From the sequence record OP172785: a stretch of DNA of 64,000 nucleotides, one strand, 5' to 3'. The notes beneath the pieces are model-generated. The model saw nothing but the letters and a program-made list of their open reading frames with translations. It was not told where the DNA came from and made no database searches. This stretch comes from Escherichia phage ECO07P2. The position numbers and the translations under genes are program-made. Below, piece by piece: positions 1 to 64,000 of this stretch. How positions within the stretch are numbered: the stretch's first letter is position 1; the number at the start of each line of letters is the position of its first letter.

Positions 1-33
1 TTCATTTTCTGTTCCTCCGTAGTTGATAGTTGT

Positions 34-63
34 ATAGTACCACAGAGGAACAGTCTTGTAAAC
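34..63 (-). promoter_or_regulatory. T4-type early promoter (minus strand: GTTTAC-N18-TACTAT, then conserved ACAACTATCAACTAC start region)
   Basis: plus-strand gtaaac at 58-63 and atagta at 34-39, spacer 18; same architecture recurs 11 more times in window; drives gene beyond left edge (ATG at 3-5 with GGAGG). Confidence 0.6.
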
Positions 64-65
64 CA

Positions 66-368
66 CTAAAAGAAACTTCTTTCACAATTTTTTCCACTGA
101 ACCATGCGCTTACCGCTTTCTTAGTCTCAGGAGCAGTATTATCCATAAACCATTCAAAGGCAGCCTTTTTATGATTCTGGAGGGCTTCTCGGGCTTTAAT
201 CTGCTCACGGTCTATTAACACTAACATATGAGCCTTTCTTGTCACCATGGGCTTCTTATGATTTTTTGAATACTCCCAGTCATTTGTCCATCGCATTGTC
301 GTTGCGAATTGAAATACAGCTTCTTTAATCTTAGTTTCGTAAATTTCACGAGCCTTTGAGTATAACAT
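66..368 (-). CDS. hypothetical protein (about 101 aa)
   Basis: ORF in track; second Met at 368 is preceded by GGAGG Shine-Dalgarno so start placed there; no recognisable motif. Confidence 0.5.
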   Translation of the reverse strand: MLYSKAREIYETKIKEAVFQFATTMRWTNDWEYSKNHKKPMVTRKAHMLVLIDREQIKAREALQNHKKAAFEWFMDNTAPETKKAVSAWFSGKNCERSFF

Positions 369-469
369 CACTACCTCCATTCACCAGTTTAATTCTAGTC
401 ATCTTTTTAATGGCAGTCCATATAATCTATTTCTGAACTGCCTTTTTGTCATAGAAGTCCTCTTATGAA

Positions 470-1438
470 TTATTTCAGAAGAGTAACCTCAGCAATTTCT
501 TCCCAACCGTTTTTGTCGGTCATAATAAAGTCAGCAAGATAAAGAGCAGTACGCAGTGAAACATTGCGTAAACGATTAACATTGACTTTCATCCATGATA
601 ATGCTTTATAAGTTTCTTCATCAGAAAGACCGCGCTTTTGCATCATGTCGGTTGAAAGAATAACATCTTCAACCCTGACCATAATTTCTTCATTAGTGTG
701 AACACCCAAATCCAAATAAACTGAGCGGGACACTAATGCTTGTAAGTGTGGGGCAAGTTTAGTACCACGGTCTAATTCGCGGTCAATGTCAACGTTTGTG
801 ATAAAAACAATCGTTCCTTTAAATTCAAACTCACGGTCAATGCCTTTTTCTTCTAAGTAAGAAGATGCAGTGCTCCAGCAGACTTTACGGGTCTCTCCGG
901 TGTCCAGAGCAGCTTTTAGAAGATTAAGAATGTCCATATCAGAGAAAACATCCACATCATCAATCAAAAGGACAGAGTTCTCTTCACGATTATTCCAAAG
1001 CTGCTCATAAAGACCAATACCAGAGATTTTACCATTAATGCTTTTATATTCAATGTATCCATTATCATTTGCTTTATTTAAAGCTTTATCTAAAGAATAC
1101 GTTTTACCAATACCTGCTGCGCCAGAGATAATTAATGAACGAATATTTCCATTAATAATACCATTCGTCATCATTCCCATAACATTAAATCTTTTATTAA
1201 TGCGGGTTTTCATATCTTCATATGATTCTTTAACTTCTTCAACTTTTACACCATCATATGAAATATCTGATTTGTAAACCCAAACACCGCGACGTTTACC
1301 GTCAATTTCAACAAAAACTTTACCATCTCCTTGTGCATCTACCGGAGCATTATCTGGGAACCATTCGCCTAAGAGCTCAAAAGTTCCAGAGATTTCTTTA
1401 CCAAAGTAGATACCCTTATTGATAGTTACAGTTTTCAT
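470..1438 (-). CDS. P-loop ATPase, AAA-like (Walker A GAAGIGKT, Walker B LLIDDVD)
   Basis: ORF 322 aa from ATG at 1438 (track start at 1450 is a TTG); Walker A and B motifs read directly in translation; preceded by GGAGAA SD and early promoter. Confidence 0.7.
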   Translation of the reverse strand: MKTVTINKGIYFGKEISGTFELLGEWFPDNAPVDAQGDGKVFVEIDGKRRGVWVYKSDISYDGVKVEEVKESYEDMKTRINKRFNVMGMMTNGIINGNIRSLIISGAAGIGKTYSLDKALNKANDNGYIEYKSINGKISGIGLYEQLWNNREENSVLLIDDVDVFSDMDILNLLKAALDTGETRKVCWSTASSYLEEKGIDREFEFKGTIVFITNVDIDRELDRGTKLAPHLQALVSRSVYLDLGVHTNEEIMVRVEDVILSTDMMQKRGLSDEETYKALSWMKVNVNRLRNVSLRTALYLADFIMTDKNGWEEIAEVTLLK

Positions 1439-1475
1439 TTTATTCTCCAAATCTGTATCAGTAGTTGATAGTTGT

Positions 1476-1505
1476 ATAGTACCATAAAGCTTTATGCTTG
1501 TAAAC
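1476..1505 (-). promoter_or_regulatory. T4-type early promoter
   Basis: gtaaac 1500-1505, atagta 1476-1481, spacer 18, conserved downstream agtagttgatagttg block; upstream of ATPase gene. Confidence 0.65.
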
Positions 1506-1530
1506 AGTTTTGTGAAAAAATTTTTGAAAT

Positions 1531-1558
1531 AAAAAAAGGGGACCTCTAGGGCCCCCTT
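1531..1558 (-). terminator. rho-independent terminator (minus strand)
   Basis: minus-strand RNA GGGGGCC-CUAGA-GGUCCCC followed by U7; lies just after stop of ORF 1568-2053. Confidence 0.65.
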
Positions 1559-1567
1559 TGTGTTGAT

Positions 1568-2053
1568 TTATTCCATTTCTACTATATGCATGTTCTTTTT
1601 GCTATCAAAATATATGTTTTTAACTATTAACTCAGAATTAATTGGCAGTAAAAACTCTCTTTCATAATCTACCATACAAAGATTATCATAAAGCTTGTTA
1701 AGCTTATCATCGTCAGTTTGGCCAGATTCTTCAATTGCGATTAAATTTTCTAAAATGTCAATCATAGCAGTCGAATAGTCGAAAACGTTTGCATTTTTTA
1801 ACACTACTAAAACATTAGTCATATAGCGTTCTGCTGCAAACGTTTCAGCTATATGAGACTCACTGCTAAAGGAAGTTATTCTTTTAAATTTGATTCTCCT
1901 ATTAACTTCAAACTTATAAGATAGCACTTCCTCTATTGTAAGTCCTCTAAAAAGTATGTCTTTAATCTCAAGTTTGTCTTTAATGTAATCATTAACACGC
2001 TTATGATTAAAATCATTAATTTTGTTGCCAAGGCATTGCATTAAAATATGCAT
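1568..2053 (-). CDS. hypothetical protein (161 aa)
   Basis: ORF in track, tight packing with neighbours; no motif recognised. Confidence 0.55.
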   Translation of the reverse strand: MHILMQCLGNKINDFNHKRVNDYIKDKLEIKDILFRGLTIEEVLSYKFEVNRRIKFKRITSFSSESHIAETFAAERYMTNVLVVLKNANVFDYSTAMIDILENLIAIEESGQTDDDKLNKLYDNLCMVDYEREFLLPINSELIVKNIYFDSKKNMHIVEME

Positions 2054-2150
2054 TGTATTCTCCTCAATTTTTAAAGAGCAATTAATTAACTACACATATA
2101 TTATAATATGCTTTGCGATAGAAGTAAACAACTTTGTGACGTCATTTTAA

Positions 2151-2177
2151 ACAAAAAAGGGAGCCCGAAGGCTCCCT
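2151..2177 (-). terminator. rho-independent terminator with UUCG tetraloop (minus strand)
   Basis: minus-strand RNA GGGAGCC-UUCG-GGCUCCC followed by U6, immediately after stop of nucleotidyltransferase ORF. Confidence 0.7.
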
Positions 2178-2178
2178 A

Positions 2179-3189
2179 TCATTTATAATAACTTCGGTGG
2201 TTTTCAAGATAAACCCTCTCAAGGAAGTCATCCCAGAAACCCATGTCTACTTTTTGCTGCATACCGTTCTTAGAAGCTTCAATGGATGCTGCTTCTACTT
2301 GATCGACCACATCTTCCAAAAACTCTTGAACAGTTTTAAATGGATGTTTACCCAACTTCACGTCGAGAATAAATGGAGCATCTTGAAGTGGATAAACCAA
2401 GTCACCAGTTTTGTAAATTTCCAATAGTTGGAGTCCACCACGACAAGCATGACTCAGAGCTTTCCAGTCAATGCCCTCATTCGCTTCAGCCTTACGAGCA
2501 CGTTCGCCGTATTCAGCATCAAGTTTATTCAAAGACTGCTTAAGCTCAATAAGAGAAAGTGTTGTCTGATATTTACGACCCAACACAGTGTAAAACGTTT
2601 GTGGACCTGTTTTCTCATGATTATGGAACACCCATTCACAGAACTCGTTTTCTGGAAGACGATGCTTAATATCTTCAACTTTAGTGCGACGCTGCTTAAT
2701 GGAACCGTCTTCTTGGTAATCAACCCACTGATCAGGGATTTGATTAACTACTTTCAATACATCACGTAATGCGGCCAAACGAGAACCCTTGACACCATAT
2801 TTAGAAGCTTGCTTGCGGACATATCCTAAATAAGATTTCATGTTAGTTGTATAAAAACGAGAACGATTGTCTTGGATAAATTTCCATACATCAGGTAAAT
2901 CAGATTTAACCACTAGTTCAGGTGGAGTGTGGAGCATATCCAATGCTACAGTTTCACCATCTGCAGCTAATTTAAAGAAATACTTAAGACTGTATAGTTC
3001 ATGGTCAATATCATCTTTAGTGTTTTTAGATGATGTGTTGTTCGTGTTTTTACTCATATGCTCTTTAACATTTCCGATAAGAATATCGCGAGCAGGAGGA
3101 ACAAAGATTTCTTTAAAATCTACATCAGATTCTGGAGTAGAAGTTCCATAAAGATGACTACCAAAATAGCTTTTCATTACTGTTTTCAT
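2179..3189 (-). CDS. Pol-beta superfamily minimal nucleotidyltransferase-like protein (GS-x3-GT-x4-SDVD motif)
   Basis: 336 aa ORF; N-terminal FGSHLYGTSTPESDVDF matches the GS...[DE]x[DE] nucleotidyltransferase signature; long helical C-terminal region; family assignment by motif only. Confidence 0.6.
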   Translation of the reverse strand: MKTVMKSYFGSHLYGTSTPESDVDFKEIFVPPARDILIGNVKEHMSKNTNNTSSKNTKDDIDHELYSLKYFFKLAADGETVALDMLHTPPELVVKSDLPDVWKFIQDNRSRFYTTNMKSYLGYVRKQASKYGVKGSRLAALRDVLKVVNQIPDQWVDYQEDGSIKQRRTKVEDIKHRLPENEFCEWVFHNHEKTGPQTFYTVLGRKYQTTLSLIELKQSLNKLDAEYGERARKAEANEGIDWKALSHACRGGLQLLEIYKTGDLVYPLQDAPFILDVKLGKHPFKTVQEFLEDVVDQVEAASIEASKNGMQQKVDMGFWDDFLERVYLENHRSYYK

Positions 3190-3650
3190 TATTCAGCCTT
3201 ATATTCAATAACAGGACATACTTTAGCTTTACGCGCTTTTAAAAATTCGACGATAATAGATTTCTTTGGTTGAATAGGAGGTAAACCTTTATACGCCCTA
3301 TCAATATTTTCTACATGTAAAGCATAATCCTTTTTCCATTTATAATCTTTATATTTTTCATGCAGTTGTGCAGGAATAACAAATGAACCAATAATAAGTA
3401 AAACAAGCAAAATAGCAAGTATAAATGCTGATGGAATAAGAGTCCATAAACTACCAAAAATAAGCCATTTCTGCATAATTTCTGCGCAGATGATAGTTAG
3501 ACCTGCGAGTATAGTACATCCGAAAAAAGAAACGAAAAATGTAGGAATAACAATAGACCAAAAATACGCGCACAGTGTCTTAGGTCGTTTCCATTCATCA
3601 TTAAACATTTTGAATAATTTATAGTGCCAAGAGTTTTCATTAATAATCAT
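3189..3650 (-). CDS. membrane protein (predicted transmembrane helices)
   Basis: 153 aa ORF with two long hydrophobic stretches (FWSIVIPTFFVSFFGCTILAGLTIICA and WTLIPSAFILAILLVLLIIGSFVIP). Confidence 0.6.
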   Translation of the reverse strand: MIINENSWHYKLFKMFNDEWKRPKTLCAYFWSIVIPTFFVSFFGCTILAGLTIICAEIMQKWLIFGSLWTLIPSAFILAILLVLLIIGSFVIPAQLHEKYKDYKWKKDYALHVENIDRAYKGLPPIQPKKSIIVEFLKARKAKVCPVIEYKAE

Positions 3651-3652
3651 AA

Positions 3653-4174
3653 TTATCCTTTCATTGAAGGTGTAACAGTTGTTAAATACTTAATCATAGC
3701 TTCAGCTTCTGATTTTGATAATGAAATTTCTCCATTGTTTTGACGAATAGAAATAAAATCCGGATGACGGTCACCACCAGCTTTTAAAACACACATATAA
3801 GTATCAGTTTCATCTTCAATATTTGAAATAATTGAAGCAGTTCCGCATGAATGCGGTTTTTGATAAATCAATACGGCTTTTCTTCCACCGTTTGACTGTT
3901 CATAAACTTTTAACACATCAAACAAATCACTTCTTTTATCAATAGCTAAGATGTTGTTTTCATCTTCAATGTTAAATCCTTCGGATACTTCATAAAGTGT
4001 CACCCATAAATCACCTATATCGATAGTAGCATTTTCCTTTCCATGACTTTCAAGAGTATGACAAATTTTCTTGATTTCGTCATAACTCATTTTAATAATA
4101 TCATCTCCTTGAATAAGGAAGATGTCATTTTTAAATTCAATACGAATTAAACCACTTTCACTCGAAATAAACAT
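3653..4174 (-). CDS. hypothetical protein, paralog of adjacent ORF 4182-4739
   Basis: 173 aa; shares GFNIE(D/S)E and C-terminal (A/E)xxK(T/Y)YL(D/T)(S/T)V(I/T)P(T/S)M with neighbour. Confidence 0.6.
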   Translation of the reverse strand: MFISSESGLIRIEFKNDIFLIQGDDIIKMSYDEIKKICHTLESHGKENATIDIGDLWVTLYEVSEGFNIEDENNILAIDKRSDLFDVLKVYEQSNGGRKAVLIYQKPHSCGTASIISNIEDETDTYMCVLKAGGDRHPDFISIRQNNGEISLSKSEAEAMIKYLTTVTPSMKG

Positions 4175-4181
4175 ATTTTCC

Positions 4182-4739
4182 TCACTTTGAAATCATAGTT
4201 GGAATGACAGAATCAAGATAAGTCTTTAGCGCAATAGCTTCGTCTTTGGTAAATGTGACAATATGTGATCGAAAATCGTCAATTTGGCGAATAGTTAAGA
4301 CATCTCCCTCTTCATAACATTTTGATACATTTAAAAGAGTTTCATCATTCTGATTGCAAGCGTTAGTAATAATAGCATTGCAATTTTTGAGCCATTTTAA
4401 ACTATGTTTTCTTTCATTAGAATAATAAAAATATTTAATCTTAGCTATAAAATTATCCCAATTATTAATTGATAAGCATATCGACTCGCTTTCAATATTA
4501 AATCCTGGGCATAAAGAATAAAAATGAATTTTATGCTCATCATTAATGCTTACAATTTTATCAGTATAAGGTTTTTCAATTTGGGTTAAATGAATAATTT
4601 CGCTAGGCGTAAAATATAGCATATCGTCTTCTTGCGTCAAACGATACATATTATTTACTTTTTCTATAGCCAATTCACCAAAAAGTGAACTAACTTCTAA
4701 TACTAATCGTTTCATATTGATTCTCTTCGACTCACTCAC
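4182..4739 (-). CDS. hypothetical protein, paralog of adjacent ORF 3653-4174
   Basis: 185 aa; first codon at 4739 is GTG with AGGAG 8 nt upstream, alternative ATG at 4715; C-terminal similarity to neighbour. Confidence 0.5.
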   Translation of the reverse strand: MSESKRINMKRLVLEVSSLFGELAIEKVNNMYRLTQEDDMLYFTPSEIIHLTQIEKPYTDKIVSINDEHKIHFYSLCPGFNIESESICLSINNWDNFIAKIKYFYYSNERKHSLKWLKNCNAIITNACNQNDETLLNVSKCYEEGDVLTIRQIDDFRSHIVTFTKDEAIALKTYLDSVIPTMISK

Positions 4740-4766
4740 AATTACATACTCCTTTGAATAATATCA

Positions 4767-4796
4767 ATAATATTGTTCACCAGATTATAAGTAAAC
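4767..4796 (-). promoter_or_regulatory. T4-type early promoter (proximal of a tandem pair)
   Basis: gtaaac 4791-4796, ataata 4767-4772 (TATTAT on minus), spacer 18. Confidence 0.5.
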
Positions 4797-4874
4797 ATCG
4801 GGTAATTATATTGAATCATCACATACACAACAAACAAAACTTTCATTCTCTTCTCCCTGGCAGTTGACAAGATT

Positions 4875-4904
4875 ACTATACCATAACCTTGCCAACTTGT
4901 AAAC
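4875..4904 (-). promoter_or_regulatory. T4-type early promoter (distal of a tandem pair)
   Basis: gtaaac 4899-4904, actata 4875-4880 (TATAGT on minus), spacer 18. Confidence 0.5.
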
Positions 4905-5069
4905 CATTAAATGACGTTTTCAATAAAATTCTGAAGCTTTGTGTGAGCATCAACCATGATTTTCATTTCTTCCTTTGCGAAAGCTGTACCTCTTTCCCGA
5001 GAAGAATACTCATAGTCAGAAACTGCATTAGCGTATTCTTCAATTAGCTTCATTAAAAACATCTGCTTT

Positions 5070-5264
5070 TCAGTTTTCATTATTCCACCTAATCATTTCA
5101 AGATATTGAACTAACTTAGCTTTGGATTTATCCAAATCTCTTTTAGCTGCTTCTATACCGTCGTATGAATATCCTTCACAATGCTCAACTGCTAATTGAT
5201 ATGAATCTATTTCAACATCACGTACTAATTTAATGATTTTTTCAAACTGTTCGTGTGTCAGCAT
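5070..5264 (-). CDS. small hypothetical protein (64 aa)
   Basis: ORF in track with ATG at 5262-5264; acidic helical-looking sequence. Confidence 0.45.
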   Translation of the reverse strand: MLTHEQFEKIIKLVRDVEIDSYQLAVEHCEGYSYDGIEAAKRDLDKSKAKLVQYLEMIRWNNEN

Positions 5265-5266
5265 AC

Positions 5267-5449
5267 TTAAACTCTCGTATTATGATCGATAATTTCATCA
5301 AGAAACATATCTAAAGCTTCTACAGCATTATCAACTTTAGCTTCAAATTCTTCAATACCTGATAAGGCAAAGTTAACGCGTTCCTCATCTGCTTTGCGAA
5401 TTAAAGCTACCAATTCTTTAATTTTATCTGCTTGTTCGATACTAATCAT
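5267..5449 (-). CDS. small hypothetical protein (about 60 aa)
   Basis: start moved to ATG at 5449 (GGTGG SD) which overlaps stop of upstream gene. Confidence 0.45.
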   Translation of the reverse strand: MISIEQADKIKELVALIRKADEERVNFALSGIEEFEAKVDNAVEALDMFLDEIIDHNTRV

Positions 5450-5637
5450 TATTCCACCACATATGAAAGAGAGAATATTGCACACGCCATATGAGTTGCA
5501 GCTTCATCACACATATCATAACGTTTCTTAAGAAGTTCTTCAAGTTCTTCACTGGTAACTTCATCCATGTCGACGAAAAAATCACCATTAATGATGACGT
5601 AGATATTTCCTTCTTGATTAAGTGCTTCAATTTTCAT
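5449..5637 (-). CDS. small acidic hypothetical protein (62 aa)
   Basis: start moved to ATG at 5637 preceded by AGAGGAG SD; track ORF extends to 5682 only for lack of a stop. Confidence 0.5.
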
Positions 5638-5665
5638 GATGTTCTCCTCTTTATCCGATGGTTGT

Positions 5666-5695
5666 ATAGTATCACAGCTCAAATGGAAAGTAAAC
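5666..5695 (-). promoter_or_regulatory. T4-type early promoter
   Basis: gtaaac 5690-5695, atagta 5666-5671, spacer 18. Confidence 0.6.
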
Positions 5696-5704
5696 CGGTA
5701 AAAT

Positions 5705-5728
5705 GAAAAAAGTCTCCCGAAGGAGACT
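5705..5728 (-). terminator. rho-independent terminator with UUCG tetraloop (minus strand)
   Basis: minus-strand RNA AGUCUCC-UUCG-GGAGACU followed by U6; directly after stop of ORF 5733-6119. Confidence 0.7.
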
Positions 5729-5732
5729 AATG

Positions 5733-6119
5733 TTATTCGAGGGAAAGAAGATACTTACTCTGGTAAAACATTCCAGTAATATCATCTATCGTGCTTTGAA
5801 TGGCTGGAGGCATTTCTTTGTAAATGCTGTTAGATTGGTCTAGTATGCGATCAATCATTTTAACTGTATCAGTAGGAAGTTTACTGGCATCCGGAATTGA
5901 CGGTGTGTATTTTCTACCAGAATACCCCAAATATTGCTCACCAAATTTATCAATCAAATCTGGCAACTCAGAGAAAATAAAATCGTATGCTTTGTGTCTA
6001 GCATAACTTTTAGTTTCAAAATGCGCAGAATGAAAATAAGCTTGCGCAGCCATTAATAAACCTAAGTATTCATCTGCCTTTGAAGGTTTTCCGCTTTGTG
6101 AAAAGTCGCTGAATTTCAT
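5733..6119 (-). CDS. rI.-1: hypothetical protein at the T4 rI.-1 position
   Basis: 128 aa ORF immediately downstream of rI; length and position match T4 rI.-1 as I recall it. Confidence 0.6.
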
Positions 6120-6409
6120 TCAGTCTCCAATTTAATGTTCATAATTCTAGCGTATGATTGTGCCATCTCCGCGCCTCGCTCTATACATTCAAAATCGGAA
6201 GAGCACGGGTCATTTTTATAGGTCGTTCGCATAAAACTATAGAACTGTTCAGATGATTCTACGCTTTTATTTTCAAAAAGCGTATAAACATGTCTAATAC
6301 CAGATTCCATAAATTTATCAAAATGAGGATCGACGTTCGCTTCAATCGGCGGAGATAAAACAAACGCTAATCCTAGCATGGCGAATAGTGCCGCTGCTTT
6401 TAAGGCCAT
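6116..6409 (-). CDS. rI: lysis inhibition regulator RI (antiholin)
   Basis: 97 aa; MALKAAALFAMLGLAFVLSPPIEANVDPHFDKFMESGIRHVY... matches T4 RI nearly residue for residue; N-terminal signal-anchor; AGGAGG SD. Confidence 0.9.
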   Translation of the reverse strand: MALKAAALFAMLGLAFVLSPPIEANVDPHFDKFMESGIRHVYTLFENKSVESSEQFYSFMRTTYKNDPCSSDFECIERGAEMAQSYARIMNIKLETE

Positions 6410-6421
6410 AAAGGCCTCCTA

Positions 6422-6634
6422 TCATTTTTGTCCTGTATTTACTTTATGCCGATGCACGGCCTTAACTTTATCAAGGTATTTTTCAAAATTTCGCAATCTA
6501 GTATAGTCTGCCGGAGATTGGTTGAGTGATACTTCTCGACGCAAAGCTGAAATGATATTTCCAACTTCCCTACGAATTTCATCTAATTGAAGAACAGTAA
6601 GATTGCGAAGTTGCTTTTCAGTTAATTGTAGCAT
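6422..6634 (-). CDS. rI.1: hypothetical protein at the T4 rI.1 position
   Basis: 70 aa ORF between tk and rI. Confidence 0.5.
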
Positions 6635-6682
6635 ATATACATATACCCCTTTAGTTAGATAAATCTATTTATAACTTTTGCA

Positions 6683-7264
6683 CTAACCGAGCTTTTTAGT
6701 TAATTCATTCCAATGTTTTCTGCACAAAGAAACATAAATTTCATCACCAATACAGATTTGATTACCTTCTTTAACTGGTGTTCCATCTTCCATTAATCGA
6801 GCTGTCATAATCGCTTTTTTACCACAATGACAAACTGCTTTTAGTTCAATAAGTTTATCTGCAATTGCCAAAAGTTCTTTAGAACCTTCAAATAATTTTC
6901 CAGCGAAATCAGTCCTTAGACCATAAGCCATAACAGGAACATTATATGTATCAACAATTCGGCTTAATTGATGCACCTGTTCAGTTTTTAAAAACTGAGC
7001 TTCATCTACAAATACACAATGAATATCTTTTTGTGCTTCAGCCCATTTATAGAACTCAAAAATATCCATATCATCCGTAATAATATTCGCTTCCTGCTTA
7101 ATTCCAATGCGAGAAACGACTTCACAGACAGAATCGCGAGTATCAATAGCAGGTTTAAGAACTAATACACTCATTCCACGTTCTTTATAATTATGTGCAG
7201 CAGTCAAAAGAGAAGCAGATTTTCCAGCATTCATTGCTGCATAAGTAAAAATTAAACTCGCCAT
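6683..7264 (-). CDS. tk: thymidine kinase
   Basis: 193 aa; P-loop FTYAAMNAGKS and C-terminal zinc-binding CxxC...CRKH typical of type II thymidine kinase; same length as T4 Tk. Confidence 0.95.
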   Translation of the reverse strand: MASLIFTYAAMNAGKSASLLTAAHNYKERGMSVLVLKPAIDTRDSVCEVVSRIGIKQEANIITDDMDIFEFYKWAEAQKDIHCVFVDEAQFLKTEQVHQLSRIVDTYNVPVMAYGLRTDFAGKLFEGSKELLAIADKLIELKAVCHCGKKAIMTARLMEDGTPVKEGNQICIGDEIYVSLCRKHWNELTKKLG

Positions 7265-7265
7265 C

Positions 7266-7454
7266 TTAGTCCTTAGTTAAATTTTCTAAATATGTTTCTA
7301 AATCATTTTCAGCTTTATCGATAGATTTTACTAATTCGTAGTATGTTTTAGCATCTCCATAATCCGAAGCCAATTCAAAAGATAAATCTCGTTCTAAACT
7401 AATAATTTCGCTGATTAAAAATCGTATTTCATTCTTTTGTTCGCGAGTAATCAT
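7266..7454 (-). CDS. small hypothetical protein (tk.1 position)
   Basis: 62 aa ORF, translationally coupled to neighbours. Confidence 0.45.
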   Translation of the reverse strand: MITREQKNEIRFLISEIISLERDLSFELASDYGDAKTYYELVKSIDKAENDLETYLENLTKD

Positions 7455-7657
7455 AAGGAATTTATATAATCAATAAGTTCTTGTTCTTTATCGTCGAAAT
7501 CTTTACACAGTTCTTCGTATTCATCGGTATTAAAAGGACCGCATTCATCGCAAACTTTTTCCAATTCACTATTTTTATCCATAACTTCGTGAATAAGAGA
7601 AAACAGTCTGTCTTTTTGTTCTTTACTTAAACTCATAACCATGTAACCTTTAAGCAA
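7451..7657 (-). CDS. small hypothetical protein (tk.2 position), Cys-containing
   Basis: 68 aa ORF; CDECGP motif. Confidence 0.45.
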   Translation of the reverse strand: MLKGYMVMSLSKEQKDRLFSLIHEVMDKNSELEKVCDECGPFNTDEYEELCKDFDDKEQELIDYINSL

Positions 7658-7845
7658 TATTCTTCTACATGTTGTTTACGACCTTTCTTATCAATAAAGG
7701 TATATTCAACGAATGTTCCAATATAGTCTTTATCTACATCATGCGGACTATTAATTGGGCATTTAGTACGGCAAATGCGTTCCCATTGACGAATAATTTC
7801 TGCTTTGTTTTTAGGATCAAACGGATGCGGGTAATGTACTTTCAT
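7633..7845 (-). CDS. small hypothetical protein (tk.3 position)
   Basis: 70 aa ORF. Confidence 0.45.
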   Translation of the reverse strand: MKVHYPHPFDPKNKAEIIRQWERICRTKCPINSPHDVDKDYIGTFVEYTFIDKKGRKQHVEEYCLKVTWL

Positions 7846-8296
7846 AATCCACCACTATTAAATCAATATCAGGAGTAAACATATCGATTAATTTAGAAAC
7901 CTTATCCCAATCACCGCCAGCAATACCACAACCTATGCGTGGAATGTAAATTACTGGTTTAAATAAAAGGGTTTCTGCCTGTAGATTTAATTCTATCATG
8001 CAGTTTACTAAAGCACCATAATCAAGATTAGGACCCGGTTCGTATTGCGTATACAGGTTATAGCATATACCAAATCCTGCAGGATTATGTTTAAAAACAA
8101 TAGACATATCGCCTAATTTATCACGAGAACCGTACTCAGTAGTGGTTTTATCTATTTCTAAAATTTTAGGATAGGCTCTTGCTAATTGACCCGCTACACC
8201 TGAACCCATAGTATGAAAACAGTTGCACCCGTGCGCAATAATATTACCTTGAAGAAATAGGGCGACAATATCGCCCTTGATATATTTTACAATCAT
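7817..8296 (-). CDS. macro-domain protein (ADP-ribose binding or processing fold)
   Basis: 159 aa; HGCNCFHTMGSGVAGQL and GCGIAGG glycine-rich motifs typical of macro domains; occupies T4 tk.4 position. Confidence 0.65.
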   Translation of the reverse strand: MIVKYIKGDIVALFLQGNIIAHGCNCFHTMGSGVAGQLARAYPKILEIDKTTTEYGSRDKLGDMSIVFKHNPAGFGICYNLYTQYEPGPNLDYGALVNCMIELNLQAETLLFKPVIYIPRIGCGIAGGDWDKVSKLIDMFTPDIDLIVVDYESTLPASV

Positions 8297-8634
8297 CTAG
8301 TACTCAATCCTCGATTATAAGAATCTACCAAACGGTCAACCATTGAATGACAAGCGGCTTTATCTTTCTCCTCCGCAACTGAACATTCTAAGGTATTCCA
8401 CTTTTTAGCATATCGTTTTAATAAAGTATCGTTCTTGTATCTACTTGTTTTATCTCTTTCTCCGTCTTTATATGCATATATTAATTTCTGCGCAAATTCA
8501 GCTTGGCATGCTTTATTTTTCCCACAATAATCCGCGGCAGTACGGTTTACATACTCTCTAACTTCAGAATATGATATATCTGCTAACGCAGAAAATGAAA
8601 TTAATCCTACACATAAAACCAAAATTTTAGTCAT
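8293..8634 (-). CDS. secreted Cys-containing protein (position of T4 vs)
   Basis: 113 aa; N-terminal signal peptide MTKILVLCVGLISFSALA; identity with T4 Vs not verified. Confidence 0.5.
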   Translation of the reverse strand: MTKILVLCVGLISFSALADISYSEVREYVNRTAADYCGKNKACQAEFAQKLIYAYKDGERDKTSRYKNDTLLKRYAKKWNTLECSVAEEKDKAACHSMVDRLVDSYNRGLSTR

Positions 8635-9172
8635 TTACTATTTCCAAAAGTTTATTATTTTTAAGGTAGTTAGCCTTTTCTAGGACTTCAGAAGCATATT
8701 TAGAACCAGCTTTAACATTCCATCCCGAGTTATAAGAGGATATAGCTTTTCTTATATCACCCTTATGTATATTTAACCAATAAGAAAGTTCAATGTACGC
8801 CCAGGAAGCTGAATTGGACCGTTTATTCAACATTCTTTTTATTTCAGCATCAGTCATATTATAACCAAGTTCCTTAACTCTTGCTCGCATAGTTGGCAAA
8901 TAATTTTGGAACATTCCGTAGGCATGATGCTTTGGTTTAGATTTTAAATTAACTCCGGCAGAGCTTTCTTGCCATAAAATAGCAGCCATTATATGACCTA
9001 ATCCGCTCTTATGGATATTTTTGTGTGTTTTATATTTTCCATCCTTAGAAAATTGTTCCCCGAATTGATACGCGTAACGCATGTTATCGAGTTGGACATT
9101 ACTGAAAGTATGCTCGGAGCTATGCGCCATCATTGAAATGGCCAATAGACCAGCGAGTAGTGCTTTTCTCAT
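8627..9172 (-). CDS. soluble lytic transglycosylase-like protein with signal peptide (T4 vs.1-like)
   Basis: 181 aa; signal peptide MRKALLAGLLAISMMAHS; ILWQESS catalytic-Glu motif and YNSG motif of SLT domain. Confidence 0.7.
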   Translation of the reverse strand: MRKALLAGLLAISMMAHSSEHTFSNVQLDNMRYAYQFGEQFSKDGKYKTHKNIHKSGLGHIMAAILWQESSAGVNLKSKPKHHAYGMFQNYLPTMRARVKELGYNMTDAEIKRMLNKRSNSASWAYIELSYWLNIHKGDIRKAISSYNSGWNVKAGSKYASEVLEKANYLKNNKLLEIVND

Positions 9173-9179
9173 GCTTACC

Positions 9180-9641
9180 TCATTGAGTTTTAATTACTGC
9201 TTTAGAAGCCTTTCCTGGTAAACGACGACTGTTAATAATTGCCATCCTGCATTGAAGCGACGGGTCTTTGAACTTCGCATTAGGTTTACAAACTGTAAAT
9301 CCAAGCCAAAGATTTCCATCTGTGATTTCTAAACGCCCAGGACGATATTCAACCCCATCAATAAAATCCTCGTCAATGTCAGGACGCGGAGGCATACTCA
9401 GGAATTCATTAACTTCTAAAACATGGTCTTTTATTTTATGGAATAATTCAAAAACATATGTCTCATCAATCTCCCGTTGAATTGCACGATCAAGAAGATG
9501 CTGAGAATATTTTAGATGAAACGATGAGACCCCTGCTGCTTTTGATGCCTCACGAATCTCATTGTTAATTTGACGAAACTCCGACTCAAAGTGACGACGG
9601 AGCTTATTTCGACGGATAAAAACTTCTGTGTTGATAGTCAT
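9180..9641 (-). CDS. regB: RegB site-specific endoribonuclease
   Basis: 153 aa, same length as T4 RegB, located between vs.1-like gene and early promoter; assignment by length, synteny and recalled sequence. Confidence 0.8.
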   Translation of the reverse strand: MTINTEVFIRRNKLRRHFESEFRQINNEIREASKAAGVSSFHLKYSQHLLDRAIQREIDETYVFELFHKIKDHVLEVNEFLSMPPRPDIDEDFIDGVEYRPGRLEITDGNLWLGFTVCKPNAKFKDPSLQCRMAIINSRRLPGKASKAVIKTQ

Positions 9642-9668
9642 GTTATTCTCCTCTTAACTGATAGAAAA

Positions 9669-9698
9669 ATTATACCACAGTCAAGAGGAAAAGTAAAC
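9669..9698 (-). promoter_or_regulatory. T4-type early promoter upstream of regB
   Basis: gtaaac 9693-9698, attata 9669-9674 (TATAAT on minus), spacer 18. Confidence 0.65.
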
Positions 9699-9700
9699 AA

Positions 9701-9979
9701 TTATTCTTTAAATCTAATCAATTTATTCATAGACTTTGAAACTTCTGCACGAACCTCATGTAGGTTTTTGAGCTGTTCAAGACGCTGCTCATAGTAAGCA
9801 ATTTCATCTTCTTCGAGACAGTCCTGTGAATCTTCTTTAAGATAACGTGCGTAGTCCTGGAAAGCTTTACGGACTACTTCCTGGAAGTCATCAAGGCTTT
9901 GAATTTTCTTAGGAGCGACAGATACACGACGAGGGGCAGTATAATACTCATAACCAAACCCTGCGCTTAATTGAGCCAT
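9701..9979 (-). CDS. hypothetical protein (about 92 aa)
   Basis: start moved to ATG 9979 overlapping upstream stop (ATGA-type coupling). Confidence 0.45.
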
Positions 9980-10245
9980 TAATATTTTTCCTCTGGTTGG
10001 AACACAGCACGACAAGCCCACATACTGGCTTCTTTGAGTTTCGTTTTAGCAATAGTTAACTGATCGAGGCTTTCAGCATAATTCTTCGCGAATTCACAGT
10101 CTTCACAATTATCTAGTGCTTCCCAGAATTCGTCATATAAAGCATCAAAGATAAGTCCTAAACGAACTTCAGCATCTTTGATAGCATTCACTTTACCGAT
10201 TTTCTCTTCAGTATGTGGTTTATAACCTTTAATGTCTTCAATCAT
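9979..10245 (-). CDS. hypothetical protein (88 aa)
   Basis: ORF in track, ATG start, coupled to neighbours. Confidence 0.5.
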
Positions 10246-10459
10246 ATTCTACTTCCTCACCAGTACATAAATCATATTCAACTAAACGAATAGGTTCATG
10301 AATGCCATATCCTTGAACAGAAATTTCTGTCGTAGGATAAATTCCACTAATATCACCCATGTTCCACGCTTCATTAAATTGTTGTTCGCCTGAATTACTA
10401 AACCATTCGGCGAAAGCATTTAGCACATCTTTAGAACCTTCAATAATTATTTTTGCCAT
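10238..10459 (-). CDS. hypothetical protein (73 aa)
   Basis: ORF in track, ATG start. Confidence 0.5.
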   Translation of the reverse strand: MAKIIIEGSKDVLNAFAEWFSNSGEQQFNEAWNMGDISGIYPTTEISVQGYGIHEPIRLVEYDLCTGEEVEYD

Positions 10460-10821
10460 TACAAGCTCTCAGTAAAGGTACGAGCGATAACGTCGCGCTG
10501 CTGTTCCGGAGTCAGAGAGTTAAAGCGAACTGCATAACCGGATACACGGATGGTCAGCTGCGGATATTTTTCCGGATGCTTAACTGCATCTTCCAGAGTT
10601 TCACGACGCAAAACGTTTACGTTCAGGTGTTGACCACCTTCAATTTTAACCGTAGGCTGTGGTTCAATTTCAATTTCACGGGCATGCAAACCGTAGAAAA
10701 TTTCCGGATCTACAAAAGAGTCCTCTTTAAAGGTTTTAGAGACAATAATTCGTGCTTGAATACCATCTTCAAAATAAATAGTACCTTTATGTGTGCCTTC
10801 AAGAATTTGATATGCTTTCAT
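10459..10821 (-). CDS. grcA: autonomous glycyl radical cofactor (GrcA/YfiD-like; T4 Y06I-type)
   Basis: 120 aa; C-terminal [61 protein letters not shown] is essentially the E. coli GrcA glycyl-radical motif (RVSGY). Confidence 0.9.
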
Positions 10822-10827
10822 ATAACC

Positions 10828-11157
10828 TCAATTAGAAAATAAATTTATCCAAGATTGTTCTTTAATTAAAAATGGCTCAGAATCATATGCCATTAAACTT
10901 TGGGTGATTAGTCCTTTAAAAGGCCCATCAATAAATTCCATGGTAAAATATGGAATTTTATTCATTAATCTTGCATTAGGAGCAGTGCACAAAACTCTGC
11001 ATCCTTTGAATACGCCTTTTTGTAATTTGTATTGCTTAGGATAAAATTCGCTCAAGACGTTGTTATTTGCCAAAATTTCAAAATGATTCACCAATTTATT
11101 TTTAATAGTTTTTGGCGAAAAATAAAGATATTCGAAAAGTTGCGTATCTGTCATCAT
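10828..11157 (-). CDS. hypothetical protein (about 109 aa)
   Basis: start moved to ATG at 11157/11154 in an ATGATGA overlap with upstream stop. Confidence 0.45.
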   Translation of the reverse strand: MMTDTQLFEYLYFSPKTIKNKLVNHFEILANNNVLSEFYPKQYKLQKGVFKGCRVLCTAPNARLMNKIPYFTMEFIDGPFKGLITQSLMAYDSEPFLIKEQSWINLFSN

Positions 11158-11691
11158 TGCATTCCGATTACGAAAAACTGTGGACGAGTAATACCACCAG
11201 TACAGCATTTACTATTGCAGCAGTGTTGCACAGTTTCAATATGAATATCGTAAATTTTATCCATATCAGGAGATTTAACAGGCTCATCGATTATATACAA
11301 AATTCGAGAAAGCGATAAACCTCTGAACTTGCTACCTCTATTACCAACAAAACTACGGACAGAATCAGTAAATAAGCGGAATCGAATATCATCATTAGAA
11401 TAACGCGAAAATTCTTTTTTAATGTGGCCCGCAGAAATTTTAGCGTAAGCTGAAGTATTAGAAAGAACAATAACTGTTCCACCATCATACAGCCAATTAG
11501 CAGCAAAGTTAGTCACAGCAGTTGATTTACCAGATTGACGTCCACCATCTAGTCGAAGTGTGCAATACTGCTTAAGTAAGTCTTCAAATGGTGGGATATA
11601 ATCGTTTTTACAAATTTCTTCTACTCTAGCATCAGAATGGTGTGTAAAAGCATTCATCAGGGATAGATAAGGACCAGTTAAAAATGTTCTC
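11154..11691 (-). CDS. small P-loop NTPase-like protein
   Basis: about 179 aa from ATG 11691; Walker A-like GGRQSGKST and hydrophobic-DE stretch ILYIIDEP. Confidence 0.5.
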
Positions 11692-11727
11692 ATTTTATTC
11701 TCTCTAAATTTGGGCCATTCCATGGCG

Positions 11728-11762
11728 CATGAATTGTCCATTTCTGTATTTACCCATTACCG
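11728..11762 (-). repeat. copy 1 of a 35-bp conserved intergenic element (second copy at 12374-12408)
   Basis: 33/35 identity between the two copies; both sit 40-90 nt upstream of minus-strand gene starts. Confidence 0.6.
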
Positions 11763-11846
11763 CACTTGGGCTCGACCTTATTACAGGTTGGCGGGAATCC
11801 CTCATAGAACCATGAGGTCCAGCTTGTTCCCATATTTCTTATTTGC

Positions 11847-12320
11847 TTATTTGAATGATTTGACGTACTGAATAGAGCCTTTGCTATTCACGAAAGCGAT
11901 TTTACCATTTTTATTATACATGGTAGCAGTACGCTGATAGCCATAAGTTTGCTTACCAGATTGATAACCAACTAATGCAAAATTATCTTCACCCATTTTA
12001 TTCTGTTTAGCACGAATGCGTTCATGACCATGCGCCATAAGAACCTTAGCATCACCAGTTGCAATGGATCTACGAGTTTTTTCATCTTCAACTGTATTAA
12101 CAAAGTCGTCAAATGAATCAAATTTAGCGTGAGATTTATTATACAGTTTTCCATCTACTGCATAATTGTATCCCTGTACATCCATCTCAACTTCTGTACC
12201 ATCATCCAATACAGCAGTGATTTTTTGACCTTTTTTAAATTTCAAAAGATCAGTAAAAGATTCAGCAATAATTTGAGAATTAATAGCTGCCTCAGTAATA
12301 AATTCTTGATATGTTTTCAT
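11847..12320 (-). CDS. capsid-targeting-sequence (CTS) protein, internal-protein-like
   Basis: 157 aa; N-terminus MKTYQEFITEAA is the T4 CTS shared by IPI, IPII, IPIII and Alt and cut by gp21 after Glu. Confidence 0.7.
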   Translation of the reverse strand: MKTYQEFITEAAINSQIIAESFTDLLKFKKGQKITAVLDDGTEVEMDVQGYNYAVDGKLYNKSHAKFDSFDDFVNTVEDEKTRRSIATGDAKVLMAHGHERIRAKQNKMGEDNFALVGYQSGKQTYGYQRTATMYNKNGKIAFVNSKGSIQYVKSFK

Positions 12321-12360
12321 GTTATCCTTTAAATGTAAATAGTTTTATTCTTTAAGTTTT

Positions 12361-12408
12361 GGACAATTCACACGCATGAATTGTCCGTTTCTATATTTAC
12401 CCATTACC
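12361..12408 (-). repeat. copy 2 of conserved intergenic element, with perfect 10-bp inverted repeat
   Basis: ggacaattca-cacgca-tgaattgtcc hairpin (12361-12386) overlapping the 35-bp core shared with 11728-11762. Confidence 0.6.
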
Positions 12409-12427
12409 AGGTTCGAAATCGGCTTTA

Positions 12428-13006
12428 TTAAGAATTACCACGGGCTGCATTAGCAACGGCGTAAGCGTACTGAACATTAGCGTCTTTAAACGTACCTTTA
12501 GAGGTATCTAGTTCTGCCTTAAAGCCGCCTTTAGTCATAACCTCGGCGAATTCTTTACGGAAAGCCATTGCATCAAGGCTTCTCCATGACGATTTGTGCT
12601 TGGCGAATTCAAGACCAGCGTAGTTGACAGCCTTAGCTAATTTATTATCAATAACCCATTTACCAGCTTTAGGCACAAATACCGGGCCTTTCTGTTTGGA
12701 GAATAGTTTTAAATTCCAGCGACGAAGGTCACCGTCAGCTTTAACAAAAGCTGCGTCCAAGTTACTAGCAACAACATCTTGAATATGGCCAAATTTAAGC
12801 CCATCAACTTCAATATTTAGATCAGTACGCCAGCGAAGTCCTTCCCAAGCGAAAGCTTTAAAGTCAGAAGCCTTTGTAGCTAAATACCGTTCAATAGGAG
12901 CTGTTTTAGGGTCAAAGCCGTTTCCTCGGTAAGTCCACTCATCTTTATTAATGCCTTTGGCCTTTTCCACAGAAGCTTCAGTGATAAATTCTTTATAGGT
13001 TTTCAT
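12428..13006 (-). CDS. CTS protein (IPIII-sized internal protein)
   Basis: 192 aa; N-terminus MKTYKEFITEAS; length close to T4 IPIII (194 aa) but identity not verified. Confidence 0.7.
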   Translation of the reverse strand: MKTYKEFITEASVEKAKGINKDEWTYRGNGFDPKTAPIERYLATKASDFKAFAWEGLRWRTDLNIEVDGLKFGHIQDVVASNLDAAFVKADGDLRRWNLKLFSKQKGPVFVPKAGKWVIDNKLAKAVNYAGLEFAKHKSSWRSLDAMAFRKEFAEVMTKGGFKAELDTSKGTFKDANVQYAYAVANAARGNS

Positions 13007-13021
13007 GTGTTTCCTTTATTT

Positions 13022-13336
13022 TTATTCTTTAGGGAAGTTTTTAGAATATGCATCATAAAGCTTATTTCCAATACGGCGGAAAACTCTAGCCGCAAAACGA
13101 TTTTCTGGGTTTTTAATCATGATTTGCATCATATAAGTACCCGCGTCAGAAAGAGCTTCTTCATAGTACCCGTTAATTTCTTTAAGAGTCCTACGTTTAC
13201 CACCAGGACCATCAACAGTGATTTTCCATTTACCTGTAGAAGTGCGACTTGGCGGCTCAACTTGTTCAATCCAGATATAACCGCCTTCTACACGTTGGTT
13301 GGCGGATTCTGCAATAAATTCTTTATATGTTTTCAT
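13022..13336 (-). CDS. CTS protein (IPII-sized internal protein)
   Basis: 104 aa; N-terminus MKTYKEFIAESA; basic small protein. Confidence 0.7.
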   Translation of the reverse strand: MKTYKEFIAESANQRVEGGYIWIEQVEPPSRTSTGKWKITVDGPGGKRRTLKEINGYYEEALSDAGTYMMQIMIKNPENRFAARVFRRIGNKLYDAYSKNFPKE

Positions 13337-13366
13337 TTTTGTTTCCTTGTTTATTTTGATAGAGTA

Positions 13367-13396
13367 ATTATACCATATTAATACTTAAGCGTAAAC
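13367..13396 (-). promoter_or_regulatory. T4-type early promoter
   Basis: gtaaac 13391-13396, attata 13367-13372 (TATAAT), spacer 18. Confidence 0.6.
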
Positions 13397-13452
13397 CGTT
13401 TAAGCTTCACCGCCAGAAATAATTCCGAAGTTGTTAAATTGATACGAGTCAT
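13378..13452 (-). pseudogene. denV: relic of denV (endonuclease V) reduced to 24 codons
   Basis: minus-strand ATG at 13452 behind GGAGG encodes MTRINLTTSELFLAVKLKRFTLKY then stop; first 11 residues match T4 endonuclease V MTRINLTLVSEL as recalled. Confidence 0.5.
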
Positions 13453-13479
13453 AATTTCCTCCAAGTAGTTGATGAATGT

Positions 13480-13509
13480 ATAGTATCAAAGTCCTTGGAG
13501 GAAGTAAAC
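13480..13509 (-). promoter_or_regulatory. T4-type early promoter
   Basis: gtaaac 13504-13509, atagta 13480-13485, spacer 18. Confidence 0.6.
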
Positions 13510-13510
13510 A

Positions 13511-13792
13511 CTATTTTTCTGAAGCGCCTGAAATATATTTTTCAAGACGTTGTTTCATTAGCGAGCCGTTCTTAGCGATTTCTTCTGGTTTATCGCACAT
13601 ACGCAACAAGGCTTCAAGCTTAACGATATCGCTGGTACGTTCAAATTTGCGAGTATCTATCTTACTAGCAAGTTCAGAAATACGTGCTAATAGACTTTCA
13701 GCTTCAACCAAAGCTGCACCTAGCTTAGTTGCAAAGGTGTCAGTAGCTTCGTTAAGAATAGATTCTGATAAAAATTCACTATATGTTTTCAT
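13511..13792 (-). CDS. CTS protein (internal-protein-like, 93 aa)
   Basis: ATG at 13792 overlaps lysozyme stop; N-terminus [11 protein letters not shown]; track start at 13807 is a TTG. Confidence 0.65.
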
Positions 13793-14277
13793 ATATACGC
13801 TTTCCAAGTTCCTGTTTTAAATGTTGAGATTACGCGTTTCGCGCGATTAGGTGTCTGACGATACCATTTAGATTGGGCTAGATTTACTGCCGCTTCATCC
13901 CAGCGTTTTTGTTGAAGCATACGAAGAGAATTAGTAAAACCAGCGACGCCTGCTACACCCATTTGGAAGACCATATTGACCAACGCACATCGACGAACTG
14001 CATCTAAAGAATCATATACCGGTTTAAGTTTAGCATTACCCAAGATTCCGCGAACGGCTTTATCAACGTCTTCATTAAATAGCTTTTCAGCCTCATCAAG
14101 GGTAATTGTACCGTTGCATTTACGTCCGATCATTCTGTCAAGTTCAGCTTTAGCTACGGCTAAAGACGGGTTCTTTGTTACTAAATGGCCTATGCCAATC
14201 GTCCAAAAGCCTTCAGTGTCTTTGTATAAAGTCAGTCTAAGACCTTCATCTATACGCAACATTTCAAATATATTCAT
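13789..14277 (-). CDS. e: endolysin (T4 lysozyme e, muramidase)
   Basis: 162 aa; [28 protein letters not shown] matches T4 lysozyme with scattered substitutions. Confidence 0.95.
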
Positions 14278-14290
14278 AATACCTCCTAAG

Positions 14291-14311
14291 TATTTATAGA
14301 AGGTATTTATA
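14291..14311 (-). promoter_or_regulatory. two overlapping late promoters (TATAAATA on minus strand) upstream of e
   Basis: plus-strand tatttata at 14291-14298 and 14304-14311, 14-34 nt upstream of e start codon. Confidence 0.55.
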
Positions 14312-14313
14312 AA

Positions 14314-14754
14314 TTAAAAGAGGTTGTTCATTATTCGGTAAAGTGAAGGACCCATCACATATTGCCACTGAGTACGAGGAATAAGAGCAAAAGCGTCCAT
14401 CTCTGGAATCATAACGCCATCTTTATTTTCAAAATAAGACTCGCAATGGCAATTTCTAAACATCTCATGCTCTACTGGAATCGTATAATAAAATAATTGT
14501 AAGTCTTTATTACTAGAATATTTAAATACACCTAGGTCTTCTAGAAGGTCTGGATTATAATTGTTAAAACCTGTCTCTTCTAAACATTCTCTTCGTGCTG
14601 CATCTAATGCGCTTAAATCAGAACATTCTACACGACCTTTTGGAATATCCCAACGATGTGCCATCATTCCAGGCTTACGAGAACCAGTAACCCGACCCAT
14701 AAATAAATCTTTATCTTCTGTCATAAAGATAATACCAGCTGATAATGTTTTCAT
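14314..14754 (-). CDS. nudE: Nudix hydrolase NudE
   Basis: Nudix box GRVECSDLSALDAARRECLEETG; ATG at 14754 with AGGAAA SD (track start at 14769 is a TTG); directly downstream of e as in T4. Confidence 0.85.
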   Translation of the reverse strand: MKTLSAGIIFMTEDKDLFMGRVTGSRKPGMMAHRWDIPKGRVECSDLSALDAARRECLEETGFNNYNPDLLEDLGVFKYSSNKDLQLFYYTIPVEHEMFRNCHCESYFENKDGVMIPEMDAFALIPRTQWQYVMGPSLYRIMNNLF

Positions 14755-15113
14755 TTTAATTTCCTGCAATCACTCACAAACTCTTTCATTGATTCATTTT
14801 CAATATAAGACATGTAGCTATTATATTCTTTTAATTGTATTTTGTAATCCTTTTTTCTTTGCCAATTTATTTTAAAATTATCATAATGAAAATATAACAT
14901 GGTACCAAAGAATGAAAATAATGAAATAATTTTAGTATAGTGAAGTTCACTCCAAACTTCTGTTATATTTACTGTGCCGTCGATGTTTAAAATAAGACAG
15001 TCAATTAACAATCCAAAAAGACTACCCGCAAGAGCTGCAGCCAACGCCACAGCAAAAATTAAAAATGACTCAGGAAGCGAATATTTGGCTTTATTTAGTT
15101 TTGGCTTTTGCAT
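14751..15113 (-). CDS. small membrane protein
   Basis: 120 aa; hydrophobic helix FLIFAVALAAALAGSLFGLLIDCLIL; AAGGAA SD. Confidence 0.55.
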   Translation of the reverse strand: MQKPKLNKAKYSLPESFLIFAVALAAALAGSLFGLLIDCLILNIDGTVNITEVWSELHYTKIISLFSFFGTMLYFHYDNFKINWQRKKDYKIQLKEYNSYMSYIENESMKEFVSDCRKLK

Positions 15114-15487
15114 CGTGATTCCTTAACAAATTTCATAATTTCATCAAATTCATGTGCAGCAAGTTTAATCTGGTGTTCCTTTTTAATCTTTTTGCACTGG
15201 GCTTTCCAATCACGTACGCGTTTACGATAATGTCTTCCTTGATACCAGTATCCTACCCAATTTACGGGTACTAATAAAAGTGGAACTACCAATGGAAGAA
15301 TTAGCATTAACACAAGTATTTCGCCAGAATCAATATCAGTCATAACATCTAAAACACCTCCAATAATCAATAGAATTACAAATGATATAAGTATAACAGG
15401 ACCTATTAATACATCAGTAGAAATTATCTGACGCTTTAATTCATACTTCAACGGTTTACTTGGAAGGTATAGTGATGGTTTTGACAT
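15095..15487 (-). CDS. membrane protein
   Basis: about 130 aa from ATG 15487; two hydrophobic helices. Confidence 0.5.
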   Translation of the reverse strand: MSKPSLYLPSKPLKYELKRQIISTDVLIGPVILISFVILLIIGGVLDVMTDIDSGEILVLMLILPLVVPLLLVPVNWVGYWYQGRHYRKRVRDWKAQCKKIKKEHQIKLAAHEFDEIMKFVKESRCKSQN

Positions 15488-16064
15488 ATTCTCTACATTC
15501 CTTAACAAATTTTTCTAGTAATAAATCACTTTCAAAATTAGGATTTTCCACTAATTTATCAAAAAGATCATCAACAATATTCAAGATATTTCTTTTACTA
15601 AGAATACGTTTATTTTCATGCTTCGTTTCAGAATCAACTATAAGAGTAAAGAAATATTTCTTTCCCTGAAATTTTACTGTAGTATCAATATAGAATAAAT
15701 TTGACTTTTGTAAGTTACGTTTAAACCATGCGTCACTTAAACTATAAACACCGAGATAATCAAAATCGTCGTTTAAATAACATACTGTCCATTCAGGAGA
15801 AATGAAATCAGTAAATTCAACATCAAAATCACACGTCAATGAATGAATTGATTCAATACTGTTAATAAGTATTCCAGGACGTATTAAAGACTTTTTACCT
15901 CTAGAAAATCTTCCAGAAAGACTTTCATCAGTTTCATATGAAGACCCCCAATAGTAATTACGTCCTTCTGCCATACGTTTAAGAGCATTTAGTAATTGGT
16001 CTGGAACATCAACCTGTCTTTGGAACTCTTCAAACATTGAATTGAAATCACTTTGCATTTTCAT
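15456..16064 (-). CDS. hypothetical protein (202 aa)
   Basis: ORF in track; no motif recognised. Confidence 0.55.
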   Translation of the reverse strand: MKMQSDFNSMFEEFQRQVDVPDQLLNALKRMAEGRNYYWGSSYETDESLSGRFSRGKKSLIRPGILINSIESIHSLTCDFDVEFTDFISPEWTVCYLNDDFDYLGVYSLSDAWFKRNLQKSNLFYIDTTVKFQGKKYFFTLIVDSETKHENKRILSKRNILNIVDDLFDKLVENPNFESDLLLEKFVKECREYVKTITIPSK

Positions 16065-16084
16065 TCCTATTTACTCCAAGTAAT

Positions 16085-16100
16085 AGGGGCCGAAGCCCCT
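16085..16100 (-). terminator. UUCG-tetraloop hairpin after gene end (AGGGGC-UUCG-GCCCCU on minus RNA)
   Basis: 5 nt after stop of ORF 16106-16699; identical hairpin recurs after hoc at 56452-56467; no strong U tract so may be a stability or processing element. Confidence 0.45.
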
Positions 16101-16105
16101 TATCA

Positions 16106-16699
16106 TTATTTCAGAGAATTAATGTATTCCTGAACATCGGCAGAGGTAGTTTCAACCCCAGAAATATTACCATTAAAGGTTTCAACTCGAGCAAGGGTAT
16201 CTTCAATATCAACCTTAGTCAGTGCTGCAATTTCAACTACATCATCGGCAGTACTAATTCCAAGGGCATTTGCCGCACGAGTTTCACGGATATATTCCAA
16301 TTTAACTGCAAGTTCTTGGCGAGCATCATCTAACTCAACTACTTTCTTGGCGATTTCAATTCGCATTTCAGCATAACCATCAGCTTTAGTAGTCAACTGT
16401 TCAGCTGTTCGGCGATATAGTAAACCGAGTTTAGCATGCATTGTTACATCTTGACCCTCGGAAAGAAGCTTGCGAATTTCACGCTCTTTTGATTCGGCCT
16501 GCTTATTCTTTTCAATAACAAGTTCACGAATACGTTTTTCTTCATTAATAGATTTAACAGAAGCAGTTTTTAGATCTTTAATTTTATCAAGTAGTTTTGC
16601 TGCTGCAGCAGTATACTGTTCTTCAACAGATAGATTTTTAGCCATAGCAGAACCAAGTTTAGTGCGAATAAACTCAACAATTTTCTTCAGCATGTTCAT
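16106..16699 (-). CDS. coiled-coil protein (197 aa)
   Basis: heptad-rich, charged, Ala/Glu/Lys/Arg-rich sequence; no catalytic motif. Confidence 0.55.
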
Positions 16700-16745
16700 A
16701 GCATTTCCTTTAGTTAATTAAGGGTTTTATAATCCATGGGAGTAT

Positions 16746-16922
16746 TATACTCCGGATAGTTTGTAAACTATTTCAACATCGCCTTTTGCTGCTTTATAAC
16801 CTTCAGCCCAAGATACAACCGAGTTTTTATCCGAAGATTCAAATTCTGGCATTGGGCTTTCGCCAATGTTCACGCAGTATGTTTCTTCATTTTCGTCAAA
16901 CCAAATAATTAAAGTAGTCATT
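16746..16922 (-). CDS. possible small protein (58 aa) not in ORF track
   Basis: ATG at 16920-16922; hand translation MTTLIIWFDENEETYCVNIGESP...; weak SD. Confidence 0.3.
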
Positions 16923-16989
16923 TATTTCTCTGTTTCTGTATTTGTTTTGATAAGTCTATAATAACACCGTCCTTGGTGTTTGTACACAA

Positions 16990-17265
16990 TTATTTCATAT
17001 TATTGAAATATTCTTCAGCGATTTCGTCGTTATCATGGTAAACTTTAGAAGACAGTTTAACATAACTTTCAGCAGTGAACATGTTAATCACAACCTTTAC
17101 AGTATACCACTGACCATCTTCATTACCCATTACTGCATAGGTTTCAAACATCGGATGGTCAGGACCGATAACTTTAATATCATTCACTGTACGACCGAAA
17201 TCTTCTGAAACACATTTCATAAAGAAGTTGAACAGTTCGCCGTAATTATCCATTTCATTCTCCAA
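16990..17265 (-). CDS. hypothetical protein (91 aa)
   Basis: ORF in track, immediately downstream of an early promoter. Confidence 0.5.
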   Translation of the reverse strand: MENEMDNYGELFNFFMKCVSEDFGRTVNDIKVIGPDHPMFETYAVMGNEDGQWYTVKVVINMFTAESYVKLSSKVYHDNDEIAEEYFNNMK

Positions 17266-17296
17266 GTTGTTTTCTGTATCAGTAGTTGATAGTTGT

Positions 17297-17326
17297 ATAG
17301 TACCACGGAAGAACAGAGATGTAAAC
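17297..17326 (-). promoter_or_regulatory. T4-type early promoter
   Basis: gtaaac 17321-17326, atagta 17297-17302, spacer 18; flanking sequence nearly identical to promoters at 34-63 and 1476-1505. Confidence 0.65.
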
Positions 17327-17455
17327 AGTTTTGTGAAAAATTTTAAAAAGTTTTAGGGAATTCTAGGGCAGGGAGGGGCAATTAAAGGATAGGATAATAT
17401 ATTATAAAGGGTAGAAACTAAATGATGTCTAGAGAGGCCTGGAAAGGCCTAGATA

Positions 17456-17486
17456 CCAAAAAGCCCCAACCCTTTGGCTAGGGCTA
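17456..17486 (-). terminator. rho-independent terminator (minus strand)
   Basis: minus RNA AGCCCUAGCC-AAAG-GGUUGGGGCU followed by U5, just after stop of CTS gene 17493-17966. Confidence 0.6.
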
Positions 17487-17492
17487 AGAATG

Positions 17493-17966
17493 TTATTTGA
17501 TCTGTTTAGCAGACCAAATGCGGTCTTTAATAATTTTTTGGATGTCTTCAACATACTCAAGAGAGTGAGCATGTGGGTTATCTTTGAAACTATAAGCACG
17601 AGCCAGTTTTTGGCCTTCAGTTTTGATTACTAAAAGCTCTTTAAGGATAGCTTCATATTTGGAGATAATTCCTTTAACAATATTTTTTTCTTGTACAGCT
17701 TTAGGATCTGCTTTAGGAGCAGGTTTACCTGAAGCCTTTGCAAAAGCAGCTCCAGTAGCAACTAAACTTTTCCAAGCCATACTAACTGCATTCCCTGTAA
17801 ATCCTTCGGCTTTCATATCACGAGCAAATTGGAATCGTGATTCATCGGAAGCATCTTTATAGGAATATTTACCCGCGGCAATGGCAGCTTTTGCAACAGC
17901 TTGAATTTCAGTGCTAGATGCTTCATTTAACACAGCTTCATTTAAAAATTGAGCATATGATTTCAT
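17493..17966 (-). CDS. CTS protein (internal-protein-like, 157 aa)
   Basis: N-terminus MKSYAQFLNEAV resembles the CTS; Ala/Lys-rich body; own late promoter and flanking terminators. Confidence 0.6.
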   Translation of the reverse strand: MKSYAQFLNEAVLNEASSTEIQAVAKAAIAAGKYSYKDASDESRFQFARDMKAEGFTGNAVSMAWKSLVATGAAFAKASGKPAPKADPKAVQEKNIVKGIISKYEAILKELLVIKTEGQKLARAYSFKDNPHAHSLEYVEDIQKIIKDRIWSAKQIK

Positions 17967-18002
17967 CTTATTTCCTGTTTTAATTCGTGGTTTTAATATA
18001 CT

Positions 18003-18010
18003 TATTTATA
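18003..18010 (-). promoter_or_regulatory. late promoter (TATAAATA on minus strand)
   Basis: plus-strand tatttata 18003-18010, about 37 nt upstream of ATG at 17966. Confidence 0.55.
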
Positions 18011-18013
18011 CTA

Positions 18014-18040
18014 AAAAGCCCCAACCTTTCGGTCGGGGCT
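18014..18040 (-). terminator. rho-independent terminator with GAAA loop (minus strand)
   Basis: minus RNA AGCCCCGACC-GAAA-GGUUGGGGCU followed by U5; ends transcription coming from tRNA and small-RNA region. Confidence 0.65.
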
Positions 18041-18045
18041 AAGCC

Positions 18046-18351
18046 TTGCGGCAACCTTGTCGGGGTTCCACCTGCTAAGGCAAGTGTTTGTACGAAACGC
18101 CGGGACTTGAACCCGGTTATTAAGTAGTTGACGCTACTCAATATTTTTAAAAGGCCATATCTCGACCATATCCGAACGTTCCGTCAAAAACGCTACTCGG
18201 CTTACGGCAAAGATATTTCCTCGAATCGATAATTCGGTGCGCCGTTTCTGCTGTGATGTAAGGGGATATTAACAAATCGTAAAGATTTATTAAGACCAGT
18301 CCTTACTCAGGGAACATCAGTCCGACGACTTACCGGTAGCGACCCGGTTTC
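18046..18351 (-). ncRNA. ORF-free structured region; candidate stable small RNAs (position of T4 RNA species 1 and 2)
   Basis: 306 bp without ORF between terminator and tRNA cluster; minus strand carries a T-arm-like CCGGGTTCAAGTCCCGG; in T4 two stable RNAs lie distal to tRNA-Arg. Confidence 0.35.
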
Positions 18352-18702
18352 TTAATATTCTTTTAAAGCATCAATCTGTTCACGGCGTTTACGCCATAAA
18401 TCAATTGCCTCATACGCGGATTCAGCATTTCGAATTGGACGGCATTTATATAAAGACTTATGATTTTGATATTGCGTAGATAACGGAATTTTATCTAAAA
18501 GGTCTTTACGTTCAAAGTATTCGTAACCATCTAAACCAAATGAACGATTTTTGAGAAATTGCCAATGACCATATTCGTTTTCGACATAAACATAATCTGC
18601 ATGCTGATAAAGTAAATTAATTACACGTTCAGAAATAACAGTGTCATTGTGATTAAAATAGAATGTTAAATCATGAACTACTAAATAAACATTACCTTTC
18701 AT
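18352..18702 (-). CDS. hypothetical protein (116 aa) embedded in tRNA region
   Basis: ORF in track ending 16 nt before tRNA-Arg. Confidence 0.5.
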   Translation of the reverse strand: MKGNVYLVVHDLTFYFNHNDTVISERVINLLYQHADYVYVENEYGHWQFLKNRSFGLDGYEYFERKDLLDKIPLSTQYQNHKSLYKCRPIRNAESAYEAIDLWRKRREQIDALKEY

Positions 18703-18718
18703 ATTTTCCTCACTTAAT

Positions 18719-18794
18719 TGGTCGAGGCAGTAGGGATCGAACCTACGACCTAGGACTTAGAAGGTCCTTGCTCTTCCTTCTGAGCTATGCCCCG
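18719..18794 (-). tRNA. tRNA-Arg (anticodon UCU), CCA encoded
   Basis: hand-folded cloverleaf on minus strand; anticodon loop CUUCUAA; GGTTCGATCC T-arm. Confidence 0.8.
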
Positions 18795-18798
18795 TAAT

Positions 18799-18874
18799 TG
18801 GGGTGACCGATGGGAGTCGAACCCATGACTACGAGAATCACAATCTCGAGTTCTACCAACTGAACTACGGCCAC
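18799..18874 (-). tRNA. tRNA-His (anticodon GUG) with extra 5-prime G
   Basis: anticodon arm CGAGA-UUGUGAU-UCUCG; G-1 pairs with C73; T-arm GGGTTCGACTCCC. Confidence 0.7.
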
Positions 18875-18988
18875 ATTAATATCTACTCCAACAATCAAGA
18901 TGTCTTCACACGAAATTAAGAGAAGAGTGATCAGTTCAACCCCGATAATCGCGTCAAGTAGATATTAATGTGACAGTTGTCACAAATT

Positions 18989-19063
18989 TGGCGGACGTGA
19001 TAGGATTCGAACCTATAACCAATCGCTTAACAGGCGATCGCTCTGCCATTGAGCTACACATCC
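18989..19063 (-). tRNA. tRNA-Asn (anticodon GUU)
   Basis: anticodon arm ATCGC-CUGUUAA-GCGAT; T-arm ATAGG-TTCGAAT-CCTAT. Confidence 0.7.
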
Positions 19064-19067
19064 AAAT

Positions 19068-19154
19068 TGGTGGGGAGTGATGGAGTCGAACCACCCGAGT
19101 CGCAATGACAATGGATTTACAGTCCACACCGCTACCTCTACGGGATAACTCCCC
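19068..19154 (-). tRNA. tRNA-Tyr (anticodon GUA), long variable arm
   Basis: acceptor GGGGAGT/ACTCCCC; anticodon loop CUGUAAA; class II length 87 nt. Confidence 0.65.
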
Positions 19155-19167
19155 TTAATTCTTAATT

Positions 19168-19242
19168 TGGTGGCCCTGGGTGGAATTGAACCACCATCTG
19201 GCGATTATGAGTCGCTTGCTTGAACCTTCCAGCTACAGGGCC
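19168..19242 (-). tRNA. tRNA with CAU anticodon (T4 tRNA-Ile-like; Met by anticodon alone)
   Basis: anticodon loop CUCAUAA; adjacent to tRNA-Thr as the T4 Thr-Ile pair. Confidence 0.65.
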
Positions 19243-19243
19243 T

Positions 19244-19319
19244 TGGTGCTGATTGACGGAATCGAACCGCCGACCTTCTCATTACAAGTGAGTTGCTCTA
19301 CCTACTGAGCTAAATCAGC
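19244..19319 (-). tRNA. tRNA-Thr (anticodon UGU)
   Basis: acceptor GCTGATT/AATCAGC; anticodon loop CUUGUAA; T-arm GGCGG-TTCGATT-CCGTC. Confidence 0.75.
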
Positions 19320-19324
19320 AAAAC

Positions 19325-19414
19325 TGGCGGAGGCGATAGGATTTGAACCTATGAGTCGCCGGAGCGACTGCCGGTTTTCAAGACCGGTGCATTAAACCAC
19401 TCTGCCACGCCTCC
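19325..19414 (-). tRNA. tRNA-Ser (anticodon UGA), long variable arm
   Basis: anticodon arm CCGGT-CUUGAAA-ACCGG; 90 nt class II. Confidence 0.75.
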
Positions 19415-19416
19415 AG

Positions 19417-19490
19417 TCTCCATACAAGGATTTGAACCTTGGACCTCCTGATCCCAAATCAGGCGCTCTACCAAACTGAGCTACACGGAG
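19417..19490 (-). tRNA. tRNA-Pro (anticodon UGG), CCA not encoded
   Basis: anticodon arm CCTGA-UUUGGGA-TCAGG; only 2 nt from tRNA-Ser 5-prime end (dimeric precursor as in T4). Confidence 0.75.
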
Positions 19491-19500
19491 TAAATTAAAT

Positions 19501-19574
<74 letters not shown>

Positions 19575-19579
19575 AAATT

Positions 19580-19666
19580 TGGTGCGAGAAGTGGGACTCG
19601 AACCCACAAGGAAATCATTCCGCAGCATTTTAAGTGCTGTGCCTTTACCAATTTGACCATTCTCGC
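19580..19666 (-). tRNA. tRNA-Leu (anticodon UAA), long variable arm
   Basis: anticodon arm CAGCA-CUUAAAA-TGCTG; 87 nt. Confidence 0.75.
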
Positions 19667-19667
19667 G

Positions 19668-19740
19668 CTGGGAATAAAGGACTCGAACCTTTGCATCCTG
19701 GAATCAAAATCCAGTGCCTTACCAACTTGGCTAATTCCCA
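19668..19740 (-). tRNA. tRNA-Gln (anticodon UUG), CCA not encoded
   Basis: acceptor TGGGAAT/ATTCCCA; anticodon arm CTGGA-UUUUGAU-TCCAG; 1 nt from tRNA-Leu (Gln-Leu dimeric precursor). Confidence 0.75.
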
Positions 19741-19837
19741 ATTATTAACAAAGGCTCTCAAGCAAGAACCCTTGATGATAGAGGGTATTAATCAGTGCGA
19801 TATGAGTTAATAATAACAAATAATTCTTAAAGCATAT

Positions 19838-20125
19838 TTACCATTTATGATAATACATATTTACGATGCATTCAAGACCCAAAGGATTCTTGAAAATATC
19901 ATATTCAAGAGGACCTTTTTCTGTTTCAATAAAGAAATCAAAATTTACTGTATTAAATTTACGGTCTTCCTTCACTAATTTAACTTGAGAAGATGAACGG
20001 TCAATGTAAACCTTTTCAACTTCAAAACATGTTAAAATGCCATAATCATCAATCAAGGCTTTAGCCGCATCTTGATCATATTTATATCCATTTTCAATGG
20101 ACGATACTTTCGCATAAAGAATCAT
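19838..20125 (-). CDS. hypothetical protein (95 aa)
   Basis: ORF in track. Confidence 0.5.
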   Translation of the reverse strand: MILYAKVSSIENGYKYDQDAAKALIDDYGILTCFEVEKVYIDRSSSQVKLVKEDRKFNTVNFDFFIETEKGPLEYDIFKNPLGLECIVNMYYHKW

Positions 20126-20127
20126 TA

Positions 20128-20532
20128 TTAACCTTTATCAACAATAGTATGTGTATGGGCATTTACAATTTGCCACCAGTCGAAACTATCGCCAAATCGT
20201 TTTGATTTATTGTCTTCAATAATTTGGCGTAATTCATCTTCTGTTTCAGCATACGCAATCAAATCATCATATCCACCGCAAGGATAGTAATTATCGCCTG
20301 CGAACAAAAGAAAATTTACTTTAGATGGGTCTACATAATAATGCTCTTTAGGATATTTAGTTCCTTTCCAATCAGTTACTTCAACATAACGGTAAGAAAA
20401 TCCATTTTTACTTTCAACCCAACTCCACGCTTCAAAAGGAGTATTAAAAACTCTATCAGGTATTAAATTACCTTCAAAATGAGAAGGATTTGCATAATCC
20501 CCAGCATAAACATAATATTCGTTAATATTCAT
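20128..20532 (-). CDS. hypothetical protein (134 aa), Trp/Tyr-rich
   Basis: ORF in track. Confidence 0.5.
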   Translation of the reverse strand: MNINEYYVYAGDYANPSHFEGNLIPDRVFNTPFEAWSWVESKNGFSYRYVEVTDWKGTKYPKEHYYVDPSKVNFLLFAGDNYYPCGGYDDLIAYAETEDELRQIIEDNKSKRFGDSFDWWQIVNAHTHTIVDKG

Positions 20533-20718
20533 TTATTCACCTTTAGAAATTTTATCCATAACGATAGCAATTAAACCAATTAAAAATGCTACTACAAGTG
20601 AAAACACATTTTCTGCTGTAGTTAATAATCCGCATATAAATCCAACAAACATTGAAAAACTAAAAGCAGAAGCAGAAATTGCAATAGCAACATTTCGAAT
20701 TAATTCACAACGTTTCAT
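20533..20718 (-). CDS. small membrane protein (61 aa)
   Basis: two hydrophobic helices in translation. Confidence 0.45.
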   Translation of the reverse strand: MKRCELIRNVAIAISASAFSFSMFVGFICGLLTTAENVFSLVVAFLIGLIAIVMDKISKGE

Positions 20719-20746
20719 TTTATTCTCCTCAGTAGTTGATAGGGTA

Positions 20747-20776
20747 ATAATATCACTACCCCATCTAAAAGTAAAC
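20747..20776 (-). promoter_or_regulatory. T4-type early promoter
   Basis: gtaaac 20771-20776, ataata 20747-20752 (TATTAT), spacer 18. Confidence 0.6.
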
Positions 20777-20786
20777 GGTTTATAAA

Positions 20787-21095
20787 CTATTTTATTCCGC
20801 GTGATGCAATTGTGTTCTGCCGTTTAACACCAGTTTGTTTAAAGTCATGATTGTCGATTTGATCGGTACGAGCAACACCGAATGATGATTTAATCTTAGC
20901 TTTAGATCCTTTAGTTATAGAAATAAACATCTCGGAAGCCCCTTTCTTAAAGTCCGAGGCGATTACTTCAACGCCGTTCTTAGCAAGTGACCTCAGAATT
21001 GCCTCCGCGTACTCATCATCAAGACTCGCCTGAGTATTAATAACGAATGTCTTTGGTGCAGCCGCTTCATTGATAAATTCTTGATATGTTTTCAT
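20787..21095 (-). CDS. CTS protein (internal-protein-like, about 102 aa)
   Basis: MKTYQEFINEAAAPK from ATG at 21095; an upstream in-frame ATG at 21107 would add 4 residues. Confidence 0.65.
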   Translation of the reverse strand: MKTYQEFINEAAAPKTFVINTQASLDDEYAEAILRSLAKNGVEVIASDFKKGASEMFISITKGSKAKIKSSFGVARTDQIDNHDFKQTGVKRQNTIASRGIK

Positions 21096-21129
21096 TTTGA
21101 TTTCCATTTAGTTTTGTTTTGATAGTGTA

Positions 21130-21159
21130 ATAGTATCACAACTAAACCACCGTGTAAAC
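21130..21159 (-). promoter_or_regulatory. T4-type early promoter
   Basis: gtaaac 21154-21159, atagta 21130-21135, spacer 18. Confidence 0.6.
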
Positions 21160-21162
21160 AAT

Positions 21163-21435
21163 TTATTTTAAATAAATTGCATATTTTTTATAACCAGCCG
21201 TCTCGTGACGCAGACCTTTTTCATTAGCAAAGCGTTCAATATTATTAATTTGATTCTGATCAAGTTCTGAAATATCAAATACAAAAAAGTTTCGTTTATT
21301 TCCTAACGTTACATGATTCGTCAAATCAATGTTATAAAGATGATTTATATTATCAATCATAGTCTTAACAGATTTGCTAATTTTTACTTCTTCATTAAGA
21401 GCAGATTCAACGATAAACTCTTTGAAAGTTTTCAT
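21163..21435 (-). CDS. CTS protein at the ipI position (internal protein I-like)
   Basis: 90 aa; N-terminus MKTFKEFIVESA; located just upstream of 57B as T4 ipI. Confidence 0.7.
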   Translation of the reverse strand: MKTFKEFIVESALNEEVKISKSVKTMIDNINHLYNIDLTNHVTLGNKRNFFVFDISELDQNQINNIERFANEKGLRHETAGYKKYAIYLK

Positions 21436-21465
21436 TTTATTTTCCTAATTAATTTTGATGAGGTA

Positions 21466-21495
21466 ATAGTATCACTACCTCATCAACGTGTAAAC
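21466..21495 (-). promoter_or_regulatory. T4-type early promoter
   Basis: gtaaac 21490-21495, atagta 21466-21471, spacer 18. Confidence 0.6.
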
Positions 21496-21507
21496 AACTT
21501 TGTGAAA

Positions 21508-22204
<697 letters not shown>

Positions 22205-22205
<1 letters not shown>

Positions 22206-22918
22206 TATAGTACCTTTAGTGTATTTTTAATTTTAGAAAAAAGTTCTTCAAGAGAACCATCGTTTGTAATTACTAAATCGCCATCACGAATTGGCAATCC
22301 AGCTTCTGTAATATGAGTATCATTGGATTTTTGACCAGGACGAACTACATGAATTACTGTAGCACCCATCGCCCTAGCCGCATCCATTTCATGATCTTGA
22401 CGAGTATCAGGAACGATATAATAATCATAACCTGAGTTAAATTTATCAAGATAATCTAAAGCAAATAATTTTACCCAATACATGCGGTCGAAGTTATTAA
22501 CAATCAAATCCGTACCTAGGGCTTGCATCAGACGACGGACTGACCATTGATCTTCAATATTATTTATAACGTCAGCAATCTTGTTAAATGCTACGAAATT
22601 AACTGCGTCATCAAAAACAAACACACCTTTAATTGGGCTTTTACTATTAAGATAACAAAATGCTTGTTCCATAATCGTAATTACTTCTAATTTAGTCAGA
22701 TTTAAATTAGTCTCACGATCATAGTCAATTCCTTCAAACTCTTTACGAGTTAAGCAAGGATAGTCAGTGTTTGCTACAAATACGCCCCATGCATAAGCCA
22801 ATGCATCTTTAATAGGACCAGCAAGTTGATATTTAACTGCAGAATAATTATTCATGATAAAATCTGCAGTAGTATCTTTTCCACTACGCTTTACACCACT
22901 TAAAAAGATTAGTTTCAT
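22205..22918 (-). CDS. 1: deoxynucleoside monophosphate kinase gp1
   Basis: 237 aa; N-terminal P-loop MKLIFLSGVKRSGKDT as in T4 gp1. Confidence 0.9.
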
Positions 22919-22967
22919 ATGTTTCTCCTCAAATTTAGTTAAGATTATAACACATGAAACTGAAGCA

Positions 22968-23498
22968 TTAAACTTCTGCTATAATTTTACCATCTTTTTC
23001 TACTTGAAAATACGTATAAGGAATCGTTGCTGTACATACTAAAGCTGGGTCTGAATCTTCTGTGTAGCTAAATTCTACTTCAGACAGGTCAGAAACCCAA
23101 GGCTTATAAAAATTTATTGACATCACGATTTCAGTTTTACTATTATCTAAAATGTAAAGCGTAATGTATTCAGGACCTGTTTTTTGGGCAGTATTTTCGC
23201 CTGTAAGATAGTTACTAGTTCCTAACATCCATTCATACATTCCTATCCACGACTTAAGCTCTTCATCAACTATAAATCTCACGATGAGTGGGTCGTACTC
23301 AAATGTAACACCTGGACGTTGTGCTCTGCCCAGTCCAAACGGCCCAGTCACGGTATCAGTAACAGGTATCCTAATTCCCGGAATAGGAACTGACTGAGCA
23401 TTTAAAGTAAAAGCAGATGTAGTATTACTATGAGGTATTGATACTACAAAGTTAGTTGTATTTGCTTGGTTAAAAATTTGTTGTAGTGCTTGCGACAT
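22968..23498 (-). CDS. 3: tail completion and sheath stabiliser gp3
   Basis: start placed at MSQALQQ (ATG 23498, GAGGAA SD) giving 176 aa as in T4. Confidence 0.75.
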   Translation of the reverse strand: MSQALQQIFNQANTTNFVVSIPHSNTTSAFTLNAQSVPIPGIRIPVTDTVTGPFGLGRAQRPGVTFEYDPLIVRFIVDEELKSWIGMYEWMLGTSNYLTGENTAQKTGPEYITLYILDNSKTEIVMSINFYKPWVSDLSEVEFSYTEDSDPALVCTATIPYTYFQVEKDGKIIAEV

Positions 23499-23604
23499 AT
23501 ATTCCTCATAATGCTTCATAAATGTTAGTGGTATAATGGGTCTAAGTCCCTTCCATTCAATTCCAATTAGAACAAACAATAGAAAAGAATGGAAGATAAT
23601 AGAA

Positions 23605-24429
23605 TTAGATATTTGACCAGACTTTGTTTGCAGAGAAACGTTTTCCTTTTGAAACGAACTGCTGAAGTGGCATTAATACAACGTTCGCCCAGTCTTTCGG
23701 GGCGATTTCAACAAGGCTACCCATGATATTACCAGGTATATATGCCTTAATCATTTGGTCTGCACCTCTAAATCCTTTCACTTGACTCCAATCAATTTTT
23801 AATTTCGTTTTATTAGTAATAGTAGGTGTATTCGAATATTGCTTTAAAAGCTCTTCTAGAAATTGCTGACGAGCTTTAGGTGGAATATAGTGCAAGTTCA
23901 ATCCATACATTAAATTATGTTTACCTAAACCAAGGTAAATTATCAAAGGAAATTTATCCCAGTAAGGAAGAGTTTCCTTGTGTTTAGCATCGTAAGCAAA
24001 AGCATATATTCGTCCCGGCTGCGGGCGAACAACTTTATGTCCTTTTACCTGCTTAATAGTTTCAGCAAACCACTTTCTGGTTTTATTATTAATTGCTGCG
24101 CCTTCATTACGAATTTTATCACGCAATGTTTGCCTAAATGAATTTATCATAAGCAGTTGTCTTTCTTGCTTATTGAGTTTATTCATTGGTTTTGATTCAA
24201 GATTTTGAATCTTTTCAGCTGTTTTAATTCCTGAAGCATATTTTGACATTGCCGAAGTAAACGTAGAGTATTTGATTCCTCTTTCTTCGGCAAATTGCTT
24301 TCCTGTCATTCCTTTTGCTTTGGCCTTTTTATATTCAAGACCTATCTGAATCCATTTCTTCTCGTTTAATGATTGCTTAACCTTTGGAACTTGGGGAGTG
24401 CTTTCATTAATTATTTGAAAAATAGCCAT
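23605..24429 (-). CDS. 2: DNA end protector gp2
   Basis: 274 aa, same as T4 gp2; synteny 3-2-4. Confidence 0.8.
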
Positions 24430-24881
24430 TATGCCCCCTTAAAGCCAAGAGCTCGTAATCCATCTTCTGTTAGAATTCTAAATTTTATTCCACGCTTTTC
24501 AGCTAAAGCTTGCGCTGCTTTCCATTTGTCAGTATTAACGGAATATGTATAAATTTCATTCATAAATCTTTTCTTCGCTGCAGTTGTTAGATGTGCTGGT
24601 TTAACTGGTGGTTGTGTTTCTTTTTTAGGTTTTATTTCAATAAAAAATTCTTGCCCAGAAGAATCTTTCATCCAAATATCCATGAAGTATCTACGTTTTT
24701 TCCCTTCTGCATTACAAAAATAAGGAATTACTGCTGTTTCACTACCCCATGCAATAATTTCTGGATTTTTATCTAACCATTCAAAAAAGAATTTTTCCCA
24801 ATTTGATCTATACGTAATTTTTTTAGGGTCACCTCTATATTTTGATATATTTTTAGGAACCCATTTTCCAGAATATGCCAT
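24429..24881 (-). CDS. 4: head completion protein gp4
   Basis: 150 aa, same as T4 gp4; AGGAG SD. Confidence 0.8.
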
Positions 24882-24895
24882 TGGATTCTCCTTAT

Positions 24896-24903
24896 AAATA
24901 GAT
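24896..24903 (+). promoter_or_regulatory. late promoter TATAAATA for gene 53
   Basis: exact TATAAATA about 26 nt upstream of gp53 ATG. Confidence 0.6.
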
Positions 24904-24910
24904 AATATAT

Positions 24911-24918
24911 TTATAAAC
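24911..24918 (-). promoter_or_regulatory. late promoter (TATAAATA on minus strand) for gene 4
   Basis: plus-strand tatttata; divergent from the gene 53 promoter. Confidence 0.5.
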
Positions 24919-24928
24919 AGGAGGGCCC

Positions 24929-25519
24929 ATGCTCTTTACATTTTTTGATCCGATTGAATATGCGGCCAAAACGGTGAATAAAAACGCGCCGACTATTCCT
25001 ATGACAGATATTTTTAGAAACTATAAAGACTATTTCAAACGCGCTCTTGCGGGATATCGCTTACGTACTTATTATATTAAAGGTTCACCACGCCCGGAAG
25101 AATTAGCAAATGCTATATATGGAAATCCGCAGTTGTATTGGGTTTTATTGATGTGTAATGATAATTATGATCCGTATTATGGATGGATTACTTCGCAAGA
25201 AGCTGCTTATCAAGCATCTATACAAAAATACAAAAACGTAGGTGGAGACCAAATAGTATATCATGTGAATGAAAACGGTGAAAAATTTTATAATTTAATA
25301 TCATATGATGATAATCCATATGTTTGGTATGACAAAGGCGATAAAGCTAGAAAATATCCTCAATATGAAGGAGCTCTTGCTGCGGTCGATACGTATGAAG
25401 CTGCTGTTCTTGAAAATGAAAAACTTCGTCAAATAAAAATAATAGCAAAATCAGACATCAATTCATTTATGAACGACCTCATACGTATAATGGAGAAATC
25501 TTATGGAAATGATAAGTAA
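24929..25519 (+). CDS. 53: baseplate wedge protein gp53
   Basis: 196 aa, same length and position as T4 gp53. Confidence 0.85.
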   Translation: MLFTFFDPIEYAAKTVNKNAPTIPMTDIFRNYKDYFKRALAGYRLRTYYIKGSPRPEELANAIYGNPQLYWVLLMCNDNYDPYYGWITSQEAAYQASIQKYKNVGGDQIVYHVNENGEKFYNLISYDDNPYVWYDKGDKARKYPQYEGALAAVDTYEAAVLENEKLRQIKIIAKSDINSFMNDLIRIMEKSYGNDK

Positions 25520-27230
25520 TAACCTTAATTGGTTTGTTGGTGTTGTTGAAGATAGAATGGACCCATTAAAATTAGGTCGTGTTCGTGTTCGTGTAGTTGG
25601 TCTGCATCCACCTCAAAGAGCCCAAGGCGATGTAATGGGTATTCCAACTGATAAATTACCATGGATGTCAGTTATTCAACCTATAACTTCTGCAGCAATG
25701 TCTGGAATTGGAGGTTCCGTTACTGGACCAGTAGAAGGAACTAGAGTTTATGGTCATTTTTTAGACAAATGGAAAACTAACGGAATTGTCCTTGGTACTT
25801 ATGGCGGAATAGTTCGCGAAAAACCTAATAGACTTGAAGGATTTTCTGACCCAACTGGACAGTATCCTAGACGTCTAGGAAATGATACTAACGTATTAAA
25901 CCAAGGCGGAGAAGTAGGATATGATTCGTCTTCTAATATTATCCAAGATAGCAATCTAGACACTGCGATAAATCCTGATGATAGACCGCTATCAGAAATT
26001 CCAACTGATGATAATCCAAATATGTCAATGGCTGAAATGCTTCGCCGTGATGAAGGATTAAGACTAAAAGTTTATTGGGATACTGAAGGATATCCGACAA
26101 TTGGCATTGGTCATCTTATCATGAAGCAACCAGTTCGTGATATGGCCCAAATTAATAAAGTTTTATCAAAACAAGTTGGTCGTGAAATTACCGGAAATCC
26201 AGGTTCTATTACAATGGAAGAAGCGGTAGCTTTATTTGAACGTGATTTGGCTGATATGCAACGTGACATTAAATCACATTCTAAAGTTGGCCCAGTTTGG
26301 AAAGCAGTTAATCGTTCTCGTCAAATGGCATTAGAAAATATGGCATTTCAGATGGGTGTCGGCGGTGTAGCTAAATTTAACACAATGTTAACTGCTATGT
26401 TAGCCGGAGATTGGGAAAAAGCATATAAAGCTGGTCGTGATTCATTGTGGTATCAACAAACAAAAGGCCGTGCATCCCGTGTTACCATGATTATTCTTAC
26501 AGGTAATTTGGAATCATACGGTATTGAAGTGAAAACACCGGCTAGGTCTTTGTCAGCAATGGCTGCTGCTGTAACAAAGTCTTCTGATCCAGCTGACCCT
26601 CCTATTCCGAATGATTCGAGAATTTTATTTAAAGAACCTGTTTCTTCATATAAAGGTGAATATCCGTATGTTCACACAATGGAAACTGAAAGCGGTCATA
26701 TTCAAGAATTTGACGATACCCCGGGACAAGAACGATACAGATTAGTCCATCCGACTGGAACATATGAGGAAGTATCACCGTCAGGAAGAAGAACAAGAAA
26801 AACTGTTGATAATTTGTATGATATAACAAATGCTGATGGTAATTTTTTGGTAGCTGGCGATAAAAAGACTAATGTCGGTGGATCAGAAATTTATTACAAC
26901 ATGGATAATCGTCTTCACCAAATAGATGGAAGCAATACGATATTTGTGCGTGGCGATGAAACTAAGACAGTTGAAGGTAATGGAACTATCCTAGTCAAAG
27001 GTAATGTTACTATTGTAGTTGAAGGTAATGCTGACATCACAGTTAAAGGAGATGCTACCACTTTAGTTGAAGGTAATCAAACTAATACAGTAAATGGAAA
27101 TCTTTCTTGGAAAGTTGCTGGGACAGTTGATTGGGACGTTGGTGGCGATTGGACAGAAAAAATGGCATCTATGAGTTCTATTTCATCTGGTCAATACACA
27201 ATTGATGGATCGAGGATTGACATTGGCTAA
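25503..27230 (+). CDS. 5: baseplate hub and tail lysozyme gp5 (cell-puncturing spike)
   Basis: 575 aa; internal lysozyme domain MAEMLRRDEGLRLKVYWDTEGYPTIGIGHL; C-terminal VEGN/VKG beta-helix repeats. Confidence 0.95.
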   Translation: MEMISNNLNWFVGVVEDRMDPLKLGRVRVRVVGLHPPQRAQGDVMGIPTDKLPWMSVIQPITSAAMSGIGGSVTGPVEGTRVYGHFLDKWKTNGIVLGTYGGIVREKPNRLEGFSDPTGQYPRRLGNDTNVLNQGGEVGYDSSSNIIQDSNLDTAINPDDRPLSEIPTDDNPNMSMAEMLRRDEGLRLKVYWDTEGYPTIGIGHLIMKQPVRDMAQINKVLSKQVGREITGNPGSITMEEAVALFERDLADMQRDIKSHSKVGPVWKAVNRSRQMALENMAFQMGVGGVAKFNTMLTAMLAGDWEKAYKAGRDSLWYQQTKGRASRVTMIILTGNLESYGIEVKTPARSLSAMAAAVTKSSDPADPPIPNDSRILFKEPVSSYKGEYPYVHTMETESGHIQEFDDTPGQERYRLVHPTGTYEEVSPSGRRTRKTVDNLYDITNADGNFLVAGDKKTNVGGSEIYYNMDNRLHQIDGSNTIFVRGDETKTVEGNGTILVKGNVTIVVEGNADITVKGDATTLVEGNQTNTVNGNLSWKVAGTVDWDVGGDWTEKMASMSSISSGQYTIDGSRIDIG

Positions 27231-27759
27231 TATACTTCCAATGAGCGCTGATTTAGGAGAATCCATGGAAGGTTCTTCTATCGACGTCACCTTTACCGCT
27301 CAATTAGAAACAGGTGAAACGTTAGTATCTATAAATATAACTAGTTACGAAGAAACTCCTGGGGTTTTAGTAGAAGAAAATCGTTTATATGGAACGTATG
27401 AATCTGTATTTGGATTTGGAAATGATGCGTTGAAATATCGTTTAGATAATGAATTTAAAACCGCTGCTTCATGGGAAGACCTTCCAACTGATTCTAATAC
27501 TCAGTTATATCTATGGAAAGCTCCTCAAAACCTCCAGAAGACATTCACTTACGAAGTAACATTAATATATGACTACCAAGAACAAGGTGAATCTGGAGGT
27601 TCTGGCAGTAATTCTAGGTCATCTTCTGATACTACTGAACCAACGAATCCTCCAGCTCCAATAAGAAAAACTCTTGTTAAAAATTACACAAAAACTATAG
27701 TTGGAAATTGGAGTCGTTGGGCTAATAAATTGAGAAGCTATGTGTATGAGAGGCCATAA
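27202..27759 (+). CDS. hypothetical protein (5.1 position); start uncertain
   Basis: ORF in track overlapping gp5 end; several in-frame Met candidates. Confidence 0.5.
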
Positions 27760-28053
27760 ATGTCAGGATTAAGTTATGATAAGTGTGTTACTGCCGGCCA
27801 TGAAGCATGGCCTCCAACGGTTGTGAATGCTACACAAAGTAAAGTATTCACCGGAGGAATTGCTGTTCTCGTAGCAGGTGATCCAATTACAGAACATACA
27901 GAAATTAAAAAGCCATATGAAACACATGGCGGAGTGACACAACCTAGAACTTCTAAGGTATATGTCACTGGAAAGAAAGCTGTTCAAATGGCTGATCCAA
28001 TATCATGCGGTGATACTGTGGCTCAGGCATCATCTAAAGTATTCATTAAATAG
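27760..28053 (+). CDS. 5.4: PAAR-repeat spike tip protein gp5.4
   Basis: 97 aa, Gly/Thr-rich with Cys and His residues; same length as T4 gp5.4. Confidence 0.75.
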
Positions 28054-28061
28054 GATTTAAA

Positions 28062-30044
28062 ATGGCAAATACCCCTGTAAATTATCAATTAACAAGAACA
28101 GCAAATGCTATTCCCGAGATATTCGTCGGGGGCACATTTGCTGAAATAAAACAAAACCTCATTGAATGGCTTAATGGCCAAAATGAATTTTTGGATTATG
28201 ATTTTGAAGGCTCAAGATTAAACGTTCTGTGTGACCTTTTGGCTTATAATACGCTGTACATTCAGCAGTTTGGTAATGCTGCCTTGTATGAAAGCTTTAT
28301 GCGTACTGCTAACTTACGTAGTTCAGTAGTTCAAGCGGCACAAGATAATGGATATTTACCTACTTCAAAATCAGCTGCTCAAACTGAAATTATGCTAACT
28401 TGTACAGACGCATTGAATAGAAATTACATTACTATTCCTCGTGGTACTCGCTTTTTAGCATATGCAAAAGATACTTCAGTTAATCCTTACAACTTTGTAT
28501 CTACTGAAGATGTTATTGCTATTCGTGATAAAAATAACCAATATTTTCCACGTTTAAAATTGGCTCAGGGACGTATAGTAAGAACTGAAATCATTTATGA
28601 TAAATTAACACCTATTATCATTTATGACAAAAATATTGATAGAAACCAGGTTAAATTATATGTTGATGGAGCAGAATGGATTAACTGGACAAGAAAGTCA
28701 ATGGTTCATGCTGGTTCTACATCAACAATTTACTACATGCGTGAAACTATTGATGGAAATACTGAGTTTTATTTTGGTGAAGGTGAGATTTCTGTTAATG
28801 CGGCAGAAGGAGCATTGACTGCTAATTATATTGGGGGTCTTAAACCTACCCAGAACTCTACGATTGTTATTGAGTACATCAGTACTAACGGCGCAGATGC
28901 GAATGGCGCAGTCGGATTTTCATATGCAGATACATTGACAAATATAACTGTCATCAACATTAATGAAAATCCAAACGATGACCCAGATTTTGTTGGGGCA
29001 GATGGCGGCGGCGATCCAGAAGATATTGAACGTATTCGCGAATTGGGTACTATTAAACGCGAAACCCAGCAACGCTGCGTAACTGCGACTGACTATGATA
29101 CATTCGTTTCAGAGAGATTTGGTTCTATTATTCAAGCAGTTCAGACTTTCACTGATTCTACTAAACCTGGTTATGCATTTATTGCTGCTAAACCTAAATC
29201 GGGGCTGTATTTAACTACTGTACAACGCGAAGATATTAAAAATTATCTCAAAGACTATAATTTAGCTCCTATTACGCCATCAATTATTTCTCCTAATTAT
29301 CTTTTTATTAAGACTAATTTAAAAGTCACATATGCTTTAAATAAGCTACAAGAATCCGAACAGTGGCTCGAAGGTCAAATAATTGATAAAATTGATCGTT
29401 ATTATACCGAAGACGTAGAAATTTTTAACTCATCTTTCGCTAAATCTAAGATGTTGACATATGTAGATGATGCAGATCACTCTATCATTGGCTCATCAGC
29501 GACAATTCAAATTGTTCGTGAAGTACAAAACTTCTATAAAACGCCTGAAGCAGGTATTAAATACAATAATCAAATAAAAGATCGTTCTATGGAATCTAAT
29601 ACGTTTTCATTTAATTCTGGACGAAAGGTTGTGAATCCTGATACTGGTTTAGAAGAAGATGTATTATATGACGTTCGCATAGTATCAACAGACCGAGATT
29701 CTAAAGGAATTGGTAAAGTTATTATTGGTCCATTTGCTTCTGGCGATGTTACAGAAAATGAAAACATTCAGCCGTATACAGGCAACGATTTTAACAAATT
29801 AGCAAATTCTGATGGACGCGACAAATACTATGTTATCGGTGAAATAAATTATCCAGCTGATGTGATTTATTGGAATATCGCTAAAATTAATTTAACATCT
29901 GAAAAATTTGAAGTTCAGACCATCGAATTATATTCTGACCCAACCGATGATGTTATCTTTACTCGCGACGGTTCACTGATTGTATTTGAAAATGACTTAC
30001 GTCCACAATACTTAACTATCGATTTGGAGCCTATATCACAATGA
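28062..30044 (+). CDS. 6: baseplate wedge protein gp6
   Basis: 660 aa; synteny and size identical to T4. Confidence 0.9.
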   Translation: MANTPVNYQLTRTANAIPEIFVGGTFAEIKQNLIEWLNGQNEFLDYDFEGSRLNVLCDLLAYNTLYIQQFGNAALYESFMRTANLRSSVVQAAQDNGYLPTSKSAAQTEIMLTCTDALNRNYITIPRGTRFLAYAKDTSVNPYNFVSTEDVIAIRDKNNQYFPRLKLAQGRIVRTEIIYDKLTPIIIYDKNIDRNQVKLYVDGAEWINWTRKSMVHAGSTSTIYYMRETIDGNTEFYFGEGEISVNAAEGALTANYIGGLKPTQNSTIVIEYISTNGADANGAVGFSYADTLTNITVININENPNDDPDFVGADGGGDPEDIERIRELGTIKRETQQRCVTATDYDTFVSERFGSIIQAVQTFTDSTKPGYAFIAAKPKSGLYLTTVQREDIKNYLKDYNLAPITPSIISPNYLFIKTNLKVTYALNKLQESEQWLEGQIIDKIDRYYTEDVEIFNSSFAKSKMLTYVDDADHSIIGSSATIQIVREVQNFYKTPEAGIKYNNQIKDRSMESNTFSFNSGRKVVNPDTGLEEDVLYDVRIVSTDRDSKGIGKVIIGPFASGDVTENENIQPYTGNDFNKLANSDGRDKYYVIGEINYPADVIYWNIAKINLTSEKFEVQTIELYSDPTDDVIFTRDGSLIVFENDLRPQYLTIDLEPISQ

Positions 30045-33000
30045 CAGTAAAAGCACCTTCAGTCACTAGTCTCAGAATTTCCAAGTTATCCGCAAATCAG
30101 GTGCAAGTACGCTGGGATGACGTTGGTGCTAATTTCTACTATTTTGTAGAAATCGCTGAGACAAAAACAAACTCGGGGGAAAATCTCCCGAGTAATCAAT
30201 ACAGATGGATTAACTTAGGATATACTGCAAATAACAGCTTCTTTTTTGATGATGCTGACCCGTTGACATCATACATTATCAGAGTAGCTACTGCTGCGCA
30301 AGATTTTGAGCAGTCTGATTGGATTTATACCGAAGAGTTTGAAACTTTTGCTACAAATGCTTATACATTTCAAAACATGATTGAAATGCAATTAGCTAAT
30401 AAATTCATTCAGGAAAAATTTACTCTTAATAATTCTGATTATGTCAATTTTAATAATGACACTATAATGGCTGCATTGATGAATGAATCATTTCAGTTCA
30501 GCCCATCATATGTTGACGTTTCATCAATAAGCAATTTTATTATTGGTGAAAATGAGTATCATGAAATACAAGGTTCTATTCAGCAAGTATGTAAGGATAT
30601 TAACCGAGTTTATTTGATGGAATCAGAAGGGATTCTATACCTTTTTGAGCGTTATCAACCTGTAGTTAAAGTATCCAATGATAAAGGACAAACTTGGAAA
30701 GCTGTAAAGCTCTTCAATGACCGCGTAGGATATCCTTTATCTAAGACAGTATATTACCAATCTGCGAACACAACATATGTTCTAGGATACGACAAGATTT
30801 TCTATGGCCGCAAATCGACTGATGTTAGATGGTCAGCTGACGATGTCAGATTTAGTTCTCAGGATATAACATTCGCTAAACTTGGCGACCAATTACATTT
30901 AGGATTTGATGTAGAAATTTTTGCCACTTACGCAACTTTGCCAGCGAATGTATATCGCATTGCAGAAGCTATTACTTGCACCGATGATTACATTTATGTT
31001 GTCGCCAGAGACAAAGTTAGATACATAAAAACAAGCAATGCACCCATAGATTCTGATCCATTATCTCCAACATATTCGGAAAGGCTTTTTGAACCTGATA
31101 CAATGACTATAACCGGAAATCCTAAAGCAGTATGCTATAAAATGGATTCTATCGGTGATAAAGTTTTTGCTCTTATTATTGGTGAAGTTGAAACATTAAA
31201 TGCTAATCCTAGAACATCAAAAATAATTGATTCTGCTGATAAAGGAATATATGTTTTAAATCATGACACAAAAACATGGAAAAGAGTTTTTGGCAACACT
31301 GAAGAAGAAAGAAGACGTATTCAACCAGGGTATGCGAATATGTCAACTGATGGTAAATTAGTTTCTCTATCATCGAGCAATTTTAAATTTTTAAGTGATA
31401 ATGTTGTTAATGACCCTGAAACTGCAGTAAAATATCAGTTAATCGGTGCTGTTAAATATGAATTTCCTCGTGAATGGTTAGCTGATAAGCATTATCATAT
31501 GATGGCATTTATAGCAGATGAAAAGTCTGATTGGGAAACTTTTACTCCTCAGCCGATGAAATACTATGCAGAACCATTCTTTAACTGGTCTAAAAAATCT
31601 AACACACGTTGTTGGATAAACAACTCTGATAGGGTTGTAGTAGTTTATGCTGATTTAAAATACACTAAAGTTATAGAAAATATTCCGGAAACATCACCAG
31701 ATAGATTAGTTCATGAATATTGGGATGATGGCGATTGTACTATAGTAATGCCAAATGTTAAATTCACTGGATTTAAAAAATATGCATCTGGGATGCTTTT
31801 CTATAAAGCCTCTGGCGAAATAATTTCTTACTATGATTTTAACTATCGTGTTAAAGACACTGTCGAAATTATTTGGAAGCCAACTGAAGTATTTTTAAAA
31901 GCATTTTTACAAAACCAAGAGCATGAAACTCCTTGGTCGCCCGAAGAAGAGCGTGGATTAGCTGACCCTGATTTAAGACCATTGATTGGCACAATGATGC
32001 CTGATTCTTATTTGTTACAGGATTCGAATTTTGAGGCATTTTGCGAAGCATATATTCAGTATCTTTCTGATGGATATGGAACCCAGTATAATAATTTACG
32101 AAATTTAATTCGTAACAAATATCCACGAGAAGAGCATGCGTGGGAATATTTGTGGTCAGAGATATATAAAAGAAACATTTATTTAAATGCTGACAAACGC
32201 GATGCTGTTGCAAGATTTTTCGAATCACGTAGCTATGATTTTTATTCTACTAAAGGAATTGAAGCATCATACAAATTTCTTTTTAAAGTTCTTTATAATG
32301 AAGAGGTTGAAATTGAAATTGAATCTGGGGCTGGTACTGAATATGATATAATCGTTCAATCTGATTCTTTGACTGAAGACTTAGTAGGACAAACGATTTA
32401 TACAGCCACAGGAAGATGTAATGTTACTTATATAGAAAGAAGCTATTCTAATGGTAAATTGCAATGGACCGTAACTATTCATAATCTTTTGGGAAGATTG
32501 ATTGCCGGTCAAGAAGTTAAAGCAGAAAGACTTCCTAGTTTTGAAGGCGAAATTATTCGTGGCGTTAAAGGAAAGGATTTGCTTCAAAACAATATAGACT
32601 ATATTAATAGAAGTAGATCATACTATGTAATGAAAATTAAATCCAATTTACCTTCTTCCCGCTGGAAATCTGACGTTATTCGTTTTGTTCATCCAGTAGG
32701 ATTTGGATTTATAGCAATTACCCTTTTAACAATGTTTATTAATGTTGGTTTAACTCTTAAACATACAGAGACTATAATTAATAAATACAAAAACTATAAA
32801 TGGGATTCTGGATTGCCTACTGAATACGCTGATAGAGTAGCTAAATTGACTCCAACTGGAGAAATTGAGCATGATTCAGTAACAGGCGAAGCAATTTATG
32901 AGCCTGGCCCAATGGCTGGCGTAAAATATCCTCTTCCTGATGACTATAATGCTGAAAATAATAATTCAATATTTCAAGGTCAATTGCCGTCTGAACGACG

Positions 33001-33139
33001 TAAATTAATGAGTCCTTTATTTGATGCATCTGGAACAACATTTGCACAATTTAGGGATTTAGTTAATAAACGTCTAAAAGATAATATAGGAAATCCAAGA
33101 GACCCTGAAAATCCAACACAGGTTAAAATAGATGAATGA
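30041..33139 (+). CDS. 7: baseplate wedge initiator gp7
   Basis: 1032 aa; synteny and size identical to T4. Confidence 0.9.
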   Translation: MTVKAPSVTSLRISKLSANQVQVRWDDVGANFYYFVEIAETKTNSGENLPSNQYRWINLGYTANNSFFFDDADPLTSYIIRVATAAQDFEQSDWIYTEEFETFATNAYTFQNMIEMQLANKFIQEKFTLNNSDYVNFNNDTIMAALMNESFQFSPSYVDVSSISNFIIGENEYHEIQGSIQQVCKDINRVYLMESEGILYLFERYQPVVKVSNDKGQTWKAVKLFNDRVGYPLSKTVYYQSANTTYVLGYDKIFYGRKSTDVRWSADDVRFSSQDITFAKLGDQLHLGFDVEIFATYATLPANVYRIAEAITCTDDYIYVVARDKVRYIKTSNAPIDSDPLSPTYSERLFEPDTMTITGNPKAVCYKMDSIGDKVFALIIGEVETLNANPRTSKIIDSADKGIYVLNHDTKTWKRVFGNTEEERRRIQPGYANMSTDGKLVSLSSSNFKFLSDNVVNDPETAVKYQLIGAVKYEFPREWLADKHYHMMAFIADEKSDWETFTPQPMKYYAEPFFNWSKKSNTRCWINNSDRVVVVYADLKYTKVIENIPETSPDRLVHEYWDDGDCTIVMPNVKFTGFKKYASGMLFYKASGEIISYYDFNYRVKDTVEIIWKPTEVFLKAFLQNQEHETPWSPEEERGLADPDLRPLIGTMMPDSYLLQDSNFEAFCEAYIQYLSDGYGTQYNNLRNLIRNKYPREEHAWEYLWSEIYKRNIYLNADKRDAVARFFESRSYDFYSTKGIEASYKFLFKVLYNEEVEIEIESGAGTEYDIIVQSDSLTEDLVGQTIYTATGRCNVTYIERSYSNGKLQWTVTIHNLLGRLIAGQEVKAERLPSFEGEIIRGVKGKDLLQNNIDYINRSRSYYVMKIKSNLPSSRWKSDVIRFVHPVGFGFIAITLLTMFINVGLTLKHTETIINKYKNYKWDSGLPTEYADRVAKLTPTGEIEHDSVTGEAIYEPGPMAGVKYPLPDDYNAENNNSIFQGQLPSERRKLMSPLFDASGTTFAQFRDLVNKRLKDNIGNPRDPENPTQVKIDE

Positions 33140-34136
33140 TTCAAGTGTTATCTATCGTGCGATAGTTACTTCAAAATTTAGAACAGAAAAAATGTTGAAT
33201 TTTTATAATTCAATTGGAAGTGGTCCGGATAAAAACACTATCTTTATCACATTTGGAAGATCAGAACCATGGTCATCAAATGAAAATGAGGCGGGCTTTG
33301 CCCCGCCTTATCCCACTGATTCTGTATTAGGTGTAACTGATATGTGGACACATATGATGGGAACAGTAAAAGTTCTTCCATCAATGCTTGATGCTGTTAT
33401 TCCTCGCAGAGATTGGGGAGATACTAGATATCCGGATCCATACACATTTAGAATTAACGATATTGTAGTGTGTAACTCAGCTCCTTACAATGCTACTGAA
33501 TCAGGCGCAGGCTGGCTAGTATATCGTTGTTTAGATGTTCCTGATACTGGAATGTGTTCAATAACATCTTTAACTGATAAGGATGAATGCCTCAAATTAG
33601 GTGGAAAATGGACTCCTTCTGCTAGGTCAATGACTCCTCCTGAAGGTCGAGGAGACGCGGAAGGAACAATCGAACCCGGCGACGGATATGTTTGGGAATA
33701 TCTTTTTGAGATTCCGCCTGATGTATCTATAAATAGATGCACGAATGAATATATCGTGGTTCCTTGGCCTGAGGAATTAAAAGAAGACCCGGCCAGATGG
33801 GGGTATGAAGATAATCTCACTTGGCAACAAGATGATTTTGGATTAATTTACCGTGTTAAGGCAAATACTATCCGTTTTAAAGCATATTTAGATTCAGTTT
33901 ATTTTCCTGAAGCTGCATTGCCGGGAAATAAAGGATTTAGACAAATATCAATAATCACGAATCCTCTTGAAGCTAAAGCTAATCCAAATGACCCAAACGT
34001 TAAAGCTGAAAAGGATTATTATGATCCGGAAGATTTAATGAGGCATTCGGGCGAAATGATTTATATGGAAAATAGGCCACCTATTATCATGGCAATGGAT
34101 CAAACAGAAGAAATCAATATTCTGTTTACATTTTAA
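33132..34136 (+). CDS. 8: baseplate wedge protein gp8
   Basis: 334 aa as in T4. Confidence 0.9.
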   Translation: MNDSSVIYRAIVTSKFRTEKMLNFYNSIGSGPDKNTIFITFGRSEPWSSNENEAGFAPPYPTDSVLGVTDMWTHMMGTVKVLPSMLDAVIPRRDWGDTRYPDPYTFRINDIVVCNSAPYNATESGAGWLVYRCLDVPDTGMCSITSLTDKDECLKLGGKWTPSARSMTPPEGRGDAEGTIEPGDGYVWEYLFEIPPDVSINRCTNEYIVVPWPEELKEDPARWGYEDNLTWQQDDFGLIYRVKANTIRFKAYLDSVYFPEAALPGNKGFRQISIITNPLEAKANPNDPNVKAEKDYYDPEDLMRHSGEMIYMENRPPIIMAMDQTEEINILFTF

Positions 34137-34141
34137 CTTAA

Positions 34142-34168
34142 GGGAGCCCATGGGCTCCCTTTTTCTTT
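34142..34168 (+). terminator. rho-independent terminator after gene 8
   Basis: GGGAGCCC-AU-GGGCUCCC hairpin followed by UUUUUCUUU. Confidence 0.65.
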
Positions 34169-34175
34169 ATAAATA
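34168..34175 (+). promoter_or_regulatory. late promoter TATAAATA for gene 9
   Basis: exact TATAAATA 25 nt upstream of gp9 ATG. Confidence 0.6.
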
Positions 34176-34199
34176 CTATAAACTCATAAGGAAACCGCT

Positions 34200-35066
34200 A
34201 TGTTCATTCAAGAACCAAAGAAATTGATTGATACCGGCGAAATTGGTAACGCTTCTACTGGTGATATCTTATTCGACGGTGGTAATAAAATTAATAGTGA
34301 TTTTAACGCAATTTATAATGCGTTTGGCGATCAACGCAAAATGGCAGTAGCAAATGGCACTGGAGCAGATGGCCAAATTATCCATGCTACTGGATATTAT
34401 CAAAAACACTCTATTACAGAGTACGCAACTCCAGTAAAAGTTGGCACTAGGCATGATATTGATACCTCTACTGTAGGTGTTAAAGTTATCATTGAAAGAG
34501 GCGAACTCGGCGATTGTGTTGAATTCATTAACTCAAATGGATCAATATCAGTTAATAATCCTTTAACAATTCAAGCTATTGATTCAATTAAAGGTGTTTC
34601 GGGTAATTTAGTAGTAACTAGTCCATATAGTAAAGTTACTTTACGCTGTATTTCATCTGATAATTCTACATCGGTTTGGAACTATTCTATTGAAAGTATG
34701 TTTGGGCAAAAGGAATCACCAACTGAAGGTACATGGAATATTTCTACAACCGGATCAGTTGATATTCCACTATTTCATCGCACTGAATACAATATGGCTA
34801 AATTGTTAGTTACATGCCAATCAGTAGATGGAAGAAAAATTAAAACAGCAGAAATAAATATTCTTGTGGATACTGTTAATTCAGAGGTAATTTCTTCTGA
34901 ATATGCTGTCATGCGAGTTGGTAATGAAACCGAAGAAGACGAAATCGCTAATATTGCATTTAGTATTAAAGAAAATTATGTAACGGCGACTATAAGTTCT
35001 TCAACTGTCGGTATGAGAGCAGCAGTTAAAGTTATCGCTACGCAGAAAATCGGGGTGGCTCAATAA
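34200..35066 (+). CDS. 9: baseplate protein gp9 (long tail fibre socket)
   Basis: 288 aa as in T4. Confidence 0.9.
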   Translation: MFIQEPKKLIDTGEIGNASTGDILFDGGNKINSDFNAIYNAFGDQRKMAVANGTGADGQIIHATGYYQKHSITEYATPVKVGTRHDIDTSTVGVKVIIERGELGDCVEFINSNGSISVNNPLTIQAIDSIKGVSGNLVVTSPYSKVTLRCISSDNSTSVWNYSIESMFGQKESPTEGTWNISTTGSVDIPLFHRTEYNMAKLLVTCQSVDGRKIKTAEINILVDTVNSEVISSEYAVMRVGNETEEDEIANIAFSIKENYVTATISSSTVGMRAAVKVIATQKIGVAQ

Positions 35067-36874
35067 TGAAACAAAATATTAATATCGGTAATGTTGTAGA
35101 TGATGGTACCGGTGACTACCTGCGTAAAGGTGGTATAAAAATAAATGAAAACTTTGATGAGCTTTATTATGAACTCGGTGATGGTGATGTTCCATATTCA
35201 GCCGGTGCCTGGAAAACTTATGATGCTTCATCAGGACAAACATTAACAGCAGAATGGGGAAAATCATACGCTATTAATACATCTTCTGGAAGAGTGACTA
35301 TAAATCTTCCAAAGGGTACAGTTAATGATTACAACAAGGTAATTAGAGCCAGAGACGTATTTGCTACATGGAACGTTAATCCAGTTACACTAGTAGCTGC
35401 TTCCGGTGATACGATTAAAGGGTCTGCAGTACCAGTTGAAATTAATGTTCAATTCAGTGATTTAGAACTAGTGTATTGTGCCCCAGGACGTTGGGAATAT
35501 GTCAAAAATAAACAAATTGACAAAATTACCAGTTCAGACATTAGTAATGTAGCTCGCAAAGAATTTTTAGTTGAAGTTCAAGGACAAACGGACTTTTTAG
35601 ATGTTTTCCGTGGAACTAGTTATAATGTAAATAACATCAGAGTAAAACATCGCGGTAACGAATTGTATTACGGTGATGTATTTAGCGAAAACAGCGATTT
35701 TGGCTCTCCGGGCGAAAATGAAGGTGAATTAGTTCCTCTTGATGGATTTAATATTCGATTAAGACAGCCTTGTAATATTGGTGACACTGTTCAAATCGAA
35801 ACATTTATGGATGGTGTATCGCAGTGGAGAAGTTCATATACAAGACGTCAAATTAGATTGTTAGATTCAAAATTAACGTCAAAAACTTCTCTAGAAGGAA
35901 GTATTTACGTTACTGATTTATCAACAATGAAATCAATTCCATTTTCTGCTTTTGGATTAATTCCAGGAGAACCTATTAATCCTAACTCTCTTGAAGTTCG
36001 TTTTAATGGAATTTTGCAGGAATTGGCTGGCACAGCTGGAATGCCATTATTTCATTGTGTTGGTGCCGATTCAGACGATGAAGTAGAATGCTCTGTTTTA
36101 GGTGGAACTTGGGAACAATCTCATACCGATTATTCAGTTGAAACTGATGAAAACGGCATACCGGAAATTTTACATTTCGATAGAGTATTTGAGCATGGTG
36201 ACATTATCAATATCACCTGGTTTAATAATGATTTGGGTACATTATTAACAAAAGATGAGATTATTGATGAAACCGATAATCTCTATGTATCGCAAGGGCC
36301 GGGAGTAGATATTTCTGGTGATGTAAATTTAACAGACTTCGATAAAATTGGTTGGCCAAATGTAGAAGCAGTTCAATCTTATCAACGCGAATTTAATGCT
36401 GTTTCAAATATCTTTGATACGATTTATCCTATTGGAACTATATATGAAAACGCTGTTAATCCAAACAACCCTGTTACATATATGGGATTCGGCTCATGGA
36501 AATTATTTGGGCAAGGAAAAGTTTTAGTTGGATGGAATGAAGATATTTCGGACCCTAACTTTGCTCTAAATAACAATGATTTAGATTCTGATGGAAATCC
36601 TTCGCATACTGCAGGTGGAACAGGTGGTTCTACTTCTGTTACATTGGAAAATGCTAATCTTCCTGCAACTGAAACAGATGAAGAAGTTCTAATAGTTGAT
36701 GAAAATGGATCAGTCATTGTTGGTGGGTGTCAATACGATCCAGATGAATCCGGTCCAATTTACACTAAATACCGTGAAGCTAAAGCATCTACTAACTCTA
36801 CTCATACTCCGCCAACATCAATAACTAACATTCAACCATATATTACAGTTTATCGTTGGATAAGGATTGCATAA
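35066..36874 (+). CDS. 10: baseplate wedge protein gp10
   Basis: 602 aa as in T4. Confidence 0.9.
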
Positions 36875-37533
36875 TGAGTTTACTTAATAATAAAGCGGGA
36901 GTTATTTCCCGCTTAGCAGATTTTCTTGGTTTTAGACCTAAAGCTGGTAATATAGACGTAATGAATCGTCAATCAGTTGGGTCAGTGACAATTTCTCAAT
37001 TAGCGAAAGGATTTTATGAACCTAACGTAGAATCAGCTATTAATGATGTTCATAATTTTTCTATAAAAGACGTTGGTACAATTATTACTAATAAAACTGG
37101 TGTTTCTCCTGAGGGTGTTTCTCAAACTGATTATTGGGCATTTTCAGGAACTGTGACAGATGATTCGCTTCCTCCTGGTTCTCCTGTTACTGTATTAGTA
37201 TTTGGTCTTCCAGTTTCAGCAACAACCGGAATGACAGCTATCGAGTTTGTTGCCAAAGTTCGCGTTGCACTGCAAGAAGCTATTGCGTCATTTACTGCTA
37301 TCAACTCATATAAAGACCATCCAACAGATGGTAGTAAATTAGAAGTTACTTATTTAGATAATCAAAAACATGTATTAAGCACATATTCTACATATGGAAT
37401 AACTATTTCGCAGGAAATTATTTCTGAGTCTAAACCTGGCTATGGTACATGGAATTTATTAGGCGCACAAACTGTAACTTTAGATAATCAGCAGACTCCT
37501 ACAGTATTTTATCATTTTGAGAGAATAGCATGA
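36874..37533 (+). CDS. 11: baseplate wedge and short-tail-fibre connector gp11
   Basis: start at ATG 36874 overlapping gp10 stop gives 219 aa as in T4. Confidence 0.9.
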
Positions 37534-39113
37534 GTAATAATACATATCAACACGTTTCTAATGAATCTCGTTATGTAAAATTTGATCCTACCGATACAAA
37601 TTTTCCACCAGAGATTACTGATGTTCAGGCTGCTATAGCAGCCATTTCTCCTGCTGGCGTAAATGGAGTTCCTGATGCATCGTCAACAACAAAGGGAATT
37701 TTATTTCTTGCCACTGAACAGGAAGTTATAGATGGAACTAATAATACCAAAGCAGTTACACCAGCAACGTTGGCAACAAGATTATCATATCCAAACGCAA
37801 CTGAAACTGTTTACGGATTAACAAGATATTCAACCGATGATGAAGCCATTGCTGGAGTTAATAATGAATCTTCTATAACTCCTGCTAAATTTACTGTCGC
37901 CCTTAATAATGCCTTTGAAACTCGTGTTTCAACTGAATCATCAAATGGGGTTATTAAAATTTCATCTCTACCACAAGCATTAGCTGGTGCAGATGATACT
38001 ACTGCAATGACTCCATTAAAAACACAACAGTTAGCTGTTAAATTGATTGCGCAAATTGCTCCTTCTAAAAATGCTGCTACAGAATCTGAACAAGGCATAA
38101 TTCAGTTAGCTACAGTAGCACAGGCTCGTCAGGGAACTTTAAGAGAAGGATACGCAATTTCTCCTTATACGTTTATGAATTCTACTGCTACTGAAGAATA
38201 TAAAGGCGTAATTAAATTAGGAACACAGTCAGAAGTTAACTCGAATAATGCTTCTGTTGCGGTTACTGGCGCAACTCTGAATGGTCGTGGTTCTACGACG
38301 TCAATGAGAGGCGTAGTTAAATTAACTACAACCGCCGGTTCACAGAGTGGAGGCGATGCTTCATCAGCCTTAGCTTGGAATGCTGACGTTATCCACCAAA
38401 GAGGCGGTCAAACTATTAATGGAACACTTCGCATTAATAACACACTTACAATAGCTTCAGGTGGAGCAAATATTACCGGAACAGTTAACATGACTGGCGG
38501 TTATATTCAAGGTAAGCGTGTCGTAACACAAAATGAAATTGATAGAACTATTCCTGTCGGAGCTATTATGATGTGGGCCGCTGATAGTCTTCCTAGTGAT
38601 GCTTGGCGTTTTTGCCACGGTGGAACTGTTTCAGCGTCAGATTGTCCATTATATGCTTCTAGAATTGGAACAAGATATGGCGGAAGCTCATCAAATCCCG
38701 GATTACCTGACATGCGTGGTCTTTTTGTTCGTGGTTCTGGTCGTGGCTCTCACTTAACAAATCCAAATGTTAATGGTAATGACCAATTTGGTAAGCCTAG
38801 ATTAGGTGTAGGTTGTACCGGCGGATATGTTGGCGAAGTACAAAAACAGCAGATGTCTTATCATAAACATGCTGGCGGATTTGGTGAATGGGATGATGCT
38901 GGAGCATTTGGTAATACCCGCAGATCAAATTTTGTCGGTACACGCAAAGGACTTGACTGGGATAACCGTTCATACTTCACTAATGACGGATATGAAATTG
39001 ACCCAGCATCACAACGAAATTCCAGATATACATTAAATCGTCCCGAATTAATTGGAAATGAAACACGTCCATGGAACATTTCTTTAAACTACATAATTAA
39101 GGTAAAAGAATGA
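37530..39113 (+). CDS. 12: short tail fibre gp12
   Basis: 527 aa as in T4; repetitive Ala/Thr/Gly-rich shaft. Confidence 0.9.
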
Positions 39114-40573
39114 CAGATATTGTACTGAATGACTTACCATTCGTTGACGGCCCTCCTGCAGAGGGCCAGAGCCGCATTTCCTGGATTAAAAACGGCGAAG
39201 AAATATTAGGAGCTGACACACAATATGGAAGTGAAGGCTCAATGAATAGACCTACAGTTTCTGTACTAAGAAATGTTGAAGTTCTTGATAAAAACATTGG
39301 AATACTTAAAACATCTTTAGAAACCGCAAATAGTGATATTAAAACAATTCAGGGCATCTTAGATGTATCTGGTGATATTGAAGCTTTGGCCCAAATAAGT
39401 ATCAATAAAAAGGATATTTCTGACCTCAAAACGCTAACCAGTGAACATACAGAAATATTAAATGGAACTAATAATACGGTTGACAGTATTCTTGCCGATA
39501 TTGGTCCATTTAACTCCGAGGCCAACTCTGTATACAGAACAATCAGAAATGATTTACTGTGGATAAAGCGTGAACTTGGGCAATACACTGGTCAAGATAT
39601 TAATGGTCTTCCTGTTGTAGGAAATCCTAGTAGTGGAATGAAGCATCGCATTATTAATAATACCGATGTCATTACTTCACAGGGAATACGTTTAAGCGAA
39701 TTAGAAACAAAATTTATTGAATCTGATGTAGGTTCTTTGACTATTGAAGTTGGTAATCTCCGTGAAGAGCTTGGACCTAAACCACCGTCATTTTCACAAA
39801 ACGTTTATAGCCGCTTAAATGAAATTGACACTAAACAGACAACAGTTGAGTCTGACATTAGCGCTATTAAGACCTCAATAGGATATCCAGGAAATAATTC
39901 GATTATCACGAGTGTTAATACAAACACTGATAATATTGCATCTATTAATTTAGAGCTAAATCAAAGTGGAGGTATTAAACAGCGTTTAACCGTTATTGAA
40001 ACTTCTATTGGTTCAGATGATATTCCTTCGAGTATTAAAGGCCAAATCAAAGATAATACAACTTCAATCGAAGCTCTAAATGGAATCGTCGGTGAAAACA
40101 CTTCATCCGGTTTAAGAGCGAATGTTTCGTGGTTAAACCAAATTGTTGGAACTGATTCTAGCGGTGGACAACCTTCTCCTCCTGGGTCTCTTTTAAACCG
40201 AGTTTCTACAATTGAAACTTCTGTTTCAAGCTTGAACAACGATGTTCAGAACCTACAAGTAGAGATTGGTAATAACAGCACAGGAATTAAAGGGCAAGTT
40301 GTAGCATTAAATACTTTAGTAAATGGAACTAATCCAAACGGTTCAACTGTCGAAGAACGTGGATTAACCAATTCAATAAAAGCTAACGAAACAAACATCG
40401 CATCAGTTACACAAGAAGTGAATACAGCCAAAGGTAGTATATCTTCTCTGCAAGGTGATGTTCAAGCTCTACAAGAAGCAGGTTATATTCCTGAAGCTCC
40501 AAAAGATGGTCAAGCTTACGTTCGTAAAGACGGCGAATGGGTATTACTTTCTACCTTTTTATCACCAGCATAA
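39110..40573 (+). CDS. wac: fibritin (whisker) Wac
   Basis: 487 aa; coiled-coil repeats and C-terminal foldon [27 protein letters not shown]. Confidence 0.95.
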
Positions 40574-40576
40574 CAT

Positions 40577-40592
40577 GGGGCCGCAAGGCCCC
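40577..40592 (+). terminator. GNRA-loop hairpin after wac (weak terminator)
   Basis: GGGGCC-GCAA-GGCCCC immediately after wac stop; U tract is weak. Confidence 0.35.
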
Positions 40593-40605
40593 AAAGGATT
40601 TTTAA

Positions 40606-42307
<1,702 letters not shown>

Positions 42308-42348
42308 TAAATATTATAAACTAATTAAAGCCCAGATTAGGAGAAATC

Positions 42349-45489
<3,141 letters not shown>

Positions 45490-45517
45490 TATTAAAGCAT
45501 ATTAAAGAGGATTAAAA

Positions 45518-47497
45518 ATGACTTTATTATCTCCGGGCATTGAGCTCAAAGAAACTACGGTTCAAAGCACCGTGGTTAATAACTCTACTGGTACAGCAGC
45601 TTTGGCCGGTAAATTCCAGTGGGGTCCTGCTTTTCAGATTAAACAGGTTACAAATGAAGTAGATTTAGTTAATACTTTTGGTCAACCAACCGCTGAAACT
45701 GCTGACTATTTTATGTCTGCGATGAATTTCTTGCAGTACGGAAATGACTTACGAGTAGTTCGTGCTGTTGATAGAGATACCGCTAAAAACTCATCGCCAA
45801 TTGCTGGTAATATTGAATACACAATTTCTACCCCAGGTAGTAACTACGCGGTTGGAGATAAAATCACGGTCAAATATGTTTCAGATGATATTGAAACTGA
45901 AGGTAAAATTACTGAAGTAGACGCAGATGGAAAAATTAAGAAAATTAATATTCCTACTGCAAAAATTATCGCTAAAGCGAAAGAAGTAGGCGAATATCCA
46001 ACACTAGGTTCTAACTGGACTGCGGAAATTTCTTCATCTTCCTCTGGTTTAGCTGCAGTAATAACTCTTGGAAAAATTATTACTGATTCTGGTATTTTAT
46101 TAGCTGAAATTGAAAATGCTGAAGCTGCTATAACAGCTGTTGATTTTCAGGAAAATCTTAAAAAATATGGAATTCCAGGAGTAGTAGCTCTTTATCCAGG
46201 CGAATTAGGCGATAAAATCGAAATCGAAATCGTATCTAAAGCTGACTATGCAAAAGGAGCTTCTGCATTACTCCCAATTTATCCGGGCGGTGGTACTCGT
46301 GCATCTACTGCTAAAGCAGTGTTTGGATATGGACCACAAACTGATTCACAGTACGCTATTATAGTTCGTCGCAATGATGCTATTGTTCAAAGCGTTGTTC
46401 TTTCAACGAAGCGTGGTGAAAAAGATATTTACGATAGTAACATCTATATTGATGACTTTTTCGCAAAAGGTGGTTCAGAATATATTTTCGCAACTGCACA
46501 AAACTGGCCAGAAGGCTTCTCTGGAATTTTAACTCTGTCTGGTGGATTATCGTCAAATGCTGAAGTAACAGCAGGAGATTTGATGGAAGCTTGGGACTTC
46601 TTTGCTGACCGCGAATCTGTTGATGTTCAGTTGTTTATTGCGGGTTCTTGCGCCGGCGAATCTTTAGAAACAGCATCTACTGTCCAAAAACACGTCGTTT
46701 CAATTGGGGATGCTCGCCAGGATTGCTTAGTATTGTGCTCACCACCGCGTGAAACTGTAGTTGGAATTCCTGTAACTCGTGCTGTTGATAACTTAGTCAA
46801 TTGGAGAACTGCAGCAGGTTCATACACTGATAATAACTTTAATATCAGTTCAACTTATGCAGCAATTGATGGTAACTACAAATATCAGTATGACAAATAT
46901 AATGATGTAAATCGCTGGGTTCCATTAGCAGCTGATATTGCAGGTTTATGCGCAAGAACTGATAACGTTTCTCATACTTGGATGTCTCCAGCTGGTTATA
47001 ATCGTGGCCAGATTCTTAACGTTATTAAACTTGCTATTGAAACTCGCCAGGCGCAGCGCGACCGTTTATACCAAGAAGCTATCAACCCAGTAACTGGTAC
47101 AGGTGGTGATGGTTACGTATTGTATGGTGATAAAACAGCTACTTCTGTTCCTTCTCCATTTGATCGTATTAACGTTCGTCGTCTGTTTAATATGTTGAAA
47201 ACGAATATCGGACGTAGTTCAAAATATCGTTTGTTCGAATTAAACAACGCGTTTACTCGTTCATCATTCCGCACAGAAACTGCCCAGTACTTACAGGGAA
47301 TTAAAGCTCTCGGTGGAATTTATGAATATCGTGTAGTTTGCGATACAACAAATAACACTCCGTCAGTAATTGATAGAAATGAGTTTGTTGCAACATTCTA
47401 CATCCAACCGGCTAGAAGCATTAACTACATTACCTTGAACTTCGTAGCAACTGCTACTGGTGCAGATTTCGATGAGTTAACTGGTCTTGCAGGTTAA
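45518..47497 (+). CDS. 18: tail sheath protein gp18
   Basis: 659 aa as in T4. Confidence 0.95.
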   Translation: MTLLSPGIELKETTVQSTVVNNSTGTAALAGKFQWGPAFQIKQVTNEVDLVNTFGQPTAETADYFMSAMNFLQYGNDLRVVRAVDRDTAKNSSPIAGNIEYTISTPGSNYAVGDKITVKYVSDDIETEGKITEVDADGKIKKINIPTAKIIAKAKEVGEYPTLGSNWTAEISSSSSGLAAVITLGKIITDSGILLAEIENAEAAITAVDFQENLKKYGIPGVVALYPGELGDKIEIEIVSKADYAKGASALLPIYPGGGTRASTAKAVFGYGPQTDSQYAIIVRRNDAIVQSVVLSTKRGEKDIYDSNIYIDDFFAKGGSEYIFATAQNWPEGFSGILTLSGGLSSNAEVTAGDLMEAWDFFADRESVDVQLFIAGSCAGESLETASTVQKHVVSIGDARQDCLVLCSPPRETVVGIPVTRAVDNLVNWRTAAGSYTDNNFNISSTYAAIDGNYKYQYDKYNDVNRWVPLAADIAGLCARTDNVSHTWMSPAGYNRGQILNVIKLAIETRQAQRDRLYQEAINPVTGTGGDGYVLYGDKTATSVPSPFDRINVRRLFNMLKTNIGRSSKYRLFELNNAFTRSSFRTETAQYLQGIKALGGIYEYRVVCDTTNNTPSVIDRNEFVATFYIQPARSINYITLNFVATATGADFDELTGLAG

Positions 47498-47532
47498 TAC
47501 GGTGCATTCTAAAGGCCTGTTTCGGCAGGCCA

Positions 47533-47540
47533 TATAAATA
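47533..47540 (+). promoter_or_regulatory. late promoter TATAAATA (distal) for gene 19
   Basis: exact TATAAATA; preceded by GGCCUG-UUUCGG-CAGGCC hairpin. Confidence 0.5.
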
Positions 47541-47591
47541 CACTATATCCTTAATTCTTTAATTCTATATGCCCTAGGTTAAACATAGGGA

Positions 47592-47599
47592 TATAAATA
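47592..47599 (+). promoter_or_regulatory. late promoter TATAAATA (proximal) for gene 19
   Basis: exact TATAAATA 15 nt upstream of gp19 ATG. Confidence 0.6.
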
Positions 47600-47613
47600 C
47601 TACAGAGGCTAAT

Positions 47614-48105
47614 ATGTTTGTAGATGATGTAACACGAGCGTTTGAATCTGGTGATTTTGCTCGACCTAACTTATTCCAAGTAGAAATTTCTTATCTTGGA
47701 CAAAATTTTACGTTTCAATGCAAAGCCACTGCTTTACCAGCTGGTATTGTAGAAAAAATTCCAGTCGGATTTATGAACCGTAAAATTAACGTAGCAGGCG
47801 ATCGTACATTCGATGACTGGACTGTTACAGTAATGAACGATGAGGCACATGATGCTCGCCAGAAGTTTGTTGACTGGCAAAGCATTGCTGCTGGGCAAGG
47901 GAACGAAATTACTGGTGGAAAACCAGCAGAGTATAAAAAGAGCGCTATTGTACGCCAATATGCTCGTGACGCTAAAACTGTAACAAAAGAAGTCGAAATT
48001 AAAGGCCTGTGGCCTACTAACGTGGGTGAACTTCAATTAGATTGGGATTCAAACAATGAAATCCAAACCTTTGAAGTAACTCTCGCTCTCGATTATTGGG
48101 AATAA
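47614..48105 (+). CDS. 19: tail tube protein gp19
   Basis: 163 aa as in T4. Confidence 0.95.
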   Translation: MFVDDVTRAFESGDFARPNLFQVEISYLGQNFTFQCKATALPAGIVEKIPVGFMNRKINVAGDRTFDDWTVTVMNDEAHDARQKFVDWQSIAAGQGNEITGGKPAEYKKSAIVRQYARDAKTVTKEVEIKGLWPTNVGELQLDWDSNNEIQTFEVTLALDYWE

Positions 48106-48137
48106 AATGAATGGGGAGAAATCCCCATCCTGCTTAA

Positions 48138-49762
<1,625 letters not shown>

Positions 49763-49763
<1 letters not shown>

Positions 49764-50005
49764 TGGAAGGTTTAATTGAAGCTATTAAATCAAACGACCT
49801 CGTAGCCGCTCGTAAATTATTTGCTGAAGCCATGGCTGCAAGAACGATTGATTTAATTAAAGAAGAAAAAATCGCTATCGCTCGTAATTTCTTAATTGAA
49901 GGTGAAGAACCTGAAGATGAGGATGATGACGAAGATGGTGATGATAAAGACGACAAAAAAGACAAAGACTCTGATGAAGATGACGAAGACGAGGATGATG
50001 AATAA
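49763..50005 (+). CDS. 67: prohead core protein gp67
   Basis: 80 aa with poly-acidic C-terminus. Confidence 0.85.
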
Positions 50006-50430
50006 TGCTTCTGATCCCTGAAACTCATGAATTAGTTCTCGAGAATGTCGAAGCACTTATTCCTGAAGCACAGGGTCGCTTTGACGAATTGTCTTCTGCT
50101 TTAAATAAAGACGATATAAATACAATTGTCGAGAATATGCTTGATGATGAAACTGATTTAGCGGTTGCATTAGCTTCTATTAATGAAAATATGCCGTTAA
50201 ATGAATTCATCGTTAAACATGTTTCTGCCCGTGGTGAAATTACTCGCACTAAAGATCGCAAAACCCGCGAACGAAATGCATTTCAAACCACTGGGCTGTC
50301 TAAAGCAAAACGTAGACAAATTGCTCGTAAAGCTACCAAAACGAAGATTGCCAATCCAGCAGGTCAATCTCGTGCTCAGCGTAAGCGTAAAAAAGCTCTT
50401 AAACGCCGTAAAGCATTAGGATTAAGCTAA
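50005..50430 (+). CDS. 68: prohead core protein gp68
   Basis: 141 aa as in T4; basic C-terminus. Confidence 0.85.
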
Positions 50431-51068
50431 TGAATGAACCCCAATTACTAATTGAAACTTGGGGTCAACCTGGCGAAATTATTGATGGTGTGCCAATGCT
50501 TGAATCCCACGATGGAAAAGACCTAGGTTTAAAACCGGGTTTATACATCGAAGGAATATTCATGCAAGCGGAAGTCGTCAATAGAAATAAACGTCTTTAT
50601 CCAAAACGCATATTAGAAAAAGCGGTAAAAGACTATATCAATGAGCAAGTTTTAACTAAACAAGCTCTCGGAGAATTAAATCATCCTCCACGCGCTAATG
50701 TTGACCCGATGCAAGCCGCTATCATTATAGAAGATATGTGGTGGAAAGGAAATGACGTATACGGACGAGCTCGTGTTATTGAAGGTGACCATGGTCCTGG
50801 AGATAAATTAGCAGCTAATATTCGTGCCGGATGGATTCCAGGAGTTTCTTCTCGTGGATTAGGTTCATTGACTGACACAAATAAAGGTTATCGTATCGTA
50901 AACGAAGGATTCAAATTAACTGTAGGTGTTGATGCAGTATGGGGTCCAAGTGCTCCAGATGCATGGGTAACTCCTAAGGAAATTACCGAATCACAGACGG
51001 CGGAAGCCGATACAAGTGCCGATGACGCCTATATGGCTCTCGCAGAGGCCATGAAAAAAGCGTTATAA
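50430..51068 (+). CDS. 21: prohead core scaffold protease gp21
   Basis: 212 aa as in T4. Confidence 0.95.
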   Translation: MNEPQLLIETWGQPGEIIDGVPMLESHDGKDLGLKPGLYIEGIFMQAEVVNRNKRLYPKRILEKAVKDYINEQVLTKQALGELNHPPRANVDPMQAAIIIEDMWWKGNDVYGRARVIEGDHGPGDKLAANIRAGWIPGVSSRGLGSLTDTNKGYRIVNEGFKLTVGVDAVWGPSAPDAWVTPKEITESQTAEADTSADDAYMALAEAMKKAL

Positions 51069-51071
51069 ATA
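51064..51071 (+). promoter_or_regulatory. late promoter TATAAATA for gene 22
   Basis: exact TATAAATA overlapping gp21 stop, 27 nt upstream of gp22 ATG. Confidence 0.55.
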
Positions 51072-51098
51072 TTATTATCTAAACAACAGGACTACAAA

Positions 51099-51908
51099 AT
51101 GCTTAAAGAACAACTGATTGCCGAAGCGCAGAAAATTGATGCTTCCGTTGCTCTTGATAGTATTTTCGAATCAGTTAATATTTCTCCGGAAGCAAAAGAA
51201 ACTTTCGGCACTGTATTCGAAGCTACCGTCAAGCAGCACGCCGTTAAATTAGCTGAATCTCATATCGCTAAAATTGCTGAAAAAGCAGAAGAAGAAGTAG
51301 AAAAAAATAAAGAAGAAGCCGAAGAAAAAGCTGAGAAGAAAATCGCTGAGCAAGCTTCTAAATTCATCGACCATCTTGCGAAAGAATGGCTCGCTGAAAA
51401 TAAATTAGCAGTTGATAAAGGCATCAAAGCCGAACTGTTTGAATCCATGCTTGGTGGATTAAAAGAGCTCTTTGTTGAACACAACGTTGTTGTTCCAGAA
51501 GAATCAGTTGATGTTGTAGCTGAAATGGAAGAAGAGCTGCAAGAACATAAAGAAGAATCAGCTCGTCTGTTCGAAGAACTCAATAAGCGTGACGCATATA
51601 TCAATTATGTGCAGCGTGAAGTGGCATTGAGCGAAAGTACTAAAGATCTGACTGAGTCTCAAAAAGAAAAAGTCTCTGCTCTGGTCGAAGGTATGGATTA
51701 TTCAGATGAATTCTCAAGTAAATTGAGTGCCATCGTAGAAATGGTGAAGAAGTCTAATAAAGATGAAAGCACTATTACTGAGGGTATAAATACTCCTGAT
51801 ACTGAAGCAGCCGGACTGAATTTCGTCACTGAAGCTGTAGAAGATAAAGCTGCACCTGGTGCAGAAGATATTGTAAGTGTATATGCGAAAGTCGCATCTC
51901 GTTTCTAA
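51099..51908 (+). CDS. 22: prohead core scaffold protein gp22
   Basis: 269 aa, Glu/Lys/Ala-rich coiled coil. Confidence 0.9.
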   Translation: MLKEQLIAEAQKIDASVALDSIFESVNISPEAKETFGTVFEATVKQHAVKLAESHIAKIAEKAEEEVEKNKEEAEEKAEKKIAEQASKFIDHLAKEWLAENKLAVDKGIKAELFESMLGGLKELFVEHNVVVPEESVDVVAEMEEELQEHKEESARLFEELNKRDAYINYVQREVALSESTKDLTESQKEKVSALVEGMDYSDEFSSKLSAIVEMVKKSNKDESTITEGINTPDTEAAGLNFVTEAVEDKAAPGAEDIVSVYAKVASRF

Positions 51909-51926
51909 TTTTAAAGGTTAACACAA

Positions 51927-53492
51927 ATGACTATCAAAACTAAAGCTGAACTTTTGAACAAATGGAAGCCATTACTGGAAGGTGAAGGTTTACCGGAAAT
52001 TGCTAATAGCAAACAAGCGATTATCGCTAAAATCTTTGAAAACCAGGAAAAAGATTTCCAGACAGCTCCGGAATATAAAGACGAAAAAATTGCTCAGGCA
52101 TTTGGTTCTTTCTTAACAGAAGCTGAAATCGGTGGTGACCACGGTTACAATGCTACCAACATCGCTGCAGGTCAGACTTCTGGCGCAGTAACTCAGATTG
52201 GCCCGGCTGTTATGGGTATGGTACGTCGTGCTATTCCTAACCTGATTGCTTTCGATATTTGCGGTGTTCAACCAATGAGCAGCCCAACCGGTCAGGTATT
52301 CGCACTCCGCGCGGTATATGGTAAAGATCCGATCGCTTCCGATGCTAAAGAAGCATTCCACCCAATGTATGGTCCAGACGCAATGTTCTCTGGTCAGGGT
52401 GCTGCTAAGAAATTCCCAGCTCTGGCTGCTAGCACACAAACCGTTGTAGGTGATATCTATACTCACTTCTTCCAGGAAACTGGTACTGTGTATCTGCAAG
52501 CTTCCGCTGTAGTAACAATCGATGCTGGTGCGACTGATGCTGCTAAATTAGATGCTGAAATTAAGAAACAAATGGAAGCTGGTGTACTGGTAGAAATCGC
52601 TGAAGGTATGGCTACTTCTATCGCTGAACTTCAGGAAGGTTTCAACGGTTCTACCGATAACCCATGGAATGAAATGGGCTTCCGTATCGATAAACAAGTT
52701 ATCGAAGCTAAATCTCGCCAGCTGAAAGCTGCTTACTCTATCGAATTAGCACAAGACCTCCGCGCTGTTCACGGTATGGATGCTGATGCTGAACTGTCTG
52801 GTATTCTGGCTACCGAAATCATGCTGGAAATCAACCGCGAAGTTGTTGATTGGATTAACTACTCGGCTCAGGTTGGTAAATCTGGTATGACCCTGACTCC
52901 GGGTTCTAAAGCTGGTGTATTTGACTTCCAGGATCCGATTGATATTCGTGGTGCTCGCTGGGCGGGTGAATCCTTTAAAGCTCTGTTGTTCCAGATTGAC
53001 AAAGAAGCAGTTGAAATTGCTCGTCAGACCGGTCGTGGTGAAGGTAACTTCATTATCGCTTCCCGTAACGTAGTTAACGTTCTGGCTTCAGTTGATACTG
53101 GCATTTCTTATGCTGCACAGGGTCTGGCTACCGGCTTTAACACTGATACTACCAAGTCAGTATTTGCGGGTGTTCTGGGTGGTAAATACCGCGTATATAT
53201 CGACCAGTATGCTAAACAGGATTATTTCACTGTAGGTTATAAAGGTCCGAACGAAATGGATGCTGGTATTTACTATGCTCCATATGTAGCTCTGACTCCG
53301 CTGCGTGGTTCCGATCCGAAGAACTTCCAACCAGTAATGGGATTCAAAACTCGTTACGGTATCGGTATCAACCCATTTGCAGAATCCGCTGCTCAGGCTC
53401 CGGCTTCTCGCATCCAGAGCGGTATGCCTTCTATTCTGAATAGCCTTGGTAAAAACGCTTACTTCCGCCGTGTATATGTTAAAGGTATCTAA
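51927..53492 (+). CDS. 23: major capsid protein gp23
   Basis: 521 aa; translation matches T4 gp23 almost residue for residue, including the N-terminal propeptide MTIKTKAELLNKWKPLLEGEGLPE. Confidence 0.98.
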   Translation: MTIKTKAELLNKWKPLLEGEGLPEIANSKQAIIAKIFENQEKDFQTAPEYKDEKIAQAFGSFLTEAEIGGDHGYNATNIAAGQTSGAVTQIGPAVMGMVRRAIPNLIAFDICGVQPMSSPTGQVFALRAVYGKDPIASDAKEAFHPMYGPDAMFSGQGAAKKFPALAASTQTVVGDIYTHFFQETGTVYLQASAVVTIDAGATDAAKLDAEIKKQMEAGVLVEIAEGMATSIAELQEGFNGSTDNPWNEMGFRIDKQVIEAKSRQLKAAYSIELAQDLRAVHGMDADAELSGILATEIMLEINREVVDWINYSAQVGKSGMTLTPGSKAGVFDFQDPIDIRGARWAGESFKALLFQIDKEAVEIARQTGRGEGNFIIASRNVVNVLASVDTGISYAAQGLATGFNTDTTKSVFAGVLGGKYRVYIDQYAKQDYFTVGYKGPNEMDAGIYYAPYVALTPLRGSDPKNFQPVMGFKTRYGIGINPFAESAAQAPASRIQSGMPSILNSLGKNAYFRRVYVKGI

Positions 53493-53506
53493 TCTTTGAC
53501 GATTTA

Positions 53507-53537
53507 AGGGACCTTCGGGTCCCTTTAGTTGTTTTTA
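53507..53537 (+). terminator. rho-independent terminator after gene 23 (UUCG loop)
   Basis: AGGGACC-UUCG-GGUCCCU hairpin followed by UUAGUUGUUUUUA. Confidence 0.7.
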
Positions 53538-53540
53538 TGG

Positions 53541-53548
53541 TATAAATA
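53541..53548 (+). promoter_or_regulatory. late promoter TATAAATA for gene 24
   Basis: exact TATAAATA 28 nt upstream of gp24 ATG. Confidence 0.6.
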
Positions 53549-53575
53549 AATCATATAAACCAAAAGGAAAGCGCA

Positions 53576-54859
53576 ATGGCTAAAATCAACGAACTTCTGC
53601 GCGAATCAACCACAACGAATAGCAACTCAATCGGTCGCCCAAATCTCGTTGCTTTGACTCGCGCTACCACTAAATTAATATATTCTGACATTGTAGCAAC
53701 GCAAAGAACTAATCAACCTGTTGCTGCTTTTTATGGTATCAAATACCTTAACCCAGATAACGAATTTACGTTTAAAACTGGTGCTACTTACGCTGGCGAA
53801 GCTGGATATGTAGACCGAGAACAAATCACAGAATTAACAGAAGAGTCTAAATTAACTCTCAATAAAGGCGATTTATTCAAATATAATAATATCGTTTATA
53901 AAGTATTAGAAGATACACCATTTGCTACCATTGAAGAAAGCGATTTAGAATTAGCTCTTCAGATTGCAATTGTTCTTTTAAAGGTTCGTCTATTTTCTGA
54001 CGCAGCGTCAACGAGCAAATTTGAAAGCTCTGATAGCGAAATTGCTGATGCTAGATTCCAGATTAATAAATGGCAAACCGCAGTTAAATCTCGTAAACTT
54101 AAAACTGGCATTACAGTTGAATTAGCACAAGATTTAGAAGCAAATGGATTCGATGCTCCTAATTTCTTGGAAGATTTGCTCGCAACTGAAATGGCGGATG
54201 AAATCAATAAAGATATTCTGCAGTCTTTGATTACAGTATCAAAACGCTATAAAGTTACAGGAATTACTGATACTGGATTCATTGATTTGAGTTATGCATC
54301 CGCGCCTGAAGCTGGTCGTTCATTATACCGAATGGTGTGTGAAATGGTTTCGCATATCCAAAAAGAATCAACTTATACAGCAACGTTCTGTGTTGCTTCA
54401 GCTCGTGCTGCTGCGATTCTTGCTGCATCAGGTTGGTTAAAACATAAACCAGAAGATGACAAATATCTTTCACAAAATGCCTACGGGTTCTTAGCTAATG
54501 GTTTACCGCTTTATTGCGATACTAACAGCCCATTAGATTATGTAATCGTTGGTGTAGTAGAAAATATCGGTGAAAAAGAAATTGTTGGATCAATTTTCTA
54601 TGCTCCGTATACAGAAGGTCTTGACTTAGATGACCCTGAACATGTAGGTGCATTTAAAGTTGTGGTTGATCCAGAAAGCTTACAACCGTCTATCGGTTTA
54701 TTAGTTAGATATGCTTTATCAGCAAATCCTTACACTGTAGCAAAAGATGAAAAAGAAGCAAGAATAATTGATGGTGGAGACATGGATAAAATGGCGGGTC
54801 GTTCAGATTTGTCTGTTTTATTAGGTGTTAAGCTACCAAAAATTATCGTTGATGAATAA
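53576..54859 (+). CDS. 24: capsid vertex protein gp24
   Basis: 427 aa as in T4; paralogous to gp23. Confidence 0.95.
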   Translation: MAKINELLRESTTTNSNSIGRPNLVALTRATTKLIYSDIVATQRTNQPVAAFYGIKYLNPDNEFTFKTGATYAGEAGYVDREQITELTEESKLTLNKGDLFKYNNIVYKVLEDTPFATIEESDLELALQIAIVLLKVRLFSDAASTSKFESSDSEIADARFQINKWQTAVKSRKLKTGITVELAQDLEANGFDAPNFLEDLLATEMADEINKDILQSLITVSKRYKVTGITDTGFIDLSYASAPEAGRSLYRMVCEMVSHIQKESTYTATFCVASARAAAILAASGWLKHKPEDDKYLSQNAYGFLANGLPLYCDTNSPLDYVIVGVVENIGEKEIVGSIFYAPYTEGLDLDDPEHVGAFKVVVDPESLQPSIGLLVRYALSANPYTVAKDEKEARIIDGGDMDKMAGRSDLSVLLGVKLPKIIVDE

Positions 54860-54864
54860 AACAA

Positions 54865-54890
54865 AGGGACCGAAAGGTCCCTTTTTATTT
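54865..54890 (+). terminator. bidirectional terminator between gene 24 and rnlB
   Basis: AGGGACC-GAAA-GGUCCCU hairpin flanked by A-run on one side and T-run on the other. Confidence 0.7.
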
Positions 54891-55893
54891 AACTTACCAA
54901 TTCAATCCAAGCCGGACGAAGTACATCTTGTACCATTTTAACTAATTCCTTTTTAATCAAAGAAGGATTATCCGATTGAGTTAGAGTAATACCTTCACGA
55001 GAAGTTTCTTCCAAAATATCTTGAACAGTTAGCCCCATTACCTTTCCAAAATCTTTTGGACCAATTTCGCCAATTTTAGAAATAACGTTATTTACTCGGT
55101 TCAGTGTAACATAGCAAGCTAAAATTCCCAGCAATTTATTATCAGCTTCTGACAACTCAACTTTAGCTTTAATAGGCTTATCAGACTTTTTCTTTTCGCT
55201 AAATTTAGAGTTCTTGCATTTAATCGCTACACGATTGCCATTAGGCATCCAAGAAGGATAACAAGGTTTCAATACATATCCTTCAGCAGTAAATACTTCG
55301 CCTTTTGCTTCGGCATTCCAAACGCATTTATTTGCATCAACTAATCCAGCATGGTCTACTGTAAAATTATAATCCTGGACGACAGAATCTAAATCATTTG
55401 GCAATTTAATAAGCTCTTCAAATTTACCGCGACCTAAAAGTGGAGCCATTTTAAATTTAAATGTATTGCAGAATGATTCCATCATATAATCATCGACATA
55501 AGTTACATCACCGCTTTCCGTAGTAACAATAATGTCAAATACATAAAAGTCTTTATCGCCATAATCGACATTCTTCTGAATGCCAGGTCCAGCGAATTCA
55601 CCAAAAACTTGATAAGATACAACTGCTGAAGTTTCCATAATATCTTGTACTGCTTTAATGGAATCAGCGTAATTCTTTAGAATAATTTCATACCCAAAGA
55701 AATCTTCAGCAGGAAAAATAGGACCAGTACGTTTAGCACAAGTTACTTTATCACGCTCAATAATCAATGAAAAGTTTGTACCATGAATCTTTTCACGAGC
55801 TACCCATTCGCCGCCAGTCAATCCTAAACTGTAGAGTTTTTCAATGAATTTAGAATTGTAATGATTTTCAAGACTGCTATACTTTTTAAACAT
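54889..55893 (-). CDS. rnlB: RNA ligase 2 (RnlB)
   Basis: 334 aa; nucleotidyl-transferase lysine motif in EKIHGTNFS and motif IV/V region; same length and position as T4 Rnl2. Confidence 0.85.
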
Positions 55894-55902
55894 AATTAAT
55901 CC

Positions 55903-56181
55903 TCAAAATGTAATTTCTAACCAATCACCATCACGCTGATCACTATTGACTTTAAAGCTAAATCCTTCTTTTCTCAGCCAATCACCAATTTCTTCAGTAA
56001 TCAATTTATCGCGAGCAGTACAATAATAACTAAAATATGTTTTACCTTGTTCAGCTGCTTTATTAGCAAGTTCCGAAAAATCTTTAATAAAACACTCTAG
56101 TTTAAACTGTTTACTTTTAAGTGCTTTTTCGCGTAATTGATTAGCAAAAGATTCATTTTCATAAAGATCATACTGTTCCAT
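55903..56181 (-). CDS. hypothetical protein (92 aa)
   Basis: ORF in track between rnlB and hoc. Confidence 0.5.
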   Translation of the reverse strand: MEQYDLYENESFANQLREKALKSKQFKLECFIKDFSELANKAAEQGKTYFSYYCTARDKLITEEIGDWLRKEGFSFKVNSDQRDGDWLEITF

Positions 56182-56383
56182 TTTTCACCTTTTTATTAAT
56201 ATGTCTTTTTCTATAGACAACTTTTTCTCGAGTCTCAAATTTATTCTTAGCAGTCATAGCTCGAGCCCACAATACAGCCACTTCTTTCGCCTGCAAGTTC
56301 AATTCACGAGCAATTTCAATGAATGACTTTCCAGACTCATGAAGAGTAAACACCACAACCTCAGTTCTCATAATCAATCTCAT
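56168..56383 (-). CDS. hypothetical protein (71 aa)
   Basis: ORF in track; basic. Confidence 0.45.
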   Translation of the reverse strand: MRLIMRTEVVVFTLHESGKSFIEIARELNLQAKEVAVLWARAMTAKNKFETREKVVYRKRHINKKVKNGTV

Positions 56384-56451
56384 GTTATCGAGTTGATGCC
56401 ATTATATACAACGTTTTCTGATTGTGTTTTGCGTGCTTTCAAAATGAAGAA

Positions 56452-56467
56452 AGGGGCCGAAGCCCCT
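56452..56467 (-). terminator. UUCG-tetraloop hairpin after hoc
   Basis: identical AGGGGC-UUCG-GCCCCU hairpin to the one at 16085-16100, 5 nt after hoc stop. Confidence 0.5.
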
Positions 56468-56472
56468 TATGA

Positions 56473-57603
56473 TTATGGATAGGTATAGATGATACCAGTT
56501 TCTAAAGCAGTTTTATGAATGATGTATCCATTGCGCGATTCTTGAACATCAACTTCTGGATAGTCTTTCATCATCTTCTGAAGAGTGTAACGATGCAAGT
56601 AGTACTTACTATCTGGGTCGTCAGTTTTCCAATCTTTACCTTCTTCAGTCATTTTTTGGATTTCATCCATAACCCACCAACCGCACCAGATGTAAGCTGA
56701 AGTGCGATGTGGAAGAGGATGAACATAAGGTAATTCACCTTCTGGTTCCGGAGCAACTTTATCAGTTACCTGAACTTGACCTTCTGCTGTGATAGTTTTG
56801 CTATCATAGTCAGTTGCTGTAACGACAGCAGTAACTTCAATAGTTTGACTTCCAATAGATGATGTATCAACGGTGTATACATTAGTTGACCCTTCTACTG
56901 GAGAAGAATCTTTCTTCCATGAATATTCAATTTGCGCTTCTTCTGGAGCATCAGTGACATTAGCAGTAAATGTAGCTGAAGCATCTTGTTGAACGTTAAT
57001 AGAAGGAGGAGTCAATGTAACCTGTGGATTCATTGTCTTCTTATTAACAGTCAGTGATACTTCATTAGAAGTAACTTCCTTTGCATCATAATCTGTCGCT
57101 GTTACTTGAGCTACGCATTTAATTCTTTTTACTCCACTTGTAGTTGGAGTATAGCTAAATGCAGCGGAAGTTGCTTCACTAACAGGAGAATCATCTACAT
57201 ACCACTGATACGTAGCAGACGCTCCAACTGGTTGAGAATCTAAGGCAGCAGTAAATTGAACTGGGGTTCCAATTACTCCAGCTGAAGGACTATCTGGAGT
57301 TACTGCCAAAGTAGTTGTTTGTGTCTTATTTTGAACTGTGATAGTTGTAGTAGCTTCTGCTGTTTCAGCTTCAGCTTCTGGAACTGTATTTGTTGCAACT
57401 ACTTTAATAGTCTTTTGACCGGCAGGTCCTTTTAGTACATAACTAAAAGTTGCTTCAGCTCCATCTTGTGGAACATCATCTACAGTCCAAGCATAGGTAA
57501 TAGTTCCGCCTCCAGTTTCACCACTGGGTGTAGCAGTAAACTGCTGAGTCTGATCTATAACTCCAGTAGGTGTTTTAGGAGTTATATCAACTGTAAAAGC
57601 CAT
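56473..57603 (-). CDS. hoc: highly immunogenic outer capsid protein Hoc
   Basis: 376 aa; tandem Ig-like domains with repeated YxWxxD and Thr-rich beta strands; same length as T4 Hoc. Confidence 0.85.
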   Translation of the reverse strand: MAFTVDITPKTPTGVIDQTQQFTATPSGETGGGTITYAWTVDDVPQDGAEATFSYVLKGPAGQKTIKVVATNTVPEAEAETAEATTTITVQNKTQTTTLAVTPDSPSAGVIGTPVQFTAALDSQPVGASATYQWYVDDSPVSEATSAAFSYTPTTSGVKRIKCVAQVTATDYDAKEVTSNEVSLTVNKKTMNPQVTLTPPSINVQQDASATFTANVTDAPEEAQIEYSWKKDSSPVEGSTNVYTVDTSSIGSQTIEVTAVVTATDYDSKTITAEGQVQVTDKVAPEPEGELPYVHPLPHRTSAYIWCGWWVMDEIQKMTEEGKDWKTDDPDSKYYLHRYTLQKMMKDYPEVDVQESRNGYIIHKTALETGIIYTYP

Positions 57604-57612
57604 AAGTTATCC

Positions 57613-58293
57613 TTATTTTAATGTTACGAAAGAAGAGTTGCGTGTTTCACGAATTAGAACTGATCCGTCACGGTTAATGTAGTAAATTAAGCTAAATAAA
57701 GTTTGATGTGCCGACGCGTGTTCAAAACTAGTTGGGTGAGATTTCCAATCCGGAGTTTCAGCAATCCATTGATAAATCCACCAAGGAACAGTACAGAATC
57801 CTGGATTTTTTCCAATCAGCTGAAGATTCGGACTAAAGTTTTCCGGAAGAGTAAATACAGACGGCTTTTCAGATTCAATAATCTCAGCTACGGCCTGCTC
57901 GAATTTTTCTTCAACAAAAGGAGTATCTTCAATCAAAACATCGGTATTTTCAGGAATTTTATCCGTTTCTACTACTTCAATTTTAATGTCAGATTTAACC
58001 GGAGAATCAATCAGAAGTGCTGCCTCTGGATTGACTTCTTCATCGTCATATTTTAACCCCTCTGCAGCATCAGCAGCATTGATTAAGTCTTTAATAGATA
58101 ACCCATCAGTCTCTGGCATAGGTTCACTAGCGAGCTTCTGGAGGGCTTCTTCAATATCAGCAACGATATTATCAAAAGATTTATTCTTTTTGACCTTTAT
58201 ACCAAACTGTTCAGCATATTCAGCTAATTTAGCCTTAGCTTCTTTATTATCATCAAGAGCCTTCAGCTCTGCAATATAATCTTTATCTATCAT
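57613..58293 (-). CDS. inh: inhibitor of prohead protease gp21 (Inh)
   Basis: 226 aa, same length and position as T4 Inh. Confidence 0.75.
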   Translation of the reverse strand: MIDKDYIAELKALDDNKEAKAKLAEYAEQFGIKVKKNKSFDNIVADIEEALQKLASEPMPETDGLSIKDLINAADAAEGLKYDDEEVNPEAALLIDSPVKSDIKIEVVETDKIPENTDVLIEDTPFVEEKFEQAVAEIIESEKPSVFTLPENFSPNLQLIGKNPGFCTVPWWIYQWIAETPDWKSHPTSFEHASAHQTLFSLIYYINRDGSVLIRETRNSSFVTLK

Positions 58294-58306
58294 AATATTT
58301 CCTCAG

Positions 58307-58314
58307 TATAAATA
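58307..58314 (+). promoter_or_regulatory. late promoter TATAAATA upstream of uvsW
   Basis: exact TATAAATA 30 nt upstream of uvsW ATG. Confidence 0.5.
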
Positions 58315-58343
58315 TAGATATATTTATTACATGGTATTTAGAC

Positions 58344-59855
58344 ATGACTGACATTAAAGTACATTTTTATGATTTTAGTCACGTGAGAATTGATTGTGAA
58401 GAAAGTACATTTCATGAACTCCGTGATTTCTTTAGCTTTGAAGCTGATGGGTATCGTTTTAATCCGAAATACAAGTATGGTCACTGGGATGGACGAATCC
58501 GTCTATTAGATTATAATCGCCTTCTTCCGTTTGGTTTAGTCGGGCAAATTAAAAAGTTCTGTGATAACTTTGGCTATAAAGCCTGGATTGACCCACAGAT
58601 TAACGAAAAAGAAGAATTATCAAGAAAAGATTTTGATGAATGGCTTTCTAAGTTAGAAATCTATTCAGGAAATAAAAGAATTGAACCGCACTGGTATCAA
58701 AAAGATGCAGTGTTCGAAGGATTAGTTAATCGTCGTAGAATTCTTAATCTTCCAACATCCGCAGGTAAATCATTAATTCAAGCTTTGCTTGCACGTTATT
58801 ATTTGGAAAATTATGAAGGTAAAATTCTTATCATTGTTCCAACAACTTCTCTGACAACTCAGATGGCTGATGACTTTGTTGACTATCGTTTATTCAGTCA
58901 TGCAATGATAAAGAAAATCGGTGGTGGAGCATCAAAAGATGATAAATATAAAAATGATGCACCAGTCGTTGTTGGTACATGGCAAACTGTAGTAAAACAA
59001 CCAAAAGAATGGTTCTCACAGTTTGGAATGATGATGAACGATGAATGCCATCTTGCCACAGGAAAAAGTATTTCATCTATCATATCAGGTTTAAATAACT
59101 GCATGTTTAAATTCGGTCTATCAGGTTCATTACGTGATGGCAAAGCTAATATCATGCAGTATGTTGGAATGTTTGGTGAAATATTTAAGCCAGTAACGAC
59201 TTCTAAATTAATGGAAGATGGACAAGTAACTGAGTTAAAAATTAATAGTATTTTTCTTCGCTATCCTGATGAGTTCACTACTAAATTAAAGGGAAAAACT
59301 TACCAAGAAGAAATAAAAATTATTACTGGGCTCAGTAAAAGAAATAAATGGATCGCTAAATTAGCTATTAAACTTGCGCAAAAAGATGAAAATGCTTTTG
59401 TCATGTTTAAACATGTATCACATGGTAAAGCTATTTTCGATTTAATTAAAAATGAATACGATAAAGTTTATTACGTATCAGGGGAAGTTGATACTGAAAC
59501 GCGCAATGTAATGAAAACCTTAGCTGAAAACGGTAAAGGAATAATTATAGTAGCTAGTTATGGTGTATTTTCTACTGGTATTTCAGTTAAAAATCTGCAT
59601 CACGTTGTTTTAGCACACGGTGTTAAATCTAAAATTATTGTATTGCAAACAATAGGTCGCGTATTACGTAAGCATGGTTCTAAAACAATCGCAACAGTCT
59701 GGGACCTCATAGATGATTGCGGTGTTAAGCCAAAATCTGCTAATACGAAAAAGAAATACGTTCATTTGAACTATCTTTTAAAACACGGCATTGATCGTAT
59801 TCAGCGCTACGCAGATGAAAAATTTAATTACGTAATGAAAACAGTTAATTTATAA
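58344..59855 (+). CDS. uvsW: UvsW DNA/RNA helicase (SF2)
   Basis: 503 aa; Walker A LPTSAGKS, DECH box MMNDECHL and helicase C motifs. Confidence 0.9.
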   Translation: MTDIKVHFYDFSHVRIDCEESTFHELRDFFSFEADGYRFNPKYKYGHWDGRIRLLDYNRLLPFGLVGQIKKFCDNFGYKAWIDPQINEKEELSRKDFDEWLSKLEIYSGNKRIEPHWYQKDAVFEGLVNRRRILNLPTSAGKSLIQALLARYYLENYEGKILIIVPTTSLTTQMADDFVDYRLFSHAMIKKIGGGASKDDKYKNDAPVVVGTWQTVVKQPKEWFSQFGMMMNDECHLATGKSISSIISGLNNCMFKFGLSGSLRDGKANIMQYVGMFGEIFKPVTTSKLMEDGQVTELKINSIFLRYPDEFTTKLKGKTYQEEIKIITGLSKRNKWIAKLAIKLAQKDENAFVMFKHVSHGKAIFDLIKNEYDKVYYVSGEVDTETRNVMKTLAENGKGIIIVASYGVFSTGISVKNLHHVVLAHGVKSKIIVLQTIGRVLRKHGSKTIATVWDLIDDCGVKPKSANTKKKYVHLNYLLKHGIDRIQRYADEKFNYVMKTVNL

Positions 59856-59869
59856 GGGCTTCGGCCCTT
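59854..59869 (+). other. UUCG hairpin between uvsW and uvsW.1
   Basis: AAGGGC-UUCG-GCCCUU followed by GGAG SD of uvsW.1. Confidence 0.45.
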
Positions 59870-60111
59870 TGGAGAAAAAGATGTTACTAGAATTTAAACA
59901 ATTTCTTTATGAAGCTTCTATTGATGAATTTATGGGTAAAATTGCCTCTTGCCAAACATTAGAAGGTCTAGAAGAACTTGAAGCTTATTATAAGAAAAGA
60001 GTTAAAGAAACTGAATTAAAAGATACTGATGACATCTCTGTGAGAGATGCTTTGGCAGGAAAAAGAGCTGAATTAGAAGATTCAGACGATGAAGTAGAAG
60101 AAAGCTTTTAA
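59869..60111 (+). CDS. uvsW.1: UvsW.1 small acidic protein
   Basis: 80 aa ORF immediately after uvsW with its own SD. Confidence 0.7.
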   Translation: MEKKMLLEFKQFLYEASIDEFMGKIASCQTLEGLEELEAYYKKRVKETELKDTDDISVRDALAGKRAELEDSDDEVEESF

Positions 60112-60113
60112 AT

Positions 60114-60145
60114 TAAAAAAGGCCCAACCAAAAAAGGAAGGGCCA
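60114..60145 (-). terminator. rho-independent terminator (minus strand) at convergent gene ends
   Basis: minus RNA GGCCC-14 nt loop-GGGCC followed by U6. Confidence 0.5.
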
Positions 60146-60167
60146 AAACTATAGACTAAAGGTCACA

Positions 60168-60335
60168 CTATAGCAAAAGTTGTGTTTCATTTAATTGTTC
60201 TTCCGAACTTTCTGAAACTGGTAGTTCTTTAATGTAATTATAACAAGGCCCAGGATGTACAGGACCTTTGTCTGTTTCAACAACCAATGCAGAATCGATT
60301 GGAGTTTTACAGACAACACAAATCTTATCTGACAT
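60168..60335 (-). CDS. small Cys-containing protein (uvsY.-2 position), 55 aa, absent from ORF track
   Basis: ATG 60335 with GAGGAG SD; hand translation MSDKICVVCKTPIDSALVVETDKGPVHPGPCYNY...; CxxC plus C suggests zinc ribbon. Confidence 0.45.
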   Translation of the reverse strand: MSDKICVVCKTPIDSALVVETDKGPVHPGPCYNYIKELPVSESSEEQLNETQLLL

Positions 60336-60363
60336 GATTGTCTCCTCTAAATTATATATCTAT

Positions 60364-60588
60364 TTATATAACTCTCATATGCATATCAATGCCCATATCT
60401 TTAGAATAAAAATATTCATCGAGATATCCGGCAAATTTTCCTTTAATATAAAGTACATCTTCACCGCATGGGTGGTCGGCCAGGATACGAATATCCTGAC
60501 GCTTGAGATTATACTTTTTCATTAAGAATTGAATTTCCGTTTCGAATTCTTCTTCATAATTAAAAGCATCATCAATGCTATATTTCAT
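60364..60588 (-). CDS. hypothetical protein (uvsY.-1 position)
   Basis: 74 aa ORF overlapping uvsY stop. Confidence 0.55.
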   Translation of the reverse strand: MKYSIDDAFNYEEEFETEIQFLMKKYNLKRQDIRILADHPCGEDVLYIKGKFAGYLDEYFYSKDMGIDMHMRVI

Positions 60589-61001
60589 TATTTTCCAGCC
60601 TCAAATGCTCGCATGTCTTGAATATGCTTAATAGCAAATCCACGTGATTTTATAGCATCAAGAGCTCCGCTACAGAAATCCAATAAAATTCCCCAATATT
60701 GTAATGAAGTATCAACTTTTAAAACATCCTTATCAGCTGATAGAACTGTCTTCATTTCTGATTTTTCATAACGATCCATACTAAATTCATCACCATCTCC
60801 TCGTCCCGAGTAGTAGTCTAATTTAGCTTTAAGAGCAACTTTTTTCTGTGCTTCAATTCTAAGCATTTCCTTTTTAATACTTGAATGCTTATTGAGCCAT
60901 TTACTATATAACATCACATTATTAGCTGCTTCATACTGTAATTTAGTCGAATCTATAAACACATCTTTCTTCAATTCTTCTTGAAGATCTTCTAATTTCA
61001 T
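60588..61001 (-). CDS. uvsY: recombination mediator UvsY
   Basis: 137 aa as in T4 UvsY. Confidence 0.9.
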   Translation of the reverse strand: MKLEDLQEELKKDVFIDSTKLQYEAANNVMLYSKWLNKHSSIKKEMLRIEAQKKVALKAKLDYYSGRGDGDEFSMDRYEKSEMKTVLSADKDVLKVDTSLQYWGILLDFCSGALDAIKSRGFAIKHIQDMRAFEAGK

Positions 61002-61067
61002 ATTGTTCTCTATTCAATTGTTATTGGATGGACTTAGATTCATTATACCACGTTTATACGTGAAGCA

Positions 61068-61466
61068 TTATACTCTGTTACTGGAAGCCAGTTGCAATTT
61101 TATCTGCTCAATATCATCAGGGTTATCGATGACCGAAAAGCGTATTTCTACTATCAGAGTGTAATCATCATAAACTGGTATTACATTAACTGCTAATTTA
61201 TCAATACGTGGCTCGTAGTTTCTTACTGCGCTTTCAATGTTACGCTCAACAGTATCAGCAGTAAGAGGAGTCATATTCTCAAAAAGCTGATCAGATAAAT
61301 CACATCCAAATTCTGGGTCAAATGGTCTTGACCCTTTTCTGGTTGTAATAATTCCCAAAAGGCTATTTTTAATTGACCTTAATCCAAGAGATCTAGAAAC
61401 GTCTTTGTCCCAATCCATTTTCATTTCCGGGTCAATGTCAGAATAAAGCTTATTAATATTTGCCAT
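61068..61466 (-). CDS. 25: baseplate wedge protein gp25
   Basis: 132 aa as in T4; lysozyme-like fold protein. Confidence 0.9.
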   Translation of the reverse strand: MANINKLYSDIDPEMKMDWDKDVSRSLGLRSIKNSLLGIITTRKGSRPFDPEFGCDLSDQLFENMTPLTADTVERNIESAVRNYEPRIDKLAVNVIPVYDDYTLIVEIRFSVIDNPDDIEQIKLQLASSNRV

Positions 61467-62092
61467 TACAATAGCTCAAAGAATTCTTTGAGTCCTCTTA
61501 TTACATGAGCGTGAGATTTTCCACACTCTGGACATTTAATTGGAACAGCCAAATAAACAGTAGGCTTTAAAAGCATATCTTTTATAGCTACAATATCTGA
61601 CTCTGTGATGATAGAATATAAATCTTCCAACTCTTTTTCATTTAAGTCTTCAATTGGAATGCTTTCGCCGTTAGCATGAATCGTTTCTATACATGATACT
61701 ATCATGTGGGCTATATTTTTATCATCAAAAATTTTAGGGTATCGGAATTTAATTTTAATGTCACCCAGTGTATACCAGAGGTCTTCTGGTGCATCTATTT
61801 GTGCATGTAATAGATTTATATGGGTTGGTATTTCAGTTCCACAGGTGCACTTCCAGGAGTTTTCGTGATTAACTTCTCCAAGAGAATGCGCCCATAAATG
61901 AATCAACAGTAGCTCTGATTCTTGACGGTTTAAATCTTTTGCATTTGTGCATTCTTTGATTAGCTTTTTAACGATCTCTTCTACTGAACCGTTCTTTTTA
62001 GCAGTAATAAGTTCTAGATATTCTTTAAGAGTAAATGCGCGACAATTGATTATTTTAGAACCAACTCTCACATCAAATTTGTATTCATACAT
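61466..62092 (-). CDS. 26: baseplate hub protein gp26
   Basis: 208 aa as in T4. Confidence 0.85.
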
Positions 62093-62113
62093 ATTTAGCT
62101 CCTTTATTTATCA

Positions 62114-62125
62114 TATTTATAAATA
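62114..62125. promoter_or_regulatory. overlapping divergent late promoters (TATTTATAAATA) for genes 26 and 51
   Basis: plus TATAAATA 62118-62125 and minus TATAAATA (plus tatttata 62114-62121) share the central TATA. Confidence 0.6.
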
Positions 62126-62142
62126 GAATAAAAGGAGCATCT

Positions 62143-62892
62143 ATGGCAAACATTATTCGTTGTAAATTACCAGATGGTGTTCATCGTTTTAAACCATTTA
62201 CGGTAGAAGATTATCGAGATTTTTTGTTAGTTCGAAACGATATAGAACATCGGTCACCACAAGAACAAAAAGAAATAATTACTGATTTAATTGATGATTA
62301 TTTTGGAGACTATCCGAAGACTTGGCAACCATTTATATTTTTGCAGGTATTTGTAGGGTCAATAGGTAAAACTAAAGTACCAGTCACATTCGTATGTCCA
62401 AAATGTAAAAAAGAAAAGACAGTTCCATTTGAAATATATCAAAAAGAATTAAAGGAACCTGTTTTTGATGTAGCTAATGTTAAAATTAAATTAAAGTTTC
62501 CTTCTGAGTTTTATGAAAATAAAGCAAAGATGATTACTGAAAATATTCATTCTGTTCAAGTAGATGAAACATGGTATGATTGGAAGGAAATTAGTGAATC
62601 AAGTCAAATAGAACTTGTTGATGCCATCGAGATAGAAACATTAGAAAAAATTCTCGATGCAATGAATCCTATTAATTTAACATTGCATATGTCCTGCTGT
62701 GACAAGTATGTAAAAAAATACACTGATATAGTAGATGTGTTTAAGCTATTAGTTAACCCAGATGAAATATTTACTTTTTATCAAATTAATCACACGCTCG
62801 TAAAAAGTAATTATAGCTTAAATTCAATAATGAAAATGATTCCTGCCGAGCGCGGATTCGTATTAAAACTGATTGAGAAGGATAAACAATAA
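62143..62892 (+). CDS. 51: baseplate hub assembly protein gp51
   Basis: 249 aa as in T4. Confidence 0.85.
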
Positions 62893-64000
62893 TGAGTATG
62901 CTGCAACGCCCAGGATATCCAAATCTCAGCGTTAAATTGTTTGATAGTTACGACGCTTGGAGTAATAATAGATTTGTTGAATTAGCTGCTACTATTACCA
63001 CATTAACTATGCGGGATTCTCTTTATGGCCGAAATGAAGGAATGCTGCAGTTTTATGATTCTAAAAATATCCATACAAAAATGGATGGAAATGAAATAAT
63101 TCAGATTTCTGTAGCTAATGCAAACGATATTAATAATGTTAAAACACGAATTTATGGATGTAAGCATTTTTCCGTGTCAGTAGATTCAAAGGGTGATAAC
63201 ATCATTGCTATTGAATTGGGAACTATTCATTCTATAGAAAATCTTAAATTTGGCAGACCGTTTTTCCCTGATGCAGGTGAATCTATAAAGGAAATGCTTG
63301 GCGTCATTTATCAAGACCGCACATTATTAACTCCAGCAATAAATGCTATAAATGCTTATGTTCCTGATATTCCATGGACTAGTACATTTGAAAATTATTT
63401 GTCCTATGTAAGAGAAGTTGGTCTAGCTGTAGGAAGCGACAAATTTGTATTTGTGTGGCAAGACATCATGGGAGTTAACATGATGGACTATGATATGATG
63501 ATAAATCAAGAACCATATCCAATGATTGTCGGTGAACCATCTTTAATAGGTCAATTCATCCAAGAATTAAAATATCCATTAGCATATGATTTTGTTTGGT
63601 TGACTAAATCGAATCCTCACAAACGTGACCCAATGAAAAACGCTACTATCTATGCGCATTCATTTTTAGATTCTTCAATACCAATGATTACTACAGGAAA
63701 GGGTGAAAACTCTATTGTGGTGTCAAGGTCAGGTGCTTATTCTGAAATGACTTATAGGAATGGATATGAAGAAGCTATTCGTCTTCAAACTATGGCACAA
63801 TACGATGGTTATGCTAAATGTTCTACTGTCGGTAATTTTAACTTGACACCTGGAGTTAAAATTATTTTTAATGATAGTAAAAACCAATTTAAAACAGAAT
63901 TTTACGTTGATGAAGTTATCCATGAATTATCAAATAATAATTCAGTAACTCATTTATATATGTTCACTAATGCAACGAAACTGGAAACAATAGACCCAGT
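62892..64000 (+). CDS. 27: baseplate hub protein gp27 (3-prime partial, runs off window)
   Basis: ATG 62892 overlapping gp51 stop; open frame to window end ([28 protein letters not shown]...); absent from ORF track for lack of a stop. Confidence 0.85.

Follow-up and report, generated by a model that had tools for sequence, protein, structure and literature searches.

A gene on the minus strand of Escherichia phage ECO07P2 (sequence record OP172785), at 17493-17966 of the 64,000-nucleotide stretch analyzed here (the window), probably encodes a late-only accessory internal head protein of the T-even type that is packaged into the prohead, trimmed by the gp21 protease and injected into the host. 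This reading draws on the anatomy of the gene, its conservation and the targeting and processing determinants of its product, which are laid out below. CTS-bearing injected proteins of T-even phages are a kind already known; existing annotation does not assign this family, its locus or its late-only cassette to that kind. The window comes from a Tequatrovirus other than T4 but is collinear with T4, and it runs in the order e, nudE, e.2-e.8, the 17493-17966 gene, rnaC/rnaD, a cluster of 11 tRNA genes, trna.2-4, two ip genes, 57B, 57A and head genes. The gene sits between the tRNA/rnaD/rnaC operon and e.8, and its features are as follows.

17493..17966, minus strand: coding sequence with an ATG start, 157 aa, first residues MKSYAQFLNEAVLNE / MKSYAQFLNEAVLNEASS by direct reading of the sequence; PHROG 2280 (function unknown); dN/dS ~0.10; 510-511 phage records
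17973..17976, minus strand: Shine-Dalgarno AGGA, 6 nt 5' of the ATG, by direct sequence reading
18003..18010, minus strand: T4-type late promoter TATAAATA, exact motif; predicted start ~17996-17997 from late-promoter geometry
18012..18040, minus strand: upstream intrinsic terminator, AGCCCCGACC-GAAA-GGTTGGGGCT + U5, which ends the tRNA/rnaD/rnaC transcription unit
17457..17485, minus strand: downstream intrinsic terminator, AGCCCTAGCC-AAAG-GGTTGGGGCT + U5
18008..18042, minus strand: upstream copy of a direct repeat of ~35 bp
17453..17487, minus strand: downstream copy of the same repeat; positions 6826-6860 of the T4 segment (L001) align to both copies, and T2 does likewise

Because stable RNA genes adjoin the locus and the databases offer only the label of a hypothetical protein (60 records drawn from all parts of the ranking use either "hypothetical protein" or "Phage protein"), the ORF could be spurious and its conserved DNA a non-coding extension of the rnaC region. 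Comparison with RB27, SHSML-52-1 and GRNsp7 gave a dN/dS of ~0.10 with dS above 1, which indicates a protein-coding gene under purifying selection. Additionally, a Shine-Dalgarno sequence is present, full-length homologues were found in ~510 records from several genera (511 phages by tblastn with the 157-aa protein, 510 records with the coding DNA), the helices predicted by AlphaFold2 are confident, and Rfam gave no match inside the ORF, with only tRNAs nearby. These observations essentially exclude the spurious-ORF explanation. A single UniRef entry, from Klebsiella phage KPKp, carries the label "Internal head protein", which stems from BLAST/Artemis annotation only.

The sole promoter-like site before the gene is the exact, conserved TATAAATA, and a promoter scan found no sigma-70-like promoter between the upstream terminator and the ATG. 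Exact copies of the motif number 23 in the 64-kb window compared to 9.9 +/- 3.1 in shuffled sequences. In T4 late promoters, an octamer of this type lies at about -13 to -6, and this established geometry places the predicted transcript start at ~17996-17997 on the minus strand. A first-pass annotation of the window had described an ORF with a CTS-like start at 17493-17966 and an exact late-promoter motif 37 nt upstream on its own strand, and both were recovered here: the 157-residue product opens with the leader MKSYAQFLNE, and 37 nt separate the last base of the TATAAATA at 18003-18010 from the A of the ATG. The transcript start that it had placed near 17975 does not agree with the geometry. 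On the basis of this promoter arrangement, the gene looks to be expressed only late, a timing that would suit a protein with the prohead as its only destination.

Transcription of the cassette is predicted to be bounded by two hairpins. A terminator scan of the minus strand identified a 10-bp stem, a 4-nt loop and a following T5 at both 18040-18017 and 17485-17462. The upstream terminator folds at -20.3 kcal/mol (z -4.7) and the downstream one at -17.4 kcal/mol (z -3.0), with 0 of 200 shuffled sequences as good in either case. Hairpin-plus-U-run terminators had been proposed on both sides, at 18014-18040 and 17456-17486, and are present at 18017-18040 and 17462-17485. The further claim that they insulate the cassette holds only in part, because the upstream terminator belongs to the tRNA/rnaD/rnaC operon, has its homologue in the one terminator that follows rnaC in T4, and is found there without the cassette; it is not a private insulator. 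Judged by its sequence, the downstream terminator is a diverged copy of the upstream one. The late promoter TATAAATA abuts the upstream repeat copy only, the downstream copy having GGTATCTAGG, and no sigma-70-like site adjoining either copy was found in the promoter scan. The cassette, comprising the late promoter, the gene and a terminator, amounts to 521 bp bounded by the ~35-bp direct repeat. The description of a discrete, self-contained late-type cassette is therefore upheld at the level of sequence by the promoter, Shine-Dalgarno sequence, leader and terminators, and by its presence here compared to its absence from T4, T2 and PST.

This architecture resembles the promoter-early stem-loop (PeSL) cassettes (Arbiol 2010, Comeau 2014; PMC2839356, PMC4122927), in which a single accessory ORF likewise lies between repeated stem-loop/terminator motifs and its presence or absence is explained by recombination between the repeats (PMC4122927). 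However, the PeSL repeat combines a terminator with a sigma-70-like early promoter, whereas the repeat described here is an intrinsic terminator with a late promoter at the upstream copy only, and the flanking repeats lack the combination of stem-loop and sigma-70-like early promoter that marks a PeSL. The cassette illustrates terminator repeats as indel boundaries for a late gene. In SHSML-52-1 both terminator copies read CCCCTTCC, and in fFiEco06 both read CCCCGACC. Among the handful of genomes compared (including L002, L003 and L004), this within-genome sharing of terminator-stem variants suggests concerted evolution or gene conversion, with ongoing exchange between the two copies, and would make deletion by recombination between them a natural route to the state of T4, T2 and PST.

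The terminator, the TATAAATA promoter and a CTS-type leader are kept together as a unit in RB27, GRNsp7 and RCIP0032, with the same offset of the promoter from the terminator U-run, and the Mosigvirus SHSML-52-1 keeps the unit with the promoter as AATAAATA. The string GGGGCTTTTT(A/G)GTATAAATA is conserved in RB27 and GRNsp7; in RCIP0032 the terminator stem differs in sequence, yet GGGGCTTTTTAGTATAAATA is identical.

The first-pass annotation had suggested a comparison with the homologous locus in other T4-like genomes, and this comparison separated empty from filled sites. T4 has no gene at the rnaC-e.8 position and a single terminator there; the T4 flanks align to window positions 18352-18008 (upstream side) and 17487-16990 (downstream side). 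The gene is also absent from T2, which has the identical single-terminator junction, and from PST, which has a single terminator and just 540 bp from e.8 to tRNA-Arg. The same site, just after the tRNA/rnaC unit, is occupied in RB27 and GRNsp7 (both Tequatrovirus), SHSML-52-1 (Mosigvirus) and Klebsiella phage RCIP0032, and a homologue is present in Yersinia phage fHe-Yen9-01. That one and the same site is filled in more than one genus points to a cassette already present in the ancestor of several Tevenvirinae genera, and to a loss in T4. T4, T2 and PST probably lost the cassette by recombination between the two terminator-repeat copies.

The neighboring rnaC/rnaD DNA matched 796 records, of which roughly 470 (~60%) appear to have the gene. 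Carriers include RB18, RB27, AR1, PP01, HY01, ime09 and BASEL Bas42, as well as therapy candidates and O157 typing phages. For the Klebsiella-type phages, 134 records matched the homologue together with flanking sequence, and in 23 of them the match spans 80% or more of the homologue. The gene is small and polymorphic in presence among close relatives, and its absence from T4, T2 and PST indicates that it is dispensable. In GRNsp7 (L006 2018-2572) and SHSML-52-1 (L004 2089-2592), extra unrelated ORFs, one of them encoding a predicted membrane protein, lie between the gene and e.8, which marks the rnaC-e.8 interval as a small hyperplastic region. No CTS was found on the neighboring variable ORFs of this locus in GRNsp7, SHSML-52-1 or RCIP0032.

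The N-terminal leader carries the determinants that point to the prohead, and three window features bear on it.

17922..17966, minus strand: leader, residues 1-15 (MKSYAQFLNE/AVLNE/, slashes marking the sites), a CTS-like propeptide with two L-X-E gp21 sites, after E10 and E15
50430-51068, plus strand: gp21 prohead protease (Pfam Peptidase_S77, 1.5e-111)
51099-51908, plus strand: gp22 scaffold (T4_CASP, 3.8e-90)

The window likewise encodes gp67 and gp23. Residues 1-10 of IPIII are sufficient for head incorporation; residues 4 and 7 are important in targeting, positions 8 and 10 in processing, and gp21 cuts after the Glu of L/I-X-E (PMC9026906). CTS fusions bring foreign proteins such as GFP into heads (PMC9026906, PMC3012670). 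The leader MKSYAQFLNE retains Y4 and F7 at the targeting positions and L8 and E10 at the processing positions. Two gp21-type sites, each before a small residue, are present as L8-N-E10/A and L13-N-E15/A; the residues from A11 are AVLNEASSTEIQAVAK, and those from A16 are ASSTEIQAVAK. A search of the six-frame translation with the pattern M[KL]x[YF]xxF[ILVM]xE gave 7 matches compared to 0.01 per shuffled window. Every match is on the minus strand and opens a long ORF, the pattern lying at the first start codon in five of the ORFs and after 4-5 extra codons in the other two. Four of the matches fall just downstream of gene e (the ipII/ipIII side), two at the ipI locus, and one is the 17493-17966 gene.

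The key leader positions stay while the remaining homologue protein drops to 37-51% identity. Homologue leaders include MKTYAQFLMTE, MKSYAEFLTE, MKTYNEFLNE, MLEYSEFLKE, MLKFNEFLAE and MKFKEFLAE; the Glu aligned with E15 is invariant in a first homologue alignment, and F7 and L8 are invariant in a second. The RB27-type leaders end in L-M-T-E, a looser fit that is not a strict L/I-X-E, and the Klebsiella homologue leader is shorter by one residue. Compared to MKTYQEFIAE, the leader studied here has Ser at position 3 and A-Q rather than Q-E at positions 5-6. Co-variation of the leader with the phage's own Ip leaders was considered and rejected, since the Ips of RCIP0032 start MKTYQEF... and its homologue starts MKFKEFLAE, with only the key positions retained.

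These departures leave room for a late cytoplasmic protein that is not packaged and whose CTS-like N-terminus, acquired by inheritance or recombination, plays no part in targeting. The leader differs from MKTYQEFIAE at positions 3, 5, 6, 8 and 9, the RB27- and Klebsiella-type leaders are further off, the gene lies outside both ip loci, and transcript, virion-proteome or injection data on this protein were not found in the literature. The Jiaodavirus virion mass spectrometry of PMC13119998, the only such dataset from a related genus, yielded none of the homologue peptide fragments looked for in its ValerieMcCarty04 table; as the phages used appear to be without the gene (ValerieMcCarty03 matches the flank only), this result does not bear on packaging. 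However, the four functional positions persist in no fewer than four phage lineages although the remaining sequence fell to the identities given above, only 0.01 matches to the CTS pattern are expected by chance per window, and a CTS suffices to package unrelated proteins, so that a CTS carrier made late should be packaged. We consider an unpackaged protein quite unlikely and favor targeting to the prohead.

Apart from the gene under study, six further ORFs with CTS leaders were observed in the window, at 11847-13792 (minus strand) and 20787-21435 (minus strand).

13511-13792, minus strand: CTS ORF, in the row just downstream of gene e
13022-13336, minus strand: CTS ORF, same row
12428-13006, minus strand: CTS ORF, same row, IPIII homologue
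11847-12320, minus strand: CTS ORF, same row
20787-21095, minus strand: CTS ORF at the ipI locus
21163-21435, minus strand: CTS ORF at the ipI locus

The CTS repertoire of the window exceeds the three of T4 and includes two mature products without a basic character (pI 6.3 and 8.0). At 13789-13792 (minus strand), the lysozyme gene e ends in a TGA that shares bases with the start codon of the first ip-like ORF (ATGA); translation of this ip-like gene is therefore probably coupled to that of e, and the two late promoters of e, at 14291-14298 and 14304-14311, probably serve both.

Comparison with these genes and with T4 sets the 17493-17966 gene apart in its promoter. In T4, an early-type GTTTAC...TAnnAT promoter precedes every one of ipI, ipII and ipIII (L001 1417-2416 and 9592-9879), and no exact TATAAATA was found within 120 nt upstream of any of the three. 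Among the six other CTS genes of the window, three follow early-type promoters (13337-13446, 21096-21205, 21436-21545), one overlaps the stop of e, and for the remaining two no separate promoter is evident; no exact TATAAATA was found within 110 nt upstream of any of them. Early-type promoters at ip genes, in contrast to the exact late promoter here, imply that expression timing relative to prohead assembly differs from that of the 17493-17966 gene.

In other respects, the predicted protein shares its general features with T4 IPI, IPII and IPIII and their T-even relatives (IpIV-Ip7 and later). These are alike in being small, mostly basic and equipped with a CTS of ~10 residues ending in L/I-X-E, and alike in being non-essential and variably present among T-even phages. 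The body of the protein differs from those of T4 IPI-III in having no sequence or fold similarity to them, and its packaging is predicted only. The gene occupies a third locus, rnaC-e.8, rather than 57B-trna.4 or the ip locus beside e (e-denV in T4), in agreement with an earlier suggestion that it is separate from the main internal-protein locus; the literature refers to "two Ip loci" (PMC12373910). It is also conserved across genera, unlike the typical hypervariable ip genes. T4 Alt and other gp21-processed head proteins follow the same logic, in which a propeptide leads to the prohead, gp21 trims the protein and delivery occurs with the DNA. However, Alt is a large enzyme that is processed at both ends and has another propeptide, whereas the protein described here has no recognizable catalytic domain.

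Removal of the 15 leader residues would leave a mature protein of 142 aa (~15.5 kDa) with a pI of 9.6, a net charge of +8 and 20 Lys compared to 4 Arg. The IPIII homologue in the window is similar (pI 9.62, +9), and Lys residues of internal proteins contact DNA phosphates (PMC3012670). AlphaFold2, run with a 9-sequence alignment (mean pLDDT 77), predicted an all-helical structure in three parts.

17733..17921, minus strand: N-terminal three-helix domain, residues 16-78, with the invariant AGKYSY...E.R..F..D...GF; blocks over residues 21-80 average pLDDT 79-91
17706..17732, minus strand: Ala/Lys/Pro-rich flexible linker, residues 79-87, from low pLDDT, no secondary structure and composition
17505..17705, minus strand: C-terminal antiparallel helical hairpin, helices 88-124 and 131-154

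Within Tequatrovirus and Mosigvirus, the C-terminal hairpin is almost frozen (omega 0.04-0.06) and the N-domain is more variable (omega 0.09-0.21). Between genera this is reversed, the N-domain being conserved and the C-terminus replaced.

The Ala/Lys-rich body had been noted as resembling nothing recognizable, and the searches agree. No significant match was obtained in Pfam, NCBIfam or by PDB sequence profile, PHROGs returned only the function-unknown family PHROG 2280, and direct comparison showed no similarity to T4 IPIII. No structural relative of the predicted fold was found, and the fold gives no functional clue. Two large-database protein searches returned homologues from T4-like phages only, with other matches discounted. 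Among the latter, P0017 and P0018 are repeat proteins that share just an AGSYSYKAF-like motif and were judged spurious, and P0012, P0014 and probably P0013 look like chimeric metagenome assemblies in which part of the protein is fused to unrelated sequence.

The shape of the fold raises a further alternative, in which the protein is a prohead-core or scaffold accessory that enters the prohead, is fragmented by gp21 and leaves in pieces, like gp22, gp67 and gp68, and that tunes assembly rather than being injected. The all-helical shape with a long antiparallel hairpin is often seen among scaffolding proteins, the long helix contains an internal L-K-E site at residue 110, the C-terminal half is highly conserved (omega ~0.05), and the predicted late-only expression is like that of head genes. 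On the other hand, the heads of T4, T2 and PST are normal without the gene, so that it cannot encode a needed part of the core. The internal candidate site is also the only one and lies in a confidently folded helix, and the basic, Lys-rich composition matches that of retained internal proteins. A role confined to the core is on these grounds unlikely, and a retained, injected protein is the reading that we prefer.

From these features, we infer late transcription, packaging, cleavage, injection and a function in the host, in the following course. After the onset of replication, the phage late transcription apparatus would start at the TATAAATA at 18003-18010 and produce a short monocistronic mRNA ending at the hairpin at 17462-17485. 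The CTS (MKSYAQFLNE) would bind the assembling scaffold core, by which the protein would be built into proheads, and gp21 would remove the leader after Glu10 and/or Glu15 (L-N-E/A). The ~15.5-kDa, Lys-rich basic protein (pI 9.6) would then lie among the packaged DNA and be ejected along with it into the next host, where its role would most likely be that of a dispensable, host-dependent helper.

Of all phage products, the injected internal proteins encounter host defenses first, and the T4 proteins Ip1, Ip2 and Ip3 are inhibitors of GmrSD type IV restriction enzymes, with a different enzyme as the target of each (PMC12373910, 2025). By analogy with Ip1-3, an anti-defense role is our leading guess for the host function, held with much less confidence than the assignment as an injected head protein; a DNA-associated, IPIII-like role is an alternative to which the same much lower confidence applies. 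No similarity to Ip1-3 was found by sequence or structure, and the supplements of PMC12373910 do not contain the sequence. As Ip1-3 mutually share only the leader, this missing similarity is compatible with an analogous role. Conservation across genera suits an arms-race effector less well.

A more tentative possibility is that the protein is the founding member of a third class and a third locus of injected T-even proteins. It would then be a two-module, late-only effector that combines the conserved three-helix domain with an exchangeable helical-hairpin C-terminus and that may act in the next host on a target other than GmrSD, for example, another defense system or a conserved host factor at DNA entry. 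If packaging is true, a third locus and a new protein family join the injected repertoire. The gene for this candidate injected protein, as predicted, is carried by ~510 sequenced phages, and the candidate has escaped notice because T4 and T2 are without it. The empty site of T4 suits a clean gain-of-function test.

Additional observations were made on the RNA-gene side of the locus. An unannotated 116-aa ORF (MKGNVYLVVHDLTFYF...) at 18352-18702 (minus strand) occupies the interval from tRNA-Arg to rnaD, in which T4 has no ORF; T2, GRNsp7 and SHSML-52-1 share this ORF in conserved form. A 114-nt spacer at 18875-18988 (minus strand) separates tRNA-Asn from tRNA-His, in which neither ARAGORN nor Rfam called a tRNA. 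A 13-bp inverted repeat, UUAAUAUCUACUU...GGAGUAGAUAUUAAU, closes this spacer, which has a folding energy of -31.3 kcal/mol (z -3.45). Finally, the window contains 11 tRNAs compared to 8 in T4.

Follow-up and report, generated by a model that had tools for sequence, protein, structure and literature searches.

Orthologs of the T4 stable RNAs rnaD and rnaC, assigned by alignment and covariation, downstream of the tRNA cluster of Escherichia phage ECO07P2

Identity of the interval between the tRNA cluster and its terminator

The question raised by this locus is what a phage encodes in an interval of its tRNA region that lacks an evident gene. We analyzed a 64,000-nt window from Escherichia phage ECO07P2 (OP172785), a T4-like Tequatrovirus, and focused on the interval 18046-18351. 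An earlier note had described the interval as free of ORFs on either strand, which is borne out by its six reading frames. Each frame contains 3-7 stop codons, the longest open run is 51 codons, and the ORF listing of the interval consists of mechanical ORFs of 34-53 aa. The same note had proposed that homologs of the T4 stable RNAs reside here. Using window positions 18000-18400 as a blastn query, we found that query bases 9-353 align with T4 (MT984581) at 94.8% identity and that the features beneath the match read 'rnaC | rnaD', which upholds the proposal. Homologous DNA was present in 802 phage records, nearly all from enterobacterial Tevenvirinae, and 679 of these cover at least 80% of the query; because of this homology, the locus is beyond chance. 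The closest record to the region is phiC600P9 (99.3% identity). The records of RB9 and T4 annotate rnaC and rnaD beneath the match, and that of ATK47 annotates an rnaC ncRNA. A blastn search of 5,426 complete E. coli genomes returned no match to the locus, which argues against a host origin or a host copy. At the gathering threshold no Rfam family matched the interval, and at E values up to 10 Rfam gave chance-level fragments only.

In the T4 record, rnaD (species 2 RNA, 118 nt) is followed by rnaC (species 1 RNA, 139 nt) on the same strand as tRNA-Arg. rnaD begins 2 nt past tRNA-Arg (a 1-nt gap), rnaC lies 6 nt beyond rnaD, and the same terminator follows. The pairwise alignment with T4 remains collinear over rnaD, rnaC, and the terminator. 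On the minus strand of the window, the rnaD ortholog occupies 18236-18355 by T4-equivalent boundaries, with 106 of 120 positions identical to T4 (88.3%), and the rnaC ortholog occupies 18090-18229, with 137 of 140 identical (97.9%; the span equivalent to the T4 annotation is 18091-18229). The two are separated by the 6-nt spacer GAAUUA (18230-18235), which has the same length as in T4. Judged from this alignment, 18090-18355 is the ortholog of the T4 rnaD-rnaC locus. The locus as such is already known, having been annotated in T4 since the 1970s, and in that respect this is an ordinary find. It should be noted that the T4-equivalent 5' end of rnaD (18355) lies 4 nt beyond the interval under study and overlaps the stop codon of the adjacent ORF, whereas the conserved core of rnaD (GAAACCGGG...) starts at 18351. 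Within this shared core, the first 52 and the last 25 nt are identical to T4. At the low-coordinate end of the interval, 18046-18089 (∼45 nt) belongs to the 3' trailer and falls outside both mature RNAs.

The surroundings agree with T4 in the order of the two RNAs, the strand of the tRNA cluster, the trailer, and the terminator. The tRNA cluster consists of 11 tRNA genes, Gln to Arg, at 18719-19740 on the minus strand (ARAGORN and the Rfam tRNA model), as compared to 8 in T4, and tRNA-Arg is located at 18719-18794. The earlier note had placed the interval between the tRNA operon and a strong terminator, at a position equivalent to that in T4. The terminator side of this description stands, as does the position distal to tRNA-Arg. 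The direct adjacency to tRNA-Arg does not, since a 116-aa ORF (18352-18702, minus strand, 351 bp, stop codon TAA at 18352-18354) intervenes where T4 has a gap of 1 nt. This ORF belongs to phrog_3355 (E = 1e-54) and gave no Pfam match. Between the copies themselves, rnaD ends in ...CACCG here and in ...CACCA in T4, its central hairpin has diverged from that of T4, and the T-loop of rnaC reads UUCAAGU here and UUCGAAU in T4.

Folds of rnaC and rnaD and their covariation support

For rnaC we assembled 26-30 distinct homologs from Tequatro-, Mosig-, Gapriver-, Dhaka-, Karam-, Moon-, Kanagawa-, Gelderland-, and Marfaviruses. A covariance model (R1) built from 26 of them recovers the window copy with 157.5 bits (E = 1e-41) as a single copy in the 64-kb window. 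The window copy has a minimum free energy (MFE) of -50.2 kcal/mol (z = -4.61), its MFE fold agrees with the consensus, and every consensus helix can be formed in it. In the MAFFT alignment, 90.6% of the cells at consensus pairs are paired, as compared to 30-49% in slid controls, and 21 of the 38 pairs are changed on both sides in a compensatory manner; none of 500 shuffles reached the observed values. The outcome was the same with a model-based alignment (90.6-90.7% of cells paired).

The fold is closed by an acceptor-like stem, P1, in which the 5' strand CGAUUCG (18222-18228) pairs with the 3' strand CGUUUCG (18093-18099), which is followed by U-A-C (18090-18092). Across the family P1 takes the form CGRUUCG with CGUUYCG, giving five Watson-Crick pairs and two invariant U-U oppositions. 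Pair 3 is A-U in 11-14 sequences and G-C in 15, with perfect covariation, and the other four Watson-Crick pairs are invariant. Adjoining the 3' strand of P1 is the T-arm CCGGG-UUCAAGU-CCCGG (18100-18116), with 5 bp and a 7-nt T-loop that fits UUCRANY; its middle pair alternates between G-C (13 sequences) and U-A (13). This arm is the tRNA-like minus-strand element CCGGGTTCAAGTCCCGG that the earlier note had pointed out, which is indeed present at 18116-18100 as a part of rnaC. Directly 5' of the T-arm, at a distance of 2-3 nt, sits PV, a 9-bp hairpin (18119-18142) with the 6-nt loop CGUCAA (18128-18133); each of its nine pairs is changed on both sides. The remaining domain is a long irregular hairpin of ∼60 nt formed by P2 and P3 (18157-18216), with changes on both sides in four of the five pairs of P2 and five of the six pairs of P3a. 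Its cap is the 8-nt loop UUUGACGG (18181-18188), which is conserved as UUUGACGR across the family. In Gelderland-, Marfa-, and some Kanagawaviruses, the middle of P2/P3 is swapped for a different sequence that still forms a hairpin. No variation is seen in the junction strands AGGA and GGCC, and hardly any in the adjacent AAAAU tract. After P1, most homologs carry the tail U-ACA-A, and Marfavirus phages carry U-CCA-A. Position -1 is U or A in all 26 distinct homologs listed (U 18229 in the window). Upstream of rnaC homologs, the A/U richness of the spacer and the U or A at -1 are conserved, whether the homologs follow rnaD or a tRNA.

The loops of P3 (UUGACG) and PV (CGUCAA) are complementary over 6 nt and are paired in 100% of the cells. 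In the Marfavirus clade both loops switch jointly, from UUGACG/CGUCAA to UUGGCG/CGCCAA. This complementarity suggests that the P3 and PV loops form a kissing interaction, which is unproven because the switch amounts to one compensatory event in one clade. IMG/VR scans added only ∼20 further true homologs and no new kissing-loop variants. Of the 120 loci that came out of a metagenome scan with the gapped pattern TTCGAGGA..TTTGNCG..CGNCAA, every one was a chance match (nhmmer on all 120, the covariance model on 80).

A Kanagawavirus lineage (IME523, L021 610-749; IMG/VR contigs L177, L217, and L228) has the T-loop UGCAUGC, which does not fit UUCRANY. The arm and the rest of rnaC are intact in several independent contigs of this lineage; the T-loop motif is thus not indispensable.

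We also considered an alternative acceptor helix, in which the internal ACGGAAC pairs with the 3' GUUYCGU and which is the basis of the 'tRNA-Met' call in PG7. This cloverleaf helix shows no compensatory change, 13 of 26 sequences cannot form its pair 48-139, its pairing falls under the shuffle mean, and it is incompatible with the well-supported P3. It was rejected. Taken together, the covariation identifies rnaC as an evolutionarily conserved folded RNA, in which the two ends make up a tRNA-type acceptor stem stacked beside a canonical T-arm. In this fold, the D and anticodon arms are replaced by the ∼60-nt irregular hairpin and a 9-bp hairpin with complementary loops.

The rnaD copy in the window has an MFE of -35.9 kcal/mol (z = -2.98). 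A consensus fold from 15 distinct homologs has 95% of cells paired, as compared to 32-47% in slid controls, and includes eight pairs with changes on both sides. The 5' hairpin H1, ACCGG-GUCGCUA-CCGGU (18332-18348; 5 bp, 7-nt loop), is invariant in 15 of 15 homologs, and a plus-strand 'terminator-like' site in the terminator scan is its complement. The closing helix, GUCGUCG with CGGCG-C-AC, is invariant as well and leaves 1-2 free 3' nucleotides. Segments 1-35 and 96-115 are invariant, and the central hairpin varies freely and is wholly replaced in two lineages. A first model of rnaD (AGUC-GUCG-GACU together with GAUGU/ACAUC helices) gave way to the RNAalifold model: in IME281 and TH40 the first model is broken, and the RNAalifold helices, a short one among them, persist via compensatory changes. 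No tRNA-like feature was found in rnaD, and the terminal CCA of T4 rnaD (...CACCA) is not conserved, the other homologs ending in ...CACCG, CACAG, CACCU, or CACCC. On this comparison, rnaD is a rod-like hairpin with a 5' stem-loop, whose ends are invariant and whose middle diverges freely.

Genomic contexts of the two RNAs

The two RNAs do not always occur together. Karam-, Moon-, and Gelderlandviruses have rnaC flanked by tRNA-Trp and tRNA-Gly, from which it is set off by spacers resembling those between tRNA genes, and no rnaD was found in the flanks retrieved. Altogether, rnaC without rnaD occurs in five genera. Conversely, the Dhakaviruses IME281 and MX01 contain rnaD without rnaC, with an exact junction of rnaD to the trailer and terminator. 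Because rnaC alone occurs inside tRNA arrays and rnaD alone occurs with an exact trailer junction, the two are separable, and the distribution indicates that rnaC and rnaD are independent modules that appear to be gained and lost like tRNA genes. A third downstream context of the rnaD module was seen in TH40 (L035) and Yersinia phage P8 (L036), in which a different sequence (...UUUUACGGAG...) comes after rnaD in place of rnaC or the usual trailer.

The conserved 3' trailer (18041-18089, minus strand) contains small hairpins according to the T4 alignment and the fold, and it accompanies the terminator also in phages that lack rnaC, such as IME281 and MX01, where it directly follows rnaD. The intrinsic terminator of the tRNA/stable-RNA unit (18012-18040, minus strand) consists of a 10-bp stem (18040-18017, 7 G-C pairs) with a GAAA loop followed by TTTTT, and it is identical in T4. 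The trailer at 18041-18089 also holds a partial direct copy of the terminator 5' arm (CCCCGAC..AAGGUUG) and a 7-bp hairpin. Further downstream, a 157-aa ORF (17493-17966, minus strand, phrog_2280) is flanked by near-identical terminators at 18040-18017 and 17485-17462; T4 has a single terminator and then directly e.8. The segment 17462-18040 therefore looks like an inserted cassette of an ORF plus a terminator.

On the upstream side, the 116-aa ORF between tRNA-Arg and rnaD is also found in phiC600P9, Shigella phage A2, and the Mosigvirus ATK47. An ORF before rnaD is a common arrangement in relatives. In the window, rnaD still lies upstream of rnaC. Within the tRNA cluster itself, the 114-nt spacer between tRNA-Asn and tRNA-His (18875-18988, minus strand) contains a near-perfect inverted repeat of ∼19 bp (CACAUUAAUAUCUACUU...GGAGUAGAUAUUAAUGUG), the 3' arm of which enters the 5' end of tRNA-His (MFE -35.5 kcal/mol, z = -3.49). 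The closest relative, phiC600P9, lacks tRNA-His. The repeat may have been left behind by the insertion of a tRNA gene, or it may serve in processing.

The annotation of rnaC homologs in these contexts is inconsistent. Depositors and ARAGORN have labelled them 'tRNA-Met', 'tRNA-Lys', and 'tRNA-OTHER' (hits H79 and H205 among the cases). The homolog in PG7 (L003 1504-1598) is annotated as a 95-nt 'tRNA-Met', which ARAGORN calls likewise, and in VAC36 (L029 826-963) and Marfa (L030 816-953) a 45-aa CDS with an RBS is annotated over the homolog. We flag this as a recurring error, in which rnaC homologs are entered as tRNAs or as small CDSs. A description of the comparative structure of rnaC was not found in the literature searched, and rnaC is absent from Rfam.

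Biogenesis, possible function, and comparison with known RNAs

Our best overall explanation, to which we assign a probability of about 0.88, is that the locus encodes the orthologs of T4 rnaD and rnaC, which would be co-transcribed with the tRNA operon and processed to stable RNAs. In T4, species 2 and species 1 RNAs share an RNase P-dependent dimeric precursor, and species 1 RNA is cleaved in vitro by RNase III. The T4 tRNA cluster yields a primary transcript of ∼1.75 kb, from which 8 tRNAs and the species I and II RNAs are derived, and its transcription ends after the species I gene (PMC2330249). Late accumulation of RNAC and RNAD in T4 was confirmed by Northern blot (PMC9697503). By analogy, the tRNA-operon transcript would here carry rnaD and rnaC in its 3' portion. 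RNase P would act on rnaC by virtue of the acceptor/T-arm minihelix, and the cut would make the 5' end of rnaC and free rnaD. 3' exonucleases would then trim rnaD and rnaC to their terminal helices, and the compact folds would confer stability, such that both RNAs accumulate late in infection. Excision from the tRNA-operon transcript by host tRNA-processing enzymes is the most likely route, and we infer that the mature ends correspond to the T4-equivalent positions.

The 5' end of rnaD is where this scheme would have to depart from T4. Since an ORF and not a tRNA precedes rnaD, its 5' end needs a cut unlike that in T4, or possibly a promoter; a late-promoter motif TATAAATA was not found directly upstream of rnaD. 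The 5' end of rnaD would accordingly be cut from an mRNA-like upstream segment and not from a tRNA 3' end, which is unprecedented in T4.

What the RNAs do is among the oldest open questions of T4 biology, and the roles of the T4 species 1 and 2 RNAs are described as unknown (PMC3014915). It is possible, and no firmer than that, that rnaD and rnaC act in trans as a tRNA mimic or a protein-binding RNA and not as an mRNA or a tRNA. Trans action is favored because the constraint is strongest in loops and junctions, because rnaC is kept inside tRNA arrays, and because rnaD acquired a host-adaptive mutation. The last of these refers to a T4-like phage that was evolved on a semi-permissive host and that carried one convergent rnaD SNP in all lines (PMC12685909). 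With low confidence, rnaC may mimic a tRNA and thereby occupy or titrate a host or phage tRNA-binding factor, and rnaD may be a protein- or RNA-binding module that acts via its invariant terminal motifs. A more specific and more doubtful version is that rnaC is a dedicated tRNA decoy, in which the acceptor/T-arm half is tRNA-like and the position of the anticodon arm is locked by the kissing loop. If true, such an RNA would stay out of translation while letting the phage titrate or misdirect a factor that acts on tRNAs. This factor might be an anti-phage nuclease that cleaves tRNAs, the CCA-adding enzyme, RNase P, or one of the phage's own tRNA-repair enzymes. The decoy would have rnaD as a separately mobile partner module that acts through its invariant ends. 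Experiments could start from the fold of rnaC that covariation supports, from the invariant ends of rnaD, and from the independence of the two modules.

The main rival, which we consider rather improbable, is that both RNAs are by-products with a role in cis only: pieces of structured spacer or 3' trailer that aid precursor folding or protection, or slow 3' exonucleases, and that persist through compactness alone without any function in trans. T4 mutants lacking the tRNA region remain viable on laboratory hosts, and the RNAs are non-essential there. In T4-like phages the two RNAs come last in the operon, just ahead of the terminator, the ends of rnaD are apparently set by neighboring processing events, and 50 years have passed without a function being found (PMC3014915), all of which fits a by-product. 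A 3' position is not general, however, as Karam-, Moon-, and Gelderlandviruses carry rnaC within the tRNA array, so that it has no 3'-cap role there, and rnaC and rnaD are retained independently across genera. Moreover, AGGA, GGCC, UUUGACG, and CGUCAA in rnaC, as well as nt 1-35 and 96-115 of rnaD, are invariant although the stems have diverged, so that the constraint exceeds what a passive spacer needs. The convergent rnaD SNP during host adaptation is likewise difficult to reconcile with a by-product (PMC12685909).

The other readings are unlikely. That rnaC is a decayed tRNA gene within the tRNA cluster, with rnaD as unrelated adjacent junk, would account for the acceptor stem and T-arm, for the tRNA calls made by gene finders and depositors on homologs, and for the two U-U mismatches, which look degenerate. 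The U-U pairs are invariant and not drifting, however, the non-tRNA domains are conserved and covary over nine genera, the ARAGORN-style cloverleaf fails the covariation test, and no tRNA is called in the window copy by the Rfam tRNA model or by ARAGORN; we give a pseudogene very little weight. Comparably little goes to a cis-regulatory leader or attenuator of downstream genes. The partial duplicate of the terminator 5' arm in the trailer could in principle form alternative structures, and a 2025 paper on BW1 terms the region a 'regulatory locus' and speculates about a regulatory effect (PMC12685909), but a strong terminator separates the RNAs from the downstream genes, discrete stable species accumulate in T4 (PMC9697503), and inside tRNA arrays rnaC has no downstream ORF to regulate. 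Least probable of all is that the locus encodes one or more small proteins, such as a 42-aa ORF at 18147-18275 (minus strand) or the 45-aa CDS of Marfaviruses. The mechanical ORFs, the 45-aa CDS with RBS in the Marfa and VAC36 records, and a GAGGA motif near the 5' end of rnaC could be read in this way. Against it, no frame is conserved, and the sole SD-like start within T4-type rnaC, the one close to GAGGA, reads UUG-CCG-UAA. Close homologs are separated by 1-nt indels, their substitutions are compensatory at base pairs and not of the third-codon-position kind, and the RNAs of the T4 locus are known as stable non-coding species (PMC3014915, PMC9697503). We therefore retain orthologs of rnaD and rnaC, processed from the tRNA-operon transcript, as the preferred reading.

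How far the likeness of rnaC to a tRNA extends can be stated by comparison with the canonical tRNA (RF00005). Shared are a 7-bp terminal stem that joins the 5' and 3' ends, a T-arm of 5 bp and 7 nt with a UUCRANY loop adjoining the 3' strand of that stem, a short 3' tail that is single-stranded, and placement within tRNA arrays. In contrast to a tRNA, rnaC has neither a D-arm nor an anticodon arm, is 139 nt long, contains two U-U mismatches in the stem, and ends in UACA instead of NCCA, except in Marfavirus, where U-CCA is encoded. ARAGORN and the Rfam tRNA model made no tRNA call in 18046-18351. A strictly tRNA-like end of rnaC is a candidate only, because the T4 annotation starts 1 base before the stem and the tail is UACA.

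Other RNAs that borrow a part of a tRNA offer a second comparison. ARAGORN found no tmRNA. The YrlA model matched real tRNAs (E = 1.7) and the mascRNA model matched 17 nt of the T-arm (E = 9.6), both below threshold. RNase P substrates of the tRNA-mimic kind have been listed (PMC11143913). With the tRNA-like domain of tmRNA, bacterial Y-RNA-like YrlA, mascRNA, and the P1/P7 precursor of C4 antisense RNA, itself an RNase P substrate, rnaC has no similarity at the level of sequence or covariance model, and its putative kissing-hairpin architecture differs from theirs. What rnaC would share with all of them is the principle that a mimic of the acceptor stem and T-arm brings in RNase P and 3'-end enzymes, which set the ends of a stable non-coding RNA.

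Follow-up and report, generated by a model that had tools for sequence, protein, structure and literature searches.

By comparative sequence analysis, the 114-nucleotide spacer that separates tRNA-Asn from tRNA-His in the tRNA array of a T4-like phage belongs to an unannotated family of non-coding structured RNAs whose pairing is supported by covariation. In its common form the RNA is closed by a helix, P1, that ends at the base immediately preceding tRNA-His, and members of the family are present in about 390 phage genomes, distributed over at least eight Straboviridae genera and a few Vequintavirinae.

Phage tRNA clusters are currently under re-examination as tools of counter-defense. The non-tRNA RNAs embedded in them, such as species 1 and 2 of T4 and RNA I, III and IV of T5, have to our knowledge been assigned no function in the decades since their discovery. 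The family described here includes the widely used BASEL Tequatroviruses (for example MZ501046 and MZ501113), AR1 and wV7 among its sequenced carriers and comes with structural and covariance models. It also ties in a second puzzle, namely that the tRNA-His genes of T4-like phages, T5, KB57 and phiAS5 lack the G-1 required by the host synthetase. Each of these genes is preceded by a helix ending at -1 or -2, and the link between G-1 and the helix makes a long-standing question directly testable.

Locus and fold of the spacer RNA

The window (the whole 64-kb stretch of DNA that was analyzed) derives from a Tequatrovirus, and its tRNA region is ~99% identical to those of Shigella phages A2 and SH7 and of many Escherichia phages. 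ARAGORN identifies 11 minus-strand tRNA genes, listed as Gln, Leu, Gly, Pro, Ser, Thr, Met, Tyr, Asn, His and Arg, and the exact interval of 114 bases between tRNA-Asn and tRNA-His spans 18875-18988. Because the remaining gaps measure 0-13 nt, this interval is the sole long gap of the array. Its upstream neighbor, tRNA-Asn(GUU), occupies 18989-19063 on the minus strand (ARAGORN and Rfam), with 19 nt between its CCA end and P1. On the other side, tRNA-His(GUG) at 18799-18874, also on the minus strand (ARAGORN; 65 bits with the Rfam tRNA model), has C73, and its gene encodes the CCA end but lacks G-1. The flanking ORFs and tRNAs all lie on the minus strand. In sequence scans, the spacer showed no promoter-like site on this strand, and 18600-19900 was free of terminator-like sites. 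The spacer is a non-tRNA sequence inside the T-even tRNA transcription unit, co-oriented with all of its neighbors. Homologs of T4 rnaC and rnaD are also carried by the window, at 18091-18229 and 18236-18352.

A sequence-only reading of this DNA had remarked that the spacer does not fold as a tRNA, and the searches agree: ARAGORN calls no tRNA in 18875-18988, and neither a 2.5-kb nor a 131-nt search returned an Rfam tRNA-clan match in the spacer at E≤10. The matches to other Rfam families at this threshold are limited to chance miRNA and snoRNA matches of ~15 bits, which merely detect the long stem. Covariance models of self-cleaving ribozymes, Y RNA-like (YrlA) RNAs and T-boxes also gave no match in the spacer at E≤10, and YrlA matches were restricted to the neighboring tRNAs.

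In the window, the element is a three-way junction enclosed by P1, a perfect 13-bp inverted repeat (ATTAATATCTACT / AGTAGATATTAAT). On the minus strand, the 5′ strand of P1 (AUUAAUAUCUACU, 18957-18969) pairs over its full length with the 3′ strand (AGUAGAUAUUAAU, 18875-18887), whose final base, the U at 18875, occupies position -1 of tRNA-His. If mismatches are admitted, the repeat lengthens to 24 nt (18864-18887 with 18957-18980, 88% complementary), and it ranks second among the 22 inverted repeats listed for the window. This dominant feature had been missed by the sequence-only reading. The features enclosed by P1 all lie on the same strand. The base of P2 is formed by ACGCG (18950-18954) and CGUGU (18908-18912) in a register that is ambiguous between ACG/CGU and ACGCG/CGUGU. 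The junction segment J23 follows, with the sequence GAA at 18905-18907 (family consensus GUGAAG or GACAA(A)C). The P3 hairpin GACA-UCUUGAU-UGUU (18890-18904) then pairs 18901-18904 with 18890-18893 around a 7-nt loop at 18894-18900. The variable domain is a hairpin that we term type A, GGGG-UUGAACUGAUCA-CUCU, at 18924-18943; changes in this hairpin among related phages are one-sided only but consistent with pairing (G to A, C to U). Upstream of P1, the leader is predicted to form a hairpin, H0, with the sequence GUGAC-AACU-GUCAC at 18970-18983 (minus strand), so that the tgtgaca-ttgtcaca hairpin described previously proves to be real. Compared with shuffled sequences, the spacer RNA folds with z=-3.45, and 1 of 200 shuffles folded equally well.

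The T-arm-like segment proposed in the same reading exists as a string (GGGGTTGAACTG, 18932-18943), but the resemblance to a T-arm is superficial. The sequence GGGGUUGAACUG lacks a complementary CCCC; its predicted partner is CUCU, paired through G·U, and the loop comprises 12 nt rather than the 7-nt UUCRANY loop that a T-arm carries on a 5-bp stem.

Comparison of ~22 variants reveals a common architecture consisting of P1 (8-15 bp), a short junction, the P2 base (ACG.../...CGU) bearing the variable domain, J23, and P3 (3-4 bp with the loop YCWUGAU), after which the 3′ strand of P1 begins 1-3 nt later. Whole variable domains have been swapped between phages, with the rest of the scaffold remaining constant. 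Melville and the variant L014, for instance, carry at the type A position a hairpin of a second type, B (GGCAG-AAGUCAUGAAC-CUGCU), that is unrelated to type A, and Moonvirus, Winklervirus and other representatives carry further, different domains.

Covariation was evaluated on two alignments, one made with plain MAFFT (A2) and one fitted to the covariance model (A3, 23 distinct sequences). In these alignments, 93-94% of the cells at paired positions can pair versus 79-80% in shuffled alignments, and 13-15 pairs change on both sides versus ~6.5; none of 500 shuffles matched the observed values. Controls in which the helices were slid gave 29-52% paired cells. Taken by itself, the MAFFT alignment has 93% paired cells versus 80% in shuffles, 13 pairs with two-sided changes versus 6.4, and 29-51% paired cells in the slid controls. 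P1 has a paired fraction of 98%, and 10 of its 14 pairs show compensatory changes among the 23 distinct variants. The P1 sequences of KM16 and KLB31 are completely different, with pairing retained. All four P3 pairs vary on both sides (GCA/UGC, ACA/UGU, UCC/GGA), with 81% of cells paired. The P2 base (A3 columns 19-21/74-76) is 93% paired and nearly invariant, and therefore provides little covariation evidence. Comparison of related sequences thus establishes the fold of the element.

The pairs of P1 also establish the strand of the element. P1 contains 38 G·U cells versus 6 non-pairs. Because G·U pairs become A·C mismatches on the opposite strand, this signature is strand-specific, and it indicates selection on the RNA of tRNA sense. 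In agreement with the signature, the family covariance model (R1) assigns the window 93 bits (E=4e-17) for the sense (minus) strand and 22 bits for the antisense (plus) strand. The model finds a single copy within the 64-kb window; the T4 locus and 25 unrelated viral loci gave no match. These negative-control loci were taken from a loose gapped pattern scan of viral contigs, which returned ~120 loci, nearly all of them chance matches.

Several additional structures were considered and rejected. An internal helix of the minimum free energy fold (GCGAUUA/UGAUUGU) is not conserved in the variants id4496 or Roth04 and is contradicted by the covariation of P3. The junction resembles that of a hammerhead ribozyme by eye (GUGAAGA compared with CUGAUGA), but core positions fail (C3 is replaced by G, and G8 by A in the L135 type), the lengths of the junction strands are unsuitable, and there is no model match. 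A kissing interaction between the P3 loop and the loop of the P2 domain (UGAU/AUCA or UCAUGA/UCAUGA) is possible in types A and B and absent in the L135 type. A T-box-like display of a His codon (CAC or CAU) for pairing with the tRNA-His anticodon is consistent only in types A and B; it was noticed only after many looks at the data, and we make no claim for it.

Distribution of the family

BLAST searches with the spacer match 355 phage records, to which the variant classes add further records. Identity to the spacer is 95-99% in Tequatrovirus, ~87% in Enterobacter, Cronobacter and Erwinia phages, ~80% in Klebsiella phages and 77% in Salmonella phage Melville, and divergent classes are found in Moonvirus, Winklervirus, Kanagawavirus, Kagamiyamavirus and Pectobacterium phage PM2. 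Among the matches listed, GenBank places no annotation beneath the spacer match in nearly all cases. A comparison with the tRNA clusters of related phages, which had been suggested as a check on the sequence-only reading, shows conservation of the element, with compensatory changes across genera. tRNA-His itself occurs in 389 phage records, and these record counts imply that the element and tRNA-His essentially co-occur. The two travel as one block, and T4 itself has neither.

Five distinct members lack a downstream tRNA-His: those of W70, KLB31 and CF1, the second copy in Merlin and the first copy in KM16. The last of these recurs in Ursula, and KM16 and Ursula carry tandem pairs. In the Vequintavirinae phages W70 and A7_1, the element is flanked by tRNA-Gly and tRNA-Gln. 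Merlin's second copy follows tRNA-Asn and precedes a CDS, and the KLB31 copy precedes tRNA-Leu. Copies without tRNA-His indicate that the module is able to exist independently. Comparison of the window with a Vequintavirinae phage shows 87% conservation in the core but a completely rewritten P1.

No sequence similarity to the element was detected in E. coli genomes, and the element is therefore not a mimic of a host RNA by sequence. A scan of a bacterial genome collection for the P1/tRNA-His junction did not find the element; its two matches, at loci devoid of both a tRNA and a model match, were taken as chance. A separate scan of metagenomes with a tRNA-His pattern yielded no new variants and returned mostly unrelated tRNA-His genes of freshwater phages that encode G-1. 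In the literature on the core sequences and on the RNAs of phage tRNA arrays, no description of the element was found. Rfam also lacks T4 rnaC and rnaD, both of which are present in the window, and absence from this database is consequently weak evidence for novelty.

Junction with tRNA-His and candidate roles

The adjacency of the element to tRNA-His is exact. Zero spacing between the two was confirmed in 16 distinct variants, and P1 terminates at -1 in every instance that has a downstream tRNA-His. The base at -1 is U in every variant, which means that the phage tRNA-His gene has no encoded G-1; the partner of this U is the first base of P1, not C73. Otherwise, the phage tRNA-His aligns base for base with E. 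coli tRNA-His minus G-1. In bacteria, G-1 is retained through a shifted RNase P cut. The G-1:C73 pair is essential for His identity and HisRS recognition in E. coli (PMC9976931). The arrangement extends to more distant phages, in that a helix ending at -1 or -2 precedes a tRNA-His with U-1 in phiAS5 (an Aeromonas phage, Chrysonvirus) and KB57 (a Klebsiella phage, Mydovirus).

The leader upstream of P1 is also related to tRNA-His. The 3′ arm of H0, GUCAC, is a copy of the 3′ acceptor strand of tRNA-His, and this sequence lies directly 5′ of P1 in all nine tabulated instances that have both a free leader and a downstream tRNA-His. The leader ends in 12 nt (18970-18981, GACAACUGUCAC) with complementarity to positions +1 to +12 of tRNA-His. 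The complementarity is 10 of 12 in the window and in KM16, and 11 of 12 in L006 and L135, whose leader sequence differs; random 12-mers from the window reach at least 10 matches with P=0.005 and at least 11 with P=0.0005. Genera in which P1 begins 1-2 nt past the CCA of tRNA-Gln have no free anti-acceptor leader.

P1 and the leader:tRNA-His pairing are together predicted to form a helix of ~25 positions, 2 of them mismatched. This length would suit RNase III, whose processing stems comprise about 20 bp or more of nearly continuous duplex. A P1 of 13-15 bp alone is short for this enzyme. In the window, the 5′ arm of H0 competes for GUCAC. In a nearest-neighbor model, the conformer with the extended helix (~25 bp, with the 5′ half of tRNA-His sequestered) has a free energy of -58.4 kcal/mol versus -55.8 kcal/mol for H0 plus the cloverleaf, and the two predicted conformers are thus nearly isoenergetic. 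From this modeled layout we infer that the region might act as a conformational switch or as an RNase III-type processing helix. RNase III is reported to participate in the maturation of T4 tRNAs (PMC4810235).

We propose, with moderate confidence, that 18875-18988 is a self-contained cassette for a non-coding structured RNA that forms the 5′ leader of phage tRNA-His and would be excised as a probably stable product. We infer its expression, RNA ends, excision and stability as follows. The cassette would be transcribed together with the tRNAs, on the minus strand, and excised as the 5′ terminus of tRNA-His is formed, giving an RNA of ~95-115 nt with its ends locked in P1. An RNA with ends locked in this manner would be expected to persist, as T5 RNA III and T4 species 1 and 2 do. 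The sequence-only reading had offered a small RNA processed from a polycistronic precursor as one of three possibilities, and this is the best supported of the three, given the selection on the tRNA-sense strand, the coincidence of the ends with tRNA boundaries and the occurrence of T5 RNA III at the equivalent position.

The cassette may also work in cis on the maturation of tRNA-His. Such a role is suggested by the extension of P1 to -1, by U-1 and by the ~25-bp helix that includes the leader:tRNA-His pairing, and we consider a contribution to 5′ maturation plausible on these grounds. Conversely, a helix that abuts +1 would be expected to hinder rather than help RNase P, which counts against the cis role. 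Further points against the proposal as a whole are the five members that lack a downstream tRNA-His, the genera with no free anti-acceptor leader, the negative homology searches with T5 RNA III, and the ambiguous register and low variability of the P2 base.

It is possible, though less probable, that the element is purely a gene for a trans-acting small RNA, such as a decoy, a sponge or an aptamer scaffold. The tRNA operon would then serve for expression and excision, and adjacency to tRNA-His would be historical. The copies that lack tRNA-His (W70, the second Merlin copy, KLB31 and the tandem arrangements of KM16 and Ursula) are readily accommodated by this explanation. So are the conservation of the core between the window and a Vequintavirinae phage despite the rewritten P1 and the exchange of the P2 domain between genera on a constant scaffold. 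The copies that lack tRNA-His, together with the strong conservation of junction and loop sequences, also speak for an independent trans function alongside the leader role. The T5 and T4 records, moreover, annotate stable RNAs at comparable sites in their tRNA clusters. Nonetheless, the zero spacing to tRNA-His in nearly all of the family's records argues for a connection with that gene, the complementarity of the leader to the 5′ half of tRNA-His would be left unexplained, and we found no target or partner, with nothing similar in E. coli genomes.

A more specific form of the cis role, which we regard as speculative and rather unlikely, has the cassette serve as a processing device by which enterobacterial phages overcome the G-1 problem of their tRNA-His. 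Lengthened by the anti-acceptor leader, P1 would place a cut 1 nt upstream of the site that RNase P normally uses; the enzyme could be RNase III, acting within the ~25-bp helix, or an RNase P displaced from its usual position. A phage tRNA-His matured in this way would retain U-1, bearing a 5′ phosphate, and could be charged by the host HisRS. If this were true, T4-like, T5-like and Vequintavirinae phages would share a common solution to the lack of G-1, the "stable RNA" would be a by-product, and T5 RNA III would be explained after 40 years.

We consider it improbable that the element is a passive structured spacer or insulator, which folds on itself so that the neighboring tRNAs remain undisturbed and has no further function. 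Other long spacers of related arrays, when folded, do mostly close with a terminal helix (the 96-nt His>Ser, 66-nt Ser>Ile and 157-nt Asp>Met spacers), and the 3′ domain of the 243-nt Asn>Asp spacer is likewise closed in this way. However, sequence conservation in the element exceeds what self-folding needs, affecting J23 (GUGAAG or GACAAC), the P3 loop (YCWUGAU) and the type A loop, and this conservation spans genera and reaches Vequintavirinae.

The remaining explanations carry very little weight. The other two possibilities offered by the sequence-only reading, namely a tRNA gene in decay and a scar, taken as neutral, left where the tRNA-His block was inserted, are highly improbable: GGGGTTGAAC does recall a T-arm in its 5′ half, and H0 copies the top of the tRNA-His acceptor stem, but ARAGORN and the Rfam tRNA model give no match even at E≤10, compensatory changes across genera maintain a conserved three-way junction rather than a cloverleaf, and relatives carry unrelated hairpins at the T-arm-like position. 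Neither the decayed tRNA nor the neutral scar is supported, although the element and tRNA-His do move as a block.

Similarly, it is highly unlikely that this is a DNA-level element, either a MITE-like transposon with terminal inverted repeats or a protein-binding palindrome. The inverted repeat of 13-24 bp, the conserved termini (ATTAATATT...AATATTGAT) around a variable interior, and the copies at several array positions across phages would fit such an element. Against this, the excess of G·U pairs over the 6 mismatches of the A·C type is an RNA-level, strand-specific signature, there is one copy in the 64-kb window, and no transposase is apparent in the annotated neighborhoods examined. The flanks are inverted, not direct, and thus there is no target-site duplication.

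A small protein encoded on the plus (antisense) strand by the ORF at 18901-18969 (MSSHEIKRRVISSTPIIASSRY) is scarcely credible: this ATG-initiated frame of 22-24 codons is open in several variants with a shared N-terminus, M(M)PSH or MRCH, but it is cut to 8-16 codons or missing in L014, W70, Melville, CHI14, EcS1 and all class II members, it is preceded by no Shine-Dalgarno-like sequence (by eye) and by no promoter-like site on the plus strand, and the shared N-terminus is accounted for by the conserved J23/P3 motif of the RNA, read in reverse complement. The strand signature, the lack of ORF conservation and the single copy together leave a coding function, a DNA palindrome and a terminal-inverted-repeat transposon poorly supported.

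Comparison with known RNAs and processing systems

The proposed cassette would resemble RNase III processing helices, such as those of rRNA operons and the T4 tRNA precursor, in that sequences flanking an RNA segment could pair into a long helix, here of up to about 25 bp (13 bp from P1 and 12 bp between the leader and tRNA-His). It differs in that the extension of the helix is absent where the element directly follows tRNA-Gln, and in that cleavage is here a prediction. With E. coli pre-tRNA-His the phage genes share the same identity problem, since HisRS requires an extra 5′ nucleotide opposite C73 (PMC9976931). E. coli pre-tRNA-His encodes G-1, whereas the phage genes encode U at this position.

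Non-tRNA stable RNAs in phage tRNA clusters are a kind known since the 1970s-80s. Among them, the T4 species 1 and 2 RNAs (rnaC and rnaD) are co-transcribed with tRNAs and have no known function. Like the element, they are non-tRNA RNAs of the T-even tRNA cluster, 119-139 nt in length, and they are annotated as "small, stable RNA". A three-way alignment found no meaningful similarity of rnaC and rnaD to the element. Furthermore, the T4 RNAs follow tRNA-Arg, whereas the window element precedes tRNA-His, and rnaC has a tRNA-like T-arm (GGGUUCGAAUCCC) that the window element lacks.

A closer parallel is provided by T5, whose record contains a 106-nt misc_RNA, "RNAIII, stable RNA with unknown functions", that directly abuts tRNA-His (5285-5390 of the T5 sequence L185); RNA I and tRNA-like RNA 1 lie upstream of it. 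As does the window element, RNA III resides in a tRNA cluster, directly 5′ of a phage tRNA-His and on the same strand. Its predicted fold is multi-branched, with a terminal helix of 12-14 bp that ends at -2/-1 of tRNA-His (z=-2.85). The 5′ flank of RNA III, CCACAAU, complements AUUGUGG, a segment that includes U-1 and G1-G4 of tRNA-His, and the T5 tRNA-His has U at -1 and C73, as in the window. Among the T5 tRNAs called by ARAGORN in the scanned stretch, the annotation of tRNA-His (78 nt) uniquely includes U-1, whereas the other 19 are annotated with the ARAGORN coordinates.

RNA III nonetheless differs from the family in its predicted four-way junction with a 12-bp middle hairpin, compared with the three-way junction of the family, and it is annotated as stable in the T5 record, whereas the window element is known from sequence alone. 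Model R1 gave no match in 20 kb of T5 with default filters, and with filters off the best score was 8 bits (E=0.38), such that homology to RNA III was not detected. Because homology is not demonstrated, we regard T5 RNA III as the closest known analog and positional counterpart of the element rather than as a member of the family.

A further connection may exist through RNA I of T5, which shares AGUGUAACGGU and a 3′ GCYGYCAC with an element of 115 nt that Karamvirus and Gelderlandvirus phages carry before the His-leader. This sharing hints that the block of RNA I, RNA III and tRNA-His could be an old shared cassette. The 115-nt element is observed ahead of the His-leader in T4-like phages of Enterobacter, Salmonella and Citrobacter. 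As judged from these comparisons, the family is a much more widespread addition to the non-tRNA RNAs of phage tRNA clusters, and one that comes with a structural model and a link to tRNA-His.

RNA I-like element upstream of the His-leader

In Karamvirus and Gelderlandvirus, an additional element of 115-190 nt occupies the interval from tRNA-Gln to the His-leader, the structured non-coding RNA directly 5' of tRNA-His (L003 576-694, L004 1295-1413 and L173 120-306, as minus-strand or sense RNA). When we compared it with T5 RNA I (L185 5395-5501), one of the RNAs annotated as stable in the T5 record, both were found to carry AGUGUAACGGU near the 5' end and GCYGYCAC at the 3' end. These two shared motifs suggest that RNA I, RNA III and tRNA-His may form an ancient common block.

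Other non-tRNA sequences in related arrays

Related tRNA arrays contain several further conserved non-tRNA spacers, namely Ser>Ile (66 nt), His>Ser (96 nt), Asp>Met (∼157 nt) and Asn>Asp (∼243 nt), where X>Y denotes the spacer between tRNA-X and tRNA-Y. Conserved spacers of this kind lie at 878-943, 1029-1124, 1454-1614 and 1692-1946 in locus L002 and at 854-1010 and 1087-1329 in the Enterobacter phage locus L003; equivalents are also present in L006, L014, L135 and L170. In predicted folds, a terminal helix closes the Ser>Ile, His>Ser and Asp>Met spacers and the 3' domain of Asn>Asp, and all four look like further uncharacterised RNA families. The feature tables of L002, L003 and L170 place no RNA feature on these spacers, and in L002 and L170 some are overlapped by short “hypothetical protein” CDS.

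tRNA-like sequences are found in the Gln>His gap of KM16 (L171 ∼2270-2381, minus strand) and of Ursula (L178 253-378), and downstream of the element copy in CF1 (L177 530-630). Each has a canonical T-arm, such as GUGGGUUCAAGUCCCAC, together with an acceptor-like stem, but carries long internal insertions. ARAGORN, run on KM16, makes no tRNA call at this sequence.

Other features of the window

A plus-strand ORF of 22 codons, MSSHEIKRRVISSTPIIASSRY, runs antisense within the His-leader (18901-18969). It is open in several relatives, not family-wide, and inspection by eye reveals no ribosome-binding site for it. Two other long inverted repeats (62096-62143 and 49784-49857), with arms of 24-28 nt that are 75-79% complementary, rank alongside the repeat of P1, the closing helix of the His-leader.

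Homologues of rnaC (T4 species 1 RNA; 18091-18229, 98% identity) and rnaD (T4 species 2 RNA; 18236-18352, 89% identity) are encoded on the minus strand, and neither matches an Rfam family. Full-length rnaC-like RNAs also occur from tRNA-Trp to tRNA-Gly in Melville (L004 802-956) and KM16 (L171 1627-1778), and in Enterobacter phages only a 50-nt 5' fragment of rnaC persists between tRNA-Trp and the next tRNA (L003 181-230, L006 7766-7815). Between the window's homologues and tRNA-Arg lies a minus-strand ORF of 116 codons (18352-18702); T4 does not have this ORF here.

Position -1 of tRNA-His

The G-1:C73 pair is a requirement of E. coli HisRS (PMC9976931). C73 and an encoded CCA are present in tRNA-His of the window (18799-18874, minus strand), T5, KB57 and phiAS5, which represent enterobacterial and Aeromonas phages. 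Position -1, however, is U rather than G in all four (window 18875, minus strand; L185 5284 in T5; L181 in KB57; L180 in phiAS5), so none of these genes encodes the pair. In the T5 record, tRNA-His is deliberately annotated with this U, at 78 nt versus 77 by ARAGORN. Unlike these four, the unrelated tRNA-His genes of freshwater phages (L138-L168) encode G-1.

Follow-up and report, generated by a model that had tools for sequence, protein, structure and literature searches.

Ip9 and Ip7, two putative injected inhibitors of host defence, in a recombinant internal-protein locus of Escherichia phage ECO07P2

Introduction

Phage T4 carries a single internal protein (IP) gene, ipI, between 57B and trna.4. 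At the same position in the DNA of Escherichia phage ECO07P2 (record OP172785), a first-pass annotation made from the sequence noticed two open reading frames, of 102 and 90 amino acids, each with a capsid targeting sequence (CTS), in terms that can be read as IPI accompanied by a second protein. The locus raises three questions: to which families the two proteins belong, how their genes came to occupy the place of ipI, and what the proteins might do in the infected cell. We addressed these questions within the window, that is, the whole stretch of 64,000 nucleotides that was analysed, and by comparison with related phage genomes.

IP loci of this kind have been described before. Ip9 and Ip7 were named by Repoila, Tetart, Bouet & Krisch 1994 (EMBO J 13:4181). 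According to later papers, that study described about ten IP genes at two polymorphic loci, identified by their N-terminal signal, with promoter-containing repeats on their flanks, and proposed that these repeats mediate shuffling and affect host range. Ip9, Ip7 and their promoter-flanked arrangement have accordingly been known since 1994. In the GenBank record Z35082 ('Bacteriophage RB15 DNA for Ip5, Ip9, Ip7, Ip8') the four named genes lie between 57B and tRNA.4, and the annotation of RB32 (NC_008515) describes Ip5-Ip9-Ip7 as 'flanked by 43 bp direct repeat'.

Results and discussion

Two internal-protein genes stand in place of ipI

The analysed DNA is a segment of a Tequatrovirus genome. 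The 1.1-kb stretch around the two genes is 99.3% identical to ECO07P3 and is matched by more than 700 T4-like records. Both open reading frames of the first-pass annotation were found between 57B and the trna.4 homologue, and all genes around them lie on the minus strand (Table 1). The T4 annotation, too, agrees with the earlier statement that this phage has only ipI at the site. We consider it very probable that the site is the polymorphic IP locus 1, in which ip9 and ip7 cassettes replace the ipI of T4.

The conserved upstream flank, 57B, is clearly Acb1, an anti-CBASS phosphodiesterase, although PHROGs and many GenBank records still call it 'RNA ligase'. The IP cassettes thus lie directly downstream of a known anti-defence gene.

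Table 1. Features of the ip9-ip7 region, other IP-related genes of the window, and homologues in other phages. Positions are those of the window, except where a label and colon precede them; these refer to the phage named in the row.
Feature	Position	Strand	Basis or remark
gene 1	22205-22918	-	ORF; its homologues in ECO07P3, G4498 and T4 are annotated as dNMP kinase
57A	21963-22205	-	ORF; homologous ORFs annotated tail fibre chaperone in ECO07P3, G4498 and T4
57B / Acb1, conserved upstream flank	21508-21963	-	Pfam PF23474 Acb1, E=2.6e-60; 98% nt identity to T4 57B
P1, early-type promoter GTTTAC-N18-TACTAT, TG-extended -10	21466-21495	-	57B-ip9 spacer
Inverted repeat, 14-bp stem, 4-nt loop, overlaps P1 -10	21455-21486	-	-18.1 kcal/mol, z=-4.0, 0/200 shuffles as stable
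ip9, 90-aa internal protein precursor	21163-21435	-	ORF; phrog_7673 'internal head protein'
CTS of Ip9, residues 1-10, MKTFKEFIVE	21406-21435	-	
Dhakavirus-like mosaic block (ip9 body, P2 spacer, ip7 CTS) in Tequatrovirus backbone	21057-21427	-	informative sites
P2, early-type promoter GTTTAC-N18-TACTAT, TG-extended -10	21130-21159	-	ip9-ip7 spacer; reference copy of the 48-nt repeat family
ip7, 102-aa internal protein precursor	20787-21095	-	ORF; phrog_2667 'internal head protein'
CTS of Ip7, residues 1-10, MKTYQEFINE	21066-21095	-	
P3, early-type promoter GTTTAC-N18-TATTAT, TG-extended -10	20747-20776	-	ip7-trna.4 spacer; closes the cassette array
Inverted repeat, 12-bp stem, overlaps P3 -10	20738-20765	-	-16.1 kcal/mol, z=-2.0
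trna.4 homologue, 61-aa predicted membrane protein, conserved downstream flank	20533-20718	-	phrog_1692, E=6e-35; 99.5-100% nt identity to T4 and RB32 trna.4
trna.4, trna.3 and trna.2 homologues	19838-20718	-	ORFs, PHROG matches
tRNA cluster	below about 19810		ORF-poor; placed by tRNA annotation in ECO07P3, G4498 and T4
CTS-tagged ORF, 93 aa, second IP locus	13511-13792	-	phrog_3499
CTS-tagged ORF, 104 aa, second IP locus	13022-13336	-	phrog_3966
IPIII homologue, second IP locus	12428-13006	-	91% identical to T4 (tblastn)
CTS-tagged ORF, 157 aa, second IP locus	11847-12320	-	phrog_3155
gp21 prohead protease	50430-51026		99.5% identical to T4
Distant Ip7 homologue, Gaprivervirus VR25	L014:1501-1800		other IP locus, near e/denV/vs.8
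Distant Ip7 homologue, Klebsiella phage phi1_146043	L015:1501-1806		other IP locus, near e/denV/vs.8
CTS-less Ip9 core, stand-alone, Kagunavirus	L007:2507-2725		
CTS-less Ip9 core, stand-alone, Seuratvirus KS_A3	L008:2992-3216		
Ip9 core, internal domain, ChubbyThor gp130	L010:692-2743		
Ip9 core, internal domain, vB_EcoM-ZQ1	L009:68-3100		

The two proteins are members of the Ip9 and Ip7 families

Judged by its full-length homology to RB15 Ip9, the 90-aa protein is a member of the Ip9 family. It matches phrog_7673 over residues 1-90 (E=9.4e-56) and shares 78.9% amino acid identity with the ip9 product of Z35082 (RB15), 80% with RB32 Ip9 and 93% with the ip9 product of Dhakavirus VR5. By tblastn it was found in 174 records, and it is called Ip9 in RB15, RB32 and the VR phages. 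The AlphaFold model of Ip9 has an alpha/beta fold (pLDDT 78).

The 102-aa protein is likewise a member of the Ip7 family on the strength of full-length homology to RB15 Ip7. It matches phrog_2667 over residues 1-102 (E=2.7e-42) and differs from the Ip7 proteins of RB15, RB32 and G4498 by 3-4 amino acids, with 3 non-synonymous differences from RB15 ip7. The tblastn search recovered it from 283 phage records, and in several of these it carries the name Ip7. Its AlphaFold model (pLDDT 66 overall) has a ferredoxin-like core at residues 14-72 followed by a conserved, basic C-terminal tail (pI 10.3) of low model confidence. An alternative 106-aa start of ip7, at the ATG at 21107, was rejected: this codon falls within the degenerate Shine-Dalgarno stretch, and all homologues begin with MKT.

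Comparison with RB15, RB32 and G4498 by the Nei-Gojobori method gave dN/dS of 0.06-0.07 for ip9, with dS about 1.45, and of 0.12-0.13 for ip7. Both genes are thus under purifying selection and maintained as proteins. Distant Ip7 homologues with 43-49% identity were found in the other IP locus, near e/denV/vs.8, of two phages (Table 1), which means that this family is mobile between the IP loci. Throughout the Ip7 proteins, down to 43% identity, the motifs KGS(K/L)xK(I/V)K, (F/W)GV and R(Q/M)NT are kept.

A 77-aa 'ip7 protein' of Escherichia phage OLB35 (P0031) joins Ip7 residues ~29-72, without a CTS, to the last 32 residues of Ip9; this chimera apparently arose by recombination between neighbouring ip cassettes or by a deletion that joined them.

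Both precursors carry a capsid targeting sequence

The N-termini of both proteins match the CTS consensus of T-even IPs, MKT(Y/F)(Q/K)EFIxE, and both keep the aromatic residue at position 4, F7, I8 and E10. Mutational work on IPIII showed that targeting is controlled by residues 4 and 7 and processing by residues 8 and 10 (PMC9026906). The prohead protease gp21 is encoded in the window, where gp67 and gp68 are also present. Cleavage by gp21 after E10 is predicted for both precursors from these features. The predicted mature Ip9 has 80 aa, about 9.3 kDa and a near-neutral pI of 8.0, and the predicted mature Ip7 has 92 aa, about 9.9 kDa and a basic pI of 9.7. The CTS variants are swapped relative to other phages: here Ip9 begins with MKTFKEF and Ip7 with MKTYQEF, the reverse of the situation in RB15, RB32 and G4498. 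This exchange fits recombination joints within the CTS-coding sequence.

Similarity to T4 IPI is confined to the targeting sequence

The reading of the pair as IPI plus a second protein did not hold. When both proteins were aligned to T4 IPI, as the first-pass annotation had proposed, neither proved to be a close paralogue: BLASTP aligned only residues 1-32 and 1-17 (E=0.005 and 0.001, as single comparisons), and there is no similarity past residues 1-12. A tblastn search of the window with T4 IPI gave no match better than E=0.23, so that no IPI homologue was found there, and none of IPII was found in the window by tblastn either. Assignment of Ip9 or Ip7 as homologues of IPI, IPII or IPIII was rejected, as only the CTS aligns. 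Beyond the first ~12 residues, Ip9 and Ip7 are also unrelated to each other.

Wider searches gave a similar picture. Neither protein had a match above threshold in Pfam and NCBIfam or a meaningful match among solved structures by sequence search. In Foldseek searches of the PDB, IPI*, whose two beta sheets lie between N- and C-terminal helices, was not among the best 50 matches of either model, both of moderate quality (pLDDT 78 and 66), its presence in the library being unconfirmed. The PDB matches, all with E>0.01, were generic (ferredoxin-like, ACT and HMA for Ip7; R3H and SepF for Ip9).

What Ip9 and Ip7 share with T4 IPI is the genomic position, a similar size, an N-terminal targeting propeptide, an upstream spacer that is ~96% identical and, presumably, the delivery route. 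The IPI propeptide, however, has 19 residues and is cut after ITE, whereas Ip9 and Ip7 have the 10-residue CTS of the IPII/IPIII type, with cleavage predicted after I-x-E. In this respect they resemble T4 Ip2 and Ip3, CTS-tagged injected proteins with the same type of 10-residue propeptide; those proteins, each directed at one defence variant, are encoded at the second IP locus and, outside the CTS, have no sequence relationship with Ip7 and Ip9.

The second IP locus of the window (11847-13792, minus strand) contains four more CTS-tagged open reading frames, among them an IPIII homologue (Table 1). With the two at locus 1, the phage has six CTS proteins, none of which is IPI or IPII.

The spacers are promoter-containing cassette linkers

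Each gene had been described as having a private early promoter. Both promoter copies are present exactly where the first-pass annotation placed them, but a third, P3, follows ip7, and the cassettes are flanked on both sides; the promoters are thus cassette linkers rather than private promoters. P1, P2 and P3 form one 48-nt direct-repeat family with 67-79% identity. The window contains 13 copies of the relaxed motif GTTTAC-N17-19-TANNAT, compared with 0.84 expected from shuffling; none of 100 shuffles reached 13.

The spacers carry the flanking element of IP genes, an early promoter with an overlapping inverted repeat in ~70 bp; the outer two inverted repeats are significant, and a degenerate one (-10 kcal/mol, z=-1.25) occupies the middle spacer, between ip9 and ip7. 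A search for intrinsic terminators found none in the three spacers, and no inverted repeat is followed by a T-run, so these repeats are not canonical intrinsic terminators. The ribosome-binding site of ip7 (GGAAAT) is weaker than those of the other two spacers (AGGAAA and GAGGAG). The spacers align with the T4 spacers on both sides of ipI. Identity of the P1 spacer with its counterparts, 57B-ipI in T4 and 57B-ip5 in RB32, is 96-97%, and that of the P3 spacer with those of RB32 and G4498 is 98.5-100%.

The T4 late-promoter motif TATAAATA was not found directly 5' of ip9 or ip7. Late supply of the proteins would therefore need read-through or continued use of the early promoters; by analogy with what is known of T4, we infer that enough Ip9 and Ip7 would be available at prohead assembly. 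The sole TATAAATA upstream of the two genes on their strand (22561-22568, minus strand) lies inside gene 1.

Similar linkers are known elsewhere. The PeSL (promoter-early stem-loop) cassettes of RB49, phi1 and other T4-like phages (Arbiol et al. 2010; Comeau et al. 2014) also combine a strong early promoter, a stem-loop and a ribosome-binding site in intergenic positions, flank small non-essential genes and are thought to mediate modular shuffling. PeSL stems, however, are polyG/polyC, whereas the stems here are AT-rich with no terminator-like T-run, and the homology available for exchange at the present locus reaches into the CTS codons, unlike that of PeSL. Classification of the spacers as PeSL cassettes, which have a Sigma70-like promoter and a G/C-rich stem-loop with terminator function, was rejected: the promoter part is present, but such a stem-loop is not. 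According to Arbiol et al. 2010, the IP-locus elements are analogues, not homologues, of PeSL, with T4 early promoters and weaker AT-rich stem-loops, a description that the AT-rich stems and early promoters found here match.

The ip9 cassette is Dhakavirus-like in a Tequatrovirus backbone

The combination of cassettes at this locus varies among T-even phages: T4 has IPI only, RB15 has Ip5-Ip9-Ip7-Ip8, RB32 has Ip5-Ip9-Ip7, G4498 has Ip9-Ip7-Ip8, and in Dhakavirus, VR5 has Ip8-Ip9 and MX01 has Ip9-Ip7. The arrangement in ECO07P2 is common to about 45 records, in which at least 80% of the 1.1-kb locus is covered. With RB15, K3 and RB32 it shares the protein families, the order of ip9 and then ip7, the 57B-trna.4 locus and the flanking promoter repeats. 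It differs from RB15, RB32 and G4498 in that these have Ip5 or Ip8 cassettes beside their Ip9-Ip7, whereas both Ip5 and Ip8 are absent here.

The flanks and the ip9 cassette point to different relatives. Identity to T4, RB32 and G4498 is 95-100% for 57A, 57B, the first spacer, trna.4 and trna.2 (89-90% for trna.3), whereas to Dhakavirus all of these flanks reach only 55-80%. The body of ip9 and the spacer between it and ip7, in contrast, are 88-91% identical to MX01 and 82-92% to VR5, but only 64-81% identical to RB32 and G4498, and ip9 itself is a Dhakavirus-type allele, with nucleotide identities of 91% to MX01 and VR5 versus 81% to RB32. Of the informative sites inside the mosaic block, 59 agree with Dhakavirus and 13 with Tequatrovirus, versus 6 and 126, respectively, outside it (Fisher p=3e-31). 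The switch points fall at about 21439/21427, at the ip9 start and CTS, and at about 21057/21044, just past the ip7 CTS.

This pattern fits the published shuffling model, in which the block would represent a cassette exchange through conserved promoter and CTS linkers. Each cassette is bounded by an element of ~50-70 bp in which a T4 early promoter overlaps an AT-rich inverted repeat and the conserved ribosome-binding site and CTS codons follow. Such conserved linkers would provide each gene with its own transcription and, at the same time, the homology for recombination by which cassettes would be swapped, added and deleted between phages. The locus is another, clean example of a recombinant ip9 cassette with its junctions in the conserved linkers.

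Proposed function of Ip9 and Ip7

An anti-defence role is the standard expectation for CTS-tagged proteins. T4 IPI* inhibits the GmrS-GmrD type IV restriction enzyme, and the T4 proteins Ip1, Ip2 and Ip3 are each active against a single GmrSD subtype, a different one in each case and without cross-protection; Ip2 inhibits GmrSD-ECOR21 and Ip3 GmrSD-ECOR17 (Silas et al. 2025, PMC12373910). For Ip7 and Ip9 there is no report of GmrSD inhibition. The test on GmrSD-positive hosts that was proposed in the first-pass annotation has in part been carried out already in the same study, where none of ip4-10 reproducibly inhibited the GmrSD variants of a test panel and an apparent interaction of ip7 with CLS_011 did not recur (PMC12373910, Suppl. 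Fig. 9). A GmrSD target for Ip9 or Ip7 is thus unsupported.

Within these bounds, packaging, cleavage, injection and an anti-defence role of Ip9 and Ip7 can be inferred as follows. The CTS would dock the precursors onto the prohead scaffolding core, and gp21 would cut after I-x-E10 to leave mature Ip9* and Ip7* inside the head. Both would be ejected into the cell with the DNA; we propose that they would therefore act ahead of all phage gene expression. Their most likely role, by analogy with Ip1, Ip2 and Ip3, would be the stoichiometric inhibition of a host defence of the nuclease type directed against the incoming modified DNA. We hold with high confidence that Ip9 and Ip7 are injected, CTS-delivered putative inhibitors of host defence, and it is the delivery mechanism for which the sequence features argue well.

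Ip9 and/or Ip7 might instead be mainly structural or DNA-associated head fillers that serve charge, condensation or ejection, have no specific host target and owe their diversity to weak constraint; we consider this unlikely. The basic charge of mature Ip7, with its conserved basic tail, would suit such a role, but mature Ip9 is near neutral. About 1000 IP molecules are embedded in the DNA of T4 heads (PMC3012670), a number that agrees with a filler; all three T4 IPs nevertheless proved to be specific inhibitors. The lack of a GmrSD target for ip4-10 is also compatible with fillers, yet the dN/dS values of 0.06-0.13 and the conservation of motifs down to 43% identity argue for specific folded functions, and the Ip9 core that occurs without a CTS in siphophages (see below) cannot be a head protein of this kind there.

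That one of the two genes is a decaying or unexpressed remnant, leaving a single functional IP at the locus, is highly improbable: the degenerate inverted repeat of the ip9-ip7 spacer, the weaker ip7 ribosome-binding site and the CTS-less OLB35 chimera, which shows that decay occurs in the family, are set against two intact, full-length open reading frames, purifying selection on both relative to several homologues, retention of all four CTS determinant residues in both, a complete -35 and extended -10 promoter for both and conservation of the pair in about 45 genomes of two genera.

If Ip9 and Ip7 are injected inhibitors, they belong to the well-known shuffled palette of proteins with which T-even phages disarm host defences at DNA entry and which helps to set host range. 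What Ip7 and Ip9 inhibit is of real interest to the field and is already under experimental attack; the present window makes the question no easier to approach than the genomes already available.

The Ip9 core occurs without a CTS in unrelated phages

The core of Ip9, some 72 residues long (residues 18-90), was also found without the CTS in unrelated phages, a minor new point beyond the literature examined. In siphophages it forms a stand-alone open reading frame of 72-74 aa (Table 1). In Ackermannviridae an Ip9-like domain lies inside proteins of 683-1010 aa, and a Pfam search with the large Ackermannviridae protein returned no family.

The presence of the core without a CTS elsewhere suggests that an accessory phage domain already existed and that the CTS was grafted onto it. 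We offer only tentatively, as a possibility that we regard as less probable than its opposite, that Ip9 was a cytoplasmic domain, probably with an anti-defence function, before the graft of the 10-residue CTS and a short linker made it an injected effector. Under such an origin, Ip9, and perhaps Ip7, would target a non-GmrSD defence that is common to the hosts of very different phages, and the CTS-less relatives would offer an easy route to that target; this would be a modest lead and not a new kind of system.

The family of this domain is small. A HMMER search with the mature domain of Ip9 against 1.8 billion representatives returned only 9 clusters at 50% identity, none of them named, and a profile search found unnamed 72-aa proteins on contigs of ~42-45 kb.

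Follow-up and report, generated by a model that had tools for sequence, protein, structure and literature searches.

Does the short, cysteine-containing reading frame downstream of uvsY in Escherichia phage ECO07P2 encode a protein and, if so, what might that protein do? The locus lies within a stretch of 64,000 nucleotides (sequence record OP172785), here called the window, and the neighbouring genes mark it as part of the uvsW-uvsY region of a T4-type phage. A preliminary description had proposed a 55-codon gene between positions 60168 and 60335 that the automatic ORF track had missed. The frame is indeed present there on the minus strand, running from an ATG at 60335-60333 to a TAG at 60170-60168 (55 codons plus the stop codon), and its product is MSDKICVVCKTPIDSALVVETDKGPVHPGPCYNYIKELPVSESSEEQLNETQLLL. 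At 55 amino acids (aa) it falls below the 60-aa cut-off of the track, which is the sole reason for its absence.

The product is 100% identical to the uvsY.-2 protein of phage T4 (NP_049797.1, UniProt Q00778), which the T4 reference entry (uvsY.-2, T4p185, 114496-114663) labels “hypothetical protein”. It matches the Pfam family DUF2685 (PF10886) with 119 bits against a cut-off of 25 (E=9.3e-35), over residues 3-55 of the protein and positions 1-55 of the 55-position model, and the same family is matched by all 51 aligned members. It also matches PHROG 1043, a family of unknown function. Identity with the T4 protein and the shared position between uvsY and the convergent uvsW.1 and uvsW establish orthology. 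The 55-codon frame is the catalogued T4 gene uvsY.-2/DUF2685, which encodes a conserved, expressed small protein, very probably a zinc finger.

Earlier records already cover the gene, its family, its terminator, its listing in an omics time course and its effect on fitness. In most related genomes it is annotated, under labels such as “uvsY.-2”, “DUF2685 domain-containing protein”, “UvsY.2 family protein” and “putative 6.1 kDa protein”. The sequence-only call was therefore a correct call of a real small gene, a long-annotated T4 ORF, and no new element is added. New here are the naming of His27 as a fourth candidate zinc ligand, the reassignment of the fold from zinc ribbon to treble clef, and the definition of a conserved C-terminal motif in the uvsY.-2 family. 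The amino acid sequence, length, genomic position and terminator of uvsY.-2 are the same in T4 as in the window phage, while the spacer between uvsY.-1 and uvsY.-2 is 26 nt in T4 versus 28 nt here, with a few bases differing. Compared with several Tequatrovirus genomes, a 1.3-kb stretch is 99.2% identical. The features of the locus are collected in the table.

Table. Positions of uvsY.-2, its signals and its neighbours in the window
Feature	Position	Strand	Basis or remark
uvsY.-2 coding sequence, Pfam DUF2685	60168..60335	-	ORF list, Pfam, T4 identity, dN/dS
Predicted single-zinc treble-clef finger, residues 1-38	60222..60335	-	candidate ligands C6, C9, H27, C31
Codon of candidate ligand C6	60320-60318	-	
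Codon of candidate ligand C9	60311-60309	-	
Codon of candidate ligand H27	60257-60255	-	
Codon of candidate ligand C31	60245-60243	-	
Acidic tail, residues 39-55	60171..60221	-	C-terminally anchored motif, low-confidence prediction
Shine-Dalgarno GAGGAG	60342..60347	-	read from sequence; 6-nt spacer (ACAATC) to ATG
TATAAATA, T4 late-promoter consensus box	60361..60368	-	25 nt upstream of ATG
Predicted intrinsic terminator, convergent junction with uvsW.1	60115..60144	-	hairpin + U6, fold
uvsY.-1 (74 aa, unknown function), upstream neighbour	60364..60588	-	phrog_1541
uvsY recombination mediator, first of same-strand cluster	60588..61001	-	Pfam UvsY, E=9.8e-53
uvsW.1 (76 aa from ATG), convergent neighbour	59881..60111	+	Pfam UvsW-1, E=1.7e-30
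uvsW helicase (503 aa)	58344..59855	+	Pfam UvsW_N, ResIII, DEAD, Helicase_C

Since numerous spurious ORFs of 30-117 aa overlap this AT-rich region, a 55-codon ORF taken alone is not significant. Such short ORFs are frequent around uvsY.-2, as would be expected if the frame had arisen by chance in AT-rich DNA and the region were merely a 3′ UTR with its terminator. Conservation was assessed in 52 copies, comprising 46 IMG/VR loci, five GenBank stretches and the window. The reading frame is intact in all 52 loci, which hold 42 distinct coding sequences and 34 distinct proteins, and in every lineage the product is 53-58 aa long, the size of a stand-alone protein of about 50-60 aa. The median dN/dS is 0.175 (Nei-Gojobori, 286 pairs with 0.05 < dS < 1.5), and nine pairs show synonymous differences only. 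Together, the intact frames, the distinct coding sequences and the dN/dS place the ORF far beyond chance. Frame conservation in related phages, which had been named as a check, is thereby confirmed, and these comparisons of coding sequences show that uvsY.-2 is protein-coding and under purifying selection. The Pfam match, the listing of the T4 protein in a proteome time course and a phenotype complemented in trans (both described below) likewise speak against the non-gene reading, which is already refuted and whose probability is practically nil.

A tblastn search with uvsY.-2 returned at least 1,251 phage records, the most distant at about 41% identity, from phages of Escherichia, Shigella, Klebsiella, Enterobacter, Yersinia, Salmonella, Acinetobacter, Aeromonas, Vibrio and others. 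The position of the gene is shared among T4-like phages that infect enterobacteria, Aeromonas, Vibrio and Acinetobacter, further family members occur in Pseudomonas and Morganella phages, and uvsY.-2 is kept across the examined T4-like phages that infect Proteobacteria. Counted by organism name, Synechococcus phages have 73 UvsY records and none among the uvsY.-2 matches. The figure of 1,251 is an underestimate, given the diverged copies in Cronobacter phage GAP161 and Aeromonas phage Aeh1. In the RB43-like GAP161, the gene GAP161_214 (L169, 2916-3098) encodes a diverged 60-aa uvsY.-2 with the tail ...LNEVQMLL and is described in its own record as similar to RB16 UvsY.-2; in Aeh1 the diverged copy lies directly after UvsY. 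GAP161_214 probably escaped tblastn from the T4 query, and the family is probably wider in Straboviridae than the 1,251 records.

A profile search run exhaustively over 1.84 billion representative proteins found only 65 clusters, nearly all of them stand-alone proteins of 51-67 aa. Leaving aside one in-frame fusion, the few long matches appear to be repeat proteins or to result from miscalled starts or stops. This fusion (P0102/phrog_26998; L168, 487-867) is 126 aa long and joins an unrelated 72-aa N-terminal segment to a DUF2685 module; its gene occupies the slot flanked by uvsY and uvsW.1. The internal ATG is preceded, at about 7 nt, by an AGGA, so that the short form may also be made. The fusion was considered as a Rosetta-stone clue and set aside: its N-terminal part is unlike uvsY.-1 and has no annotated family, so it gives no clue to a partner. 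Two T4-identical sequences carry Gram-positive labels, “Enterococcus faecalis” P0003 (NCBI) and “Staphylococcus phage SAJK-IND” H86 (MG010123.1, 32 kb). The identities are 98% for uvsY.-2 and 100% for UvsY, and contamination or mislabelling of the records is the probable cause.

The gene order gp25-uvsY-(uvsY.-1)-uvsY.-2 facing uvsW.1-uvsW is found in nearly all 52 copies, and in the window the baseplate genes 25, 26 and 51 lie beyond uvsY. The gene uvsY.-1 was detected upstream of uvsY.-2 in only 13 of the 52 copies, the window included. Several GenBank records name uvsY.-1 “putative baseplate wedge subunit”, a name for which no support was found; its only other match, to the MvaT/MvaU silencers, was far below threshold (E=0.004, 17 bits against a cut-off of 75). 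On the opposite strand, the automatic ORF list starts uvsW.1 at a TTG at 59869, and a near-identical relative has it annotated as a 231-nt CDS.

The preliminary description had reported a strong GAGGAG ribosome-binding site 7 nt before the ATG, and it is present, with the last G of the element 7 nt before the A of the ATG. A Shine-Dalgarno-like element is found 4-18 nt upstream of the start in 48 of 51 distinct upstream regions of relatives. A short way further upstream, overlapping the stop codon of uvsY.-1 (60364-60366), stands the box TATAAATA, which is the T4 late-promoter consensus. With 23 copies in the window against 9.9 ± 3.1 expected, the box is enriched, and uvsW, gene 26 and gene 51 each have one some 25-30 nt ahead of their start. 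The exact box recurs in 15 of the 51 distinct related upstream regions, and an exact or first-base-mismatch box ([A/T/G]ATAAATA) in 36. It is likely, judging from this motif, that uvsY.-2 has a putative late promoter of its own.

A terminator following the gene had also been proposed, and its prediction holds. The hairpin has the layout GGCCCUUCC-U6-GGUUGGGCC (60144-60121) and is followed by U6 at 60120-60115, and the 68-nt stretch that contains it folds with -16.9 kcal/mol (z = -2.65 versus shuffles). A simple terminator scan made no call at the 3′ end of uvsY.-2, apparently owing to an internal loop in the stem. A GC hairpin with a T-run is found in 33 of 42 distinct downstream regions, with nine different stem sequences; the structure is thus kept while the sequence changes, as for a conserved Rho-independent terminator. 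On the plus strand the hairpin forms as well, but AAAAC and not a U-run comes after it, and in this phage it therefore seems better suited to ending the uvsY.-2 transcript than that of uvsW.1. Nolan et al. (PMC1524935) predicted a bidirectional terminator between uvsW.1 and the converging gene that is conserved in T4 and five other genomes, and a T4 terminator for uvsY.-2 is listed in another paper.

Expression and a phenotype of uvsY.-2 have been reported in T4. A transcriptome and proteome time course places uvsY.-2 (T4p185, Q00778) in the class “middle-RNA_late-Protein” (PMC9697503, supplement). This class means that the protein itself is listed in the proteome time course, which answers the proposal that proteomics be used as a check. 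A CRISPRi-ART study rated uvsY.-2 “Semi-Fit” (pooled score 1.12; near 2.2 for single guides) and its neighbours Not Fit (uvsY 0.09, uvsY.-1 0.05, uvsW -0.10). The knock-down caused a modest fitness defect in T4 that was rescued in trans by an sfGFP-linker-uvsY.-2 construct. Published fitness effects are known for few other T4 genes without an assigned function. A literature search on uvsY.-2 and DUF2685 found no paper that assigns it a function.

What kind of protein uvsY.-2 is can be read in part from its conserved residues. The preliminary description had pointed to a CxxC and a downstream cysteine, and suggested a small zinc-ribbon protein. The cysteines are confirmed as C6, C9 and C31. In 51 diverse sequences all three are invariant, with C6-V-V-C9 forming an N-terminal CxxC knuckle, and a fourth candidate ligand, His27, is at least 90% conserved, giving a candidate site of the form CxxC...HxxxC. 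In two diverged members, P0099 and GAP161_214, His27 is replaced by Cys, a swap that supports its role as a ligand. These residues make it very probable that the product is a small protein that binds zinc. The ribbon part of the suggestion does not stand, since a zinc ribbon needs two knuckles (CxxC ... CxxC) on two β-hairpins and uvsY.-2 is predicted to have one.

There is good support for a treble clef instead, in which residues 1-38 would fold around one zinc held by Cys6, Cys9, His27 and Cys31. In the predicted fold, the second ligand pair comes from the end of a β-hairpin and the first turn of a helix. The CxxC would form the knuckle, His27 would follow the β-hairpin, and Cys31 would start a short helix. 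The closest fold type is the single-zinc C2HC treble clef, represented by the first half of LIM domains and by the C-terminal finger of Vps39 (PDB 6ze9), the latter being the only, and marginal, match in a PDB sequence search. Unlike the LIM and Vps39 fingers, uvsY.-2 has a His-Cys spacing of three residues, stands alone at 55 aa and carries an acidic C-terminal tail. A LIM domain itself consists of two consecutive fingers (C2HC, then C2HC or C4) in about 55 residues; uvsY.-2 has a single finger, and Pfam LIM is matched at most at E=0.026, by one of 51 members. None of the C2HC treble-clef families scored at its family threshold. Searches with uvsY.-2 gave no match in NCBIfam, families of unknown function only in PHROGs, and uncharacterised family members only in BFVD.

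Many treble-clef and ribosomal (eL24) fingers contact nucleic acid, and Lys10, which lies beside the zinc knuckle, is invariant in the 51 sequences. Both would suit a finger that binds nucleic acid as a small transcriptional or translational regulator. However, the whole family is acidic (pI 4.05-5.69, median 4.4; net charge -2 to -9), the finger part has a median net charge of -2, and apart from Lys10 there is no conserved basic patch. A nucleic-acid-binding role is accordingly highly improbable.

The rest of the protein, residues 39-55, is an acidic tail with a median net charge of -4. Its block pLDDT is 58-69, with no predicted secondary structure. Despite this low prediction confidence the tail is conserved. 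It contains an (S/T/N)-E-(S/N) element around E42, which is invariant, and a terminal motif, L48-x-E50-(T/V/I)-(Q/E)-(L/M)-(L/I)-hydrophobic (in short, L-x-E-T/V-Q/E-L-L-hydrophobic), with E50 conserved to at least 90% and with L48, L53 and L54 kept in nearly all copies. In 43 of 51 members the motif stops one residue before the C-terminus. Additions at the N-terminus are tolerated, as seen in the natural 126-aa fusion and in the complementing sfGFP construct. In an acidic mini-protein, a conserved peptide anchored at the C-terminus makes protein docking more plausible than nucleic-acid binding. There is moderate support for the view that uvsY.-2 acts by protein docking through this conserved free C-terminal peptide.

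The name of the gene and its place suggest UvsY as the partner to be considered. The protein could be a dedicated accessory of the UvsY/UvsX mediator that binds UvsY, for example by its acidic tail, and tunes the assembly of the presynaptic filament. Its gene directly follows uvsY, on the same strand, in most loci, and its acidic, Leu-rich C-terminal tail has the same general character as that of gp32 (...DLDDLLNDL). The gp32 tail is reported to bind UvsY. On closer comparison the two tails differ. T4 gp32 ends in ...DDTDLDDLLNDL, with a motif of the form D-L-D-x-L-L-x-x-L/M against L-x-E-T/V-Q-L-L-hydrophobic in uvsY.-2, and the two showed no co-variation in 15 distinct phages in which they were paired. 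In gp32-type tails the motif follows a Ser/Asp-rich linker. Mimicry of the gp32 tail was rejected as a specific model.

The distribution of the gene points away from UvsY as well. According to Sullivan et al. (PMC3037559), Aeromonas phages 44RR, 25 and 31 are without both uvsX and uvsY, yet phage 31 keeps uvsY.-2 next to uvsW.1 and uvsW. An upstream uvsY was also not detected in three of the loci (L004, L046 and L047). The knock-down results in T4 (Semi-Fit for uvsY.-2, Not Fit for uvsY) do not fit a UvsY accessory either. Phage 31, the three loci without uvsY and the stronger effect of the uvsY.-2 knock-down make a dedicated UvsY cofactor quite unlikely, and uvsY.-2 is probably not one, despite its name.

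Acidic and hydrophobic peptides at the extreme C-terminus, as in uvsY.-2, are shared by gp32 and by the proteins that bind the gp45 sliding clamp. In T4 these clamp-binding tails are gp33 ...TLDFLL, gp43 ...SLDFLFG and gp55 ...SLDFLYEAND. Like gp33, uvsY.-2 ends with a polar or acidic residue and three hydrophobic residues at the extreme C-terminus, and its protein is classed as late. Its C-terminus might therefore plug the gp43/gp33/gp55 pocket of gp45 and modulate replication or late transcription by competition. But the clamp-binding tails keep an (S/T)-L-(D/E)-x-hydrophobic-aromatic core across genera, and this core is absent from uvsY.-2, which has no S/T-L-D start and has an aromatic residue among its last 12 aa in only 4 of 51 members; the clamp-binding motif was rejected on this ground. 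The uvsY.-2 tails also do not track changes in gp43. Moreover, gp45 belongs to core replication, while the Synechococcus phages with their 73 UvsY records are missing from the uvsY.-2 matches; a core of 38 genes common to T4-like phages and cyanophages has been described. A clamp ligand is very unlikely. Overall, the evidence here counts against a UvsY-specific, gp32-like or clamp-binding role.

The partner could also be a host protein. The authors of the CRISPRi-ART study raise inhibition of host defence for genes of this kind, and E. coli YacG, a DNA gyrase inhibitor (PDB 4tma, chain I), likewise consists of a zinc finger and a tail. On this model uvsY.-2 would be a host-directed inhibitor or anti-defence factor that neutralises a conserved host protein by a YacG-like architecture. 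The likeness to YacG is an analogy of design only: there is no detectable sequence relationship, and the ligand set and tail motif differ. The match to YacG is no better than that to many unrelated treble-clef fingers, neither YacG nor any other functionally annotated Pfam family is matched above threshold, and membership in the YacG family was rejected. Also against this role, the gene is found at a constant site within a conserved core block and not in a variable region, and its tail is near-invariant in phages of enterobacteria, Aeromonas, Vibrio and Acinetobacter. A host inhibitor of this type is unlikely.

The reading that we favour, with somewhat better than even confidence, is that uvsY.-2 is a 6-kDa acidic, zinc-stabilised docking adaptor whose putative partner is the phage late machinery or a host protein. 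The zinc finger would be a structural scaffold and the acidic tail the working part. The tail peptide, and possibly the finger surface around the invariant Lys10, would dock onto another protein, so that uvsY.-2 would work as a small adaptor or competitor and not as an enzyme or nucleic-acid binder. Transcription would start from upstream promoters in the uvsY region, and probably also from its own TATAAATA late promoter, and would end at the hairpin and U6. As a guess, the partner may be a component conserved in all non-cyanobacterial T4-like phages, most likely from late DNA replication, recombination or late transcription, with UvsW/UvsW.1 as one candidate. No neighbour of uvsY.-2 is more constant than the convergent UvsW/UvsW.1 module, but this proximity is weak evidence for a partner, because synteny of the T4-like core is conserved in general. 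The main alternative partner, also a guess, would be a host protein conserved across gammaproteobacteria.

More speculatively, uvsY.-2 may represent a class of mini-adaptors in which a C2HC finger presents an acidic, Leu-containing tail to a conserved pocket of a machine and so times a late-infection switch. The machine may be one of replication, recombination or transcription, belonging to the phage or to its gammaproteobacterial host. This broader idea is doubtful, but if true it would account for the retention of a 55-aa gene in non-cyanobacterial T4-like phages and for a fitness cost of its knock-down that exceeds the cost seen for uvsY or uvsW. The candidate ligands C6, C9, H27 and C31 and the conserved free C-terminal peptide offer experimental handles.

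Several further differences among related phages were observed in this region. The homing-endonuclease gene segE, which lies upstream of uvsW in T4 (NC_000866, 112057-112674), is absent from the window phage between inh and uvsW (58293-58344). The T4 RefSeq (L005; NC_000866, 112677-114440) still gives uvsW as one 587-aa CDS, whereas the window (58344-60111) and most relatives have uvsW (503 aa) and a separate uvsW.1 (76 aa); Nolan et al. reported these as two genes after resequencing. In some near-identical T4-like contigs (L006, 4481-5173; also L007), uvsW and uvsW.1 are separated by a 230-aa ORF that resembles a homing endonuclease and carries an HNH-type motif (HHIIPRCMGG...NLVELTAEEH). This ORF is missing from the window, which has a 13-bp gap between the two genes at the corresponding place (59855-59869).

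A YqeY/GatB-like ORF (phrog_1460, “tRNA amidotransferase”) lies just upstream of uvsY.-2 in phages of Vibrio (KVP40-like) and Aeromonas (L002, 3413-3826; L004, 2504-2974), and in Aeromonas phage 31 it replaces uvsY. Two baseplate hub genes of the window also encode cysteine motifs that suggest zinc-binding sites of their own, namely the paired motifs CTCG...CPEC in gp26 (61466-62092, minus strand) and CPKC...CC in gp51 (62143-62892, plus strand).
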